The translations under genes were made by a program, and so were the position numbers. The notes under the pieces are model-generated. The model made no database searches, had not been told where the DNA came from, and saw only the letters and a list, made by a program, of their open reading frames with translations. Below, piece after piece: positions 1-64,000 of a stretch of 64,000 nt of DNA (position 1 is the first letter of the stretch; each line of letters starts with the position of its first letter). Origin of the DNA: an uncultured Bacillota bacterium. Its GTDB lineage: Bacteria; Bacillota_I; Bacilli_A; RFN20; CAG-449. The stretch spans positions 30,328 through 94,327 of the forward strand of contig CABUOQ010000002.1 in assembly GCA_902493275.1 (NCBI GenBank). The letters are read 5' to 3'.

Positions 1-1211
1 CCAGTGAATTTGCCTTCCGAAGCATAGACAATTAATTTTCCATCTTCGGTTTTGCAATTAGAAAAAGTCATATCAAATGGTCTAATACGTCCTTCATTGC
101 TACCCCAACCGGAATCAGGATCGCACTTTGAGAACATCTTATGATCCGTTACCAATCCTTTTTCTGTCATCAATGATTGCGCTACAGGTCCGCAATGGAA
201 TAAAATTACTTTATTTTCATCTTCACCATAATTATTATTCCAATCTAAGCAAGCAGTAGGGTATTCGCTAGCTAATGCCATAGCTCTCATGGTAATTGCA
301 CTACATAAATCAATTTCACAAGAAGCGACAATGCCTCTATCATTTAACTCTGAGAGTAATACACATGGGCATACACGATAATATGTTTCCATCTCATTCC
401 AACATCTTAATGTAATTGCATCTAGATGATATTCATCAATATATTGATCAATTACAACTGACATTTTACTAAGAGTGATTATTCGATCTTTAGGTACGCA
501 TGTAAAATTAGTGTAATTTATTAATCTTTCTTTCTTAGCTATAACTTTTTCATCATCGTCTTTTAATTCATCAACCTTATGAAAGAATTCCGATAAATCA
601 AAAGATTCTACCGTGATTCCATATTTTTCTAATGCTATTTCATCATAACGAACAGTTTTAAAAGCTGTTGTTCTAGCACCTAATACTCCGATTGAGAATC
701 TTTTCATTCCTTTTACAACACGACATATTGCTGCAAAATCATCTAGATTTTCTTTAAACTTAGGATCTAAAGGATGAACCACATGAGGTTTTAAAACAGT
801 AAATGGTACTTTGTATTGATTGAAAACATCAGTGATAGAAAACTTACCACAAAATGCATCTCGACGATGAGCGAAATCCATTTTTCCAATCTCATCAGGA
901 TAAGCTTGCATAAGAACTGGGACTCCACAATCACGAAGTGCTGTTATTGCTCCGTTTTCATCAATGAAGATTGGCATACATAAAATAACACCATCATATT
1001 CACCTTCGTGATCCTTCAAAAATTGATGATAGAGCAATCCTTCATCTCTTGTTTCAACTGCGCCATATCTAGTTGCTTTTTCATCCATTATAATATAATT
1101 GTAACCCGCGTCAGTGACAGCCTTAACCATCTCTTCACGAGCGGTAGAAATTAGTTCAGCAGGCATAAAGCCTCTATTGCCAAAAAATAAAGCAAAAGTA
1201 TTTTTTTTCAT
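1..1211 (-). CDS. Sugar isomerase of the L-fucose/L-arabinose isomerase (FucI-like, short form) family. The N-terminus is at 1211 and the C-terminus is cut by the window edge.
   Basis: The reverse-strand ORF starts with ATG at 1209-1211 (MKKNTFALFFGNRGFMPAELI...), has an AAGGAA RBS upstream, and runs off the window. The long N-terminal region resembles FucI-family isomerases. Assigned from memory of the family, not from a search. Confidence 0.45.
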   Translation of the reverse strand, partial: MKKNTFALFFGNRGFMPAELISTAREEMVKAVTDAGYNYIIMDEKATRYGAVETRDEGLLYHQFLKDHEGEYDGVILCMPIFIDENGAITALRDCGVPVLMQAYPDEIGKMDFAHRRDAFCGKFSITDVFNQYKVPFTVLKPHVVHPLDPKFKENLDDFAAICRVVKGMKRFSIGVLGARTTAFKTVRYDEIALEKYGITVESFDLSEFFHKVDELKDDDEKVIAKKERLINYTNFTCVPKDRIITLSKMSVVIDQYIDEYHLDAITLRCWNEMETYYRVCPCVLLSELNDRGIVASCEIDLCSAITMRAMALASEYPTACLDWNNNYGEDENKVILFHCGPVAQSLMTEKGLVTDHKMFSKCDPDSGWGSNEGRIRPFDMTFSNCKTEDGKLIVYASEGKFT

Positions 1212-1280
1212 ATATAATATTTCCTTTCAAAATAATTTTAAGAAAATATCACTAATTTATATATTAGCTAAAATACATTT

Positions 1281-2135
1281 TTACTGTAATTTTGTCCGTA
1301 TGTTTTTTCTATATTTTCCCGCTGATACTCCAACATATTTTTTAAATACGCGTGTAAAATAATTATAGTCATTAAATCCTACTAAATAAGTTAATTCCAC
1401 TAAAGAACAATCACTTTCTTTTAAAATCTCTTTAGCTTTTTCAATTCTTTTAAACTTTACGTATTCAGATACTCCCATACTTAAATATTTATCTGCTTTT
1501 GTATAAAGTAATGTTCTACTAATATGCAAAGCTTTAGCGATATCATTCACATTTAATTTAGGATTTAAAATATTATTATCGATAAAGCAATCAATCTCAT
1601 TTAAAAACTTTTCTTTTTGTATTGAAAGCATCTTCTCACTTATCGCATATTTAGCTAACGCTAATAAAATAGTCGACATGCTTTTTAAACGCGTTTCTTC
1701 AACATATTCTATCTCAGACAATGCTTTTTTTAATTCATCAACATTATTCGTCATATAATTTAATTCTTTAAAACATTGATTTCTTTGTTCTTTATTTTTT
1801 ATATCACTTATTTGACCAAACATAATAAAGCCTACGATGGAACCATCAATTTTTAGATTAATCATTGCTTCAACCAACTTTGAATGGCAATGGTAAATAT
1901 TTAATTCATCGCTTTTTAGACATTTTAAAAACGATTCTTCATTCGATTTCGAGCATCTTTTCCTACCATTTTCATCTTTTTGTATTATTTCACAAAAACG
2001 ACAATTATGTGGAGGATAAGAGATAATCTCTTTATAAGATGTATCAAAAATTACAATTCTAACTCCAGTTAGAACATAGAAGCTTTTTAAAAGGTTTAGC
2101 AATTTTTCATAATTAAATTTAAGTTTCATCGACAT
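1281..2135 (-). CDS. AraC-family transcriptional regulator with an N-terminal Cys-containing PocR-like sensory domain.
   Basis: The C-terminus carries an AraC HTH (LVELTYLVGFNDYNYFTRVFKKYVGVSAGKYRKN). The N-terminal about 150 aa have a conserved Cys/His pattern (CRFCEII...HCHSKL) typical of PocR domains. It overlaps the upstream gene end by 17 nt. Confidence 0.6.
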   Translation of the reverse strand: MSMKLKFNYEKLLNLLKSFYVLTGVRIVIFDTSYKEIISYPPHNCRFCEIIQKDENGRKRCSKSNEESFLKCLKSDELNIYHCHSKLVEAMINLKIDGSIVGFIMFGQISDIKNKEQRNQCFKELNYMTNNVDELKKALSEIEYVEETRLKSMSTILLALAKYAISEKMLSIQKEKFLNEIDCFIDNNILNPKLNVNDIAKALHISRTLLYTKADKYLSMGVSEYVKFKRIEKAKEILKESDCSLVELTYLVGFNDYNYFTRVFKKYVGVSAGKYRKNIRTKLQ

Positions 2136-4404
2136 ATATACATCTATAATCTTTCGGGTAATAAATACCTAGTGAGTCGTCGCCATTATTAATTAATTTA
2201 ACTTCTTCATAATCTCCAACTTTAATTATTAACTCGCCTTTTTCTTTTAGATGTTCTTTTTTCAAATAGATAACTTTATTTTCTGAATCAATTCTTACCA
2301 AAGAGAATATTGCTTGGCAAAAAATAACTAAAATACAACTTGTCAATCCGTGATTTAAAGAAGCAAATACCGTATCATGTTCCCATAAAGTTCCTGTTAA
2401 TTCCGCCATTTTATAAAAATAAGAGATACTTTCGTCGGCAACTTCAACAAGATGATTATACTTCAAAAATATAAACAATCGCAAATAATCACCTATTAAT
2501 ACATTAGATTTATAAATTTCAGGGTATACTTTTTCATAATCTCGTGTTGGTCCGAAAAACTTTAATAAATTTTCAAATAAACTCGGATAATTTTTTTTAT
2601 TAGCAATATCAAAATAAAATGCATAATATTGACAAGTCTCAGTAATATTATTTGTTAATTCAAACTCACCATTATCATTACGGATCATATTATCAACAAA
2701 GAATGTGCCATTATAAGCATATTTTTGAATAGTTTTAATTAGTTTATGCCCTTTTTCTATCAGCGAATTATCGTTTAATAATTCTCCAGCACATATTAAC
2801 ATCTTACTATAAACCATATTGGAAGGAAAATTAATACCTTTAATGAATTCATCATCGTTAGCCTTAGACCATTCAATAAAAATCCATCCTTGAAGATTTT
2901 CTAATAAGCCAAGTTCATTTTCAAAATTTTTAAAATAGTCCAAAAGCATTTTAACTTTTGGTAAAGATTTGTCAATTAATATCTTATCTCCTGTTCTTTG
3001 ATAATAATTTTTCAATTCTAAAACATACCACATCGACCAATTTGGAATAAAATTACCATCAGGGAATTCTCCTGGATAACACATTGGGATCATATTTTTA
3101 GGTAATGTCGACATATTTTCCGCTAGAGCATAATTTTCTAAAAAATTGCGCTCTACAATGTTTTTATTAGTCAAAAGATATTCACTCATCGACGTAAAAT
3201 AGGAATCAAAAAGCCAACCTGCTCTTTCTCTCGATGGGCAATCGGTTAGAATATCGACGCTATTTTGTGCAAATGTTGAAACAGCTGCATCACAGATAGC
3301 TTGGATTCTTTTATTTTCAAATTCATATTTAAAACCATCAATAATAGTCTCATATAATCTTAAAGAAACATTATGGACTTTTATTTCTCCTTTAGCAATT
3401 ACTAAACGTAAATATTTAATGGTATATGGTTCAAAGCAAAGGTGATAAAGTCTTCCTTTTTTTATTTCATAAGAAACGATATTTTGCGTGGTATTACGAT
3501 AAAACTTTATGCTAAGTGGCACTTCTTTTCCGCATGAAGAATCAACTTCATCAAAAATAAAATATATTTCACTATCTCTCAGACATTCAATTTCAAATTC
3601 AATAAATCCGGTTTTAGACTTATCTAATTCATAAGTAATAAACGTTCCTTTTTTTAATTTGTCTATCGAATTATCAAGTGAATATTCAAGTTTTGAAATA
3701 TAGTCATTTGGATTAACTTCCCATTCATCAATTGGAAAAATTTTTAGATAATCCAGCAACATATAGCGATCGCGATAAGGCTTTTTATTTCGATTAAACT
3801 TAAATGTTCCTTTCTCTATCTGCTTAAATAATATATTAGGAAAAGTTTGATAAACTACATTTTTATTAAGATATTGTTTATGCCTAAAAATATCACATTT
3901 AACTTCCTCTAATGGATTAATTTTTCCCAATAAAAAATCTTTAAAGCTAAAATCAAAATGATACGATTCTGAAAAAGTTCTTTGAAAAGAAAAGCGCGAT
4001 ACCTTCACATAACGAGTTTTATTCAAATAACATTTAAAATCGTTATCATTAGATGTATACGCGATAACTTTGTTTCTTGTAAAAATTTCACAAACTAAAA
4101 AAGGCTCAGCACTTGAAAAGTACATTGAATTACAGCCACTAGCATAGTGTTCAATAATTATATAATGTTCACCTTTATCAAGTTCATAAGTATCAACTCT
4201 ATAAAACCTTTTAGCGGCTCTTGATGGTCCATATCCCATCAATTTACCATTATCAAATAATCTATATAATTCATTGGCCGTAATATTGATTTTAGCTTTT
4301 TCAGTCAAATTAATTCTTTGGGCAAAGAACAAAGAAATATTCATTTGTTCTAAATATTTAGTTGGATATATTGGTTTAGCTTTTTTAAAAAATTTATTTA
4401 ACAT
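2119..4404 (-). CDS. Alpha-L-rhamnosidase, GH78-like, cytoplasmic.
   Basis: It contains the GH78 catalytic-domain hallmark DCPSRERAGWLFD (DxPxRERxGW) and has no signal peptide. The track ORF extends to 4476, but the ATG at 4402-4404 (MLNKFFKKAK) is the only in-frame start with an RBS (AAGGTG); the ATGs at 4476, 4428 and 4344 have none. Start set to 4404. Confidence 0.7.
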   Translation of the reverse strand: MLNKFFKKAKPIYPTKYLEQMNISLFFAQRINLTEKAKINITANELYRLFDNGKLMGYGPSRAAKRFYRVDTYELDKGEHYIIIEHYASGCNSMYFSSAEPFLVCEIFTRNKVIAYTSNDNDFKCYLNKTRYVKVSRFSFQRTFSESYHFDFSFKDFLLGKINPLEEVKCDIFRHKQYLNKNVVYQTFPNILFKQIEKGTFKFNRNKKPYRDRYMLLDYLKIFPIDEWEVNPNDYISKLEYSLDNSIDKLKKGTFITYELDKSKTGFIEFEIECLRDSEIYFIFDEVDSSCGKEVPLSIKFYRNTTQNIVSYEIKKGRLYHLCFEPYTIKYLRLVIAKGEIKVHNVSLRLYETIIDGFKYEFENKRIQAICDAAVSTFAQNSVDILTDCPSRERAGWLFDSYFTSMSEYLLTNKNIVERNFLENYALAENMSTLPKNMIPMCYPGEFPDGNFIPNWSMWYVLELKNYYQRTGDKILIDKSLPKVKMLLDYFKNFENELGLLENLQGWIFIEWSKANDDEFIKGINFPSNMVYSKMLICAGELLNDNSLIEKGHKLIKTIQKYAYNGTFFVDNMIRNDNGEFELTNNITETCQYYAFYFDIANKKNYPSLFENLLKFFGPTRDYEKVYPEIYKSNVLIGDYLRLFIFLKYNHLVEVADESISYFYKMAELTGTLWEHDTVFASLNHGLTSCILVIFCQAIFSLVRIDSENKVIYLKKEHLKEKGELIIKVGDYEEVKLINNGDDSLGIYYPKDYRCIYVDET

Positions 4405-5896
4405 ATTGCACCTTAAATTGTAATTCATTTTCACTAAATTGTGAATTATCATAAATAAATGAATAAGGTTTAGCATCTATAATTATTTCATTATCCATTT
4501 TTTGTTTTTTTAAAGTTAGCATCATATCGCCAAAAAATAGCATATTTTTTTCTCTATTTATTTTTGAATTTAATTTAATAGTTATTTCCCCTTCTTTATC
4601 TAAAGGAAGATAAATCCAACCATTTTCAGCAACATAGTCTCTAGCATAAAAATTAAGTGGCAATTTTATCTTTATTTTTTTAGGGGAACATGGCTTAATG
4701 ACCTTTAAATTTATAATATTATTATTTAAATAAAATTCATTATCTAAAATGAAATGAATATCTTCATCCTCATATTCTTGTTTCAAAGAAAATGGAACTA
4801 CATAACAATCATCTTCTTTAAAACAACAAAAATCAGATATATATTTAAATCCATCGCCTAAGCGCATAGTGCAACAAAAATATGCCTCATATAAATATGA
4901 TTGCAATTCATACTTATCATCAATTGCACAAGTTGAACATCCTGCGCCACCATTATCTCTTTGAAAAGTTCTAATCGAATTAGTATAAATTCGATTAAAC
5001 AAATCGACATATGTCTCTTCTTTAGTGATTAAAAATAATTCTTTAGATAATATTAAACTATCGACAATGCAGCATGGTTCAGTCCAAGTATTGCTACGCT
5101 TAAACCAATTTATATTGGAGTAATCATAAGTCATACCTCTTACAATGTATTCTTTAAAAATATTCTTAGCATACTCTAAATACTTCTTTTCTTTAACGAT
5201 TTTATAAAAATTTAATATTGCTCTTGCACATGATAACGTTGCATGTGTTTGACATTCTAAATTAACATAATCAATTTTCAAAAATTCTTCAATTATAGCA
5301 ATTATAAGTTCTTTCAATCTTTGATCTTTTAAAAGCTCATATGCAGCAGTGATACCATCGAGCATAATAAATGCACACCCAACATCTGTTGAAACCTTCC
5401 AACCATTGAAAACGTTACCATCTAAACTACCTCCAACTCCGCCAAAACGACGATTATTGTCTGGATATCTTAGATAATATGGTGCAATTTGTAACAAATA
5501 ATTCTCAACTATGGATTTAACTTGTTTTAGATATTTTTCTTCTTTGGAAATTTTATAATATTCGATTAATCCTCTAAGAAACCATGAATTACCTGATACT
5601 TGTTGCTCATCAACAAATAAATCATTAAATGGCTCTCCAAAATAACCAAATTCATTTAAATTATCCTCGATATGATCAAATATATTTTTTAACTGCATTA
5701 AAATATCATCCTGCATTTGCTTATATCCATCAAACGCATGATATAAAGAAGTTAATGCTAAAATATCTCTTCCTTGAAAATCTCCCGGCCACGAACCGCC
5801 TTGATCAAAGAGTTTTTCAGATTGATAAATCGGATCGCTTAATCTATTGCGATTTAATTTCATTCTGCGATATAGATCACCTAAGATTTTTTTCAT
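4394..5896 (-). CDS. Cytoplasmic Cys-rich protein, putative glycoside hydrolase of unknown family.
   Basis: A 500-aa ORF with a strong RBS (GGGGAG) and no signal peptide, embedded in a glycan-utilisation operon. It has three CC dipeptides (TEPCC, YFCCT, DFCCF) reminiscent of Zn/Cys-dependent glycosidases. The family is not recognised with confidence. Confidence 0.35.
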   Translation of the reverse strand: MKKILGDLYRRMKLNRNRLSDPIYQSEKLFDQGGSWPGDFQGRDILALTSLYHAFDGYKQMQDDILMQLKNIFDHIEDNLNEFGYFGEPFNDLFVDEQQVSGNSWFLRGLIEYYKISKEEKYLKQVKSIVENYLLQIAPYYLRYPDNNRRFGGVGGSLDGNVFNGWKVSTDVGCAFIMLDGITAAYELLKDQRLKELIIAIIEEFLKIDYVNLECQTHATLSCARAILNFYKIVKEKKYLEYAKNIFKEYIVRGMTYDYSNINWFKRSNTWTEPCCIVDSLILSKELFLITKEETYVDLFNRIYTNSIRTFQRDNGGAGCSTCAIDDKYELQSYLYEAYFCCTMRLGDGFKYISDFCCFKEDDCYVVPFSLKQEYEDEDIHFILDNEFYLNNNIINLKVIKPCSPKKIKIKLPLNFYARDYVAENGWIYLPLDKEGEITIKLNSKINREKNMLFFGDMMLTLKKQKMDNEIIIDAKPYSFIYDNSQFSENELQFKVQYVK

Positions 5897-5920
5897 ATAC
5901 TCCCCATTCTAAACATGAAT

Positions 5921-5952
5921 ATATGGAATCGGAACTTAATCCGATTCCATAT
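5921..5952. other. Perfect 13-bp stem-loop between two cistrons of the minus-strand glycan-utilisation operon.
   Basis: atatggaatcgga (5921-5933) pairs perfectly with tccgattccatat (5940-5952) across the loop acttaa. A T-tract follows on the plus strand only. On the minus strand it sits 21 nt after the lipoprotein gene stop and just upstream of the GGGGAG RBS of the next gene. Confidence 0.6.
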
Positions 5953-5973
5953 TTTATTTCTTAATATTTTTTT

Positions 5974-8214
5974 TTATTTTGCAATAGCTGTTAATTCTAC
6001 AGTAACAGCATTAACGTAAATTGTTCCTGTTGAGCCTGCATCTGGTGCAAAGAAAGAGAAGAAATCAACTGTTCTATTTGCTACCCATGTTATTTCACTA
6101 TGATGATAACCTAATTCAACACTACCAATATCTAAGAAGACATTGTTATCAAAGTTATACATAAATCTTCCACCATTCCATGTTTTCACATAGTAGTCTA
6201 AAGATATTTTATATGTATGTGTATTTTCAATTCTTCCATTACCTTGGAACCATTCAGTAGTAGTATTACCATTTTTAAAGACCAATTTCTTAGGTGCACT
6301 ACCCATTGCTTCATTAGCAATTACATCATTATCTCCATCAAAATCACCAACTGTTCTAGTTGCATCATCGCAATTTCCAAATTGACGAGAATCTTGTGAG
6401 AATGTAAAGCCTACTTTATGTCCATTTGGAGTTTGATCATCTGGAATAGCTTCAGCCTCTTCTAATTTTGCAACAACGCTACCAATATAAATTTCAAAAG
6501 AAGGGTTATTAGCGCCATAAATATTTAATTGATTCCATCCGCTTTGAATTGTACCTTCATATTTAATACAGAAGATTCCATTACCGACATCAATAGTTGT
6601 TGTTGGCAATGTTGGATTACCATTATCTCCCATCATAATAAGACATAATCCGCCACTATTGACACCATAATAATAGATTTCGATGGTTAATTTTTTACCT
6701 TCGACCATATTATTTTTTGTTAATCCAGTAAATAAGTGACCATCAGCGTTAGTTAATTTTAAAGCATTGTTAGTAAATTTATCACTAGCAATCATTGCTT
6801 GTTTTGCAGTTTCATTTTCAATATTGTTAATTATAACGGCTTCACCATTAGTTGCACCTGCGCCTTTATCATCCATATTCCATGTAAATCCGGTTTCAGT
6901 TGATAATTGCTCACTTGTTGGAACAACAGCTTGAATTTGAGCGATTTCTTTAGAGCTAATTTCCAAATTATCAATAGCGATAATTGCATCAGTAGTTGAA
7001 CCACTTAATTTAAAGAAACCAAACCATGCATTTCCAGTTTCAGGAACAATCGTTCCAGGGAAAGTAAATGATGCTGTATGCACTTCATTGACTGTTGTGT
7101 TGCTATTAATAAAGTTTTGATTTAATCCATTAGAACCATCCCAGTTCATTTGAACATAGAAATCAGAGAAATTAGCTGCGGAAGCAGATAAAATCTTATA
7201 TGAGAATGAAACTGTATAAGTCGCAGAAATTCCACGATGGAAATAATCATTGAATTGATTCATGAAAATACAATTAGATGCGCTTCCTGCAGTTCTATTA
7301 GCATCTAATATCAATGAGTTACCTGCAATAGCATCTTCTCCACCTGAAAGGTGTGTAGCATTATTAGAATCTGCCATTGAACGATATGTTGGAGAACGTG
7401 TGCCTTGAGCAAAATTCTCTTTAAATGTGCCATATTCAGTCATGGTTGAAGGATCTTGGAATCCTGTTACATCAAATGTTTCCTCATGAGCTGGTGTAAC
7501 ATTAATAACAATTTCCTCTTCAGCGAAAAGTTCTGAGTCAGTTGGATCTTCAACATAGTAAGCTATTCTATGCTCTCCAGCAATGTTTGCTTTAAACTTA
7601 CCATCTTTAATTGATCCAGTTTCATTTAAGTCTTCCAATTCAATAGAACTTGTTAAATCATTACCACGATAATCTTTAGCACTAACAGTAGGTAATGTTA
7701 ACTCTTCACCAACTTTGACTGTATATTGTTTTACAGATGGCATAGTAAATACAGGTGCGCTGGCTTCTTCAACAACAATTGTAACTTTACCTGTTTTCGC
7801 TCCATCTGTTGAAGTAGCAATAACATCTGCAGTTCCTTTAGCCACGGCAGTTACTTGTCCAGTTTCATCGACAGTCAAAACCGCTGTATCTGATGAAGAT
7901 AAAGTATATGTTTTATCATCGGCAGTTTCTGGTAATACTGTAACCGTAACAGTTGTTTTATCACCAACAAATAAATTAGTTTTTTCAGCGGTAATAGTTA
8001 CGCTTTCGACATGAATAACTTCCTGTGATGAACTAGAAGATGATAATACTTCTTCACTGGAAGATTCTGAAACTTCTTCACTAGAAGATTCGTTAGATGA
8101 AATACTTTCACTAGAGGATAATGAACTGGAATTGTTGTTATTATTACAACCAGCTAATCCAACAGAAAGTATGGCTGCCAAACAGACAGCAAAGGGCATA
8201 ATTTTCTTTTTCAT
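5974..8214 (-). CDS. Surface lipoprotein with a Ser-rich tether, a Big_2-type Ig-like domain and a large C-terminal region of unknown, possibly carbohydrate-binding, function.
   Basis: Lipobox LAGC after MKKKIMPFAVCLAAILSVG, followed by a poly-N/S/E low-complexity linker. Big_2-like segment: VESVTITAEKTNLFVGDKTTVTVTVLPETADDKTYTLSSSDTAVLTVDETGQVTAVAKGTADV. Confidence 0.5.
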   Translation of the reverse strand: MKKKIMPFAVCLAAILSVGLAGCNNNNNSSSLSSSESISSNESSSEEVSESSSEEVLSSSSSSQEVIHVESVTITAEKTNLFVGDKTTVTVTVLPETADDKTYTLSSSDTAVLTVDETGQVTAVAKGTADVIATSTDGAKTGKVTIVVEEASAPVFTMPSVKQYTVKVGEELTLPTVSAKDYRGNDLTSSIELEDLNETGSIKDGKFKANIAGEHRIAYYVEDPTDSELFAEEEIVINVTPAHEETFDVTGFQDPSTMTEYGTFKENFAQGTRSPTYRSMADSNNATHLSGGEDAIAGNSLILDANRTAGSASNCIFMNQFNDYFHRGISATYTVSFSYKILSASAANFSDFYVQMNWDGSNGLNQNFINSNTTVNEVHTASFTFPGTIVPETGNAWFGFFKLSGSTTDAIIAIDNLEISSKEIAQIQAVVPTSEQLSTETGFTWNMDDKGAGATNGEAVIINNIENETAKQAMIASDKFTNNALKLTNADGHLFTGLTKNNMVEGKKLTIEIYYYGVNSGGLCLIMMGDNGNPTLPTTTIDVGNGIFCIKYEGTIQSGWNQLNIYGANNPSFEIYIGSVVAKLEEAEAIPDDQTPNGHKVGFTFSQDSRQFGNCDDATRTVGDFDGDNDVIANEAMGSAPKKLVFKNGNTTTEWFQGNGRIENTHTYKISLDYYVKTWNGGRFMYNFDNNVFLDIGSVELGYHHSEITWVANRTVDFFSFFAPDAGSTGTIYVNAVTVELTAIAK

Positions 8215-8263
8215 TGTTTTCTCCTTTCTTTAGTAACAATTTTTCAGAAAAACTTTTTAATAA

Positions 8264-11200
8264 TTATTTAAAATAATATTGTGTCATTCTCGCAGTTTTA
8301 GTTTTGTTATCTTCAACGAAGTGAGGAATATTTCCCATTTGAACACGTTTCAAACCTTCATTTTGTCTTTCGGCATCAGCAACAATAATCGCAATATCTA
8401 TTTGTTTTCCATCATCGATTGCTTGTTTAAATTCTGGTGCTAACTCAAAAGGAATTAACACTTCCCCAACATAACCATCACTCTTACTTGTAAACGCTAC
8501 TTCCACTTTTGATTTATCATTTATATATTTTGGATTTGTACGTACATCAGAAAAAGTGAAATAATTATGATTAGTCCAAGTTGGAGCAAATGCGGCTTGC
8601 AAAACACCTCCTTTCTCTTTGTATACTTGCATATCAGCACTTGGCATATCGGTAATAGTTGACATAAATAATTCAACGCAATCACCTAGCCAAAAATCAG
8701 AAACAGTTTTAACATTTAATAAATTATCAAAAACATCAAACCCCAAATATATGCCTTTTTCGTTATAAGTCATCATTAACTTATTTATTGCGAAATGATC
8801 TTTCAACTCCTCTGCAGTTCTTGCACTACCTTCAGCATCAGATATGCCTAATATATCAATATTGGTAATTTCATTGTTCTCCCAATCAGATAATTCACCA
8901 TTGACATTTATAGTTTTTGTTGTTGCTTTGATATCAACCTCAGGTCCAGCCTCACCATTGGCTTTGAACGCAATATTGTAATTGCTATCGTTAATCGATA
9001 TATCATTTGGTGATGAGTTACCCTCAAAAGTAACTCCACTTAGGCCTTTATCCAATGTATAGTAATTATAATTTCCATCTAAGACGATATCTTCACAGTT
9101 GACACATTGTAATAATGTATTAAAACTATCGCCAGAAGGTTGAATATAAGAGCAATCATAGAATAGATTATCGTTAATATTACTATCCCCTACCCCTCTT
9201 AAAGAAATAGAAGCATTACCATTTTTAGCAATAAAATTGTTCTCAATAGTCGCTCCATATAAAGTACCTTTTTGAGCTACGGTACCATTATTTGAAATTG
9301 CAAATATAGAAATATCACCATAAAGAGGTTCAGGCTTAATGTAGCAATTATTAATAAATTTATTATTCTTGATAGTTATATTTTGAGCTAATGTCGCTTC
9401 GTTATATACATCCATTGAAGAAGCCGCCTGAATAGCGCCATGTCCTACATTCATAAAGGTATTATTTTCAATCACAGCATCTGGAACTTGAATTAAAACG
9501 CCTCTATTTCTTTTATTACGAATGATATTATTTGAGAAAACTAACTTAGGTGTATTTGATAAAAAAGTTACACGGCAATTTCCCCATTCACCAACATTAG
9601 ACATTCTTTCTTTTACTTTAAAATCATATCCAACTGAAGTTTTTGTTACTTCTTGAATAGTGTAATATCCATTTGTAGGATTATGTCCTTCAAAGGTTTG
9701 TTCATTATAGACTGCTATTTTATCCCCTACTTGCGGTTCTGTTATTGCACTAGTAATTTTTGCAACTGACATTGATTTAGTACTTCCTCCTTCAGCTGCT
9801 GTTAATTTATACCAATATCCGTGTTTAATATTCATCGCATCATCATGTGAATTTTCAATTAAACTATTAGTTATTTGCACATCATTGTTCATGCTATTAA
9901 AATGCATTGCATCGGCAGTCGCAGTCATTAATGAAGCACTATTTTCTTTTAAAGATAAACTAAATCTATTAACATAAAGATTACTTGTTGAAGAAGAGGT
10001 TAAAGCCATTCCCGAAGCATGGTGCATAGTTATTCCTTCTAAATAAACATTTTCAGAATTTGTTATAGAAATTCCTACAGCATCATATTGCGAGAAAGAA
10101 ACAGCAACTAAAGTACCATTTCTAGGTCTAGAAATACCTGCATTAGAGAAAGTAACTTCAATTTGATAAGAAGTGCTTTCATCACCAGAAATGTCATATG
10201 TTTTAAATGCATCAACTAAGAAATTTCCACCCTCTAATGGTGTTCTATTTATTTGTCCAAATTCAACCCATGATCTTATTGATTTTTTATTAGTGATCAA
10301 TTTTTTTACTAAAGGATCAAACTCATGGTCTACTTCAATAGTTAATTTGTTATTATTTATATCACCCGCGACAATTTTGCCAGTTAAAGAGGAAGGCAAT
10401 TTAGCATCAAGAGTTATTCCGTTTAAATAAAGATTTTTACAATTATCAACAGCAAAATATCCTTTCCAATTTAAATCATTTGTAATAATAACTAAAGAAG
10501 TATTATCTCCTTCAATATAAGTACCATTTAATCCATTTAAAGATAATGTTTGACTAGAATCACTTAAATATGCTTCAAGTTCTATTTCACCACTAGGTAA
10601 TTTTATTTTTGCTTCTTTACCAGCATCGTTTAATTCTTTAGCTAAGTAAATAGCTGTTTGAAGGCGATAATAATTATTAAGTGTTCCATCTTTAAAATAT
10701 TTTTGCACTTGGCTTAATTGAATATCATTAAATTTAATGATGGATTCTGATTGCATATCAGCATCTTTTTTTACCGGATATTTTTCAACAATTAAATCTT
10801 GATTAACACCGACTAATCCTTCATCAGTTAATCCATATTTTTCTTGTGATGTTAATTCGCCATTAGAATAAGGAGATTCACTAAGTTTTTCAACAAGCTG
10901 TGAGACACTCAAATTTTTATTTGGATCATCTTCTATTACTTCAAGTTCTACCGAATCAGTTTTATTATTATCGTTAGTAGTTACACTTACTGAACAAGTA
11001 CCACTTTTTTTAGCGGTAACCACTCCAGTCTCAGAGATTTCTACACAATCATTACTAGCACTATAAGTAACCATTTTATTTGTTGCAGTTGCTGGAAGAA
11101 TTTCAGTTACCAATTGTCTTGATTCTCCAACTTTTAAAATATTATTATTTATTGTTAATGATACACTTTCAACTGGTATTAAAACCTGTGAACCTTCACT

Positions 11201-11314
11201 AGATGAATTATTACCATTAAATGAACTACTTCCAGTTTGATTATTACATGACGTTACAAATGGTAGGATTCCAATTAAAGCAACTAATGGTAATATGAAA
11301 TTTCTCTTTTTCAT
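8264..11314 (-). CDS. Surface lipoprotein with a Big_2 domain, a right-handed parallel beta-helix (pectin-lyase fold) putative glycanase and a C-terminal CBM9-like domain.
   Basis: Lipobox VTSC plus an S/N-rich tether. Big_2: VESVSLTINNNILKVGESRQLVTEILPATATNKMVTYSASNDCVEISETGVVTAKKSGT. Beta-helix-type repeats: NNIIRNKRNRGVLIQ, NNTFMNVGHGAIQ, NNKFINN, ENSHDDAMNIKHG. The C-terminus has a CBM9-like GDCVELF motif. Confidence 0.55.
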   Translation of the reverse strand: MKKRNFILPLVALIGILPFVTSCNNQTGSSSFNGNNSSSEGSQVLIPVESVSLTINNNILKVGESRQLVTEILPATATNKMVTYSASNDCVEISETGVVTAKKSGTCSVSVTTNDNNKTDSVELEVIEDDPNKNLSVSQLVEKLSESPYSNGELTSQEKYGLTDEGLVGVNQDLIVEKYPVKKDADMQSESIIKFNDIQLSQVQKYFKDGTLNNYYRLQTAIYLAKELNDAGKEAKIKLPSGEIELEAYLSDSSQTLSLNGLNGTYIEGDNTSLVIITNDLNWKGYFAVDNCKNLYLNGITLDAKLPSSLTGKIVAGDINNNKLTIEVDHEFDPLVKKLITNKKSIRSWVEFGQINRTPLEGGNFLVDAFKTYDISGDESTSYQIEVTFSNAGISRPRNGTLVAVSFSQYDAVGISITNSENVYLEGITMHHASGMALTSSSTSNLYVNRFSLSLKENSASLMTATADAMHFNSMNNDVQITNSLIENSHDDAMNIKHGYWYKLTAAEGGSTKSMSVAKITSAITEPQVGDKIAVYNEQTFEGHNPTNGYYTIQEVTKTSVGYDFKVKERMSNVGEWGNCRVTFLSNTPKLVFSNNIIRNKRNRGVLIQVPDAVIENNTFMNVGHGAIQAASSMDVYNEATLAQNITIKNNKFINNCYIKPEPLYGDISIFAISNNGTVAQKGTLYGATIENNFIAKNGNASISLRGVGDSNINDNLFYDCSYIQPSGDSFNTLLQCVNCEDIVLDGNYNYYTLDKGLSGVTFEGNSSPNDISINDSNYNIAFKANGEAGPEVDIKATTKTINVNGELSDWENNEITNIDILGISDAEGSARTAEELKDHFAINKLMMTYNEKGIYLGFDVFDNLLNVKTVSDFWLGDCVELFMSTITDMPSADMQVYKEKGGVLQAAFAPTWTNHNYFTFSDVRTNPKYINDKSKVEVAFTSKSDGYVGEVLIPFELAPEFKQAIDDGKQIDIAIIVADAERQNEGLKRVQMGNIPHFVEDNKTKTARMTQYYFK

Positions 11315-13405
11315 TTAATCTATCTCCTTTTTTTCATTATCTTGTTCTATTTGACCGCTGCAATTAGCAAATTGAATTAATTCAAATGCATCATTATTAA
11401 TAGCCAATAAAACATTATTATAAATATTTATCTCTTCTGAAGTTTCGACACTCATTATTAATGAAGTTCTCTTAGTTGTGTAATGAAATAAATTATTATG
11501 AATTTTAGTATTTTTATTTGCTAAAGCCCAAATATTTGTTCCATAGCCATTAGTAAAATAATTATTGTAAATGTCAACGTTTTGAATTGTTCCACTTACA
11601 CATTTAGAAGTATTATCTCCATATGCAAATACACTTAAATCATTATAATTATTGATAAATTTATTGTTTGCTATAACTATATCTTGAGGTACAATCGCCT
11701 CTTTGAATATATCATTAACCGCTAGAACTTGAATTGCTCCCATAACAACATTTTCAAAAGTACAATTGACTATCTCAGATTCTCTAGATTGCAATAAAAT
11801 GCCCCTATTTCTTTTATTTCTAATAATGCAATTGTTCAATTTTAGCTTTGTGACTCTTGTAGCATTACCAACATTTAATCCAACTGTAACTTTTGACGGT
11901 CTTTTATCGACTGTTAAGGTATAGGATGTACCTATTTTTGAAATATCTACAATTGTAAATGAATCAATTAGTCCCATAGTTGTTGGCTCGTAAACGTCTA
12001 TCTTATCACCCTTTTCAAAAGGAATGGCAACTTCATTTTGGGTTTGAGCAATATCTATCTCTTTAGAACTAGCATTAACACTTGTTACTCTTGTATAGAA
12101 AGATTTAATATTTAATGCATCGTCATGACTACTTTCTAGTAAACAATTTGTTATATTAAGATTACCTTCTAAAGCAATAGTGTGAATGATATCTGCTGTG
12201 CAAGTCATAATTCTGGAAGATCCTTCTTTAACAGCGAAATTAGTTCTATTTAAATAAACGTTTTTACCATTTTCAATTCGCATTCCCATCCCACCAGTAA
12301 CGTGAACTAAAACATTTTCAAAATAGACATCATCGCATTTAACAAAGTGGAATCCGTGATTTTCATACATGGTATAAGCAAAAGAAACGTGAGTACCGAC
12401 TTCTGGATCTTTATATTCAGTAGTACGATAAGGGAAATTAGCATTTAACGTTAATGCTAGTTCTCTTTTAATCTCATCATAATTTATATCAAGAACCCCT
12501 CTAGAAGAATCACTTGTAGGAGAATTATAAAATAAATTTTTATTTCGATCAGGTACATATCTCTGGGTATTATTATCAAAATAGCATTCCATATAAGAGC
12601 ATGTTTTCTTTTGATAATTTTTATAAATTTCTCTTTCTAGATGAAATTCTTCTGGAATATCCAAATAAACAACCGGATTAGAATCAACTCTTTCAACTCT
12701 TTTTACCACTCCACCAATGGTAGGAGAATTCTCCATATCAAAAGTTATATTATTTAAATGAATGTTACTTGAAACTTTTGCTTCAAAATATGTTCCCCAT
12801 CCACTATAGATAAACTGAGTTCCCTCTTCACCTACTAGATATAAATCTTTAATTCCCGTTACATCAACAGTGGAAGTAAATTTATATACATCACCATTAA
12901 ATTTAACAATTTTGATACCTTCAACATCTGTGATATTTGCTAATAATATTGATAAATTACCCGAATTATTTTGTCCTGTAGGAGTTATATTATAATCTTC
13001 AGCTAAATATATGTGACCCTCATTAGGACATGGATATAATTCTTCATTTTCAAATTTTTCTTTATCAACACCAACTTCTTTAATATTCGATAATCCCATA
13101 TTTTCTTTTTCCTTCATATCATCTTTAAATGGTGATGAACCAAGATTAGTTAATATTTCATCTCTTTCAAGATAATTTTCATCAATGAAACTTGATGATT
13201 CACTATCTGATGAACTTAGCGATTCACTACTTGATAAGCTTGAATTTTCACTTTCTAATGAAGATTCATCAAGAGAAGATTCACTAACTACAGAAGATAG
13301 GCTTGAACTATTCAAACTAGAACTTAAGCTAGAAGAATTGCTATTTGTGCAAGAAAATGAAGTTAATAAAAACAATAGAAATACTATTTTACCTTGATTT
13401 TTCAT
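11315..13405 (-). CDS. Surface lipoprotein, right-handed beta-helix putative glycanase, paralogous to 8264-11314.
   Basis: Lipobox FSCTNS with a long Ser-rich tether. Shares motif blocks with the neighbour: ESSHDDALNIKSF versus ENSHDDAMNIKHG, and NNCIIRNKRNRGILLQ...ENVVMGAIQ versus NNIIRNKRNRGVLIQ...MNVGHGAIQ. Tandem duplicate. Confidence 0.55.
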   Translation of the reverse strand: MKNQGKIVFLLFLLTSFSCTNSNSSSLSSSLNSSSLSSVVSESSLDESSLESENSSLSSSESLSSSDSESSSFIDENYLERDEILTNLGSSPFKDDMKEKENMGLSNIKEVGVDKEKFENEELYPCPNEGHIYLAEDYNITPTGQNNSGNLSILLANITDVEGIKIVKFNGDVYKFTSTVDVTGIKDLYLVGEEGTQFIYSGWGTYFEAKVSSNIHLNNITFDMENSPTIGGVVKRVERVDSNPVVYLDIPEEFHLEREIYKNYQKKTCSYMECYFDNNTQRYVPDRNKNLFYNSPTSDSSRGVLDINYDEIKRELALTLNANFPYRTTEYKDPEVGTHVSFAYTMYENHGFHFVKCDDVYFENVLVHVTGGMGMRIENGKNVYLNRTNFAVKEGSSRIMTCTADIIHTIALEGNLNITNCLLESSHDDALNIKSFYTRVTSVNASSKEIDIAQTQNEVAIPFEKGDKIDVYEPTTMGLIDSFTIVDISKIGTSYTLTVDKRPSKVTVGLNVGNATRVTKLKLNNCIIRNKRNRGILLQSRESEIVNCTFENVVMGAIQVLAVNDIFKEAIVPQDIVIANNKFINNYNDLSVFAYGDNTSKCVSGTIQNVDIYNNYFTNGYGTNIWALANKNTKIHNNLFHYTTKRTSLIMSVETSEEINIYNNVLLAINNDAFELIQFANCSGQIEQDNEKKEID

Positions 13406-13407
13406 AG

Positions 13408-15147
13408 CTATTTACCTTGATTATATCGATTTAATGCATCGTTATAGCATTTTAGCAATTTATCGGCATCAAATCCTTTGAGTTCATTTATCAAACTTTG
13501 ATAGCTTTCCTCATTATAAGGATCTTTGCCATCAACCCCTCTTACATAACATGACTCTAAGTATTCTAATTGAGGATCTAATGCTGCTTTTATCGTTGTC
13601 ACATCCCCATATTCTGTGCCACTTAATTTAATTTCTCCTGGTTCAGGATTTTTTAAATAAGGTAAATATTTGCGCGACATTTGATTTAATGAAGTAATAA
13701 TATCATCATTCATTTTTTCAACAAAATCAGCGGACCAATAAAGTGCAGATGCACTTCCAACATTTGGAGTAATAGTTGCTCGATATTGTTCTTGATTTCC
13801 AGTCCAAGTAGATGGAACATTGAAAGTCCATGAAGTATGCTCTTCATTATCCCAATTCCAGTTTTCACCTTCAACACCATATGAGATCAATTGTGTTCCT
13901 AAATCGCTATACATTATATCTAATAATCTTGCTACTTCTCTAACATAAATTGATTTTTGAGGGATAGTCGCGCCATCTGGAATAAAATATCCTAATCCTA
14001 AATGTAAAGGATTACCTGTATAATATGAAGAAGTAAGCGGACCAAAAGTCACATAGTTGCTCTCATAATCATAACCAACTATCAAATATGCAGCTGCGGC
14101 AACAAAACTACCTAATCGATTTTTCATTCCCGTTAATGCTAATTGGTTGTCAGTTTTATTTGAAAAAGTACTGACATCCATCAAACCTTCACTCCACAAG
14201 GTATTCATAAATTGAAGATATTTTCTATATGCCTCAGTATATGGAACATAGGTGAAACTAGATTGATTGTTTTCAATTTCAACTCCGTATGAAACATAGC
14301 CATAACTTGCTAAAACAAAGTTTCTTAAATACTCTAATGATTTTGAAGTCACAGGTATTTCATCGTTAGAATCATCATTTAAATTAGCATCTAGCTCTTT
14401 AAAAGCTCTCAATACAGTTAAGTATTCCTCAATGGTTTTAATTTCATCAGCTTTTGGAAGAAGTTTACCATTATACCCTCCGAATTCATTATTAATATTT
14501 TCAATCCATTGCTCATTGATAAACATCTTAAATGTTAAATCTCGAGCAACATCATTTACAGATAAAGTTGAATACATTTTTCCATCACTTAATGTTACAA
14601 CTTTCTTTGCATCACTTTTTTGTATATCTACACCAAAATTATTTTCTAAGCCTTTTTTATAATTAGGCATATAATTATCAATAATATTGCCAACTTGAAT
14701 TGTTGATTCACCTACTTTATAAGAATAATTATCATCATTAAATGGAACATAAGCATCGTAATTTCTTTCAGCATATCGTACCAATTCTGAAATTGAATTA
14801 TTAAATAAAAATAGATCTGGAATTGTGCTATCGGATGACCACGCTCCAGTTCTTTGATTGGTATAAGCTGAAGTATCCGGGGTGGTGAATTCAAAATTTA
14901 ATCCTGTAATTTCTGATAAGTGTTTAAACATTACTAAATCTTTATATTCAGGATTTCCAGCACTATGTGGGGCAAATATTTTTATTGTTACTGGATCTTT
15001 AACTATCCTATATGGATTATCCTCTGTTCCGTTAGGTAAAAAATTATCAGGATTATAACTTCTATTTGATCCGGTACATCCAACAAGTGCTCCTAAAGAT
15101 AAAACCACACTTGCTATTATTGATGATATTTTTTTTATTTTGTTCAT
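13408..15147 (-). CDS. ABC transporter extracellular solute-binding lipoprotein (CUT1 family, large LplA-like type).
   Basis: Lipobox LGALVGCTGS. A 579-aa secreted protein immediately downstream of two CUT1 permease genes in the same operon. Confidence 0.65.
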   Translation of the reverse strand: MNKIKKISSIIASVVLSLGALVGCTGSNRSYNPDNFLPNGTEDNPYRIVKDPVTIKIFAPHSAGNPEYKDLVMFKHLSEITGLNFEFTTPDTSAYTNQRTGAWSSDSTIPDLFLFNNSISELVRYAERNYDAYVPFNDDNYSYKVGESTIQVGNIIDNYMPNYKKGLENNFGVDIQKSDAKKVVTLSDGKMYSTLSVNDVARDLTFKMFINEQWIENINNEFGGYNGKLLPKADEIKTIEEYLTVLRAFKELDANLNDDSNDEIPVTSKSLEYLRNFVLASYGYVSYGVEIENNQSSFTYVPYTEAYRKYLQFMNTLWSEGLMDVSTFSNKTDNQLALTGMKNRLGSFVAAAAYLIVGYDYESNYVTFGPLTSSYYTGNPLHLGLGYFIPDGATIPQKSIYVREVARLLDIMYSDLGTQLISYGVEGENWNWDNEEHTSWTFNVPSTWTGNQEQYRATITPNVGSASALYWSADFVEKMNDDIITSLNQMSRKYLPYLKNPEPGEIKLSGTEYGDVTTIKAALDPQLEYLESCYVRGVDGKDPYNEESYQSLINELKGFDADKLLKCYNDALNRYNQGK

Positions 15148-15158
15148 AGATTTCTCCT

Positions 15159-16025
15159 TTATCCTTTAACGCCACCAATAGTGACACCCTTTTCAAAATA
15201 TTTTTGAAAGAATGGGTAAATAATTAGAAGTGGTAATGATGAAACAACTATAGTTACATATTTTAGTTGTTCAGATAGATTGACATCTGTCCCTCCACCA
15301 ACTGAAGATTGATTTGAAATTAAAATATTATTTAATACATTTTGCAACGGCAATAACGATGAATCTTGTACGTACATAAGAGCATTGAAATATGAATTCC
15401 AATAACCAACCACAGCATATAAAATCATAACTGCAATTATTGGTCTACATAATGGTAGGACAATGCGAGTAAAGATTCTTACATCGCCACATCCATCAAT
15501 CATAGCTGCTTCTTGCACTTCCATAGGAATTGAAGATTGCATATAAGTACGAATAACAATGATATTAAAAACTGATATGCATCCTGGAAGAATAATTGCC
15601 CAAATTGTATTATAGAGTTTTAATTGTTGAATCAATAAATAAGTTGGAATCATTCCTCCTGAAACAAACATTGTTAATACTAAAAATAAATTAACAAACT
15701 TTCTACCTTTAAAGTCTCTTCTAGATAATGGATAAGCGCACAAAACTTGGCATGTAACCTGAATAACTGTTCCAATCGCTGTATAAATCAATGAATTTTT
15801 AAATCCTCGCCAGATGGTTTCATTTTTTAAAATCATCTTATAACCATCTAAAGTAAATTCCTGTGGAAATAGTCCAACTTCACCAGAAATAACTGCATCT
15901 GCAGAAGAAAAAGAAGAAGCGAGAACATTTATCAATGGGAATAAGAATATCAAAGCAATTATCCCCATAATAATCATTATAATTACATCAAATATTTTAT
16001 CTTTGCCTTTACTTGAACGATTCAT
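15159..16025 (-). CDS. ABC transporter permease, CUT1 family (LplC-like).
   Basis: Six predicted transmembrane segments and an EAA-loop (EAAMIDGCGDVRIFTRIVLPL). Confidence 0.8.
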   Translation of the reverse strand: MNRSSKGKDKIFDVIIMIIMGIIALIFLFPLINVLASSFSSADAVISGEVGLFPQEFTLDGYKMILKNETIWRGFKNSLIYTAIGTVIQVTCQVLCAYPLSRRDFKGRKFVNLFLVLTMFVSGGMIPTYLLIQQLKLYNTIWAIILPGCISVFNIIVIRTYMQSSIPMEVQEAAMIDGCGDVRIFTRIVLPLCRPIIAVMILYAVVGYWNSYFNALMYVQDSSLLPLQNVLNNILISNQSSVGGGTDVNLSEQLKYVTIVVSSLPLLIIYPFFQKYFEKGVTIGGVKG

Positions 16026-16040
16026 GATTTGCTCCTTTTA

Positions 16041-17012
16041 TTACCATAAAGAATTATCGCTAACTTTTTTAGAGATAAAATTACCTAAGCATAAAATGAT
16101 AATGTTAACTACAGAATTAAATAATCCTATTGCCGTAGCATAAGAATACTGAGCCTCACCATATTTTGGAAAAGATATATTATACACATAAGTAGCAATT
16201 ATATTAGAAGAGGATAAATTAGTTGATAATTGCATCAAATACACTTTTTCAAAGCCAACGCTGAGAATATTGCCAATTGACATAATAAACATAATAACCG
16301 CTAGAGGAATAATCTGAGGTAAATTAACATAGAAAATTCTTCTGATTCTTCCAGCGCCATCAATAATTGCAGCATCATGAAGATTTGGATCGACATTAGA
16401 AAGGCTACCCATATAGACAATAGACCACCAACCAAGTCCTTGCCATAATCCTGAAACGACATAAATCATACAAAAGTAATCTGGATTTTCCATTAAATTT
16501 GTAGCGTCAAATCCAAAAAAAGCAAATATTCTAGTAAATATTCCGCTATCAACTCTAAAGAACGCAAATAACATTCCTACTAAGACTGATATTGAAATAA
16601 AATATGGAGCGTACATTATTGTTTGAATTAATCTTTTATATTTTTTAGCTCGAACTTCATTTAACAATAACGCAAAAATTATTGGTAAAAGAGAGTTAAA
16701 AAATATCGAAGCTAATGACAAAGTCAAAGTATTTTTTAAAATTGTATAAAAATTAGGCGCGGTAATAAACGTATAAAAATGCTTAAACCCTCCCATACTT
16801 GTCCATGGTGAATCAAAAATACCTCTAAAAGAATCGTAATCTTTAAAAGCAATAACTAATCCTGTTAAAGGTAAATAATGAAATATAAAAATATATATGA
16901 GTGTTGGTAAAGTCATTATAAAAAGAGCAAGACCAATTTTAGAATACCATTTTCTTTTTGCTGGTGTTCTAGATAATGTTTCGATTTCTGTTTTAGATAC
17001 TTTTGCTTCCAT
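16041..17012 (-). CDS. ABC transporter permease, CUT1 family (LplB-like).
   Basis: EAA-loop (HDAAIIDGAGRIRRIFYVNLPQI) and polytopic. No ATPase gene is present in this operon. Confidence 0.8.
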   Translation of the reverse strand: MEAKVSKTEIETLSRTPAKRKWYSKIGLALFIMTLPTLIYIFIFHYLPLTGLVIAFKDYDSFRGIFDSPWTSMGGFKHFYTFITAPNFYTILKNTLTLSLASIFFNSLLPIIFALLLNEVRAKKYKRLIQTIMYAPYFISISVLVGMLFAFFRVDSGIFTRIFAFFGFDATNLMENPDYFCMIYVVSGLWQGLGWWSIVYMGSLSNVDPNLHDAAIIDGAGRIRRIFYVNLPQIIPLAVIMFIMSIGNILSVGFEKVYLMQLSTNLSSSNIIATYVYNISFPKYGEAQYSYATAIGLFNSVVNIIILCLGNFISKKVSDNSLW

Positions 17013-17284
17013 TTAAATGAATTTCCTTCTTCAAGCGCTTTCATTATAATTTATTATTCAGATTTATACCATAAATTAAAATGACTATAATTATATACTT
17101 TTTTGCACTTTTAAATTAATTATCAATATCATTAAAATTGATAAGTTTTTTTGTTTAAAACAAAAATAGCCTATTTATAGCCTTTATTTATTATAACGTT
17201 CCATTTTTAGATAATATTATTTTTTATCTTTTTAAATATAAAAAACAAAACTATAGAAAAAATTTTTTTTATTTAAGATAATAA

Positions 17285-17302
17285 ATATATATATATATAT
17301 AT
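17285..17302. repeat. (AT)9 dinucleotide microsatellite in the promoter region of the AraC gene at 17326.
   Basis: The run atatatatatatatatat sits 24-41 nt upstream of the ATG and just upstream of the AAGGAG RBS. Confidence 0.8.
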
Positions 17303-17325
17303 GTTATTCATTTAAGGAGTATTTT

Positions 17326-18177
17326 ATGACCAAAGAATCTTTTTTTAATAGAAGTTTATGTTTTAGAAATATAACTGATAATTTTAACTCTGACATCAGC
17401 GCTTCGATAATTGGATATGAAGCGTGCAATAAAAATAAACCAATTATTGATTCAAATAAATCATGCTATATAATTCATTTTATTGCAAAAGGCTCTGGTT
17501 TTTTAATAAGTCATAATAAAAAAGAAATAATTCATAAAAACGAATGCTTCCTAATTGAACCAAATTCTCACGTTAAATATCGTCCTAATCCTCGTGATCC
17601 TTGGTCATATTTTTGGATTGAAATAAATGGCAATCTTTTTAAAAAAATATGTGAGCGAATTGATTTTAAGAAAAACAATATGCACTTAAAATTAGAGCAC
17701 TTTAATGAAATCATCGATGAATTTATCGAGATTTTCGATGAGACATTATACATTCACAATCAATATAGTGAATTTCTTCGAATCAGTAGTAAAATTATGA
17801 ACATTTTTTCAAGATTAATCGAAGAGTATTGCATTGAAGATTCTTCTGATTCTTTAACAAAAGAAGAATCACAAATCAAAAAAATAATTGAATACGTCAA
17901 TAATAACTACACTTCACCAGATATTTCTATAAATAAAATTGCTAACCACTTTTATTTTTCTCAGGCATATCTAACGAGAATATTTAAAAAAAGCACCGGT
18001 ATTTCTCCAATGAAATATATCATAATGTTAAGAATGAGACGCAGTGTCGAGCTATTGAATAAAAAAACGTTTTCAATTTCTCAAATCGCTTATTGTATTG
18101 GTTATAAAAACCAATTCTATTTTTCAAAAGAATTTAAAAAGTACTTTGGATTATCACCTTCAAAGTACAATAATTAA
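17326..18177 (+). CDS. AraC-family transcriptional regulator (cupin-type N-terminal ligand domain plus C-terminal HTH).
   Basis: RBS AAGGAG. The N-terminal cupin-like region (FWIEINGNLF) and the C-terminal AraC HTH (ISINKIANHFYFSQAYLTRIFKKSTGISPMKYI) are both present. It is divergent from the ABC importer operon. Confidence 0.7.
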   Translation: MTKESFFNRSLCFRNITDNFNSDISASIIGYEACNKNKPIIDSNKSCYIIHFIAKGSGFLISHNKKEIIHKNECFLIEPNSHVKYRPNPRDPWSYFWIEINGNLFKKICERIDFKKNNMHLKLEHFNEIIDEFIEIFDETLYIHNQYSEFLRISSKIMNIFSRLIEEYCIEDSSDSLTKEESQIKKIIEYVNNNYTSPDISINKIANHFYFSQAYLTRIFKKSTGISPMKYIIMLRMRRSVELLNKKTFSISQIAYCIGYKNQFYFSKEFKKYFGLSPSKYNN

Positions 18178-19484
18178 TCTTTTTTTGTTAAATCTTTTCT
18201 TTCAATATTATTAAAATCTGATGAATCAAAATATTTATTATCCTCAAAGGTTTCTTGTTCATTAGATGTTTCTTCATCTACATCATAATCCTTTTTTAGA
18301 TATCTTTCATCTATTGCCCATGTATCACAAATAATATCTTGTAAAGATCTTTTTCGTTTATTAATTAAGATGAAAAATAACGAGATAAAACATATAATAT
18401 CACAAATTAAAATAAGAGAGAAATTAGAAAAACCCACTCCATTTATTTCAAAAAATGGATACATTATTCCCGAATTTAATCCACCGCTTAAAACAGTAGA
18501 AAAAAGCATCAACCCATAGAACATTACAAAAGAGCAAATATTTCTGAATATCTTTTGTTTAGTTATTAATTCATATCCATCTTTATCGACAACTTTGATT
18601 TTTAATAGTTTTTTCCCAATTGTCTTCATGTCTTTAAAAATTAATTGAGGTAGAATAATCGTTAAAAAGAATGATAAAAGATAGCATCCAAAAGTAACAT
18701 AATCAATTATATAAGAACATTCAGCATAATTCTTTTTATATACATCATAGTGAGCTTTAAAGCGCGTTGAATTTATCAATTCATCGACTTGCTTATTCCA
18801 TAAATTTTGGAAAGCAACTGCTAAATAATTATAATTTGACACTCCAGCTTGATAGTTTTTATCGTTTAAATGTTTATATAATTCAATAGCGTAATCTGCA
18901 TCTAAATAAGGTAAAATCAAACTTTCTTCATCAAAATTCCACATTTCTATATTGACTGACGCATTTTTTAATTCTTTATAGAAAAAGAGCTTTGGATCAT
19001 CTTTACCAAATGAAACTATATTATCATTTTCATTATATTTAGGAACATAATTAACATAAAAATACGCTAAAGGATCGCTCTCATATGAAGCAATCTCAAG
19101 ATTGTTAGGATTTTCAATCTCAATTCCATAAGTTAAAAATAAACTATTATCAATTGAATATGAATATAATATATGTCTTAAACAATAGTCACGGAAAATA
19201 TCTTCTTGTTCACGTGGAGTTTTATATTGATGGTTTTCATTATCAATAAATTCATATATTTTAGCCTCTTCTTCTATTTCATAGCACGAAATAATTTCCT
19301 GGTTCAATGTATTTATTTTGCCTTTATAAGCAGGAATAATATCTAATATCCCATGTGAAGAAATAAGCAAAACAAAAGATATGACAATAAGTAAAAGCGC
19401 ATCGATAATATGCGCTTCAATTCTTCTACTAGCAGATGAATTTATTTCGTTCTTATATGGTCTTAGATAACCTTTTTTCTCCAT
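18174..19484 (-). CDS. RDD-family membrane protein carrying an approximately 230-aa soluble insertion.
   Basis: RDD hallmarks: N-terminal SRRIEAHIIDALLLIV (R..ID next to TM1) and C-terminal RSLQDIICDTWAID. There is a large non-membrane insert between TM1 and TM2. RBS GAGGAG. It sits 9 nt downstream of the ATPase gene. Confidence 0.45.
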   Translation of the reverse strand: MEKKGYLRPYKNEINSSASRRIEAHIIDALLLIVISFVLLISSHGILDIIPAYKGKINTLNQEIISCYEIEEEAKIYEFIDNENHQYKTPREQEDIFRDYCLRHILYSYSIDNSLFLTYGIEIENPNNLEIASYESDPLAYFYVNYVPKYNENDNIVSFGKDDPKLFFYKELKNASVNIEMWNFDEESLILPYLDADYAIELYKHLNDKNYQAGVSNYNYLAVAFQNLWNKQVDELINSTRFKAHYDVYKKNYAECSYIIDYVTFGCYLLSFFLTIILPQLIFKDMKTIGKKLLKIKVVDKDGYELITKQKIFRNICSFVMFYGLMLFSTVLSGGLNSGIMYPFFEINGVGFSNFSLILICDIICFISLFFILINKRKRSLQDIICDTWAIDERYLKKDYDVDEETSNEQETFEDNKYFDSSDFNNIERKDLTKKD

Positions 19485-19492
19485 AATCTCCT

Positions 19493-21226
19493 CTATTTAA
19501 TCAATTTTTCAGTTATAGAATCAAACAAATGAATCTTTGAAATGTCAAATACTAATTTTAGTTCATCACCAGAATTTACTAAAGTCTTTGCATGAATTTT
19601 TGAAACTATCTCTGAATCTTCAAAATTAGTATGTATATAATACTCGTGTCCAAGTAATTCTGCAACAGAAATTGTAAGATTAAATTCTTGACTTATGGCT
19701 TCATCAGTCAATATTCTATTACTTTGGTAAATATCTTCTGGTCGAATACCAAAAATAATTTGAATTTCTTTGCTTGTATCTATTAGTTTTAATCTATTTA
19801 TCGCGTCGATTAAATAATTACGACGATGATTTGAAGTTTCACATATAGCTAATTCTTTTTCTAATTTTGCTAATGTATCCGCTAATTTAGCATTATCTTT
19901 TTCCAACTTCATTTTTTCTTTTACTTCATTTATACTCGCTAGATAATTCTTCTTTTCAACAAATTTATCTTCTAATTCTTCTAGTTCTTTAATTAATAAA
20001 TGTAATTCTTTGCTATAGAAATCTTTTACTGCAACATCAAAATCATCAGTCAATTTTATTTTAGTGCCTTGTTTAAAAATCACTTGACCATTAATATATG
20101 TTGCATTAATTAAGTTCATAGCTGGTGAACCAATGAATGTCGCAACAAATACATTAGCTGGATGATTATAAATCTCAATTGGAGTGCCAATTTGCTGAAT
20201 ATAACCTTTATTCATAACGACAATTCTTGTTGCCATGGTCATAGCTTCAGTTTGATCATGTGTAACATATATTGTAGTAGCGTTTAAAGCATTATGTAAC
20301 TTAATAATTTCGCTTCTCATAGCCACTCTTAATTTGGCATCAAGATTGCTCAAAGGTTCATCCATCAAAAATACTTTGGCATTTTTAACAATAGCTCTTC
20401 CTAAGGCTACACGTTGACATTGTCCACCAGATAAAGCTTTAGGCTTACGATCTAAGTATTCAGAAATTTGTAAAATATCAGCTGCTTTTTCCACTCTAGA
20501 GCGAATTTCATCTTTTGGCAAATGCTTGTTTTCATAAACTTCTACTGGAGTTTTTTCAAGATATTCAATTTTTTCTTCTAACTCTTTTAAATCTTTTTCA
20601 ATTGATTCTTTTTCATCTTCATTAGCAAGCAATTGATATTTTTTTAAATTACGATACTGTTCTTTTAAAACTTTTAAAGCCTTCTTATTGATGCCTAGTA
20701 TTGGTTTACCATTTTCATCAACTTTCAAAGTTGGAAAACGTTTTATTTTTAAACCAAAAGACATATTCCCTGCCACTGACATATGAGGATAAAGAGCATA
20801 ACTTTGAAATACCATAGCAATATCACGATCTTTTGGATGAAGATCATTGGCATATGTCTTATCAATAAATAAATCGCCAGAAGTTATATCTTCTAAGCCA
20901 GCAATCATTCTTAAAGTCGTAGATTTGCCACATCCCGATGGTCCAACAAAAACTACAAATTCATGTTGCTTTATATCTAAATTAAAATCAAATACAGCTT
21001 GAACCTTATTATCATAAATCTTATTAATATGTCTTAAAGATATATATGATTCACTTGGTGCTTTCTTTATTTTTTTAGAATTCTTTTTTTGATAAGCTAC
21101 CATTTCTTCATATATTCTAGTTCTTTGCTTATATAATTGTTTTTCTTTTAATTTTAGTTCTCTTTTTTTGTTTTTAGCTTCTAATTTATCTGAAACTATT
21201 TTCTTATCTAAATCGCGATTCGACAT
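19493..21226 (-). CDS. MsmX/MalK-type sugar ABC transporter ATP-binding protein with coiled-coil insertions.
   Basis: Walker [11 protein letters not shown]-loop [14 protein letters not shown], signature [14 protein letters not shown], Walker [12 protein letters not shown] and H-loop VTHDQ. There is an approximately 60-aa K/E-rich insert between the Q-loop and the signature motif, a second K/E-rich insert in the C-terminal regulatory domain, and a Lys-rich N-terminal extension. The track start at 21244 (MKKEQD) encodes the AAGGAG RBS for the second Met (MSNRDL, ATG at 21224-21226), so the start is set to 21226. Confidence 0.75.
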
Positions 21227-21351
21227 ATCTTGCTCCTTTTTCATAGCTTAGTTTAGCAAAATATATATTTTGACGGAAGCATATAAGGCTTTTATATCAG
21301 TATTTTGCTATAAATAAGTCAAAAAAATATATATTCTTCAAGTATTAACTA

Positions 21352-22140
21352 CTAATCAATAATTCCCTTACGATAATTAATTTTAAAGGCTTTTGCAAGT
21401 TGAATTAATTGTTCATTGGTTATCGATTGATAAATCTTTTTATCATAAATTTTCATATATATCTCAGCTGCTTTTTCAATTGTTTCAATTAAGCCAAATA
21501 CTTCATCTAAGCTTCTACCTGTGCAAAATATTCCATGTTGTGCCCAAACGACAGAACGATACTCTTTCATTTTTTCAGCTGTAGCAATTCCGATTTCTTC
21601 TCCGCCGCATAAAATCCAAGGTAATACAGCTACTCCTTCAGGAAAAACCACAATAGATTCAGTTTGCATCTTCCAAAGGTCTTCGCTCCAATGATTAGAA
21701 TCTAAATCATGTACATGACTCATGCATATGACATTAGTTGGATGACAATGAATAACTAGGCGATGCAAAGGATCAACTTTTAATCTTTCAATATGACATT
21801 TTAAGTGAGTAGGAGCTTCTGAAGTTGGTCGACCACCATCTTCGTATCCCCAAAGTAATGATAAAGTTTTTCCATCTTTTACTTTTATAATTCCTAAATT
21901 ATTTTTAGGGTCTTTTAAACAATTTTTAAAATATTTGCCAGTACCCGTTATTATAAAATATTTACCAATTAAAGGAGTCAAATCATAATCGCAAATAAAA
22001 GTTCTTTTCTCATTTAAATCCGTGATTTGTTTAGCTTCTTCTTCAGAGATAATATATGATAAATTACCCCCGTTTCTTTCATCCCACCCATGTTTATATA
22101 ATAAATCTAAAATTTCTGTAACTTCTTCTATACAATTCAT
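21352..22140 (-). CDS. rhaD: Rhamnulose-1-phosphate aldolase (class II aldolase).
   Basis: GWDERNGGNLS, GTGKYFKN and VFPEGVAVLPW closely match recalled E. coli RhaD (GWDERNGGNLT, GSGKFFRN, VFPDGVGILPW). The start overlaps the rhaA stop (ATGA). Confidence 0.85.
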   Translation of the reverse strand: MNCIEEVTEILDLLYKHGWDERNGGNLSYIISEEEAKQITDLNEKRTFICDYDLTPLIGKYFIITGTGKYFKNCLKDPKNNLGIIKVKDGKTLSLLWGYEDGGRPTSEAPTHLKCHIERLKVDPLHRLVIHCHPTNVICMSHVHDLDSNHWSEDLWKMQTESIVVFPEGVAVLPWILCGGEEIGIATAEKMKEYRSVVWAQHGIFCTGRSLDEVFGLIETIEKAAEIYMKIYDKKIYQSITNEQLIQLAKAFKINYRKGIID

Positions 22141-23375
22141 TTTGTACCTCTTTCTAATAATACATTCTTTTCATATTTTTTAACTTGTTCATACCAATCT
22201 TGTTCACTTGCAACTTTTTGCTTGTTTAAATACTCACACCAAACATCTTGCCAAGGCAATGTCTTAATTTCTTCTTGTAAAGCAAGTAAATGTGAATAAT
22301 CCGCTGCATCTTGATATTCTTTTAAGATATCCCATGGTGTTAATAAAGCTTTTAAAATTGCTTTCTGCATATTTCTAGTTCCTATTACAATAGCCGCGAC
22401 ACGATTAATAGATCCATCGAAATAATCTAAACCTAAATATGATTTATTTAGTGCTTTACATCTTACTAATTCATCCGCTACTTCTTGTAAGTCATCGTTT
22501 AATTTTAAAACATGATCAGAATCCCAGCGAACAGGACGCGAAACATGAAATGCTAGGCGGGGTGAGAATAATAATAAAGATGATATTTTATCAGCAACAT
22601 TTTCTGTAGGATGGAAATGCCCCGTATCTAATAAACATAAAATATTGTTCTTCATCGCGTATGATAAATAAAATTCATTAGATCCTACCGTATAAGATTC
22701 AACACCAATTCCAAATACTTTTGATTCAACTGAAACATCAACTAAGTTTTTATTATATTTATATTTTAATATTTCATCTAAAGATTCTTTCAATCTTTTA
22801 CGTGGCCCTTCACGGTCAGAAGGAACTTCCTTCAATCCATCAGGAATCCATATATTGCATAGTGATTTCTGATGTAATTCTTTAGCAAAATATTCACATA
22901 CTTTAATACTATTAATACAATGCTCAATCCAATAATCACGCACCTCTTTATTTGGAGAAGATAAGCTTAAGCCATTTACAAGCATTGGTGAAGAAAAAAT
23001 TGTTGGATTAAAATCTAAGCCTAAGCCTCTATTATAGGCATATTCAACCCATCTTTTAAAATTTGCAGGAGTTATATCTCTTCTATCAACAATACTATCT
23101 GATTGATAAATAGCATGTAAATTGATTTTCTTTTTTCCTGGAATATACTTTAATGCTTCATCCAAGTCTGCCGTTAGTTCTTCAAAATTTCTTGCTTTTC
23201 CTGGATAATTACCTGTCGATTGAATTCCACCTGTTAACGCTTTTTTATTTTCAAAGCCATTAACATCATCTAATTGCCAACAATGAATTGAAATTGTTAC
23301 TTTAGATAACTCTTTTAAAACTTTGTTAACATCGATTCCATATTTTGCGTATATTTCTCTAGTGTCTTTTTTCAT
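22137..23375 (-). CDS. rhaA: L-rhamnose isomerase.
   Basis: SIHCWQLDDVNGFEN, LTGGIQSTGNYPGKARN, LDTGHFHPTE and VSRPVRWDSDHV match RhaA (SMHCWQGDDVSGFEN, LTGGIQATGNYPGKARN, GHFHPTE, VSRPVRWDSDHV). Confidence 0.9.
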   Translation of the reverse strand: MKKDTREIYAKYGIDVNKVLKELSKVTISIHCWQLDDVNGFENKKALTGGIQSTGNYPGKARNFEELTADLDEALKYIPGKKKINLHAIYQSDSIVDRRDITPANFKRWVEYAYNRGLGLDFNPTIFSSPMLVNGLSLSSPNKEVRDYWIEHCINSIKVCEYFAKELHQKSLCNIWIPDGLKEVPSDREGPRKRLKESLDEILKYKYNKNLVDVSVESKVFGIGVESYTVGSNEFYLSYAMKNNILCLLDTGHFHPTENVADKISSLLLFSPRLAFHVSRPVRWDSDHVLKLNDDLQEVADELVRCKALNKSYLGLDYFDGSINRVAAIVIGTRNMQKAILKALLTPWDILKEYQDAADYSHLLALQEEIKTLPWQDVWCEYLNKQKVASEQDWYEQVKKYEKNVLLERGTK

Positions 23376-23376
23376 A

Positions 23377-24684
23377 TTAATCCTCCATTTGTACTTTTAT
23401 ATTTCCTAAAGATGTAGCCTCGATTGGTAAGGCGATTATTTTTTTCTTAGCGTATTGTTCTACCAATTCATTTAGATATTTATTTTTAGCGCCGCCTCCT
23501 ACGATATAGCATTTATCATATTTATTCCCTGTTATATTCTGCAAATCTTTTAACGCTTGATCATAAGAGAATGCCAATGAATGATATACTGCATTAATTA
23601 AATCGTTATCATCTTTTGGTAAAGGTTTATTTTTTTGTTTAAGATAATCTAAAATCGCTTCTTTCATATTAATTGGCGATAAAAAAGCTTTATCATTAAC
23701 ATCAAATATTTCATGATAACTCGATTGTTTAGCCATAGTAACCATCTCAGGAACCTCTATTGCTAATTCTTTAGATAAGTTATTTATAATCCACATTCCC
23801 ATGATATTTTTTTGAAATCTAATATAGTTTGGACCATATTCATTAGAATAATTAGCGTCTTTAGCAACTTCACTATTAATGGCCTTAGGAATTTTAACTC
23901 CTAGCAATGACCATGTTCCCGAAGAGATATATGGCGAATTATCTTCCATAAATATTCCTTCAACTGCAGAGGCTGTATCATGGCTAGCACATAATTTAAC
24001 TAAAATATTACCTCCAACTTCATCTGAAACATCTTTTTTTAAATAGCCTAATTTATATCCAGGCTTATATACTGGATCATTAAACACATTAGATATGCCT
24101 AGTTTAGACAAAATTTTTTGCGAATAGTCCAATGTTTCACATGAGCAAAGTCCCATGGTGGAAGCATTAGTGTATTCATGTACTTTAACTCCAGTTAATT
24201 TATAAAGTAAATACTCTGGAATCATCAAAAATGTTTTCGCTTTTTGAAGTCGATTAGATTTTTTGTCTTCATAAAGCTGATATATAGAATTAAACACCTG
24301 AAATTGGCACCCTGTTATCTTATATAAATCATTAAATGATATTTTTTGATGCACTTCATCAATTATTTTTTGAGTTCTATTATCACGATATGCATAGACT
24401 GGTAATATTTCATTATCGAGCTCATCTATTAATACATAATCAACTCCCCAAGTGTCTATACTTAATGATTCAATTTGAGGATATTTACTTAAAGAAATTC
24501 TTATACCATTTTTCACTTCTTTAAATAGTTCATCAACATCCCAAATTAAATGGCCATCTTTGTTTTTTACTTCGTTTTTAAAACGATATACCTCTATTAA
24601 GCATATTTTTCCCTTATCGTCTTTATAACCTATTATATGTCTTCCAGAAGAGGCTCCGATATCAATTGCTAAATAATATTTCAT
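23377..24684 (-). CDS. rhaB: Rhamnulokinase (FGGY family).
   Basis: AYRDNRTQ, IMGMWII, VGGGAKNKYLNEL and IEATSLGNI match recalled RhaB (AYRDSRT, IMGLWLL, VGGGCQNTLLNQL, VEASTLGNI). RBS AAGGAG. Confidence 0.85.
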   Translation of the reverse strand: MKYYLAIDIGASSGRHIIGYKDDKGKICLIEVYRFKNEVKNKDGHLIWDVDELFKEVKNGIRISLSKYPQIESLSIDTWGVDYVLIDELDNEILPVYAYRDNRTQKIIDEVHQKISFNDLYKITGCQFQVFNSIYQLYEDKKSNRLQKAKTFLMIPEYLLYKLTGVKVHEYTNASTMGLCSCETLDYSQKILSKLGISNVFNDPVYKPGYKLGYLKKDVSDEVGGNILVKLCASHDTASAVEGIFMEDNSPYISSGTWSLLGVKIPKAINSEVAKDANYSNEYGPNYIRFQKNIMGMWIINNLSKELAIEVPEMVTMAKQSSYHEIFDVNDKAFLSPINMKEAILDYLKQKNKPLPKDDNDLINAVYHSLAFSYDQALKDLQNITGNKYDKCYIVGGGAKNKYLNELVEQYAKKKIIALPIEATSLGNIKVQMED

Positions 24685-24716
24685 ATTTCTCCTTTAATCT
24701 CATGATATCTTTTAAT

Positions 24717-24744
24717 ACTATAAATAAATATAACATTATTGCAA
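24717..24744 (-). promoter_or_regulatory. Candidate sigma-A promoter of rhaBAD: -35 TTGCAA (24739-24744), 16-nt spacer, -10 TATAGT (24717-24722).
   Basis: Read on the minus strand. The -35 hexamer lies inside the promoter-proximal copy of the 18-bp direct repeat, and the element is 33 nt upstream of the rhaB ATG. Confidence 0.4.
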
Positions 24745-24766
24745 ATTTATATAACATTATTGTAAA
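24728..24766. promoter_or_regulatory. Two 18-bp direct repeats ATATAACATTATTG(C/T)AAA phased 21 bp apart: candidate AraC-family (RhaR/RhaS-like) operator between rhaB and the divergent AraC gene.
   Basis: Repeat A is 24728-24745 and repeat B is 24749-24766, with 17 of 18 positions identical. Seventeen-bp half-sites in direct repeat with a 4-bp gap are the classical AraC/RhaS site architecture. Repeat A overlaps the -35 of the rhaB promoter. Repeat B contains TGTAAAAT (24761-24768), an extended -10-like element for the plus-strand AraC gene. Confidence 0.55.
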
Positions 24767-24791
24767 ATGATTTTAAGAAAGAAATATAAAT

Positions 24792-25601
24792 ATGCATCGA
24801 AGAATACCATTATCAAACCATTTAAACTCATCTCTTTTATATATATCTGAGACTGAACTCGATAAAGATTTTAAAGCATCATATCATTCACATCCAAATC
24901 TAGAATTATTGTTAATAAATGAAGGAACTGGTAATTTAATAACTACAAATCGCCGAATATCCATTAAAAAAGGAGATTTAATAATTATTAATTCTCATTC
25001 ATTACATTGTGAAGTTTCATCTAGCAAATGCCGTTTTTACTCAATAGGTGTCAATCGTTTAGATGCTAATTTAGACAATAATTTTTCTAAGAAAATAATA
25101 AAATTGCCATTAGATAAAACCGACTATGATAGCATTAATTTTTTATACCATTTTATAATAACAGAAGCTGAAAATAAAAAAATGCATTTTGAAGATATCA
25201 TATTTAATGCCTTCCAGCAAATTAAATATTTCATTCAAAGAACTTATCAAATAAAGTTTATTTCATCATCCAAAGAATACGATAATAGCGTTATTTCCAG
25301 CGCTAAAAACATAATTGAAAATTATTTTTATACAAATATTAATATCAACGATTTATCACATCGCTTATCGATTTCACCATCAACTCTATCCCACCAATTT
25401 AAAAAAATAACTGGTCGTAGCGTCATTGAATATAAACATATATGTCAAATTAATGAAGCTTGTAATTTGTTAAAAATAACCGATATGAATATTCTTGACA
25501 TTGCCTTTGCAACTGGATTCACTAGTTCATCTTACTTCAGTGAAATGTTTAAAAAAATGATTAAATTGTCACCAAAAGAATACCGTTTAATGAACAAATA
25601 A
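24792..25601 (+). CDS. AraC-family regulator, probable rhamnose-responsive activator (RhaR/RhaS-like), divergent from rhaBAD.
   Basis: N-terminal cupin (YHSHPNLELLLINEGTGNL...HSLHCE) and C-terminal AraC HTH (DLSHRLSISPSTLSHQFKKITGRSVIEYKHI...ILDIAFATGFTSSSYFSEMFKK). Confidence 0.7.
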   Translation: MHRRIPLSNHLNSSLLYISETELDKDFKASYHSHPNLELLLINEGTGNLITTNRRISIKKGDLIIINSHSLHCEVSSSKCRFYSIGVNRLDANLDNNFSKKIIKLPLDKTDYDSINFLYHFIITEAENKKMHFEDIIFNAFQQIKYFIQRTYQIKFISSSKEYDNSVISSAKNIIENYFYTNININDLSHRLSISPSTLSHQFKKITGRSVIEYKHICQINEACNLLKITDMNILDIAFATGFTSSSYFSEMFKKMIKLSPKEYRLMNK

Positions 25602-25605
25602 AAAA

Positions 25606-25625
25606 GTCTCGAAATTAATCGAGAC
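25606..25625 (-). terminator. Rho-independent terminator between the convergent AraC and DJ-1 genes.
   Basis: Stem gtctcga/tcgagac (7 bp) with loop aattaa. On the minus strand it is followed by a T-run (the complement of aaaaa at 25601-25605). The plus-strand T-tract is weak. Confidence 0.6.
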
Positions 25626-25630
25626 CCATA

Positions 25631-26179
25631 TTATTCTCCTTTACAATTTAGCCAGACTTGTCTAGCTTTATTTTCATCATATAAGTAATAAATAATAGCT
25701 AATGCAAACTCAATCGTATAATACATCGATTTCGCAGTTATAAAATTTTTAGCAATTACTACACCTTTATCCTTTTGATAGTTTCCTGAAATACAATATT
25801 TTTCAAACCCAGGAAAAATTGTATAATCTAAATTATTAAAGTATCCTTTTCTTCCCAAAAGATGAGGTGCTGCACAGATAGAAGCTACTAGTTTATCACT
25901 TTTTATGAATTGAGAAATAAGTAACTCAACCCGTGAATCTTCATTTAAAATCGTAAAAGCTGCTTTACCACCAGGTAAAATCAAATAATCATAATCACTT
26001 TCTTTTATCTCATCAAGATATTTCTCTGCAATTATTTGATATCCAGACTTAGTAAAAACTTGCAATGTTTGCATCACTGATACTAAAGTGATTTCTTCAC
26101 CAGCTCTTTTGAGAACATCAACGCAACTTAAAGCTTCTGTCTCTTCAAAATAATCACCTAATAAAATGATTCCTTTCAT
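25631..26179 (-). CDS. DJ-1/PfpI-family protein (class I glutamine-amidotransferase-like).
   Basis: LILPGGKAAF...ASICAAPHLLGRKG, with a nucleophile-elbow Cys in the ICAAP context. Confidence 0.7.
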   Translation of the reverse strand: MKGIILLGDYFEETEALSCVDVLKRAGEEITLVSVMQTLQVFTKSGYQIIAEKYLDEIKESDYDYLILPGGKAAFTILNEDSRVELLISQFIKSDKLVASICAAPHLLGRKGYFNNLDYTIFPGFEKYCISGNYQKDKGVVIAKNFITAKSMYYTIEFALAIIYYLYDENKARQVWLNCKGE

Positions 26180-26193
26180 TTACTTATCCTTCA

Positions 26194-27618
26194 TTATTTA
26201 CTAGCTAATATCTCTTTGATAATATTAGAAACAATTTGTGGATTAGCCTTACCATGTGATTGTTTCATTACTTGACCAATTAAGAATCCAACAGCTCGAT
26301 CTTTACCATTTTTAAAATCAATTATCGATTGAGGATTATTATCGACCACACTTAAGCATAAAGATTTTATTTCATCAACATTAGAGTTCTGTTTTAATCC
26401 TAATTGCTCTTGAATAATTGTTGGATTATCATTATTCTCTACCATTTTTTCAAACACTTTTCTACCTTGAGAATAACTTAAATCACCTTTTTCTATTAAT
26501 GATAAAAGTTTAACAATATTATCTGGAGTGACTTTAAACTTTTCAATATTAATTCCATTTTTATTAAGATAAGAAGCAACATCAACAGTTAAAAAATTCC
26601 ATATTGATTTGATTTGATTTGATAAACTAATACATTTATCAAAATAATTAGCCATCTCAAGCGATGTAAGAATCTGGTCTGCCTCATCCTCATTTAATCC
26701 TTTTTCAATGTATCTTCTTTTTTTATTAGATGCTAATTCTGGGCATGTATTAATCGCATTTTGAACAAACTCATCGCTTAATTTAATTGGAACTATATTA
26801 GGTTCTGTAAAATATTTATAATCAACCGAATCAGTTTTCTTTCTCATCAAGACGGTCTCTTTTTTCATCTCATCGAAACGACGAGTTTCTTGTTCAACAA
26901 TTCCCCCAGATAAAAGAATTCTTGATTGACGTTTCATTTCAAAATCAATCGCGCGTTGCACATTATTCAAAGAATTTAAATTTTTAATTTCAACTTTGGT
27001 ACCAAACTTTTTACTTCCTACTGGGCGCAATGAAATATTTACATCGCATCTAAGTGACCCTTCTTCCATCTTACCATCAGAAACACCACTATATATCACT
27101 ATTGACCGAATTTGTTCTACATACTTCATAGCTTCTAAGCCGTTTGACATCTCTGGTTTTGAAACTATTTCTACAAGTGGAGTTCCAGCACGATTATAAT
27201 CAAGTAAAGAATAATCCGCTAGATGGAGTTGCTTACAAGTATCCTCTTCCATATGTAATCTTTCAATACCGATTTTCTTTTTTCCTGAAGGAGTTGTAAT
27301 TTCTACATATCCTTCTCTACCTATCGGTCTTTTATCTTGAGTTATTTGATATCCCTTAGGTAGATCAGAATAGAAATAATTTTTTCTATCAAACCATAAT
27401 TCATGATCTATTTGCATATTTAGCGCATTAGAAACACGAATAGCGTTAATTACAGCTTGCTTATTTACGACTGGCATAGTTCCAGGAAACGCCATATCAA
27501 CTGGAGTAACCAAAGTATTAGGCATTTCACCAAAACGATTAGGTGAAGATGAAAACATCTTAGTTCTTGTTTTCATTTCAACGTGAATTTCTATACCAAT
27601 AACTGCTTCAAAGTTCAT
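26194..27618 (-). CDS. gatB: Asp/Glu-tRNA(Asn/Gln) amidotransferase subunit B.
   Basis: N-terminus MNFEAVIGIEIHVEMKTRTKMFS, a 474-aa protein, in the gatCAB order. Confidence 0.9.
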   Translation of the reverse strand: MNFEAVIGIEIHVEMKTRTKMFSSSPNRFGEMPNTLVTPVDMAFPGTMPVVNKQAVINAIRVSNALNMQIDHELWFDRKNYFYSDLPKGYQITQDKRPIGREGYVEITTPSGKKKIGIERLHMEEDTCKQLHLADYSLLDYNRAGTPLVEIVSKPEMSNGLEAMKYVEQIRSIVIYSGVSDGKMEEGSLRCDVNISLRPVGSKKFGTKVEIKNLNSLNNVQRAIDFEMKRQSRILLSGGIVEQETRRFDEMKKETVLMRKKTDSVDYKYFTEPNIVPIKLSDEFVQNAINTCPELASNKKRRYIEKGLNEDEADQILTSLEMANYFDKCISLSNQIKSIWNFLTVDVASYLNKNGINIEKFKVTPDNIVKLLSLIEKGDLSYSQGRKVFEKMVENNDNPTIIQEQLGLKQNSNVDEIKSLCLSVVDNNPQSIIDFKNGKDRAVGFLIGQVMKQSHGKANPQIVSNIIKEILASK

Positions 27619-27619
27619 A

Positions 27620-29083
27620 TTATTTCATCACCCTTTCCGCGGTTATGCCTTTTAAAGATGTTGTATCTTCAAGGGCATAAGCAATATTTAATAAGTTACC
27701 TTCATCAAACGCCTTTGCAGTAAGATTTGCTGCAAAAGGAAATTTATTATCTAAGCCTATTGGAAGAGATATTGAAGGTAAACCGCCAAAATTACCAATT
27801 GCCATATGATTTTCAGCAATCAAGTACGTTGCAGACATCTTATCTGCACCACCGCCTTCAAATGAATTTCTTGCATTAGAAACACATGGTAAATATATCG
27901 CGTCATAATCTTTTAAAACTTCATTTATTTTATCAACAATTAATCTTCTAGCTTTTTGAGCTCTAAAGAATAATTCACTTTGATTCTCTTTAAACAAAGA
28001 AAATGAACCAATTACAAATCTTCTCTTAATAAGTTCAGAAAAGCCTTGAGTTCTAGCTTTTATCATAACTTCTTGATATGTCATTTCTCCACCAACTCTC
28101 GGACCAAATTTAACTCCATCAAGATTGGCATTATTTGAAGTTGCTTCCGCACAAGAAATAACTAAATATGTTGGAAGAATTGCCTCTAATAAATTTAAAG
28201 GGAATGAAATTGTATCTACAATTGCTCCTTTATTTTTTAAATTGTCTATGCTCTTATTAAAAGTTTCTTTAATGATTTCAGATTCAACAGAATCAACAAC
28301 TTCTTTAAGAACCGCTATTTTTTTATTTTTAATATCGCCTGTTAATTTTTCGTGATATTTTTCTACTTTTTGATAAGAGGATGTTGCATCTTTATCATCG
28401 TGTCCTGCTAAAAGTTCTAAAGCATATGCGGCATCTTTCACACTTCTAGTAAAATATCCTACATGATCTAATGAGGCAGCAAATGGAAATAAACCATATC
28501 TAGATATTCTCCCCCAACTTGGCTTAAATCCTACTAATCCAGCATATGAAGCTGGTTTTCTTACTGAATCACCTGTATCTGAGCCTAATGCAAAAGGAAT
28601 TATGCCACTTGCCATAGCACTTGCAGAGCCACATGAAGAGCCCCCGACCATATATTTATGCGTTGGATCATAAGGATTATATGTCGTTCCTAAATGTCCA
28701 GTAACTCCTGAACCGCCCATTGCTAATTCATCAAGTGTTGTTTTAGCAATTAAAACAGCCTTTGCATCTTTTAATTTTGTAATGACTGTCGCATCAAACA
28801 CAGGAACATAGTCTTTAAGAATATTACTTGATCCCGTAGTCAAAATATTTTTTGTTGAAAAATTATCTTTAGCTACAAAAGGAATTCCCCAAAACATATT
28901 ATCAACTTCAGGTTCAACTAAGGTAGATGCAAATTCTAAAGCTTCCTTTTCACAAATAGTTTCAAAAGCATTATTTTGATCTCTTTTTGCCTTTTCAATA
29001 GCTTCCTTTGTTAAAGTAAGAGGTGTTACTTTTTTTTCAACTAATAAAGTATGTAATTCTTCAATCGTCATATCTAAATACAT
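27620..29083 (-). CDS. gatA: Glutamyl-tRNA(Gln) amidotransferase subunit A (amidase signature family).
   Basis: Amidase signature region GGSSCGSASAMASG...GSDTGDSVRKPAS, 487 aa, sitting between gatC and gatB. Confidence 0.9.
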   Translation of the reverse strand: MYLDMTIEELHTLLVEKKVTPLTLTKEAIEKAKRDQNNAFETICEKEALEFASTLVEPEVDNMFWGIPFVAKDNFSTKNILTTGSSNILKDYVPVFDATVITKLKDAKAVLIAKTTLDELAMGGSGVTGHLGTTYNPYDPTHKYMVGGSSCGSASAMASGIIPFALGSDTGDSVRKPASYAGLVGFKPSWGRISRYGLFPFAASLDHVGYFTRSVKDAAYALELLAGHDDKDATSSYQKVEKYHEKLTGDIKNKKIAVLKEVVDSVESEIIKETFNKSIDNLKNKGAIVDTISFPLNLLEAILPTYLVISCAEATSNNANLDGVKFGPRVGGEMTYQEVMIKARTQGFSELIKRRFVIGSFSLFKENQSELFFRAQKARRLIVDKINEVLKDYDAIYLPCVSNARNSFEGGGADKMSATYLIAENHMAIGNFGGLPSISLPIGLDNKFPFAANLTAKAFDEGNLLNIAYALEDTTSLKGITAERVMK

Positions 29084-29084
29084 A

Positions 29085-29381
29085 TTATCCCACCACCTTT
29101 GGAAGTTTTATTTGTCCATCGACAACATCTTTTGCGTTTTTTAATACTTCATCGCGAGATAAAGTTTCACTTTCAATATCTTCTCTAAGATAATCAACTT
29201 CACATGGAAAAGGAAATGTCATCGGTTCCACTTCATCAATGCCTTCAATTTTTCCAATTAATTCCATCTGTTTAGTTAAGATATCGAATTCATTCAAAAG
29301 CGTTTGATATTCTTCGTCTTTCATTTCAAACATTAAATTACTAGCGCATTTTTTTAATAATTCTAAATCTATTTGACGCAT
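29085..29381 (-). CDS. gatC: Glutamyl-tRNA(Gln) amidotransferase subunit C.
   Basis: A 98-aa protein immediately upstream of gatA, typical of GatC. Confidence 0.8.
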   Translation of the reverse strand: MRQIDLELLKKCASNLMFEMKDEEYQTLLNEFDILTKQMELIGKIEGIDEVEPMTFPFPCEVDYLREDIESETLSRDEVLKNAKDVVDGQIKLPKVVG

Positions 29382-29390
29382 TTTAACCTC

Positions 29391-31595
29391 CTAATTATAT
29401 AATTTCTTTATCTTAAAATGATTGCTCAATAAAGTTTTATTTCCATATTCTGAATTTTCAAATTCAACTTCGATTAATTTATCCGATAAGACCTTTTTTA
29501 CCACTCCCACGCCAAATTGTTCATGAGACAACTTATCACCAACATACCATTTATCAACTCCATTAGTTTTATTAATAGCTGGAGCGACATTCACATTTAC
29601 TTTTTTATTATTTAGATTTATTTTTAACGGATTAATATATTTTGATTTAATTTGACTATAGTTTTTAACATTAATACCGGCCTCTTTTAAGAATTGTGAA
29701 GGTCTTAAATAACCGCTATTAACATAAGAGAAATCTTGATTACAAGTGATATATAATTTCTTTTTAGCTCTAGTTATTGCCACATAAGCTAATCTTCTTT
29801 CCTCTTCAATTCCTTGGGCACGTTCATCTATCGCTCTTTTAGAAGGGAAGACATCTTGATTAAACCCATAGATAAATACACTATCAAATTCCAATCCTTT
29901 AGCGGTATGAACAGTCATTAAAGAAACATAATTACCTTCATTTATTTCATCTGTAGATGACTGTAACACGGCATTAGTTACAAAATCTTCAAAACTAGCA
30001 TCCTTATTAGCGGTGAAGAATAAGCTTATAGTTCCCATCAATTCTTTGACGTTATCTACTCTATCATCTCCATCTTCTTCTTTTTTTAAGTAAGAATAAT
30101 ATCCGATTCTCTCTAAGAAAGCATTAATCAATTCTCGAAATTCACTGCTTTTATTCTTTTGTAATAGTTCCTTAGTTTTTTCGATTTCTTCTACCATCTT
30201 AGTTAAAGCATTAACTTTAGTGGTATTTAATTCTATTTTATCACTATTTTCTTTAATCAATAAGTATAAACTAACCCCATATTTATCTGCATTCTCTTTT
30301 AATTTATCTAAGCTTGTTGGCCCAATATTTCTTTTAGGAACATTAATAATTCTCTCCAAAGATTGATCGTCCAAAATATTAATAAAGATATTTAAATATG
30401 AAATGACATCTTTAATTTCACGTCTTTGATAGAATTTTAATCCTCCAAATAAACGATAAGGAATTCTTCTAAGAGCAAATTGACTTTCAATTTCACGGGT
30501 TAAATAGTTACTGCGATATAAAACGGCAAATGAGTTATATGTCGCTTTATGATTTTTAACCAATTCATCAATTGTACTTGCTACATATGAAGCTTCCTCA
30601 CCAACTGTTCTCGCATTTATAAAAGTTATTTCCTGTCCATCTGGGTTAACCGCAAATAAATCTTTTTTTATTCGGTCTAAATTATTATCAATTAATCGAT
30701 TCGCACAAGTTAAAATATTTTTACTTGAGCGATAATTATTATGCATAATAATAGTTTCAACATGTGCGCCTTTAAAAAAACTATTTATTTTATTTTCAAG
30801 ATCTAACATGATTTTATTATTTGCACCACGCCAAGTATATATTGTTTGATCAGGATCACCTACGACATATAGATTCGTATCCTTATTCATCAATAGCGAA
30901 ATCAAATAAAATTGTACATCATCGATATCTTGAAACTCATCGACCAAAATATGTTTATATTTTTTAGAAACATTCTCTTTAATACCATTTCTCGTATCTT
31001 CAAGAATCTCTATCGACTTTAAAAGTAAGTCGTCAAAATCTAACGAAGCCGTCTTTTTCAAAACAGCGGTATATTCCTTAAAATAGCCCAAGAATTCATT
31101 TATCAATGGATTAGGATAATGTGTGCCTTCTAAATCTTTAAATTGCAAGCCTTCATTCTTTTTACTTCCTATCCAAGATAGACATTCTTTTATCTGTGGA
31201 TCATTTTTGGCCTTACCATGACCAACAAAAATATTTTTCATAATTTGACGTTGATCATCTTCATCAATAATTGTAAAATTTCTTGGATAATCTATAACTT
31301 CTGCATATTTTCTCAAAAATTTTGCGCACCAAGAATGGATAGTACTTAAGTCCATGTATTCACTACCTGGAATTAATTTATTCACTCGATCTTTAATTTC
31401 TTTTGCTGCCTTATTGGTAAAAGTGATACCTAATATTTGATATGGCATAATACTCTTTTGAGAAATAAGATACGCTATACGATAAGTAAGTACCCTAGTT
31501 TTACCAGATCCTGCTCCAGCAATTACCTTGATATATTGTTTATCACAAGTCACTCCTTGTAATTGTTCCTCATTTAAATCTTCTTTAAAATTCAT
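29391..31595 (-). CDS. pcrA: ATP-dependent DNA helicase PcrA (UvrD/Rep family).
   Basis: Walker A GAGSGKTRVLTYRIAYLI, helicase motifs DEFQDIDDVQF, YRSN and VHTAKGLEFDSVFI, 734 aa. It is positioned upstream of gatCAB as in Bacillus, but no ligA lies between them here. Confidence 0.85.
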   Translation of the reverse strand: MNFKEDLNEEQLQGVTCDKQYIKVIAGAGSGKTRVLTYRIAYLISQKSIMPYQILGITFTNKAAKEIKDRVNKLIPGSEYMDLSTIHSWCAKFLRKYAEVIDYPRNFTIIDEDDQRQIMKNIFVGHGKAKNDPQIKECLSWIGSKKNEGLQFKDLEGTHYPNPLINEFLGYFKEYTAVLKKTASLDFDDLLLKSIEILEDTRNGIKENVSKKYKHILVDEFQDIDDVQFYLISLLMNKDTNLYVVGDPDQTIYTWRGANNKIMLDLENKINSFFKGAHVETIIMHNNYRSSKNILTCANRLIDNNLDRIKKDLFAVNPDGQEITFINARTVGEEASYVASTIDELVKNHKATYNSFAVLYRSNYLTREIESQFALRRIPYRLFGGLKFYQRREIKDVISYLNIFINILDDQSLERIINVPKRNIGPTSLDKLKENADKYGVSLYLLIKENSDKIELNTTKVNALTKMVEEIEKTKELLQKNKSSEFRELINAFLERIGYYSYLKKEEDGDDRVDNVKELMGTISLFFTANKDASFEDFVTNAVLQSSTDEINEGNYVSLMTVHTAKGLEFDSVFIYGFNQDVFPSKRAIDERAQGIEEERRLAYVAITRAKKKLYITCNQDFSYVNSGYLRPSQFLKEAGINVKNYSQIKSKYINPLKINLNNKKVNVNVAPAINKTNGVDKWYVGDKLSHEQFGVGVVKKVLSDKLIEVEFENSEYGNKTLLSNHFKIKKLYN

Positions 31596-31656
31596 AATAT
31601 TTCTTTCAACATTATGATTATATCATAATCACTCATTATTAAATATAAAATAAGAA

Positions 31657-32076
31657 TCAAAAATAATTTTGATAATGAGTAATTTCTTTTTGACCAATTA
31701 TTTCTTCTTTAACCATTTTATTTTCAATTATAAATAAAGTAGGTACAAAATGAATTTTAATATCTAGATAATTCTTTAATTCCACATTACTTTTATCAAA
31801 ATCAACCATAAAATCAGCATTTTTTACATCAATATAATATAAATTGTGATTTAAAGAGGGCTTTTTTTTAATAAAAAAGACTTTTACATTGCGACATGAT
31901 AAACATGAATCTAAATAAAAAAGGACATAATATCTTTCTTCTTTTTGCAAAAAAATATTTTCAATATCAATTATATTTTCATCATGTACAACCGCCTCAT
32001 TATTTTTAAGATTACATCCAAACATAAGCAAAACTATTATTCCTAAAAGCAATATCTTCATTATTCTTCTCTCCAT
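31657..32076 (-). CDS. Thioredoxin-fold lipoprotein (extracytoplasmic thiol-disulfide oxidoreductase-like).
   Basis: Lipobox LMFGC, CxxC motif (YLDSCLSCRNV) and thioredoxin cis-Pro motif (HFVPTLFIIEN). Confidence 0.45.
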   Translation of the reverse strand: MERRIMKILLLGIIVLLMFGCNLKNNEAVVHDENIIDIENIFLQKEERYYVLFYLDSCLSCRNVKVFFIKKKPSLNHNLYYIDVKNADFMVDFDKSNVELKNYLDIKIHFVPTLFIIENKMVKEEIIGQKEITHYQNYF

Positions 32077-32131
32077 TTAATAAATATTGACTTTTTAAGT
32101 AAATTAAAATCAAATGTGATAAAATAATTAT

Positions 32132-33043
32132 ATGAAAAGACATTTTGATATTAAGAACTTATGTTTAATTTCTATAATGACATCCATAAACATAATTTTT
32201 GTCATCTTAAATTTATTTTTTTCATTATTTTCGTTAATAATTTTAATTGGCATTCCTTTAGGTGCAACCATTATAAAACTTAAAGTTAGCACTAAATATC
32301 AATTAATCTATTTATTATCTTCAATTTTAATATGCAGTTTAATCGATTTTCAAATTTCTCTATTTTATATTATTCCTGGACTTATAACTGGGTTTATCTT
32401 TGGATTACTAGTAAATAAAAAAGTGCATGGATTTTTAATAATTATCATCACCTCACTTTTTAACATTATTCTTCAATGGTTATCATTCTATATAATTAAA
32501 TATTTATTTAATGCCGATATGATATCCTTCTTTGCCAATTTATTCGGTGTATCGTTATCTAGATTTAAAGATATTTATCTTGTATTTTTATTTTTAATAA
32601 GTTTGATTCAAATGCTTTTTTCTTATTTTGTAATTGAAGAAGAAATAAAAAAATTTAATTATAGTATCGATGAAAATTATTCAATATTCTATATAATTTT
32701 TTCAATGGGATTATTCTTTTCACTTTTAGGGATTATCGTTCTTATTAATAAATCTATCGGTTATTTATTTTCTTCGCTAGGAATGTTATTTAATGGTTAT
32801 CTGCTATTATATTTATTTAAATATCGTTGTAAATTAATTAATTATTCAATTATTGCTACTTATGTTTTAACTTTTTTCATCAGTCTATCCATTTTCAATA
32901 AAATAAATGATATTAGTTTATTATTTACATTTTTTTCTCTTACATCTTCTTTAAATGGTGTTATATTTATAATATACGTAACTATAATAAGAAAAGAAAA
33001 AATTACTTCTTTACTATTTAATAAAATAGATAAAAAGAGATAA
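32132..33043 (+). CDS. Polytopic membrane protein (about 8 TM), unknown function.
   Basis: Highly hydrophobic 303-aa ORF with ATG at 32132. It is the first gene of a translationally coupled trio. Confidence 0.4.
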   Translation: MKRHFDIKNLCLISIMTSINIIFVILNLFFSLFSLIILIGIPLGATIIKLKVSTKYQLIYLLSSILICSLIDFQISLFYIIPGLITGFIFGLLVNKKVHGFLIIIITSLFNIILQWLSFYIIKYLFNADMISFFANLFGVSLSRFKDIYLVFLFLISLIQMLFSYFVIEEEIKKFNYSIDENYSIFYIIFSMGLFFSLLGIIVLINKSIGYLFSSLGMLFNGYLLLYLFKYRCKLINYSIIATYVLTFFISLSIFNKINDISLLFTFFSLTSSLNGVIFIIYVTIIRKEKITSLLFNKIDKKR

Positions 33044-33061
33044 TACTAACTTAGGAGCCTT

Positions 33062-33331
33062 ATGATTAAATTATTTAACCTTTTCAAATATGGATTTATC
33101 ACTATCTTTACATCTCCCCTATGGATATTATTTTTTATCTATAGCATTTTAAAATGCTTAGTATTATTTATTTATAATTTATTTAAAAATATTATTTTAT
33201 TTTTCTGTGGTAAAGAGATATTTTTCACTAAAGAAGATAAAGCAATTGAAATTTTAAAAGTCAAAGAATCAGAAGATTTAGAAAAGAAAAAACTGGAGGC
33301 ATTAAATGATGCTGAACAACTCACTAATTAA
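33062..33331 (+). CDS. Small membrane protein (one N-terminal TM plus a charged helix), unknown function.
   Basis: ATG at 33062 with RBS AGGAG. It lies 19 nt after the previous stop and overlaps the next gene. Confidence 0.35.
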   Translation: MIKLFNLFKYGFITIFTSPLWILFFIYSILKCLVLFIYNLFKNIILFFCGKEIFFTKEDKAIEILKVKESEDLEKKKLEALNDAEQLTN

Positions 33332-33932
33332 GATAGTTCTTTCCGAACGCGATAAAAAAATTCTTGTAATCATCTTTTTGGTTTTTCTTTTGCTTGTTCT
33401 TCTTTTTGGTATTTTAAATCGCTTATTAAATTCATATATGAAAAAAGAAGGAAAAAAAATCGATCAATATCTTGCTGGATATGTTAAATATAAATTTGTT
33501 AATAACACTAAAGAATACTGCAAAATCGGTTTTCAAAAAAATCAACTTCTTTTGTTTAAACAGCTTCTTTTTCCAACGATTTTAGCAACCATAAGTTTAA
33601 TTGCCTTTGCTATTTTTTGTTCAATTCGCGATTTAAAATGGGATTATATCGGTCAAGTTTATGCGGATATGTTTTTTAAATTAAGCGCTCCAACAACTAA
33701 AATATTTGGTATAACTGTCTTCTCAAGTTGGCCTCATATCGTTCCTGGAAGTATTGTTTTTCATGGAGATTTAGATGGAATTGTCGCCTATATTTTTCTT
33801 ATATGTCTAATCGTAAGTGCAATTACAATAATATTATCCACCATCAAATTTATCGCTCGTGAAAATAGAATAAAAAAGACAAGTAAAAAGATTTTTGAAA
33901 CAAATCTTGACTTGCCTATTAACATTGATTAA
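33306..33932 (+). CDS. Membrane protein (3-4 TM), unknown function.
   Basis: ATG at 33306 with RBS TGGAGG. It overlaps the upstream gene by 26 nt. Confidence 0.4.
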   Translation: MMLNNSLIKIVLSERDKKILVIIFLVFLLLVLLFGILNRLLNSYMKKEGKKIDQYLAGYVKYKFVNNTKEYCKIGFQKNQLLLFKQLLFPTILATISLIAFAIFCSIRDLKWDYIGQVYADMFFKLSAPTTKIFGITVFSSWPHIVPGSIVFHGDLDGIVAYIFLICLIVSAITIILSTIKFIARENRIKKTSKKIFETNLDLPINID

Positions 33933-33938
33933 TTAAAT

Positions 33939-35015
33939 TTATAAATTTCTATATATATTTTCTAACGTTTCATTAGGATTAATTATCAAAGATAATTTTC
34001 CTTTTTGATTTAAACTCAAATATGGTTTTACAACAAAGGTAGTATCATCACCATTTAAGCAACTCCCGCTACTAGTTAAATATCCACCCAATTCGCGAAT
34101 ATATTCATTTTTATCTTGTTTAGAAATTATAGAATCTCCACCATATAATTCACCATGTTGACCTTTAGATAGGTAATATGAAGATGTAATGCCCTCATTA
34201 TTTTCATCTAAATATAAAAAGTAATTTGCACTTTGTAAAAAAGCATCTTGTAATGAAGTGGCTACATAATATGTTAATCCTTCTAATTTATTTTCAAATT
34301 TTTCTACTCCATTACCCATAATAACAAAATCATAGTATGTCTTCGGTAATATTGCATTATCGCTAACAGAAATAACTAAGCATGGAGATGAATCCTTACT
34401 CTTAATTTGTATCTTTTTTCTTTTACCAGCTTTATCTGGCAAAGAATAAATTGTCTCACTTATCCCTTCAGCGGAACGAATCTTTAAAGCTCGATGAGGA
34501 TTATAAATATCTTCAATATTAATCAATTCTGAGAATAACAAATAATCACCTTTTTCTAAAGACGATAGTTTTATTCCCCCATCTAAATAGTTACCTTTTA
34601 CTTCTTTAGTAATATCTAATCCGCTGATATATTTAGATGAGACATTAATTAATGATATTTGATTGTATGAAGAATATGATGCCACATCTATTCGTCGATT
34701 ACTTAAATGTAAATAATCTCCATATATCCCATAATCATATACATCTTCAGTGAGATAATTATCATTTTCATCTTTTAAAACATATTTATTATAAAGTGTT
34801 AAACTATCTTTTCGCGAATTACCATTTAAAGAAATTATATCAGTATCTTCGACTTTCTTAGATACTCTATCAATAATTGTCGAAACTAATTCAAAGGCAA
34901 AAAAACCAATAAGAAGAACATCAATAGCTATTAATAGTCCTCTTATTCTTCTTTTTGATTTCACTTTCCTAATAAGATTTTCTTCTTGAGTTGAATTTTG
35001 AATTTCTTCCGCCAT
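33939..35015 (-). CDS. Bitopic membrane protein with a large extracytoplasmic domain, unknown function.
   Basis: N-terminal cytoplasmic K/R tail and a single TM (RGLLIAIDVLLIGFFAFELV), followed by an approximately 300-aa domain. Convergent with the membrane-protein trio. Confidence 0.4.
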   Translation of the reverse strand: MAEEIQNSTQEENLIRKVKSKRRIRGLLIAIDVLLIGFFAFELVSTIIDRVSKKVEDTDIISLNGNSRKDSLTLYNKYVLKDENDNYLTEDVYDYGIYGDYLHLSNRRIDVASYSSYNQISLINVSSKYISGLDITKEVKGNYLDGGIKLSSLEKGDYLLFSELINIEDIYNPHRALKIRSAEGISETIYSLPDKAGKRKKIQIKSKDSSPCLVISVSDNAILPKTYYDFVIMGNGVEKFENKLEGLTYYVATSLQDAFLQSANYFLYLDENNEGITSSYYLSKGQHGELYGGDSIISKQDKNEYIRELGGYLTSSGSCLNGDDTTFVVKPYLSLNQKGKLSLIINPNETLENIYRNL

Positions 35016-35022
35016 AAGACAC

Positions 35023-36417
35023 CTAATAATCTAAAGATTTATATGTTCGAGGGAATGGTTCAACATCACGGATATTATTCATTCCTGATATATACATCAA
35101 AAATCTTTCAAAGCCTATACCAAATCCAGCGTGTTTACATCCACCATATTTTCTTAAATCAAGATACCATTGATAGTCATCCATATTTAATTTGCTTTTT
35201 TCCATCTTTTCTTTTAAAATATCGTAGTTTTCTTCTCTTTGTGAACCACCTACTAATTCACCAACACCAGGAACTAGTAAATCACAAGCAGCAACTGTCT
35301 TGCCATCTTTATTTCTCTTCATATAAAATGATTTTATCTCTTCAGGATAATTAATTAAAAATACTGGTCCTTTTACTACCACTTCTGTAATGTATCTTTC
35401 ATGTTCAGATTCAAGATCCTTGCCCCAATAAATATTATCATCTTCAAATTTAACACCTTCGCTTTTAGCTTTAAGCAAAATATTAATTGCCTCAGTATAT
35501 TCCATTTTAACAAAAGGTGATTTCAAAACATGATTTAATCGATCCATTAAGGTCTTATCAATCATTGTCGAAAAGAAATTCATTTCTTCAGGAGCGTTTT
35601 CTAGACAATATTGAATGCAATACTTAACGCAATCTTCAATTAAATCCATATCATCATCTAAATCAGCAAAAGCGATTTCTGGTTCAATCATCCAAAATTC
35701 AGAGGCATGAGTTCTTGTATTTGACTTTTCACTTCTAAATGTTGGCCCAAAAGTATATACATCTCTAAAGGCCATAGCAAAAGCTTCAACATGAATTTGT
35801 CCTGATCCAGATAATAAAGTCTTCTTATTAAAATATGAATCTGGATCTTTTTTACCATCACCAGTAATGACATGGAACATATCATCACCTTCACAAGATA
35901 TTCCCGTTAATAATGGAGTGTGGACATAAACAAATCCCTGATCTTGGAAGAATTCATGAATAGCCATAGATAATACGCTTCTTAATCTAAATACCGCATT
36001 AAAGGTATTTGTACGTGGACGAAGATGTGCTATCTCACGAAGATATTCAAATGAATGTCTTTTTTTCTGTAAAGGATAAGAAGCATCACAATCACCAATA
36101 AGAACAAATTCTTGAAGTTGTATCTCAAAAGGTTGTTTTGCTTGAGGAGTTAAAACAAATTTTCCTTTGACTGAAATTGAACATCCGGTCAAATGTTTAC
36201 TAATTTCCTCAAAATTAGAAACAATGTTTTTATCATATACTATTTGAGCATTTTTAAAGTATGTTCCATCATTTAATTCTATAAAGCCGATAGATCCATT
36301 ATTTCGATTGGTTCTAATCCATCCTTCTAATCCAACAAAATCTAAAGAATCTCTTTGGATTTGGTCTCCATAATTACATGTCTCATAGAGTTCTCTAACA
36401 GTTTTAAATTCGTACAT
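35023..36417 (-). CDS. asnS: Asparagine--tRNA ligase (class IIb).
   Basis: Class II motif-2-type block FRSEKSNTRTHASEFWMIEPEIAF, the C-terminal GGCKHAGFGIGFERF, and the 464-aa length fit AsnRS rather than AspRS. Confidence 0.85.
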   Translation of the reverse strand: MYEFKTVRELYETCNYGDQIQRDSLDFVGLEGWIRTNRNNGSIGFIELNDGTYFKNAQIVYDKNIVSNFEEISKHLTGCSISVKGKFVLTPQAKQPFEIQLQEFVLIGDCDASYPLQKKRHSFEYLREIAHLRPRTNTFNAVFRLRSVLSMAIHEFFQDQGFVYVHTPLLTGISCEGDDMFHVITGDGKKDPDSYFNKKTLLSGSGQIHVEAFAMAFRDVYTFGPTFRSEKSNTRTHASEFWMIEPEIAFADLDDDMDLIEDCVKYCIQYCLENAPEEMNFFSTMIDKTLMDRLNHVLKSPFVKMEYTEAINILLKAKSEGVKFEDDNIYWGKDLESEHERYITEVVVKGPVFLINYPEEIKSFYMKRNKDGKTVAACDLLVPGVGELVGGSQREENYDILKEKMEKSKLNMDDYQWYLDLRKYGGCKHAGFGIGFERFLMYISGMNNIRDVEPFPRTYKSLDY

Positions 36418-36603
36418 ACAATTTTTTCTCCTATTTCTTAAATTATACTATATTTAATAAAAAATTAAATATAATCTCTATTTTACACCACAAAAATTTA
36501 TTAAATTTATAAGTAATTCGATTATAACACCATATAAACAAAATAAAATATTTATTTAGTATTTTATCGTTTTTTCTCTATTAATATTTTAGAGGCTATA
36601 ATT

Positions 36604-37515
36604 ATGAAACCCATACTTTTTATTTGCGCTATAAGTATTAATCTTCTATCATCCTATAAAGATGTTACCCCACCATCGATTGATGGGCCCTATGGTTTAT
36701 CTTATGCCTATTATCATGGAGTTAGTAAAGAAGATATAATTAAACAATTTATATTTGAAGACAATGTCGATGATGTAAAGAATCTAGAAATATATTTTTC
36801 TCATGAATTAATTTTAGATTCACCAAATCATAATTTTCAAACAATATATTGTAAAGATACTTCAGGCAATATCGCACATTTAACTTTTGACTTAGATATA
36901 TATGACGATCTTCCACCTAAAATATATTGCCCTGATAATATTATTTTTAATCCATTATCATCGGTAGACTATCAGCAAATAGTCGATGAATGCTATGCAA
37001 TCGATGATGGTGACGGAAGAACTAAAATTGAAGTTATAAATGAAAATTATTCATCGCATATTCATCAAAAAGGTACATATTTTATTTCTTTAAAAAGTAG
37101 TGATAATTCCAATAACACCGCTTATAAAACTATCAATATCACCATCAAAGATGATACCAATGATATTTATTTTATGAATGATATAACTATTAAAGTCTCT
37201 AGCTATAAATATGTTAATCCTTATGAAATGATCGATATTTTAAAAAATAATTATTTTTTAGAAAATATAAATTGTTTAAACGCAGATTATATTAATAGCA
37301 ACTATCAAAACTTTTATCAAACAATAGGAACATATCCGACCACATTAAGATTAACCATTAACAATCAACGAATGACTATTTTAGAAATAAGAATCAATAT
37401 TGTGGTCACTGAAGAAATAGAAATAATTAATAAAAAAAATGAAAGTATATCCTTAATAGAAATTTTACTTTCAATTTTAAATTATCTAAAAAAATTATTT
37501 CAAAATATATTTTAA
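36604..37515 (+). CDS. Secreted protein with two DUF5011/HYR-like Ig-fold repeats and a C-terminal hydrophobic helix.
   Basis: Signal peptide MKPILFICAISINLLSS. Repeat signatures: DVTPPSIDGP...DTSGNIAHLTFDLDI and DDLPPKIYCP...SSDNSNNTAYKTINITI. Confidence 0.4.
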   Translation: MKPILFICAISINLLSSYKDVTPPSIDGPYGLSYAYYHGVSKEDIIKQFIFEDNVDDVKNLEIYFSHELILDSPNHNFQTIYCKDTSGNIAHLTFDLDIYDDLPPKIYCPDNIIFNPLSSVDYQQIVDECYAIDDGDGRTKIEVINENYSSHIHQKGTYFISLKSSDNSNNTAYKTINITIKDDTNDIYFMNDITIKVSSYKYVNPYEMIDILKNNYFLENINCLNADYINSNYQNFYQTIGTYPTTLRLTINNQRMTILEIRINIVVTEEIEIINKKNESISLIEILLSILNYLKKLFQNIF

Positions 37516-38516
37516 ATTTCTAGATCGCCTTTTTTTATCAATCCAATCTTTCTAAAAATAAAGTCGATAATAAAAACCATAATCGCTGGTATTATTATTT
37601 CAATTAGTAAGATACTTACCCATGTCAATGGAGTATTTCCCATTTCTGAAAAGGTTCCTAATTGACCCACTAAAGCACAAGTTCCCATACCTGCCCCTGT
37701 TGTGTTACATTTAACTTTAACTAAGCAAGTGGCAATTGGTCCCATAATAGCCGAGGTTATAATCGTTGGTAGCCAAATAACTGGCTTTTTCAAAATATTT
37801 TTAAATTGTAACATTGAAGTTCCGATTCCAACAGAAATAACTTTTCCAATATTATTATCATAGATTGATTGAATTGCAAAGCCAATCATGTTAACTGAAC
37901 AACCGACAACCGCAGCACCAGCTGCAAGAGGAATATCTCCAAGAGAAATAGCAACAGCAATTGCAACCGAAGATATTGGAGCTGTTAAGGCCATGCCCAT
38001 TATTACAGCTACAAGTATTCCCATTAAAAATGGCACTTGCTCAGTTGAAAATTTTAAGAAGTTTTGAATTCCAATCATCATATATTTTAATGGATAGTTT
38101 AATCCATAAGCCACTCCTAAACCTATAAGAACTGCTAATAATGGAATTATAATTATATCTACTGGAGTCTTTTTTCTTAAGATAAACATCCCTAATTTTG
38201 CCGTTATAACAGTACAAAAATATGGCATTAATGGATTTGTATTTAATGAATACCCAATCAATCCTGCGACTATTGCCGAAATTGTCCATAGAGGTGGTAA
38301 TTGTAAGCATATAATACATCCAACAGCAATACCCACTCCTAAAAACGAAGAAATAGTCTGTCCTAAGTTAATGATAAACTCCACATTAATAATTGTTCCT
38401 AATGTTTTTATTATCGTCCCCACAATTAAAGTAGCAAATAATCCTAGAGCCATTCCGTTTGTTGTTTTCATCAAAAATTGAAGCAATGATTTACAAATAT
38501 TCTTAAATTTTTCCAT
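37512..38516 (-). CDS. Polytopic membrane protein, transporter-like, family not recognised.
   Basis: The track ORF begins at a TTG at 38531. The first ATG (MEKFKN, 38514-38516) has a GGAGA RBS, so the start is set to 38516. Gly/Ala-rich TM helices. Confidence 0.4.
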   Translation of the reverse strand: MEKFKNICKSLLQFLMKTTNGMALGLFATLIVGTIIKTLGTIINVEFIINLGQTISSFLGVGIAVGCIICLQLPPLWTISAIVAGLIGYSLNTNPLMPYFCTVITAKLGMFILRKKTPVDIIIIPLLAVLIGLGVAYGLNYPLKYMMIGIQNFLKFSTEQVPFLMGILVAVIMGMALTAPISSVAIAVAISLGDIPLAAGAAVVGCSVNMIGFAIQSIYDNNIGKVISVGIGTSMLQFKNILKKPVIWLPTIITSAIMGPIATCLVKVKCNTTGAGMGTCALVGQLGTFSEMGNTPLTWVSILLIEIIIPAIMVFIIDFIFRKIGLIKKGDLEI

Positions 38517-38581
38517 ATAAAATATCTCCAATCGGAGATATTATTTTATATAGCAAGTAAAAATACAATATTTTTTCTTAA

Positions 38582-39094
38582 TTATTTATCAGTTGATCCA
38601 AATCCGCCATCTCGTAAAGCGTTTGCTTCATCATCTTCACAAATACCAAATGGAAGGAAAATTCCTTGGACAACACCTTCTCCTTCTTTAATAGAAACTA
38701 TCTTATTTTCATTTGAATCGTTTGTTATTTTAATATAAATATGACCTTCATTAGAAGATCCATAATAATCCGCATCAATAATACCAACTGTATTATTTAA
38801 TTGTAAACGATACTTAAATCCTAGGCCAGAACGTGGAAATAATGCTAAAAACCAACCATCTTCAATTTTACATCTAATCCCAGTTGGTATTTTGGTTGTT
38901 TCTCCAGGTGCCAATTCTATGTCAAAAGGCGCAAAGAAATCATAACCCGCGGACTCTTTAGTGGCTCTTACTGGTTTTTTTATACGATTATACATGAGCT
39001 CTATATTTTTTATACTTAATTCTGGAAATGAATTTAAATAATCTTTGGTAAATTGTTCTAAACTTACTTTTTCAAAAACAGCTATTTTTTTCAT
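38582..39094 (-). CDS. dut: dUTP diphosphatase.
   Basis: dUTPase motifs SAGYDFFAP, FPRSGLG and VGIIDADYYG. Confidence 0.75.
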   Translation of the reverse strand: MKKIAVFEKVSLEQFTKDYLNSFPELSIKNIELMYNRIKKPVRATKESAGYDFFAPFDIELAPGETTKIPTGIRCKIEDGWFLALFPRSGLGFKYRLQLNNTVGIIDADYYGSSNEGHIYIKITNDSNENKIVSIKEGEGVVQGIFLPFGICEDDEANALRDGGFGSTDK

Positions 39095-39190
39095 AACTCT
39101 CCTTTATCCTTTTTAATATTTAAATTATAAACAAAAAAAAATACTATTTAAACATAACTTTATAAAATTCGTATTATTTTTATTATAGTA

Positions 39191-39216
39191 TTTAAAAACG
39201 CCTATATTTAGGCGTG
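39191..39216 (-). terminator. Rho-independent terminator downstream of the tRNA-Val gene.
   Basis: Stem acgcct/aggcgt with loop atattt. The minus-strand RNA reads ACGCCUAAAUAUAGGCGUUUUUAAA. Confidence 0.6.
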
Positions 39217-39226
39217 CTTTATTCAA

Positions 39227-39302
39227 TGGTGGACGCTGCCAGGATCGAACTGACGACCTCTTCCGTGTGAAGGAAACGCTCTCCCGACTGAGCTAAGCGT
39301 CC
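39227..39302 (-). tRNA. tRNA-Val (anticodon CAC), 76 nt including the encoded CCA.
   Basis: The reverse complement GGACGCTTAGCTCAGTCGGGAGAGCGTTTCCTTCACACGGAAGAGGTCGTCAGTTCGATCCTGGCAGCGTCCACCA folds into a cloverleaf with a 7-bp acceptor stem, D-stem GCTC/GAGC, anticodon stem TTTCC/GGAAG with loop TTCACAC, and T-loop TTCGATC. Confidence 0.8.
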
Positions 39303-39390
39303 ATAAAATCTTTTTAAATAAAAATCGCTAATAAAAGCGAGTTTTTGAGATATATATTTAAAGAATAATTACTTATTCCCTTGTATGCAA

Positions 39391-39467
39391 TGGTGGGCCT
39401 GAAAAGACTTGAACTTACGACCTCGCCCTTATCAGGGGCGCGCTCTAACCAGCTGAGCTACAGGCCC
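39391..39467 (-). tRNA. tRNA-Ile (anticodon GAT), 77 nt including the encoded CCA.
   Basis: The reverse complement GGGCCTGTAGCTCAGCTGGTTAGAGCGCGCCCCTGATAAGGGCGAGGTCGTAAGTTCAAGTCTTTTCAGGCCCACCA has anticodon stem CGCCC/GGGCG with loop CTGATAA. There is one T-T mismatch in the T-stem. Confidence 0.8.
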
Positions 39468-39570
39468 GACGCTTAATCATAATACAATACCAATAATAAA
39501 AAATCAACTATTTATTTTATTTTTTTATTATTTTATTTTTGAAACTTAAACAAGTAAAAAAATCATATAT

Positions 39571-40245
39571 TTACTTATTTAAATAATAGTGGTATACACC
39601 TTGATATATTCCTTGTGCTATGGATAATTGATAGTTTTCATCTAGTAACTTTACTCTTTCATCCTCATTTGAAATAAACCCACACTCAACTAAAATTCCA
39701 GGTATATCACAATTATTAAATATATAAAAATCATCATTATGCACTCTTTTATTTTGACCAGTTAAATTATTTAATTCACTTTGAACATATTTAGCCAATA
39801 AATAAGATTGCTCATCATTTTTTTCATAATAAACCATCGGTCCATGAACACTTTCTGACAAATATTTATTAACATGTATCGATACAAACGCATCACTGCC
39901 AGAATGATTTATATTCTCTGTTCGGCGCTTTAGGTCTTCTCTTTTACGATTAGACGCATATTGTGATGCTAGATCATAATCATCGCTACGAGAAATATAT
40001 GATAACAAATTTTTTTTCAAACATATCTCGTACAATTTACCGCTTATAGCTAAATTTATTTCATCTTCATAAACATCATTATAATCTGCTCCATTATCGT
40101 TTCCACCATGACCAGGATCAATAAATAATACAAAATCGATAAATGCTGATACTTTAATATATCCTTGAAGATTTAAAGGAAAAATAATTAAGGCTATTAA
40201 AATTAAAAGTAAATTAATTAAGTTATTTATTTTTTTCTTCATCAC
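39571..40245 (-). CDS. cwlD: N-acetylmuramoyl-L-alanine amidase, CwlD-like (Amidase_3), with an N-terminal membrane anchor.
   Basis: FIDPGHGGNDNGA, EDLKRRTENINHSGSDAFVSIHVNKY and ILVECGFISNEDE parallel recalled B. subtilis CwlD (LDPGHGGPDGGA, EDLRQRVKLINHSEAELYISIHLNAI, LIEVGFLSNPSE). The position just after rplM-rpsI matches Bacillus synteny. Confidence 0.65.
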   Translation of the reverse strand: MMKKKINNLINLLLILIALIIFPLNLQGYIKVSAFIDFVLFIDPGHGGNDNGADYNDVYEDEINLAISGKLYEICLKKNLLSYISRSDDYDLASQYASNRKREDLKRRTENINHSGSDAFVSIHVNKYLSESVHGPMVYYEKNDEQSYLLAKYVQSELNNLTGQNKRVHNDDFYIFNNCDIPGILVECGFISNEDERVKLLDENYQLSIAQGIYQGVYHYYLNK

Positions 40246-40289
40246 AATAATTTATTTATTTTATTAAACAAATAGAACTTACTTTATTC

Positions 40290-40317
40290 ACAAAAAAAGA
40301 AGTGCTTTTAAACACTT
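40290..40317 (-). terminator. Rho-independent terminator after rpsI.
   Basis: Stem agaagtg/cacttct with loop cttttaaa, followed on the minus strand by a U-run (a-run at 40290-40296). Confidence 0.65.
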
Positions 40318-40346
40318 CTTTAAAGTTCTCATAATGATTATTAATA

Positions 40347-40748
40347 CTAACGTTTTGAGAATTGTGGAGCACGTCTTGCTTTTTTCAAGCCATAGTGCTT
40401 TCTTTCTTTTGCTCTTGCATCACGTGTGAGCATTCCTGCAGCTTTTAATGGAGCACGGAAATCGCTACTAGCTTCGAGTAAAGCTCTTGCAATACCTAAT
40501 CTAACAGCACCTGTTTGTCCATTGAAACCACCACCATATACAATAGCGGTAATATCGAATCTCTCTTCTGTACCTGTAATTTGTAAAGGTTGTTTTAAAT
40601 CCATAACGTTTGTAGCGTGTGGGAAATATTTTGAAACATCTTCACCATTAACAACGATTGATCCTTTTCCAGGGACTAAATAAACTCTAGCGATTGATGA
40701 TTTTCTACGACCTGTGCCATAGTATCTTACTTCTTTTTTCTTTGCCAT
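40347..40748 (-). CDS. rpsI: 30S ribosomal protein S9.
   Basis: [24 protein letters not shown]... with C-terminal ...[12 protein letters not shown]. Confidence 0.92.
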
Positions 40749-40759
40749 AGTCTTTCCTC

Positions 40760-41200
40760 CTAGAACTTCAATGTAAGCACTTCAGGATTTTGTGCTTCAT
40801 GATTGTGAACTTCTCCAGCATAAACTTTGAGTTTTTTTTCGATTTGTCTTCCTAAGCGTCCTTTAGGTAACATACCATGAACCGCTCTTTCGACCATTTC
40901 TACTGGGTACTCTCTTAGCATAACACCTGATGTTCTAGATCTAATTCCTCTAGCCCATCCAGAAGCATTATAGTAAGTCTTCTTGTATTCAGCATCACCA
41001 GATAATGAAACTTTGTCAGCATTGATGATGATGATATAGTCGCCACAATCAACATTTGGTGTGTAAATAGCTTTAGTTTTACCTGTCAAATATTTTGCAG
41101 CAACAGATGCTAAACGTCCTAAAGGAAGATTTGTAGCATCGATAACATACCACTTACGTGATACAGTTTTAGCATTAGCAATAGTTGTTTGTCTTTGCAT
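40760..41200 (-). CDS. rplM: 50S ribosomal protein L13.
   Basis: The track ORF starts at a TTG at 41248. The conserved L13 N-terminus ([23 protein letters not shown]) begins at the ATG at 41198-41200 with an AAGGAG RBS, so the start is set to 41200. Confidence 0.9.
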
Positions 41201-41212
41201 AATTTTTTCTCC

Positions 41213-41248
41213 TTGCAATTGTCTGTCTACCGGGACTACAATTGGCAA
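41213..41248 (-). promoter_or_regulatory. Leader stem-loop immediately upstream of, and partly covering, the rplM RBS. Possible translational autoregulatory element.
   Basis: TTGCAATTGT (41213-41222) pairs with ACAATTGGCAA (41238-41248) across the loop ctgtctaccgggact. The 3' side abuts the AAGGAG RBS. Confidence 0.35.
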
Positions 41249-41421
41249 TTAGTGCCAATAATTATATTAATAGAATCGCAACAATAATTCAACATAAATA
41301 TTAAAGATTTTAGCAATTTTTCTTTTATTTCTAGGCAATTATTTTTTTATATTAACCAATATTATCCGCAAATAAAAAATTGACAATTATCATGCATTAT
41401 AACAATAATCTCGCATTGATG

Positions 41422-41451
41422 ATTATGATTGTAAAACACAAGTTTTGTCAA
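41422..41451 (-). promoter_or_regulatory. Candidate sigma-A promoter for rplM-rpsI: -35 TTGACA (41446-41451), 18-nt spacer, -10 CATAAT (41422-41427).
   Basis: Read on the minus strand. An additional extended -10-like TGTTATAAT lies nearer the gene. Confidence 0.35.
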
Positions 41452-41467
41452 TTTTAATTATTATCAA

Positions 41468-42187
41468 TTATTCCTCAATAATCCCATTATGATAGACGTT
41501 TTGAACATCTTCATTATCATCAAGTAAATCCAATAAATCATTGAATTTTCTTGCATCTTCACCACTTAATGTAACTGTGTCATTTGGAAGCATAGTGACT
41601 TCACATTCTTCAAAATCATTGATTCCTAATTCATTTAAGCATGCTTTAGCTTTCATTAAATCTGATTTTTCAACTTTTACAATTATTAAATCATCATCTT
41701 TTGAAACATCATCAACATTTACATCCGCCATAATTAATGCATCGGTGATATCATCAACGTTATCACCTACAAAGCTTATTAATCCAGTTTCTGTAAAGTT
41801 AAATGATACTGATCCTGGTGTTCCTAAATGACCGCCTTTTTTGGTGAAACACATTCTCACGGAATCATACGCTCTTCTAACATTATCAGTTAATGTATCA
41901 ACAATTAATGATGTTCCGCCTGGGCCAAAGCCTTCATATCTACCAGCTTCATAAGCTGTAGTTTCTCCACCTTTAGCTTTTTGAATAGCTCTTTCAATGA
42001 CATCCTTTGTGACACCTTGTCCTTTATATTTCTCTAAGACTGATCTTAAAGCCAAATTAGAATTTGGATCAGGTTCACCTGATTTGGCCGCCATATAAAT
42101 TTCTTTTGATGCTCTCATATATAAAGCTGATTTTGCCGCACTTGTGGCAGCCATTTTTTTTGCTCTAACTTCATGTGCTCTTCCCAT
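41468..42187 (-). CDS. YebC/PmpR-family probable transcriptional regulator (short YeeN-like form).
   Basis: MGRAHEVRAKKMAA...AAKSGEPDPNSNLALRSVLEKYKGQGVTKDVIERAIQKAKGGE...GRYEGFGPGGTSLIVDTLTDNVRRAY. Confidence 0.75.
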   Translation of the reverse strand: MGRAHEVRAKKMAATSAAKSALYMRASKEIYMAAKSGEPDPNSNLALRSVLEKYKGQGVTKDVIERAIQKAKGGETTAYEAGRYEGFGPGGTSLIVDTLTDNVRRAYDSVRMCFTKKGGHLGTPGSVSFNFTETGLISFVGDNVDDITDALIMADVNVDDVSKDDDLIIVKVEKSDLMKAKACLNELGINDFEECEVTMLPNDTVTLSGEDARKFNDLLDLLDDNEDVQNVYHNGIIEE

Positions 42188-42243
42188 AATTTACACTCCT
42201 TATTATTAACCTTTAATATTTTATCACTATATGCTCTTATTTA

Positions 42244-43029
42244 CTATATTTTTATTTCATCAACTAAATTTAAACGCATTGATAATGCCATTTTATATCC
42301 ATCATCATTTAAATATGTCGTAATATCATTAGGCGAATGGGCATCGATGCCAATAATTACTTTGGCCTTCATTTTTTCTACCATTTTCCAAAAAGGCAAA
42401 TATGGGTATCCATATCTAAACTCTTTACCTTTATTTTGTTTTCCACGTCGAAAACAAGCTAAATTAAATTCTAATGGAATATCATATTCAATTGAAGCAT
42501 GTATTATCTCTTTAGCTACTTTTTTAGCTGTTGCATCCCATTTATAATATGAATCCATATAATAATCTGGATGCGCAATATAAGAAAATAGTCCCGTTTT
42601 CATTCCTTCTATTAAAGTATCTTTATACTCTAAAAGGTTTTTCTTCTCAGTGCATTTAGAAAAGAAAAACCTGATAATTCCATTTTCCAAAGTGCAGTGA
42701 TTTCCCATAATTAAATAATCTACTTTACCTGATTCTTTTAAATCGCGATAATAAGAAAAGTACTCTTTTATCGGTTCCGCTTCAAATCCAAGTAGAATAT
42801 TTATTCGATCTTTGTATTTATCTTTTAATGAACGTATTGAGGAAAAATATCCTTCTTTAGCGTCAAATTCTCCTCGCATATTAGGTTGATGAATATGCTC
42901 AAGCATAACATGATCAGAAAAACCAATCGTATTTAAGCCTAGAGCAATTGCCTCTAAGACATATTCTTCATCATTACCGATTGCATGACCACATCTAAAA
43001 GTATGTGTGTGATAATTATTTCTAATCAT
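42244..43029 (-). CDS. PHP-family metal-dependent phosphoesterase (histidinol-phosphatase-like).
   Basis: N-terminal YHTHTFRCGHA and a later GFSDH motif typical of the PHP domain. Confidence 0.55.
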   Translation of the reverse strand: MIRNNYHTHTFRCGHAIGNDEEYVLEAIALGLNTIGFSDHVMLEHIHQPNMRGEFDAKEGYFSSIRSLKDKYKDRINILLGFEAEPIKEYFSYYRDLKESGKVDYLIMGNHCTLENGIIRFFFSKCTEKKNLLEYKDTLIEGMKTGLFSYIAHPDYYMDSYYKWDATAKKVAKEIIHASIEYDIPLEFNLACFRRGKQNKGKEFRYGYPYLPFWKMVEKMKAKVIIGIDAHSPNDITTYLNDDGYKMALSMRLNLVDEIKI

Positions 43030-43759
43030 AAAATACCTCCATTAAATATAAACCTTGAGGATCAACTTTATATGGGACAGAATCAATATAACCTTCCTTT
43101 AAGTGATCAATAATATAATCCAAGTTTATTTTTTCTCTTCCTAGCATCAATATAGTAGCGATGATTTGTCTAACCATATATCGTTTAAACCCTGAGCCAA
43201 CTATATCAAATATCAACATATCATTTTCTTGTTTTAAATGAAAAGAATAAATAGTTTCCTCAAAATTAGTATCAAATTCACGAATAGAGCAAAAATTAAT
43301 AAAATTATGTTTTCCTAAAAATATATTCAGTCCTTTTTCCATCAAGTCTAAATTTAACTTGTAATGATATATCAAAGCATATCTTATAAAAAAGGGATTG
43401 TCCTTCAAGCTAACACGATATTGATACCATTTTTTTCTTGCACTATAACGAGCATGAAAGTCTTCATTAACCTTTTCTAATGAAATAATGTTGATATCTT
43501 TAGGTAACATCATATTCATCGAATAGCGCAACTTATCTAAATCATAATTATCAAAACTAATATCAAAATGAAAGACCTGACCCAAAGCATGCACTCCTTT
43601 ATCTGTCCTTCCAGCGCCATAAATTTTAATTGAATTATTAAAAATTCGATTTAGGACTTTATTAAGTTCCCCTTGAATAGATATTTCTTTTTCTTTTTTT
43701 TGGATTTGGAAACCATAGTATCGGCTTCCATCATAGCTTAAAGTGGCTTTTATTCTCAT
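43022..43759 (-). CDS. truA: tRNA pseudouridine(38-40) synthase.
   Basis: MRIKATLSYDGSRYYGFQIQ... and GAGRTDKGVHALGQV (catalytic Asp). Follows ecfT as in Bacillus. Confidence 0.85.
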   Translation of the reverse strand: MRIKATLSYDGSRYYGFQIQKKEKEISIQGELNKVLNRIFNNSIKIYGAGRTDKGVHALGQVFHFDISFDNYDLDKLRYSMNMMLPKDINIISLEKVNEDFHARYSARKKWYQYRVSLKDNPFFIRYALIYHYKLNLDLMEKGLNIFLGKHNFINFCSIREFDTNFEETIYSFHLKQENDMLIFDIVGSGFKRYMVRQIIATILMLGREKINLDYIIDHLKEGYIDSVPYKVDPQGLYLMEVFYD

Positions 43760-43761
43760 AA

Positions 43762-44643
43762 TTAAAACGGCAATATAATTATATTTTGATTACATAAAAC
43801 AGATAAAGTTATTAATCCACTTAATAACAATAATGAAAATACAAATGAAAAACTATCGCGCATATGCCATTTAAGCAATCGATACCTCGTTCTTTTTTGA
43901 CTAGGATCATATCCTCGAGCTTCCATCGCATTTGCTAATTCATCACTTCTTTGGAAAGATGAAATAAAAAGTGGAATGATTAAAGATACGATTGCTCGAA
44001 CTTTTTCTTTTAGCTTTCCATCTTGAAAATCCACTCCTCGAGAGGATTGTGCTTTCATAATTCTATCAGTTTCATCTAATAATGTTGGAATAAAACGTAG
44101 CGCTAAAGAGATAGTCATAGCTATCTCATGAACTGGAAGATGAACTACTTTAAACGGTGTTAAAAACCATTCTAAAGCATAAGTTAAATCCATTGGTTTA
44201 GTCGTTGACGTCAATATTAAAGTCAATGATATCATTAACGCTAGACGAATAAAAATATAAAATGTATTAATAAAAGCTGAAAAATAAATTGTCCAATTAA
44301 TTCCTGGAATTGTGAAATGGTCAATACTTTCATTCAACCAAGGAATATAAATCATTATTGATTCTTTAATTGTAAATAAATTAATAATGAATAAAAACAA
44401 CATCATGAACCACATCATCTTAAGTTGTTTAAACAACTGTTTTAAAGTAATATGAGCAATGCGCATTAATATATATATAAATACAATTAATCCACCATAT
44501 ATTGCGAAATTAAACCATGTTGAATTATATCCTAGAAATATAATTACCATTAGGCAAATCATCGAAATAATTTTTGTTCTAGGATCTAACCGATGTAAAA
44601 ATGTATTATATGGCGCATATCTTCCTAATGAAATATTAGCCAT
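43762..44643 (-). CDS. ecfT: Energy-coupling factor transporter transmembrane component.
   Basis: Polytopic, with the conserved C-terminal ARG..R-type region (MEARGYD). Sits downstream of two ecfA genes. Confidence 0.75.
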   Translation of the reverse strand: MANISLGRYAPYNTFLHRLDPRTKIISMICLMVIIFLGYNSTWFNFAIYGGLIVFIYILMRIAHITLKQLFKQLKMMWFMMLFLFIINLFTIKESIMIYIPWLNESIDHFTIPGINWTIYFSAFINTFYIFIRLALMISLTLILTSTTKPMDLTYALEWFLTPFKVVHLPVHEIAMTISLALRFIPTLLDETDRIMKAQSSRGVDFQDGKLKEKVRAIVSLIIPLFISSFQRSDELANAMEARGYDPSQKRTRYRLLKWHMRDSFSFVFSLLLLSGLITLSVLCNQNIIILPF

Positions 44644-45493
44644 TTTTAGCCTCCTTTATTTGAGATACTAAAGTTTCAATATTTTTAACTTTAGTTAAAT
44701 CAATATTTAAACCATTTTGCTTTAATTCTTTCGCATATGACAAAACACGTGGCTCATGAATATTATACTTTTCATTAAGATTATCTTGAGAAAATAAATC
44801 CAAAGGCTTACCATCAAAAATTATTTTTCCCTTAGACATAACTATTGCTCTAGTAGAATATTCTAAAACGTTCTCCATATTATGACTAATCATGATAATG
44901 GTCTTACCTTTTTCATGTATTTTCTTAAATAAATCCATCATCTCTTTTTCACCACGTGGATCAAGCCCAGCAGTAGGCTCATCCAAAATCAATATTTGAG
45001 GATCTAAAGCAATAATACCCGCAATTGCAACACGACGTTTTTGTCCACCAGAAAGTTCAAATGGTGAGCGATTAAATAAACTGTCATCAATACCAACTAA
45101 ATTCAACGCTTCTTTTGCAACTTTCATTGCCTCTTCTTCTTTTATTCCAAAATTTTTAGGACCAAACATCACATCTTTAATCACTGTGTCCTCAAAAAGT
45201 TGATATTCCGGAAATTGAAATACTAATCCCGCATATTTTTTTAATTTTTTTAATTCTTTTGTTTTCTTTTCTTTGTAATCAATGACAAAATTACCGACAT
45301 AAATAGTTCCCTTACTTGGTCGTAATAAAGAATTAATCAATTGTCCCAATGTAGATTTACCTGATCCAGTATGTCCAATTAAAGAAACAAATTCATGGTC
45401 TTCAATAATAAGATTAATATCCTCTAACGCTCTTGACGCAAAAGGAGATCCTTCTTGATATGTATAACTAACATTATCTAATTTGATTGACAT
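44636..45493 (-). CDS. ecfA2: Energy-coupling factor transporter ATPase (second ATPase, EcfA2/EcfA').
   Basis: Walker A GHTGSGKST, signature LSGGQKRRVAIAG, Walker B LILDEPTAGLD. Confidence 0.8.
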   Translation of the reverse strand: MSIKLDNVSYTYQEGSPFASRALEDINLIIEDHEFVSLIGHTGSGKSTLGQLINSLLRPSKGTIYVGNFVIDYKEKKTKELKKLKKYAGLVFQFPEYQLFEDTVIKDVMFGPKNFGIKEEEAMKVAKEALNLVGIDDSLFNRSPFELSGGQKRRVAIAGIIALDPQILILDEPTAGLDPRGEKEMMDLFKKIHEKGKTIIMISHNMENVLEYSTRAIVMSKGKIIFDGKPLDLFSQDNLNEKYNIHEPRVLSYAKELKQNGLNIDLTKVKNIETLVSQIKEAKNG

Positions 45494-46329
45494 AAAATAT
45501 CCTTTACCTCTTTTAAATTTTTTGCGTCTTTAATATCTACATTCGCTTCATGAAGCATTTTTATAACTTTGGATTCAAATGGAAGACTCAATCCTATACT
45601 TAATAATTGTTCTTCATTTATAAAAACATTACTTGGTATATCATTAAACATTACTTTACCTTTATTTAATACAATGCAACGATTGGAAAGAAAAGCTTCA
45701 TCAATATCATGAGTAATCGACACAATAGTTAATTCTTGATTTTCTTTTTTTAATTTATGAATCAAAGAAACTATTTCTTCTTTTCCACGTGGATCAAGCA
45801 TCGCTGTAGCTTCATCAAAAATTAAAATTTTAGGATTCATCGCTAAAACTCCCGCAATTGCAACACGTTGTTTTTGACCACCACTTAATGAAGAAGGCTC
45901 TTTATCTAAAAATTCTTTCATATTGACTTTAGCGGAAAATTTATCAATTATTTCATCCATATCCTCATGCTTAACACAACGATTTTCAAGGCCAAAAGCA
46001 ATATCATCACGAACAGTAGCACCGATAAACTGATTATCTGGATTTTGAAAAACAATTCCAATATTTTTTCTTATTTGACGAATTATATCCTCGTTATCTT
46101 GATTATATGTCTTATCGAAAATGGTAATTTGTCCTTCATCTGGTGCTAGTAAGCCAGCAATGAGCTTAGCTAAAGTCGATTTTCCTGAACCATTGTGTCC
46201 AATAATAGTGACATATTCTCCTTGACTAATATTCAAAGAAATATTATCTAAAGTTAACTCTTTAGAGGAATTTTCATCTTTATTTTTGTTATATGAAAAA
46301 GTTAAATTTTTAATTTCTATCGCATTCAT
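45478..46329 (-). CDS. ecfA1: Energy-coupling factor transporter ATPase (EcfA1).
   Basis: Walker A GHNGSGKST, signature LSGGQKQRVAIAG, Walker B LIFDEATAMLD. Confidence 0.8.
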   Translation of the reverse strand: MNAIEIKNLTFSYNKNKDENSSKELTLDNISLNISQGEYVTIIGHNGSGKSTLAKLIAGLLAPDEGQITIFDKTYNQDNEDIIRQIRKNIGIVFQNPDNQFIGATVRDDIAFGLENRCVKHEDMDEIIDKFSAKVNMKEFLDKEPSSLSGGQKQRVAIAGVLAMNPKILIFDEATAMLDPRGKEEIVSLIHKLKKENQELTIVSITHDIDEAFLSNRCIVLNKGKVMFNDIPSNVFINEEQLLSIGLSLPFESKVIKMLHEANVDIKDAKNLKEVKDILCQSN

Positions 46330-46335
46330 AAATTT

Positions 46336-46557
46336 TTATTTCTTTTCTTTATTATTTAATTTTCTATGTCCAATAATCATGAAAATCGTCATGATTATAA
46401 AAAACACGCAAACAACTGCTACACTTATAATCCAAAAAATTATTCTCTGCTCATCAGTTTTAATAATATCATATTCGTTTAAAATAGTTAGAATAGGTAA
46501 AAATCCAAGCAATAAACAAATAAATAAAATAAAATATCGCTTAATCCAAATTTTCAT
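46336..46557 (-). CDS. Small two-TM membrane protein, unknown function.
   Basis: A 73-aa ORF with ATG, wedged between the dCMP deaminase gene (17-nt overlap) and ecfA1 (6-nt gap). Confidence 0.35.
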   Translation of the reverse strand: MKIWIKRYFILFICLLLGFLPILTILNEYDIIKTDEQRIIFWIISVAVVCVFFIIMTIFMIIGHRKLNNKEKK

Positions 46558-47044
46558 GCTTAGTTTCTACCTCAATTGATAATTTACGTCCTTCATATTT
46601 TCTGAAAGGAATTCCCGCCATCAACAATAAACTCTTTGATGCCCGAACAGAAACAGAATCAAGATCTTTTTCATCCAAATAAATGACTTCCTTAATTCCA
46701 GATTGAATGATTGCCTTAGCACACTCATTGCATGGAAAAAGAGTAACATATAATCTAGATCCTTTAAGCGAACTATTCGAATTCAAAATTGCATTTAATT
46801 CAGCGTGACATACATATAGATATTTGCTATCTAAATCATCTTTACCTTGCCTATTCCAGGGCATCGCATCATCGCTTAAACCAGTAGGCATACCATTATA
46901 ACCCATTGTGATAACTTTATTTTCATTTGAAGCAACACATGCTCCTACTTGAGTATTAGGGTCTTTACTTCTTTTTGAAGATAGTAAAGCTACACCCATA
47001 AAATATTCATCCCATGAAATGTAATCTTGTCTTTTGTTTGCCAT
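46541..47044 (-). CDS. dCMP deaminase (ComEB-like cytidine/deoxycytidylate deaminase).
   Basis: Zn-binding motifs CHAELNAIL and PCNECAKAI. The track start at 47074 is a TTG. The ATG at 47042-47044 (MANKRQDYISWDEYF) has a GAAGGA RBS, so the start is set to 47044. Confidence 0.7.
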   Translation of the reverse strand: MANKRQDYISWDEYFMGVALLSSKRSKDPNTQVGACVASNENKVITMGYNGMPTGLSDDAMPWNRQGKDDLDSKYLYVCHAELNAILNSNSSLKGSRLYVTLFPCNECAKAIIQSGIKEVIYLDEKDLDSVSVRASKSLLLMAGIPFRKYEGRKLSIEVETKHENLD

Positions 47045-47133
47045 AATAATATCCTTCTTATGATATTTTAACAAATTAGTTAATAAAAATATATAATTAT
47101 AATTCTTAATATTATTTTATAACGATAATATAA

Positions 47134-47158
47134 AAGGATTCCTCAAAAAGGAATCCTT
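47134..47158 (-). terminator. Rho-independent terminator after rplQ (alpha operon end).
   Basis: Stem aaggattcc/ggaatcctt with loop tcaaaaa, followed on the minus strand by a T-rich tract. It also looks like a plus-strand terminator. Confidence 0.6.
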
Positions 47159-47178
47159 ATTTTTTACTTTTTAACTAA

Positions 47179-47577
47179 TTACTTAACCCAAGTAACTAGA
47201 GCAACGACTGAATTATCTCCTTTACGGACTCCAGTTTTTAATACTGAAGTGTATCCGCCATTACGATCTTTATATGAAGGAGCAATCTCATCAAATAATT
47301 TTTGAAGAGCAGTTTTTCCTTCTTTTGCATCGACATGACGAACAATAGCAGCAGCTAAACGACGTGAATTTAAATCGCCTTTTTTACCATATGTTACCAA
47401 GCGATCTGCTAATGCAGAAAGATCTTTAGCAACTGATAAAGTAACCTCTACTTTGCCGTATACAATTAAATCAGTGACATTGTTTCTTAACATTTGATTG
47501 TACTTTTTTGATGTAAATCCGGTTTTGAAGCGGACACCACCTTTACCATGTACATTCTTACGTCCGATTGTACCCAT
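47179..47577 (-). CDS. rplQ: 50S ribosomal protein L17.
   Basis: Position after rpoA, RBS GGAGG, and an L17-like basic N-terminus (GRKNVHGKGGVRFKTG). Confidence 0.85.
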   Translation of the reverse strand: MGTIGRKNVHGKGGVRFKTGFTSKKYNQMLRNNVTDLIVYGKVEVTLSVAKDLSALADRLVTYGKKGDLNSRRLAAAIVRHVDAKEGKTALQKLFDEIAPSYKDRNGGYTSVLKTGVRKGDNSVVALVTWVK

Positions 47578-47589
47578 GTTGGCCTCCTA

Positions 47590-48540
47590 TTATTCGTATT
47601 CTCTAAAGCCAAGTCCAATCGCAGCAAGCTTTTCCTTGACTTCTTTAAGTGATTTTTTACCAAGATTTTTGACCTTCATCATATCTTCTTCTGTCTTTTG
47701 AGTTAATTCCATTACTGTTGCAATAGAAGCTCTCTTTAAGCAGTTATATGAACGAACTGATAAATCAAGTTCATCGATAGTCATATCTTGATATTTATTT
47801 TTAGGTTCATCTATTTTTTCTGCTAATACATCAGTAGATTGTGCAATTTCTGTCAATCCGACAAATAAATCAAAGTGAGCAACTAATATTTTAGCCGCTA
47901 GGGAAATTGCCTCTTGAGGTAGCATAGAACCATTGGTTGTTATTTCCATATCTAAGCGATCATATGAAGTTTTTTGACCAACTCTTGAAGGTTGAACATC
48001 ATATTGAACTTTAGTAATTGGTGAGTAGTTAGAATCAGTTGGAATCATTCCAATAGGGAAATTTTTTGCTTTATTTCCCTCTGATGTAACATAACCTCTG
48101 CCATTTCTTGCATAGATGGTCATAACAAGGTGTCCCTCCTCATTGCAATGAGCAAGAACTAAATCTTTATTTACAATGGAAACACCTGCTGAACATTGTA
48201 TATCACCTGCGGTGACAATTGCAGGTCCTTTAACATCAATAAATAATTTTTGTGTTGCTTCTGAATCTTCATCAATTTTTAATACTAAATCTTTTAAATT
48301 TAGTATAATCTCAGTGACGTCTTCTTTAACTCCATCTAATGAAGAGAATTCATGACGTGCACCCTCAACTTCAATTGCAAAGACACTAGCACCTGGAAGA
48401 GAAGATAATAATACTCTTCTTAAAGCATTACCAAGAGTTGTACCAAATCCGCGCTCGAGTGGTTCGATTGAGAATTTACCAACATTAGTTGCTACATCAT
48501 ATGTAGCGATGTTAAATTCTGGTTTTTCAAATTTTTTCAT
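47590..48540 (-). CDS. rpoA: DNA-directed RNA polymerase subunit alpha.
   Basis: MKKFEKPEFNIATYD... 316 aa, between rpsK and rplQ. Confidence 0.92.
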   Translation of the reverse strand: MKKFEKPEFNIATYDVATNVGKFSIEPLERGFGTTLGNALRRVLLSSLPGASVFAIEVEGARHEFSSLDGVKEDVTEIILNLKDLVLKIDEDSEATQKLFIDVKGPAIVTAGDIQCSAGVSIVNKDLVLAHCNEEGHLVMTIYARNGRGYVTSEGNKAKNFPIGMIPTDSNYSPITKVQYDVQPSRVGQKTSYDRLDMEITTNGSMLPQEAISLAAKILVAHFDLFVGLTEIAQSTDVLAEKIDEPKNKYQDMTIDELDLSVRSYNCLKRASIATVMELTQKTEEDMMKVKNLGKKSLKEVKEKLAAIGLGFREYE

Positions 48541-48602
48541 TGATTTTCCTCCCTGGTTAATTTGAAAGTTTGATTTGTAATTGTAATTTCAAATTCGCCA
48601 TA

Positions 48603-48998
48603 CTAGCCTCTAGGGCGTTTTGGTGGACGACATCCATTATGTGGAATAGGTGTCGTATCGGTAATAGTTTGAATTTGTAAACCTGCTGCTTGTAAACTTC
48701 TCAAAGCTGATTCACGTCCTGGACCAGGACCTTTAACATCAACATCAACAGTTGTTAAGCCTTGATCAACTGCGACTTTAGCACACGCTTCCGCTGCTTG
48801 TTGAGCAGCAAAAGGTGTTGATTTCTTTGCACCTTTGTAACCCATTGCTCCAGCTGAAGACCATGCGATTACATTACCTGCTTCATCAGAAATGGTAACG
48901 ATTGTATTGTTGAAAGTTGAGTGAATGTGGGCGATACCTTTAGTAAAAGCTCTTTTGATTTTCTTTTTACGTGGTGCGACTTTTGAATTTCCTGCCAT
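48603..48998 (-). CDS. rpsK: 30S ribosomal protein S11.
   Basis: [18 protein letters not shown] is the conserved S11 block. Confidence 0.92.
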
Positions 48999-49014
48999 AA
49001 ATCAATTCTCCTTT

Positions 49015-49392
49015 CTAACCTCTTGTTGCTTCTTTCTTATTAGCAATAGTTTTTCTAGGTCCTTTTCTTGTACGAGCATTAGTTTTTGTCTTTTGTCCAC
49101 GTACTGGAAGACCCTTTCTATGTCTAATTCCACGATAGCAACCGATTTCTTGAAGACGCTTAATGTTCATTGAAACTTCTCTTCTGAGATCGCCTTCAAC
49201 TCTATATTTGCTAATTTCATTTCTTATTGCTGTTAATTGTTCTTCACTTAAATTCTTAACTCTGATATCCTCTGAAACACCAACTGCTGCTAAGACTTTT
49301 TTAGCAATAGTAGGTCCAATACCATAAATGTAAGTCAAAGAGACAACTACACGCTTATCATTTGGTATATCTACACCGACGATACGTGCCAT
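49015..49392 (-). CDS. rpsM: 30S ribosomal protein S13.
   Basis: [26 protein letters not shown]. Confidence 0.92.
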
Positions 49393-49411
49393 TTTTCATT
49401 TCCTCCTAAAA

Positions 49412-49525
49412 TTAACCTTGTCTTTGTTTGTGCTTTGGATTAACGCAAATAACCATAACTTTGCCATTTCTCTTAATCACTTTGCACTTATCACAAATTG
49501 GTTTTACTGAAGGTCTTACTTTCAT
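49412..49525 (-). CDS. rpmJ: 50S ribosomal protein L36 (not in the supplied ORF track).
   Basis: Manual translation of the minus strand gives [37 protein letters not shown] (37 aa, Zn-ribbon C-x2-C...C-x4-H). It lies between infA and rpsM as expected. Confidence 0.85.
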
Positions 49526-49547
49526 AATAATTTCCTCCTAAGTGATA

Positions 49548-49766
49548 CTATTTGTATCTAAATGTTATTCTGCCATGTGTTAAATCATATGGCGATATTG
49601 CTACCGTAACTCTATCACCTGGTAAAATGCGAATGTAATTCATGCGGATTTTACCAGAAACATTGGCGAGAATCACGACACCGTTTTCTAATCTAACCTT
49701 AAACATCGTATTAGGTAAGGTTTCAACGACTACCGCCTCTACTTCAATGACGTCTTCTTTAGCCAT
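49548..49766 (-). CDS. infA: Translation initiation factor IF-1.
   Basis: [29 protein letters not shown]... 72 aa. Confidence 0.92.
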
Positions 49767-49786
49767 TAACTAAATTTCTCCTTTAA

Positions 49787-50533
49787 TTAAAGTTTTGTGA
49801 GGATTTCATAACCCTCTTTAGTAACTACGATTGTATTTTCATGATGAGAAGCAAGCTTACCATCACAAGTTTTACTAGTCCAACCATCGCTAAGAGTATA
49901 GCACTCTTTTCTTCCTTGAAGGACCATTGGTTCAATCGCTAGAGTCATACCCGCCTTCAATACAGGACCATGACCCATTTCACCAAAATTTGGAATTGCA
50001 GGATCTTCATGCATTTCCTTTCCGATTCCATGTCCGGTGAATTCTCTGACTAGAGAATAACCATTTTCCTCAGCGTGCTTTTGAATTGCTGCTGAAATAT
50101 CAGATAAGTGAACTCCTTCTTTCACTAAAGCCAACCCTTTTTCAAGACACTCTTCTGTGACTCTAACTAAACGATCAGCTTCTGGGGATACTTTACCGAC
50201 TCTAAATGTTCGGCATGCATCGCCATTGTATCCTTGATATTTGACCACTACATCGCATGAGATGATATCACCCTCTTTTAGTCTTTGATTAGATGGTATA
50301 CCATGCACGATAACATCATTAACTGATGTACATATCGCGCCTGGAAAACCATAATAACCTTTTGAAGAAGGGATTCCTCCATTATGAGTAATTACTTGCT
50401 CAGCCTTATCAGCAACTTGCTTTGTAGTTACTCCTGGAACGATAAAGCGTTCTAATTCATCAAATACTTTTGCAACTATCTTGCCAGCTTCACGCATTAA
50501 TGCGATTTCTCTTTCCGATTTGATGATGATCAT
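49787..50533 (-). CDS. map: Methionine aminopeptidase type I.
   Basis: MIIIKSEREIALMREAGKIVA... with metal ligands in ISCDVVV/YNGD and HGIG. Confidence 0.9.
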   Translation of the reverse strand: MIIIKSEREIALMREAGKIVAKVFDELERFIVPGVTTKQVADKAEQVITHNGGIPSSKGYYGFPGAICTSVNDVIVHGIPSNQRLKEGDIISCDVVVKYQGYNGDACRTFRVGKVSPEADRLVRVTEECLEKGLALVKEGVHLSDISAAIQKHAEENGYSLVREFTGHGIGKEMHEDPAIPNFGEMGHGPVLKAGMTLAIEPMVLQGRKECYTLSDGWTSKTCDGKLASHHENTIVVTKEGYEILTKL

Positions 50534-51184
50534 TTATCTACCTTCAAGAATACGTTTGATATCTTCAAAGACATCATCGATACTTTGTAAACCATTAACC
50601 TCTTTTAAAAGATTTTCTTTTTGATAGAACTCTATCAAAGGTTTTGTTTGATTTTCATAAGCATCTAATCTCACTTTTAAAGCTTCAACAGTATCGTCTT
50701 TTCTTTGAATCAACTCTCCGCCACAACTATCGCAAATTCCATCTATCGATGGTTTTTTTGTTTCAACATGATATGAATTACCACATTTGCTACAAACGCG
50801 ACGTCCAGAAATTCTCTTGGTAAGAATTGAATAATCACAAGCGATATTGATAACGATGTTAACTTCACGCGAGATTTCTTTTGTCAAAGCTTTGAGAGCT
50901 TCCGCTTGTTTTAAAGTACGTGGGAAGCCATCAAGCAAATAACCATTTTTACAATCTGGACACGAAAGTCTTTCCTTCACTAATCCGATTGTTACTTCGT
51001 CAGGAACAAGTGCTCCTGCTTGTATATAAGATTCTGCAAGCTTACCGAGCTCAGTTTTATTGGCGATTGCTTCTCTAAACATATCACCAGTAGAAATATG
51101 AGGAACATTTAAATACTTGAGAATTTTTTCTGATTGAGTTCCTTTTCCTGCTCCAGGAGGACCCATAATTATCATATTATGCAT
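50534..51184 (-). CDS. adk: Adenylate kinase (with Zn-binding lid).
   Basis: P-loop GPPGAGKGTQ and lid cysteines CSKCGNSYH...CDSCGG. RBS GGAGG. Its stop codon directly abuts the map ATG. Confidence 0.92.
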   Translation of the reverse strand: MHNMIIMGPPGAGKGTQSEKILKYLNVPHISTGDMFREAIANKTELGKLAESYIQAGALVPDEVTIGLVKERLSCPDCKNGYLLDGFPRTLKQAEALKALTKEISREVNIVINIACDYSILTKRISGRRVCSKCGNSYHVETKKPSIDGICDSCGGELIQRKDDTVEALKVRLDAYENQTKPLIEFYQKENLLKEVNGLQSIDDVFEDIKRILEGR

Positions 51185-51195
51185 AAATCAACCTC

Positions 51196-52539
51196 CTAGA
51201 TAACATTAGCATGTTCGTTAGAAGCGAGCAAGCCATTAATTTGACCCATAGTTTCAAGAGCGACACCGACGACAATAATCATACCAGTTCCGCCTAAGGC
51301 CAATGATTGAGGAACAACATTGCATAGAGTCAACACAACTGGCAAAGCAGCAATAAGAGTTAATGCTGTAGCACCGATGAAGGTAACTCTATTTAATACT
51401 TTTTTAATATAGCGTTGCGTATCATTTCCTGGTCTAATTCCTGGAATATATGATCCGCTCTTTTGGAAATCATCTGCTAAACGCTCTGGATTAATAGTTA
51501 AATTAGAATAGAAGAATGAGAATGCAAAGGTGAGAATAATATATATTATTAATCCCCAAGGCATATACCAAACTTCATCATTAAACCAAGGCATTTCTAC
51601 TAACGCTGAGTTAGTAAAGATTTTCAAAATATTGTCCATAGTCTCGGTTGTTGATGAAACAACGAAACTAACAATTACCGCTGGAGCCATCATTAATGAT
51701 GATGCGAATATAACCGGAATAACACCAGCACTATTAATTTTAATAGGTAAGAATGAAGTATTATTTACTTTTGCATTTAACGCTCCACCTTTATTTGAGT
51801 GTTGTACAGGAATTTTTCTTATAGACTTTTCGATAAAAGCAACAAACAAGATTATGACTAAGTATGCTAATATATAAATTAATACTTTTATAGCACCTTG
51901 GATAATTCTTGCTTCATCACCAGTAGGAATTTCTTGTCCAAAGAAATAACTTAATGCGCTATATATTTGATTTGGTAAAGAAGCGATAATACCAACGAAA
52001 ATAATCATTGATACACCATTACCGATACCCTTTGATGTAATCTGATCTGCCATCCACATTACTAACATAGAACCAGCGATTAAATAAATAATCAATTGAG
52101 TATATCCCCAGAAACTCGAATCATGCAAGGTGATATAATCTGAATTTTGCATTGTCACGATAATACCATATGCTTGAACTGCTCCGAGAACAAGGGTTAA
52201 ATAACGTGTAGCCATTTCGATTTTCTTACGCCCTGATTGACCTTGTTTTGAAAGTTCAGTCAATGCTGGCAAAACATCCATCGATAATAACTGAATAATA
52301 ATTGATGATGTAATATAAGGAGAAACTCCTAAAGCGAACAATGAAAAGTTTTGTAACGCTCCACCACCCATAAGATTCATTAAGGCGAGAACATTTGTTG
52401 TGTCCATAGCGGTACTATCAATAGTAACACCAGGCACAGAAATGGACGCACCAATTCTGAAAATCAACACAATACCAAGGGTAAAGAGAATTCGATCTCT
52501 AATATCCTTGTTTTTAAAGATGGCTACGAGTTTCTTCAT
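51196..52539 (-). CDS. secY: Preprotein translocase subunit SecY.
   Basis: A 447-aa polytopic protein between rplO and adk, with secY-like conserved blocks (GIMPYI-type region). Confidence 0.9.
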   Translation of the reverse strand: MKKLVAIFKNKDIRDRILFTLGIVLIFRIGASISVPGVTIDSTAMDTTNVLALMNLMGGGALQNFSLFALGVSPYITSSIIIQLLSMDVLPALTELSKQGQSGRKKIEMATRYLTLVLGAVQAYGIIVTMQNSDYITLHDSSFWGYTQLIIYLIAGSMLVMWMADQITSKGIGNGVSMIIFVGIIASLPNQIYSALSYFFGQEIPTGDEARIIQGAIKVLIYILAYLVIILFVAFIEKSIRKIPVQHSNKGGALNAKVNNTSFLPIKINSAGVIPVIFASSLMMAPAVIVSFVVSSTTETMDNILKIFTNSALVEMPWFNDEVWYMPWGLIIYIILTFAFSFFYSNLTINPERLADDFQKSGSYIPGIRPGNDTQRYIKKVLNRVTFIGATALTLIAALPVVLTLCNVVPQSLALGGTGMIIVVGVALETMGQINGLLASNEHANVI

Positions 52540-52540
52540 C

Positions 52541-52984
52541 TTACAAAACCTCTATAGAACCACCAGCAGTAGTAATTGCTTGTTCTGCAGTTTTTGAGAA
52601 TTTATGTGCAGAAACATCGAGTTTACGCTCTAATTTTCCGTTACCAAGAATTTTAACTCTTCCGCCAAAATTTTTGTTAATTAAGCGTTTTTCAACTAAT
52701 AAAGTTGGAGTAACTTTAGTTCCATCTTCAAAAACGTTTAAATCACCAACATTAACAGTAGCGAATTCAACTGTAGTATAGTTGTGGAACCCTCTCTTTG
52801 GTAATCTTCTATAGATTGGGTTTTGTCCACCTTCAAAACCAAGACGTGGAGATCCACCGCTTCTAGACTTTTGTCCCTTTACACCAGATCCACCATTTTT
52901 TCCTTTTCCAGAACCAATACCACGGCAAATTACTTTACCATGTGGACGTGAGCCAGGAGTATAACTTAATTCGTTTAATTTCAT
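52541..52984 (-). CDS. rplO: 50S ribosomal protein L15.
   Basis: [32 protein letters not shown]... Confidence 0.9.
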
Positions 52985-52996
52985 ATCCGCAACCTC

Positions 52997-53599
52997 CTAT
53001 TTACGAAGTGCTTCAACTTGAGAAGCTGTTTTCATTGAACATAAACCGCTAACAGTTGCTCTAATACAATTGATTGGAGTTCTTGAACCATAAACTTTTG
53101 AGTAAATATTTTTGATTCCTGCTAATTCCAATACTGCACGAACAGGACCACCAGCAATAATACCAGTACCTTCTGCAGCAGGTTTTAAATAAACTTTTGA
53201 TGCGCCATAGCTTGCCATAACATCATGAGTAACAGTTGCACCCTTTGCAATAGCAACATGGAACATATTATTCTTCGCAGCAGCTAATGCTTTCTTTATT
53301 GCCTCTGGTACTTCACCAGCTTTTCCAGTTCCAAAACCGAAATTGCCTTTTCCATCACCAATGACCATTAAAACTGCAAAACGCATGTGACGTCCACCCT
53401 TAACAGTTTTTGAAACTCTATTAATTGAGACGACTCTTTCTTCATATATTTTTTCTTCACGTCTAGGACCATTTTTATTGAATTTACGTGGACCTTTTCC
53501 GTTGAATTTACGATTTCTAGGAGCTCTATTATTTTGTTCAGGAGCTTTTGCTGCATCTTTTTCTACAACTGGTGCAACTACTTTTTCTTCTTCTGCCAT
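52997..53599 (-). CDS. rpsE: 30S ribosomal protein S5, with an approximately 35-aa Lys/Arg-rich N-terminal extension.
   Basis: Conserved S5 core [33 protein letters not shown] at 53597-53599 with a GGAGG RBS. Only 12 nt separate its stop from the rplO start. Confidence 0.9.
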
Positions 53600-53611
53600 T
53601 TTTCAATCCTC

Positions 53612-53968
53612 CTAGAATTTTAAGCCTGCAGCTCTTGCTGCATCAGCTAAAGCCTCAATACGTCCATGATATACATATCCAGAACGATCAAAGACAATTT
53701 TAGTAATACCTGCAGCTAATGCTGCTTTTGCGATTGCATCTCCAACAGCTTTTGCAGCTTCGATATTACCACCATTAGTTAATTTTAATTGAACTGATGA
53801 TGCGGATGCAATAGTTTTGCCCTCGATATCATTAATTAATTGGGCATGAATGTGTTTATTTGAACGAAATACGCTCAAACGTGGGCAATCAGCAGTGCCA
53901 GAGATCTTTGCTCTTACACGAGCATGACGTCTTACACGACTTACATTTTTAGATTCCTTATTTATCAT
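53612..53968 (-). CDS. rplR: 50S ribosomal protein L18.
   Basis: Position in the spc operon and basic N-terminus [16 protein letters not shown]. Confidence 0.9.
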
Positions 53969-53998
53969 AATTCATATTCTCCTTATTTGAGCTACTTA

Positions 53999-54562
53999 CT
54001 ATTTCTTACCAGCACGTTTTCCTTCTTTACGGAGGATAACTTCATTTTCGTACTTGATACCTTTACCTAAGTATGGTTCTGGTTCACGAACAGCTCTGAT
54101 TTCAGCAGCCATTTGACCAACTTTTTGTTTATCAGCACCTAATACTTCAATACCTTGAGTCTTATTGTTTCCATTAGAAACATCAAATAATTTATATGAA
54201 ATTCCTTCTGGTGCAGCAACTAAGACTTCATGTGAATAACCCATATTTAACACTAAGGTTGTTCCTCTTAAAGCAGCACGATAACCGATACCATTAATTA
54301 ATAATTTCTTTGAAAATCCTTCTTCAACACCTTTTACCATGTTAGCAAGAACAGCTCTTGTAGTACCGTGTTGTGCTTTCATTTCTCTAGAATCATTTGG
54401 TCTTGTAACTTTAACTTCTTGACCTTCTTGAGTAATTTTGATTTGATCATTGAATGTATGAACTAATGTTCCCTTTGGTCCAGTAACTGTGACTTTTGAA
54501 CCTTCAATTTTTAAAGTAACATTACTTGGGAGTTGAATAACTTTTTTTCCGATACGTGACAT
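53999..54562 (-). CDS. rplF: 50S ribosomal protein L6.
   Basis: MSRIGKKVIQLPSNVTLKIEGSKVTVTGPKG. Confidence 0.9.
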   Translation of the reverse strand: MSRIGKKVIQLPSNVTLKIEGSKVTVTGPKGTLVHTFNDQIKITQEGQEVKVTRPNDSREMKAQHGTTRAVLANMVKGVEEGFSKKLLINGIGYRAALRGTTLVLNMGYSHEVLVAAPEGISYKLFDVSNGNNKTQGIEVLGADKQKVGQMAAEIRAVREPEPYLGKGIKYENEVILRKEGKRAGKK

Positions 54563-54579
54563 AGTTTATTCCTCCTTAA

Positions 54580-54975
54580 TTACCATATATAAGCGATAAC
54601 TTCGCCACCGATATTAGCTTTACGTGCATTCTTATCAGTCATCATACCTTGTGAAGTTGAGATGATAGCAATACCTAATCCATTTAATACCTTAGGTAAT
54701 TTTTCTGCGCTAGCGTGAACGCGAAGTCCTGGTTTTGAAATTTTCTTTAAGCCAGAAATGGCTCTTTCACCAGTTTCACTATATTTTAATGTAATAGTTA
54801 ATGTTTTCTTAACATCACCATCAACTGCGAAATCGACGATGAATCCTTCTTCTTTTAAAATCTCAGCAATGTGAACTTTTACACTTGAAGAAGGCATTGT
54901 AACTGCTGGAGCTTTATTAGCATTAGCATTACGGATTCTTGTGAGCATATCTGCAATTGGATCTGTCATTGACAT
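54580..54975 (-). CDS. rpsH: 30S ribosomal protein S8.
   Basis: [19 protein letters not shown]. Confidence 0.92.
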
Positions 54976-54996
54976 AATATTCTTTTCCTCCTTCTA

Positions 54997-55182
54997 CTAC
55001 CAAGATGATTTTTTCATTCCTGGAATATCGCCTTTATAAGCTAATTCTCTTAAGCAAATACGGCATACTCCAAATTTTGAAATAACTGAGTGAGGACGAC
55101 CACAACGAGAACATCTTGAATATTCTCTTACTTTAAATTTTTGTGGGCGAGCGCAACGAACTTTAATACTTTTCTTTGCCAT
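54997..55182 (-). CDS. rpsZ: 30S ribosomal protein S14 type Z (Zn-ribbon, 61 aa).
   Basis: [20 protein letters not shown] contains the C-x2-C...C-x2-C zinc ribbon. Confidence 0.9.
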
Positions 55183-55193
55183 AATTCATCCTC

Positions 55194-55751
55194 CTACTTT
55201 GCGAAAGGCATACCGATTAATTCAAGAAGTGTATATGCTTCTTTATCGGTTTGCGCAGTTGTTACTATTACGATATCCATACCTCTTAATTTTCCGATTT
55301 TATCATAATCGATTTCTGGGAAAATTAATTGTTCTTTTATACCTAATGTATAATTACCACGGCCATCAAAAGCATTTTTATTGACGCCACGGAAATCTCT
55401 AACACGTGGTAATGAAATCGTAACTAATTTATCTAAGAATTCATACATTCTATCGCCTCTAAGAGTAACTTTACAACCGATTGCTTGGTTAGCTCTTAAT
55501 TTGAAAGATGCGATTGATTTCTTTGATCTTGTAATTTGTGGTTTTTGTCCAGCAATGAGAGTTAAATCATTAACTGCATCATCTAATAATTTAGAATTAG
55601 CGGTAGCATCACCAACACCAATATTAATAACAACTTTTTCTATATGTGGAACTTGCATAATACTGGTATAGCCATATTGCTTGACTAATGCAGGTACTAC
55701 TTCGCTTTTATATTTTGCTTTTAAACGAGCAACATATTTTTCTTCTGCCAT
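55194..55751 (-). CDS. rplE: 50S ribosomal protein L5.
   Basis: Position in the spc operon and conserved block [23 protein letters not shown]. Confidence 0.9.
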
Positions 55752-55761
55752 GATTTACCTC

Positions 55762-56070
55762 CTAGTCTATTTGAGTCTTACTAGCTTTGCTGATACGAAC
55801 TTTTCTTCCGTTTGATACAGCATAACCAATTCGACTTGCTTTTTTAGCATTTGTATCATAGTATGCAACATTTGAAACATCAATTGGAGCATAGATTTCA
55901 ACAATTGAACCCTCAGGATTCTTTTGTGTAGGTTTTTGATGTTTTTTACGAACATTAACACCATCAACAACAACTTTATTTAATTTAGGAAACGCTTTTT
56001 GAACAGTTCCAACTTTACCCTTATCAGCACCAGCGATAACGATAACTTTATCACCTTTTTTAATTTTCAT
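55762..56070 (-). CDS. rplX: 50S ribosomal protein L24.
   Basis: MKIKKGDKVIVIAGADKGKVG (KOW motif). Confidence 0.9.
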   Translation of the reverse strand: MKIKKGDKVIVIAGADKGKVGTVQKAFPKLNKVVVDGVNVRKKHQKPTQKNPEGSIVEIYAPIDVSNVAYYDTNAKKASRIGYAVSNGRKVRISKASKTQID

Positions 56071-56083
56071 CGGTCATTTCCTC

Positions 56084-56458
56084 CTATAATACTTCAAGTG
56101 CAAGGGAGACAATTTTCATAAATCCTTCACCCTTATCACGAAGTTCACGAGCGATAGGTCCAAATACACGTGTTCCACGTGGTGAACCATCCTCATTAAT
56201 TAATACTACGGCATTATCATCGAATGCGATGTAAGATCCATTAGGTCTATTGATGCCTTTTTTAGTTCTTACGATGACACATTTAACAATATCACCTTTT
56301 TTCACTTTAGCATTTGGAATTGCTGACTTAACTGAGCATAAGACGATATCTCCAATTGAAGAAGATTTTCTTTTAGAACCGCCATACAAACGGAAGATAC
56401 GGACTGATTTAGCACCTGAGTTGTCAGCGACAACCATATTTGTTTCATTTTGAACCAT
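56084..56458 (-). CDS. rplN: 50S ribosomal protein L14.
   Basis: [19 protein letters not shown]... (L14 N-terminus). Confidence 0.92.
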
Positions 56459-56474
56459 AACTTAATCTCCTTTC

Positions 56475-56738
56475 TTATTTAACATCTTCAGCTTTAGCTA
56501 CAATTTTAACTAAACGGAAACGTTTTGTTGCAGATAGAGGTCTTGTCTCTTCAATTACGACAACATCACCAATTTTGGCTTCATTGTTTTCATCATGAGC
56601 TTTAAACTTCTTGATGTATTTTACACGTTTACCATATTTCATATGTTTCTTGTGTGTTTCAACTAAGACGGTAATTGTCTTATCCATCTTATCAGAAGTG
56701 ACAACACCTTGAACTGATCTACGAATATTTCTTTCCAT
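56475..56738 (-). CDS. rpsQ: 30S ribosomal protein S17.
   Basis: [22 protein letters not shown]... Coordinates are from the track; my manual count of the start differed by 1 nt. Confidence 0.9.
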
Positions 56739-56750
56739 GATTCACTCCTC

Positions 56751-56948
56751 CTAGTTGATGCCGAGTTCGCGTTCTTTTAACACTGTATAGCAACGAGCTA
56801 TTGTTTTACGAACTTCGGTAATCTTTTTGCCATTATCTAATTGACCAGTGGCTTGTTGGAAACGAAGAGTCAATAATTCTTGTTTCAATTCATAGACTTT
56901 GTCTTGAATTTCTGCGTTTTTGAGTTCTCTAATTTCAGATAATTTCAT
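56751..56948 (-). CDS. rpmC: 50S ribosomal protein L29.
   Basis: A 65-aa protein between rplP and rpsQ ([31 protein letters not shown]). Confidence 0.9.
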
Positions 56949-56953
56949 AATTA

Positions 56954-57364
56954 TTACTCTCCTTTCTTAATAATTTTACAGTGGATTGGAAGTTTGTAAG
57001 CTGCTAAGCGAAGAGCTTCACGAGCGGTTTCTTCAGGAACTCCACCGATTTCAAACATACAACGACCAGCTTTTACAACTGCTACCCATTGATCTGGTGA
57101 ACCTTTACCAGAACCCATACGAACTTGCGCTGGTTTCTTAGTTTTTGAATGTGATGGATAGATTCTAATCCATACTTGACCTTGTCTATTTGTATATCTT
57201 GATAGAACGATACGTGCTGCTTCAATTTGACGAGCAGTAATGTATTCACCTTCTAAAGCTTGAAGTCCAAACTCACCAAATGATACTTCATTACCAGCTT
57301 TGGATTTGCCTTCATAACTCAATCCATGAGGTCTTCTATATTTAACTCTTTTTGGTTGTAACAT
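56954..57364 (-). CDS. rplP: 50S ribosomal protein L16.
   Basis: [34 protein letters not shown]. Confidence 0.92.
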
Positions 57365-57367
57365 AGA

Positions 57368-58039
57368 TTATTCTCCTTTCGCTTCGTCATCAGCTGCTGG
57401 TTTCTTACGTAAATCAACTTTACCTTTTGAAATCCAAACTTTGCAGCCTAATCTACCATAAGTAGTAGCAGCTTCTGCGCAAGCATAGTCAACATCTTGA
57501 CGTAATGTATGTAAAGAGACAACGCCTTCTTTATATCCTTCACTACGAGCGATATCAGCTCCGCCTAAACGACCAGAAACCATAGTTTTACAACCAGCAG
57601 CTCCAGCTTTGAGAACTTTTCTGATTGCCATTTTTTGAACACTTCTAAATGAAGCACGCTCCTCAAGAGCTTTTGCCATATCTTGAGCAACAATATTTGC
57701 ATCAAGATCTGGATTTTTAACTTCGATAACAGATAAATTTACATCTTTACCTGTAACTAATTTATTGACTTCTGTCTTTAAATCTTTAATTTTCTTAGCT
57801 TCTTGACCCAAAACCATGCCAGGACGAGCTGTAAATATTGAAACATTGATTTTTCCTTTGATTCTTTCAATTTCAATATGTGAAACTAAGCAATCTTTTA
57901 ATTTTTTTGTTAAGAAATTTCTAATTTCTAAATCTTCATGTAAGAAAGTTGAAAAATCTTTATTATTAGCATACCATCTGGAATTCCAATCGCGGCTAAT
58001 GCCAATTCTTAATCCTACTGGATTTACTTTTTGACCCAT
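57368..58039 (-). CDS. rpsC: 30S ribosomal protein S3.
   Basis: MGQKVNPVGLRIGISRDWNSRWYA. Confidence 0.92.
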   Translation of the reverse strand: MGQKVNPVGLRIGISRDWNSRWYANNKDFSTFLHEDLEIRNFLTKKLKDCLVSHIEIERIKGKINVSIFTARPGMVLGQEAKKIKDLKTEVNKLVTGKDVNLSVIEVKNPDLDANIVAQDMAKALEERASFRSVQKMAIRKVLKAGAAGCKTMVSGRLGGADIARSEGYKEGVVSLHTLRQDVDYACAEAATTYGRLGCKVWISKGKVDLRKKPAADDEAKGE

Positions 58040-58053
58040 GATTTTCCCCCTCC

Positions 58054-58386
58054 TTATCTTTCTTTAACTACACATGTAATATGTGAAGTTCTCTTTAAAA
58101 TTGATGATGCAGATCCTTTTGCCCTAGGTAAATATCTTTTTAGACGTGGACCATCACAAGCGTAGATTTCTGCAATGTATAATTTTGATTCGTCCATTTT
58201 ATTGTTATTCACAGCGTTTGCTGCTGCTGATTTAACTAACTTTGTAACTTCAGTAACACCGCTTCTATTCATGTTTGCAAGAAGTCCTAATGCTACAGAA
58301 ACATTTTTACCTCTAACAACATCGATAACTAAACGGACTTTTCTAGGAGTAATTCTAACTCCGGTTACTTTTGCTTTTGCTTCCAT
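58054..58386 (-). CDS. rplV: 50S ribosomal protein L22.
   Basis: MEAKAKVTGVRITPRKVRLVIDVVRGK. Confidence 0.9.
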   Translation of the reverse strand: MEAKAKVTGVRITPRKVRLVIDVVRGKNVSVALGLLANMNRSGVTEVTKLVKSAAANAVNNNKMDESKLYIAEIYACDGPRLKRYLPRAKGSASSILKRTSHITCVVKER

Positions 58387-58397
58387 TGTTTTATCTC

Positions 58398-58688
58398 CTA
58401 TTTTCTAGCTGCTGCTTTATCTTCAGCATTATTTCCGCTATGTCCTTTGAAGGTTCTTGTTGGAGCAAATTCACCTAATTTATGTCCGACCATATCTTGG
58501 GTTACATAAACAGTAATGAATTCATGTCCATTGTAAACTGCAAAGGAGTGTTCAACGAATGATGGGAAGATAGTTGATCTTCTTGACCATGTTTTAATAA
58601 GTTCATGTTTACCACTAGCATTGAGGGCTTCTACTTTTTTCAATAAATGCTCATCTGCAAATGGTCCTTTTTTAATACTACGTGCCAT
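58398..58688 (-). CDS. rpsS: 30S ribosomal protein S19.
   Basis: [19 protein letters not shown]...WSRRSTI. Confidence 0.92.
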
Positions 58689-58703
58689 TATTCATTCTCC
58701 TTT

Positions 58704-59537
58704 CTATTTACCATTACGTCTTCTGACGATTAATTTATTACTTGCTTTTTTGGTATCTCTAGTCTTAACACCAAGAGCACGTTTTCCCCAAGGGGTTCTA
58801 GGTGCATCTCTACCAACTGGACACTTACCTTCTCCACCACCATGTGGGTGATCATTAGGGTTCATTGCTGAACCACGGACAGTTGGACGAACACCATACC
58901 ATCTTGATTTACCAGCTTTACCGAAATTGATTAAGTTCCAGTCTTCATTTCCGACAACACCAATTGTTGCACGGCATTTACTTAAAACTTTTCTAACTTC
59001 TCCAGATGCTAAACGAAGAATAGTATATTTTCCTTCTTTACCTAATACTTGAGCTGAAGTACCAGCTGCACGGCACATTTGTCCACCTTTTTCAGGTGTT
59101 AATTCAACATTATGAATTAATGTACCTTCAGGAATATTTGCTAATTGCATTGCATTACCAACTTTGATATCGCAAGCATTTCCAGAAACAACTTTATCTC
59201 CAACTTTAATTCCTTGTGGAGCGATGATATATCTTTTTTCACCATCTTTATAATTCAACAAGCAAATATTCGCATTTCTGTTTGGATCATATTCGATTGT
59301 TGCAACAGTTGCTTCGATATCATCTTTATTTCTTCTGAAATCGATGATTCTGTATTTTCTTTTATGTCCACCTCCGATATGGCGAGTAGTGATGCAACCC
59401 ATATTATTGCGACCACCTGTTTTCTTAATAGAAACTAACAAGCTTTTCTCAGGAGTAGATGTTGTAATTTCACCAAATGTTGAATTGGTCATATTACGAC
59501 GACTTGGTGTCGTTGGTTTATAACTTCTTATTGGCAT
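58704..59537 (-). CDS. rplB: 50S ribosomal protein L2.
   Basis: [14 protein letters not shown]...[13 protein letters not shown]. Confidence 0.92.
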
Positions 59538-59574
59538 ATTTTTCTCCTATATTTATCCTATAATATATACTTTA

Positions 59575-59931
59575 TTATTCAGCGGCATCTTGAGCAGCTG
59601 CTAAATCAAGTTTTTCATCAGGAGATAAAGTAACGATAGCTTTCTTATAGCCAGATACTTTTCCTTGATAACGTCCGACTCTTTTATCTTTTGCACGGAC
59701 ATTGATGATTGAAACGTTAACAACCTTTACATTGAAGATTGATTCGAATGCAATCTTAACTTCTGTTTTATTTGCTTTAGGCGCAACTTTAATAGTGACC
59801 TTGTTTTGTTCTTGTTGAAGTTTCATTGACTTTTCAGTAACAACTGGAGCAATGATAACATCTAAAGCTTTGAGTGATGGAGCAGCAAATTTCTTTTCTC
59901 CACTTACTGTGACTTCATTTGTCTTTGCCAT
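59575..59931 (-). CDS. rplW: 50S ribosomal protein L23 (with about 20-aa N-terminal and short C-terminal extensions).
   Basis: Conserved LDVIIAPVVTEKS core. The ATG at 59931 has a GGAGG RBS and no later plausible start. Confidence 0.88.
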   Translation of the reverse strand: MAKTNEVTVSGEKKFAAPSLKALDVIIAPVVTEKSMKLQQEQNKVTIKVAPKANKTEVKIAFESIFNVKVVNVSIINVRAKDKRVGRYQGKVSGYKKAIVTLSPDEKLDLAAAQDAAE

Positions 59932-59947
59932 TATTTAAGTCCTCCTT

Positions 59948-60589
59948 CTACTTTACGCATTTTAACGCATTTGTTAATGCTTCAAGTGCAACTGGTGTAG
60001 AAACAACATTTGCACTATTTAGCAAGTCATATACGCAAACATTATTAGTTAATACTACGATAACATTTGGAATATTTCTTGCAGCTCTTTCAGTAACGCT
60101 ATCCTCTTTATCTAATATTACTAAGGTTTTTCCTTGTAATTTTAATGCAGTCATCATGCCAATAAAATCTTTTGTTTTTTCGGCACTTATCTCATCTACA
60201 ACAAAGATAGAATTTTCTTTAGCTTTGATACTTAATGCAGATCTTACAGCTAAATTGTGAGCTTTTTTATTCATTGATAATTTGTAGTTTTGTGTTCCAA
60301 CTGGTCCAAAGACAGTTCCACCACCAACCCAGATAGGTGAGCGATTAGAACCAGCTCTAGCTCTACCAGTTCCTTTTTGTCTCCATGGTTTTTTACCACC
60401 ACCGCGGACTTCTGCTCTTGTCTTTGTCTTAGCAGTTGCTTGTCTCATATTTGATTGATAAACTTGGACAGCATCGAACATAACTTGTTTGTTAGGTTCA
60501 ATAGCGAATACATCACCATCTAAATTAACTTTCTTTTCAGTATCTAAACCATCACGGTTAAGTACTGATACGCTAATTTCATTTGCCAT
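59948..60589 (-). CDS. rplD: 50S ribosomal protein L4.
   Basis: Position in the S10 operon, and the GGGKKPWRQKGTGRARAGS block. Confidence 0.9.
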   Translation of the reverse strand: MANEISVSVLNRDGLDTEKKVNLDGDVFAIEPNKQVMFDAVQVYQSNMRQATAKTKTRAEVRGGGKKPWRQKGTGRARAGSNRSPIWVGGGTVFGPVGTQNYKLSMNKKAHNLAVRSALSIKAKENSIFVVDEISAEKTKDFIGMMTALKLQGKTLVILDKEDSVTERAARNIPNVIVVLTNNVCVYDLLNSANVVSTPVALEALTNALKCVK

Positions 60590-60611
60590 ATTCTATTCTC
60601 CTTCCCAAGTA

Positions 60612-61337
60612 CTATTCAGCTTTAGGAGCGCTGTAATCAACTAACTCTTTAACATTAGTTTTTACTTCTGAACCTTTGACAGCCGTTTTTAATACAACTA
60701 TTGATTTCTTTGGTCCAGGAACAGCTCCTTTAACTAAGATTGCGTTTTTAGTTGCATCTACTGCAACAATTGTTAAATTTTGAATTGTAACTCTTTCATT
60801 ACCTTCATGACCAGCAGACTTCTTACCAGGATGAACTCTGTTATTAGTTCTACCATTTGTAGCAAATGATCCAGATCCTCTATGATATCCAGAACCATGT
60901 CCTTTAGGTCCAATCTTGTATCCGTATCTTTGTACAGCTCCAAGGAATCCGCGTCCTTTGCTTGTACCTATTACATCGACAACATCACCTGCAGCAAAGA
61001 TATCAACTTTGATTTCATCACCAACTTTATAAGCAATTTCGTCATTATGAATTTCTTTTACTTCATATTTAGGTGTGCAAATTTCTTCTTTAGAAACGAC
61101 TTCTTTAGTTTCAGGATTAATTTCTTTCTTATAGAATTGTCCTAATTCTGCTTTGTTACAACGTGAAGCTTTCTTATCTTCATATCCAACCTTAATTGCG
61201 TTATAACCATCAGTTTCCATTGTCTTTACTTGAAGCACAACATTTGGTAAGACTTCGACGACAGTAACAGGATACATTGTTCCATCTTTGGCGAAGACTT
61301 GAGTCATACCCATTTTTCTTCCTACGATTGATTTCAT
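60612..61337 (-). CDS. rplC: 50S ribosomal protein L3.
   Basis: MKSIVGRKMGMTQVF... Confidence 0.92.
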   Translation of the reverse strand: MKSIVGRKMGMTQVFAKDGTMYPVTVVEVLPNVVLQVKTMETDGYNAIKVGYEDKKASRCNKAELGQFYKKEINPETKEVVSKEEICTPKYEVKEIHNDEIAYKVGDEIKVDIFAAGDVVDVIGTSKGRGFLGAVQRYGYKIGPKGHGSGYHRGSGSFATNGRTNNRVHPGKKSAGHEGNERVTIQNLTIVAVDATKNAILVKGAVPGPKKSIVVLKTAVKGSEVKTNVKELVDYSAPKAE

Positions 61338-61353
61338 AGTATTCTGCTCCTTC

Positions 61354-61662
61354 CTACAACTTTATTTCGATATCAACACCACTTGGTAAATCTAAGTGAG
61401 TTAAGGTATCGATTGTTTGTTTATTTGGATTAACGATATCGATTAATCTCTTATGAGTTCTAATCTCGAATTGTTCACGAGCATCTTTATATTTGTGAAC
61501 CGCTCTTAAAATTGTGTAGACTTGTTTCTCGGTTGGTAGAGGTATTGGGCCTACAACTGATGCTCCAGAATTCTTTGCAGCTGAGATAATTTTCTCGACA
61601 GAGACATCAAGAATACGATAATCATAAGCTTTCAAGCGAATTCTGATTTTTTTACTTGCCAT
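61354..61662 (-). CDS. rpsJ: 30S ribosomal protein S10.
   Basis: The track ORF starts at a GTG at 61701. The conserved S10 start [14 protein letters not shown] is the ATG at 61660-61662 with an AAGGAGG RBS, so the start is set to 61662. Confidence 0.92.
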
Positions 61663-61702
61663 ATTTTTTCCTCCTTGTCTAAATCTGGCTAGACTTTCCA
61701 CT

Positions 61703-62018
61703 CGATGTAAGTGACCTAATTTTTAGAACCTATTGACAACAGGTATCTGTGTTTAGCAATCTTACATGTCAACGTGGTGACTTTTAAAGCGTCAACCTCT
61801 AAAAAGATACTATATAAATAAAATCATGTCAATCATTTTTTTATTTTTTTTTCATTTATATATTTATATATATTATGTTCGCGTGCGCGTGCGTAAAATT
61901 GACAACTTGTACCCGCGTTTCATAACGATAGTTTTCTTGTATTTAAAATTTAATTAACTTGATAAGAATAGCTAAAAATATTAATATATTATTGATTATA
62001 AATAAGGACTTCTAAAAA
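61703..62018. promoter_or_regulatory. Divergent control region between the S10 operon (minus) and the ApbE-like gene (plus). It contains at least five TTGACA-type hexamers and a GC-rich alternating purine-pyrimidine island.
   Basis: TTGACA lies on plus at 61733-61738 and 61899-61904, and on minus at 61767-61773, 61791-61796 and 61827-61832. cgcgtgcgcgtgcgta (61880-61895) is a 16-nt perfect Py-Pu alternation inside otherwise AT-rich DNA. No clean -10 could be assigned. Confidence 0.3.
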
Positions 62019-63446
62019 ATGAAAAAAAGCAGAATTATAAAATATATTTTTCCATTGATAATAGTCACTGGAATTGTTGCTTGTAATAACGAAGGAACAT
62101 CCAGCTCTTTAAATGGCAATCGTTATGCTGATTATATTGAAAATGCATATTGCAGAACTATCGTTAATGATATTGCTGACTCAGATAAATATGTTAATGT
62201 TGGTAATATGAAACAAATTAGAACTGCATTAAAGAATAATGACGGTACTTTTGAAGATGGTGATAACGTAGATGCTTTTGATACCAATTTAATATTCTCT
62301 AGATACGCTACAAAAGATTTGCTAACTGGTCGTGATATAATGGATATAGAAGAAATAATTGGACCATATACTTATAAAACACATCGACTATTTGATCGCC
62401 ATAACTATTATTACAATGAGAAAAAAGATGGAGTAATTAACAATTTGCGCATTATTAATGAGAATTATGGCGGCGATTTTATAGAAATCGATGAGGAATT
62501 ATATAATGTTTTGCAAGATGCTTTGAATATAACAATCGAAAGCAAAGGAAAATTTAACATTTTTGTTGGTGAATTATCCGACTTTTGGAATAAATATATT
62601 AATTCAATTAATATTGGGAAAAATCCTGAAGACACTGTTGACCCTGCACAAACTAACGAAGGAAAATTAATGGTAGAACAACTACTTTTAAATACTCCTC
62701 AATATGAAGATGCCGAAAAATGCTTAGAGTTAAAAAAAGAAAACAATAAATTCTTTGTTCGCTTCAATAAATTCATGAATAAAGAAGGCACGTATGCAGA
62801 TAAGGTCTCTTTATCATTAGGTGGAATAGGAAAAGGATATTTAACAGAAAATCTCTATCAACAATTTAAGAAAGCAAATAAAACCAATGGCAACGTATAT
62901 GCTGGTTCATCTTCAATTGTTCTTATGGGACCATCTGCATATTCTAGCCCTTGGAGAATCCAAATTTCTAATCCAATAAATTACTATGCGACACCACTTG
63001 GAATTGTTAGTTTAAATGATAAATACTCTATTTCAACTTCTGGTTCTCAAGTTAATTCTTATACAACTTTAGTTGATGGAAAATATGTAAATCGTCAACA
63101 TATAATTGATGCAACATCAGGTTATCCAAGTGATAACTACTCCATGGTCACTATTTTTTCAAAAAAACTATCTTCAACTTTAATGGATACTCTATCCACA
63201 ATATTAATAAATTGCGATGAAAATGAAATTAAAGAAACAATTGAATATTTTAGGACAAAATACAATGCTGACTTAGATTTTATTTTGAGTAAAAAATCTT
63301 TATATACTGGTTCTAACTCAGACTATACTGTCGATGTATATTTAAGTAAAAATATGAGCGATCCTCAGGTTTTTGAAAAAACAGAAGAATTAGGAGATGG
63401 TGGCATCTATTCACCTTATATAAACTATCATTCTTTGGATTATTAA
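62019..63446 (+). CDS. FAD:protein FMN transferase (ApbE-family) lipoprotein, with insertions relative to the canonical roughly 340-aa form.
   Basis: Lipobox IVTGIVAC. ApbE-type motif SLSLGGIGKGYLTENL (compare the canonical DLGGIAKGYA-type motif). 475 aa. Confidence 0.55.
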   Translation: MKKSRIIKYIFPLIIVTGIVACNNEGTSSSLNGNRYADYIENAYCRTIVNDIADSDKYVNVGNMKQIRTALKNNDGTFEDGDNVDAFDTNLIFSRYATKDLLTGRDIMDIEEIIGPYTYKTHRLFDRHNYYYNEKKDGVINNLRIINENYGGDFIEIDEELYNVLQDALNITIESKGKFNIFVGELSDFWNKYINSINIGKNPEDTVDPAQTNEGKLMVEQLLLNTPQYEDAEKCLELKKENNKFFVRFNKFMNKEGTYADKVSLSLGGIGKGYLTENLYQQFKKANKTNGNVYAGSSSIVLMGPSAYSSPWRIQISNPINYYATPLGIVSLNDKYSISTSGSQVNSYTTLVDGKYVNRQHIIDATSGYPSDNYSMVTIFSKKLSSTLMDTLSTILINCDENEIKETIEYFRTKYNADLDFILSKKSLYTGSNSDYTVDVYLSKNMSDPQVFEKTEELGDGGIYSPYINYHSLDY

Positions 63447-63448
63447 AA

Positions 63449-63952
63449 ATGAACAACAAAAAAGTACACTTTAAACTTAACTGGACACTATTCGATATAA
63501 TAGCTATTAGTATCACTTTAGTGATAGCTATTGTTTTAAGTATTTTTGTTTTCTTTTTGCCTAGTCAAAACGTTGTTGGTGATGATAAATCAGCTAAAGT
63601 GATGGTTTATTATGATAGCGCTATTGTTGCCAGTGAAAATCTCATTCCCGATGCATCTAAAAACGAATCTGACCCTCGATATATTATCATGTTTCCGGGA
63701 GAAAAAAATGATAGATACGATAAGGATTATCCTCAAAACACAAAAATAGAAAACCTTGATAAATTGCTTGGTGATTTAATTATAGAAATAAACAATAAAT
63801 CCATTCAAATAGTAAAAGAAACATCACCTAATCATATATGTTCTAATCAAGGAAGTGTAAATGTTGTTAATAGGCCTTTAACATGTGCACCTAACTATGT
63901 AATCGTAAAAATAATTTCTAATAAAGAAGAACCACCGGATATTATTTTATGA
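63449..63952 (+). CDS. Small membrane-anchored protein (N-terminal TM, extracytoplasmic domain with two Cys), unknown function, co-operonic with the ApbE-like gene.
   Basis: It is 2 nt downstream of the ApbE-like stop, has a TM helix (IIAISITLVIAIVLSIFVFFL), and its stop overlaps the next ATG (ATGA). Confidence 0.4.
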   Translation: MNNKKVHFKLNWTLFDIIAISITLVIAIVLSIFVFFLPSQNVVGDDKSAKVMVYYDSAIVASENLIPDASKNESDPRYIIMFPGEKNDRYDKDYPQNTKIENLDKLLGDLIIEINNKSIQIVKETSPNHICSNQGSVNVVNRPLTCAPNYVIVKIISNKEEPPDIIL

Positions 63953-64000
63953 AAAATACAATGATTAAGCGCATCTCTGCTCTTGCTATGTTTTTAGCTC
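63949..64000 (+). CDS. 5' end of a further ORF (MKNTMIKRISALAMFLA...), probably a membrane or secreted protein, truncated by the window.
   Basis: ATG at 63949-63951 overlaps the upstream stop. A hydrophobic N-terminus follows. Confidence 0.3.
   Translation, partial: MKNTMIKRISALAMFLA

Follow-up and report, generated by a model that had tools for sequence, protein, structure and literature searches.

A DUF2232 protein with an ECF S-component-type fold heads a conserved three-gene operon in uncultured Bacilli and may belong to a multipartite S-unit

Between pcrA and asnS, an uncultured Bacillota bacterium carries five genes for envelope proteins, and the question raised by this locus is whether they form one functional module and, if so, of what kind. 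The genes lie on contig CABUOQ010000002.1, in a stretch of 64,000 nucleotides that was analysed as a whole (the window). A first-pass annotation of the window had described them as a single cluster of no recognisable enzymatic or transport family that resembled extracytoplasmic redox or bacteriocin-accessory modules. All five ORFs, here called T, A, B, C and D, were found in the ORF list of the window at the coordinates first given, and their description as an envelope or membrane gene cluster was supported. T (31657-32076, minus strand) encodes a thioredoxin-fold lipoprotein of 139 aa; it precedes pcrA, which is on the same strand, and is transcribed divergently from A, with an intergenic region at 32077-32131 between the two. 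A (32132-33043), B (33062-33331) and C (33306-33932) are on the plus strand and encode a polytopic DUF2232 (YybS-like) membrane protein of 303 aa, a small membrane protein of 89 aa and a 3-TM protein of 208 aa, respectively. D (33939-35015, minus strand), convergent with C, encodes a single-pass protein of 358 aa.

The gene B begins 18 nt past A, and the start of C overlaps B by 26 nt. As noted earlier, both have good ribosome binding sites, AGGAG for B and GGAGG for C, 7-8 nt 5' of the starts. The five genes do not make up one cluster or module, as had been supposed, but belong to three transcription units. Both T and D are on the minus strand; since T precedes pcrA and D starts 7 nt past the asnS stop, T was assigned to the pcrA unit and D to the asnS unit, and their tie to A-B-C is positional only. 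When profiles of the five proteins were used, the gene order pcrA-T / A-B-C / D-asnS was found to be kept in nearly all of 85 related loci, and orthologues of all five proteins in matching order and orientation were present in almost all of these loci, representing at least 69 species of uncultured Bacilli. The trio is thus conserved as a unit elsewhere, and the A-B-C cluster is real and conserved across the lineage beyond chance.

The claim that none of the genes belongs to a recognisable family was incorrect for A. This protein matched Pfam DUF2232 (PF09991) with 40.7 bits (E 2.1e-10), above the gathering score of 27.8 bits, and 54 of 68 A orthologues matched the same family at E<=0.01. The alignment covered only profile positions 2-133 of 290, leaving the C-terminal half of A unaligned. 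Instead of the 8 TM helices given before, about 10 were predicted, in a 6 + 4 helix model: residues 1-175 form a six-helix core of the ECF S-component type, followed by four TM helices that are less conserved than this core. The best Foldseek match of A was TmRibU, with a weak E-value of 0.5. No credible match was obtained when profiles of A, C and D were searched against PDB sequences. The charge distribution of A agrees with an N-in/C-in topology. A small-x3-small motif in TM1, typically Ala-x3-Ala, faces EcfT in ThiT and other ECF systems. In A, TM1 carries a small-xxx-small motif in all 68 orthologues; it reads MA(L/I)MAAIN (AxxxA) in most of them and SIMTS (SxxxS) in the window. A therefore belongs to the DUF2232 family and has an S-component fold, which points to an ECF transporter and not to a redox or bacteriocin-accessory module. 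The copy of A in the window differs from the database copy by one residue (C222R).

Group-II S-components are normally encoded apart from the ecf operon and share an EcfA-EcfA'-EcfT module. Such a module was found in the window at 43762-46329 on the minus strand, 10.7 kb from A, in the order ecfA1 (45478-46329), ecfA2 (44636-45493) and ecfT (43762-44643), followed by truA (Pfam PseudoU_synth_1). Both ATPase genes matched Pfam ABC_tran and were named A1 and A2 from gene order, while ecfT matched Pfam CbiQ at 5.8e-42. YybS, which like A is about 300 aa long, shares with A the DUF2232 family assignment, the S-component-like fold and the presence of an EcfAA'T module in the same genome. They differ in that only the N-terminal half of A aligns to the DUF2232 profile, and in that A comes first in an operon that also encodes two dedicated small membrane proteins, whereas yybS sits with gdpP and rplI and no partners have been reported for it. 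According to one preprint, so far the only source that ties YybS to ECF transporters and cell-wall homeostasis, YybS is proposed to be the S-subunit of an ECF transporter in B. subtilis and S. aureus (bioRxiv 10.64898/2026.05.13.724699). The preprint reports that loss-of-function mutations in yybS, ecfA2 and ecfT led to the same suppressor phenotype, that YybS co-folded with EcfAA'T with an ipTM of 0.84, that DUF2232 domains occur in some cases as fusions with homologues of EcfA or EcfT, and that DUF2232/YybS proteins are essential in several bacteria (bioRxiv 10.64898/2026.05.13.724699).

We propose that A, B and C form a multipartite S-unit of a group-II ECF-type ABC importer resembling CbiM-CbiN, a reading to which we give about an even chance. 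The translationally coupled operon would then encode the substrate-capture (S) unit. A, as a divergent member of the DUF2232/YybS family, would supply the S-component fold with its first six helices, dock via the AxxxA face of TM1 onto the shared EcfA1-EcfA2-EcfT module and topple in the membrane upon ATP hydrolysis, as other S-components do. By analogy with YybS of B. subtilis and S. aureus, the substrate may be a cell-envelope-related metabolite.

Several features of A resemble those of the classic group-II S-components RibU, ThiT, FolT, BioY and BtuM, namely the N-in/C-in topology, the AxxxA-type TM1 and a gene located apart from the ecf operon. However, the identity of A to these proteins is only 6-16%, and A differs in having accessory subunits, no riboswitch and four additional TM helices at its C-terminus. 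The added helices and the two dedicated partners would also fit an ECF-independent membrane complex of A, B and C in which A is either a solitary transporter or a scaffold or sensor that serves envelope homeostasis, and in which the ATPase module takes no part. The distance between A and the ecf genes and the weak Foldseek E-value are consistent with this as well. Yet such a distance is normal for group-II S-components, the TM1 face is strictly retained, and in B. subtilis and S. aureus genetic and computational evidence ties the DUF2232 protein YybS to EcfA2 and EcfT. We consider an ECF-independent complex unlikely.

The two proteins encoded after A have no known relatives; neither is in Pfam or annotated. 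B begins with a TM hairpin at its N-terminus and has an acidic cytoplasmic tail whose length varies; it also carries the conserved motif FFxG..S....ED. Its orthologues were found in 72 loci, right after A. No credible Pfam or NCBIfam match, database name or fusion partner was found for B. A search for homologues of B beyond the lineage or in fused form returned 41 short unannotated proteins, and all three of those inspected were in the same synteny. C is predicted to be N-out/C-in with 3 TM helices; its cytoplasmic loop is helical and strongly basic, and its outside loop of about 50 aa has a conserved W-P...H motif. The COPI_assoc matches of B and the Pfam RELT matches of C (45 of 61 members) were short, of the TM type and far under the cut-offs, and were regarded as TM-segment noise. 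An EcfT-like nature of C, suggested by an 'IAR' motif, was rejected at an hhalign probability of 0.1, and neither B nor C resembled EcfT.

An S-type core with adjacently encoded small integral membrane proteins is also found in CbiM-CbiN, NikM-NikN and NikM-NikK-NikL. CbiM-CbiN is a bipartite S unit in which the extracytoplasmic loop between the TM helices of CbiN lies over the binding pocket (PMC7689651). No Pfam or NCBIfam match to CbiM/NikM, CbiN/NikN or NikK/NikL was obtained for A, B, C or their orthologues at E<=0.1-1, and B and C showed no similarity to CbiN, NikN, NikK or NikL, so the likeness is one of analogy only. Moreover, the Cbi and Nik systems are group-I transporters whose genes lie together with those for their T and A units, whereas here the ecf genes are located elsewhere. 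On this analogy, B and C may be lineage-specific small membrane subunits stoichiometric with A, with the hairpin protein B as a putative partner subunit and the outside loop of C placed over or beside the binding pocket of A, as CbiN is over CbiM. The more specific proposal of an undescribed tripartite ECF S-unit, consisting of a DUF2232 core and the new families B and C, fixed in the lineage as a core operon and using the C loop in substrate capture, is tentative, and we hold it to be possible but somewhat doubtful.

A-B-C would be a known transporter type in a new form and not a new kind of system. Part of what had been a hypothetical envelope cluster would be reassigned to a known transporter type, and T and the asnS-linked D are set apart as neighbours. 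B and C are two new protein families to describe. DUF2232/YybS proteins are widespread, and the operon with B and C offers new candidate subunits for them. If A-B-C is indeed a tripartite S-unit, dedicated accessory subunits can be required in the DUF2232/YybS branch of ECF transporters, a branch with a reported link to cell-wall homeostasis.

The description of T as a thioredoxin-like lipoprotein was borne out. T has a lipobox Cys, CLSC and VPT. Among 48 orthologues, the CxxC and the cis-Pro never vary, and at least 90% carry the lipobox Cys. The start is probably the ATG at 32061 (134 aa); this start is called in the public assembly and is preceded by GGAG 9 nt upstream. The Pfam matches of T to Thioredoxin and Thioredoxin_2 were weak, and a T profile retrieved only Trx-fold chains from the PDB, so that T was classified as a thioredoxin-fold oxidoreductase at the superfamily level. 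T is distantly similar to PedC/BrcD: NCBIfam PedC_BrcD (TIGR01295) was matched by 39 of the 48 orthologues, with a best E of 2.3e-9 and all scores far under the 120-bit cut-off, and T of the window, at 23.1 bits, was not assigned to this family. The active site of the orthologues is mostly CxHC or CxYC. CxHC is typical of oxidising and isomerising members such as DsbA (CPHC) and PDI (CGHC). T shares with PedC/BrcD, PDI and DsbA the thioredoxin fold, the CxxC, the cis-Pro and an extracytoplasmic location, in its own case as a lipoprotein, but at about 110 aa it is no more than a minimal domain, it has CLSC in the window and it is not accompanied by bacteriocin genes. T would thus be an extracytoplasmic disulfide oxidoreductase lipoprotein of the CxHC type, a neighbour in the pcrA transcription unit.

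For D, the single-pass topology with a large outside domain proposed earlier was in agreement with a basic N-terminus, an N-terminal anchor and a large C-terminal outside part. Conservation across the lineage is limited to the first 50 aa or so, which comprise the basic segment and the TM helix, while the ectodomain, roughly 300 aa in length and containing two conserved Cys, is restricted to the clade of the window. D may therefore be, as we picture it, a tail-anchored small membrane protein to which an ectodomain was added in this clade, and a neighbour in the asnS unit. The long form, with 84 representatives at 50% identity, contains no Pfam domain; a weak CBM3a-like match was found in residues 134-210 (E 0.005). 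A degenerate Amidase_3, suggested by eye from 'VISVSDN' and 'IRELGG', was rejected at hhalign probabilities of 0.1-0.8%.

Could T and its neighbours make up an extracytoplasmic redox module after all? T would then act on cysteines of clients of A-B-C, or A-B-C would handle redox equivalents of T in the manner of CcdA/DsbD or DsbB, with D as a substrate. The invariant active site of T and the two conserved Cys of D would suit such a role, as would the divergent arrangement of T and A, which in most species share an intergenic stretch of about 63 nt. After correction of evolutionary distances for pcrA and asnS, the partial correlation between T and the A-B-C proteins was 0.29-0.36, compared with 0.42-0.53 among A, B and C and 0-0.2 for D with A, B and C, values that are weak evidence. 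A, B and C, however, possess no conserved extracytoplasmic or membrane-embedded Cys pair through which they could be linked to T: the single near-invariant Cys of A is in a cytoplasmic loop and is replaced by Val in the window, 34 of 72 B orthologues lack Cys altogether, and the number in C varies from 0 to 6. Signatures of CcdA, DsbD, DsbB or VKOR were not detected with Pfam or NCBIfam, and none of the five proteins matched CcdA/DsbD, CPBP or LCP, the families named beforehand as possible assignments, in these databases at E<=1. In addition, T is missing from five loci (L005, L043, L065, L080 and L082) whose species retain A-B-C, and the D ectodomain is clade-specific whereas T is lineage-wide. 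The redox and bacteriocin interpretation is supported for T itself only, and a redox module comprising these genes is improbable.

It must also be considered that there is no functional unit, and that five unrelated lineage-specific membrane proteins have been kept adjacent by a pcrA-asnS region that was never rearranged. The flanking housekeeping genes pcrA and asnS are as syntenic as the cluster itself, the entire block being syntenic in every locus, and a second, independent genomic context was not found for any of the genes, so the co-occurrence of A, B and C may stem from descent in one lineage and not from selection for linkage. Nevertheless, A, B and C lie on one strand and all of their neighbours on the other, the three occur together in every locus of sufficient length, and B and C were never lost where A is present. 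In about 70 loci the median gap was 5 nt between A and B and -1 nt between B and C, and the tight spacing or overlap persists down to 20-30% identity. The A-B gap was interrupted by inserted genes once only (L064); the two genes inserted there have no credible Pfam family, one of them giving a sub-threshold DUF515 match. We regard mere adjacency as quite improbable.

The remaining reading, a bacteriocin maturation or immunity cassette in which T would be a disulfide isomerase of the PedC/BrcD type and the membrane proteins would act as immunity or accessory factors, draws on the sub-threshold PedC_BrcD matches but is largely refuted and hardly credible, as those scores are far too low, the lack of a precursor peptide and an ABC exporter noted in the first-pass annotation was confirmed at the locus, where a C39 peptidase is likewise missing, the genes hold a fixed core position between housekeeping operons in the species surveyed, unlike accessory bacteriocin loci, and PADLOC gave no defence-system match. 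A defence system was rejected on the same PADLOC result.

The genes of vitamin S-components are often under riboswitch control. In Rfam searches of positions 31000-37000 no riboswitch or leader was found, and the T/A region is too short to hold a riboswitch, which counts against the S-unit reading. A scan for promoters and terminators gave a result at chance level. An extended -10-like element, TGaTAAAAT, is located at 32117-32125 and ends 6 nt 5' of the ATG of A, and A has no Shine-Dalgarno sequence; from these two features the mRNA of A is predicted to be leaderless, and probably is. When 50 orthologous T/A intergenic regions were aligned, TGnTAAAAT was kept just 5' of the ATG, and an inverted repeat of a T-run and an A-run was also seen.

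The five-gene cluster between the housekeeping genes pcrA and asnS comprised T, encoding a thioredoxin-like lipoprotein (31657-32076, minus strand, 139 aa), the membrane-protein genes A (32132-33043, plus strand, 303 aa), B (33062-33331, plus strand, 89 aa) and C (33306-33932, plus strand, 208 aa), and D, encoding a single-pass surface protein (33939-35015, minus strand, 358 aa). All five ORFs claimed by the first-pass annotation were found at these coordinates, as were the overlap and ribosome-binding sites it described for the trio: the last 26 nt of B also belong to C, and the two are preceded by AGGAG and GGAGG, respectively. The window was AT-rich (G+C about 30% overall, 20-27% over the cluster), with genes mainly on the minus strand. 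T and pcrA share a strand, with T upstream at a distance of 61 nt, and only 7 nt separated the asnS stop codon from the start of D, also on the same strand. Strand and spacing therefore divide the five genes, previously read as one module, into three transcription units: T(-pcrA-gatCAB), A-B-C on the opposite strand, and asnS-D converging on C. A contig of metagenome-assembled genome GCA_964314975.1 (CAYCEF010000005.1) matched the window, with one amino acid difference in protein A.

The convergent C and D genes were separated by 6 nt in the window (33932-33939) and by a median of 8 nt, often overlapping, in related loci L014-L082; no terminator-like hairpin was predicted between the two genes. 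Between asnS and a PTS EIIC_2 gene was an ORF of 303 aa (36604-37515, plus strand) whose N-terminus resembled a signal peptide and which matched nothing in Pfam; it was kept in the closest relatives only (L001-L005), while L006 had a shorter 133-aa ORF there.

The intergenic region between T and A was 55 nt (70 nt with a shorter T) and had no Rfam match. It contained TGaTAAAAT at 32117-32125, followed by 6 nt and the ATG of A at 32132. Across about 50 species, TGnTAAAAT ended 6-9 nt before this ATG, and no Shine-Dalgarno sequence was present upstream of it. This conserved spacing and the missing Shine-Dalgarno sequence suggest that the A-B-C mRNA is probably leaderless and driven by an extended -10 promoter. 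In many species an inverted repeat of the form T-run/N4/A-run was located upstream of TGnTAAAAT, e.g. TTTTTTTCACAAAAAA in L017.

Homologues of A shared 23-48% identity, and their contigs carried the same arrangement as the window. Scanning one genome per GTDB species with an A profile yielded 69 loci from rumen, gut and lake samples, all in metagenome-assembled genomes labelled Bacilli, Erysipelotrichaceae, 'Coprobacillus sp.', Bacillales or Candidatus Fiminaster. Six-frame ORFs from every locus were queried with HMMs for T, A, B, C and the D N-terminus, and the order T(-) A(+) B(+) C(+) D(-) was recovered in nearly every sufficiently long locus. The envelope cluster is thus real and conserved, and the interpretation in the first-pass annotation is supported in part. 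The commonest pattern with flanks was gatA gatC pcrA T, A B C, D asnS. Three more contexts reached through B homologues had the same synteny. In the related loci the A-B gap had a median of 5 nt and the B-C gap a median of -1 nt, with frequent 1- or 4-nt overlaps, and translational coupling is therefore lineage-wide. The sole locus with an interrupted A-B junction was L064 (a MAG labelled Staphylococcaceae, ERP123703_co3_5), where a tandem pair of paralogues, each of about 179 aa, was inserted (1853-3057, plus strand). Both carried a CxxCxxC motif (CDECDIC) and neither had a credible Pfam match, one giving a sub-threshold DUF515 match only.

Protein A had been listed as lacking any recognisable family. 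This did not hold, since A scored 40.7 bits against Pfam DUF2232 (gathering score 27.8; profile positions 2-133 of 290), a family that points to ECF transport; 54 of 68 orthologues also matched at E<=0.01. The AlphaFold2 model of A had a mean pLDDT of 78, about 90 over residues 1-180, and consisted of six helices, after which came four modelled with lower confidence. Its top Foldseek match was TmRibU, at a probability of 0.99 and a target TM-score of 0.60, although with an E-value of 0.5. The S-like core was clearly better conserved than the C-terminal helices, and an AxxxA-type motif in TM1, mostly in the form MA(L/I)MAAIN, was present in 68/68 orthologues. Charge distribution supports a predicted N-in/C-in topology with 10 TM helices. 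At codon 52 (32285-32287), in the cytoplasmic TM2-TM3 loop, 64 of 68 orthologues had a Cys within a CKK.Y motif; it was replaced by Val in the window and also missing in the closest relative, L005.

In a 2026 preprint on B. subtilis chemical genomics, loss of yybS (DUF2232), ecfA2 or ecfT is reported to suppress beta-lactam sensitivity; YybS is described there as similar to S-subunits and as co-folding with EcfAA'T (ipTM 0.84), fusions of DUF2232 domains with homologues of EcfA or EcfT are reported for some proteins, and the YybS substrate is given as unknown (bioRxiv 10.64898/2026.05.13.724699). The window carried a canonical ecfA1-ecfA2-ecfT-truA module (43022-46329, minus strand) downstream of ribosomal protein genes, and ecfA1-ecfA2-ecfT would be the shared energising module for every S-component of this genome.

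No credible match was found for B or C in Pfam, NCBIfam, PDB sequences or folds, and database names gave nothing beyond 'hypothetical protein'. In B, some 65 aa at the N-terminus made up a conserved domain (M..FFK.FGKG, a TM hairpin containing an invariant Pro, FF.G.S...(D)LPED), followed by a variable, strongly acidic tail predicted to be cytoplasmic. C was a protein with three TM helices; its cytoplasmic helical loop was strongly basic (net charge about +9), its outside loop of about 50 residues held a short beta-hairpin and invariant P143 and H153, and a basic amphipathic helix lay at its C-terminus. The window B and C were short forms; most species outside its clade had long low-complexity C-terminal tails, acidic on B and N/Q/P-rich on C, bringing the proteins to as much as about 250 aa (B) and about 319 aa (C), e.g. 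L008 8917-10125, L012 3870-5150 and L064 3415-4374.

Given the observed family and fold of A, ECF module, operon structure and conservation, the best-supported model, to which we give an even chance, casts A as an S-type subunit of the shared ECF module and B and C as accessory membrane subunits. A would dock to EcfT and associate with B and C, which come from the same coupled transcript. In CbiM-CbiN, a bipartite S unit, the binding pocket lies beneath an extracytoplasmic loop of a small two-TM protein (PMC7689651), and the outside loop of C, which is conserved, is the most obvious part to play a comparable role. The likeness is one of analogy, not membership, as A-B-C showed no homology to CbiM, CbiN or Nik proteins. 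What is new here is that a DUF2232 protein of S type has two dedicated partner families, both of them new. They are candidates that can be tested for the YybS branch of ECF transporters, which is poorly understood, but the organisms are uncultured and the substrate class of A-B-C is inferred. That A-B-C instead forms a complex independent of ECF is unlikely.

A redox module involving T is quite improbable. The thioredoxin-like character of T was confirmed, CxxC and cis-Pro being invariant in the orthologue alignment. The T dipeptide between the cysteines was mainly xH or xY (CGHC 15 times, CSHC 11 times; CLSC in the window), which, with CPHC in DsbA and CGHC in PDI, points to an oxidising or isomerising enzyme. 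However, A, B and C had no conserved outside cysteines, the lone near-invariant Cys of A is on the cytoplasmic side and replaced by Val in the window, and no CcdA-, DsbD- or DsbB-like signature was found. Moreover, T belongs to another transcription unit and was lost in a few species keeping the trio (L005, L043, L065, L080 and L082). T has two in-frame ATGs (32059-32076 region). The downstream one at 32061, giving 134 aa, had GGAG 9 nt upstream, was annotated as the start in the public assembly and fitted orthologue starts better; the 139-aa ORF is probably over-extended.

Adjacency of the five genes by mere synteny is very unlikely. Synteny is just as strong for pcrA and asnS, so functional linkage has no independent genomic context to prove it, and the case for it comes from the operon structure and from B and C never being lost in the related loci. 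In a mirror-tree style test, with pairwise distances of pcrA and asnS controlled, partial correlations were 0.53 (A-C), 0.42 (A-B), 0.42 (B-C), 0.29-0.36 (T with A, B or C) and 0-0.2 (D with the others), lending weak support to A-B-C linkage. PedC_BrcD matched 39 of 48 T orthologues weakly, far under the cut-off, and a bacteriocin cassette is scarcely credible.

No family was found for the D ectodomain, apart from one weak CBM3a-like beta-sandwich match at residues 134-210 (E 0.005). In most species D was 45-70 aa, consisting of a basic N-terminal segment and one TM helix. Among the fetched loci, the 300-aa ectodomain was limited to the window's clade; in a large protein library the long form had 84 representatives at 50% identity.
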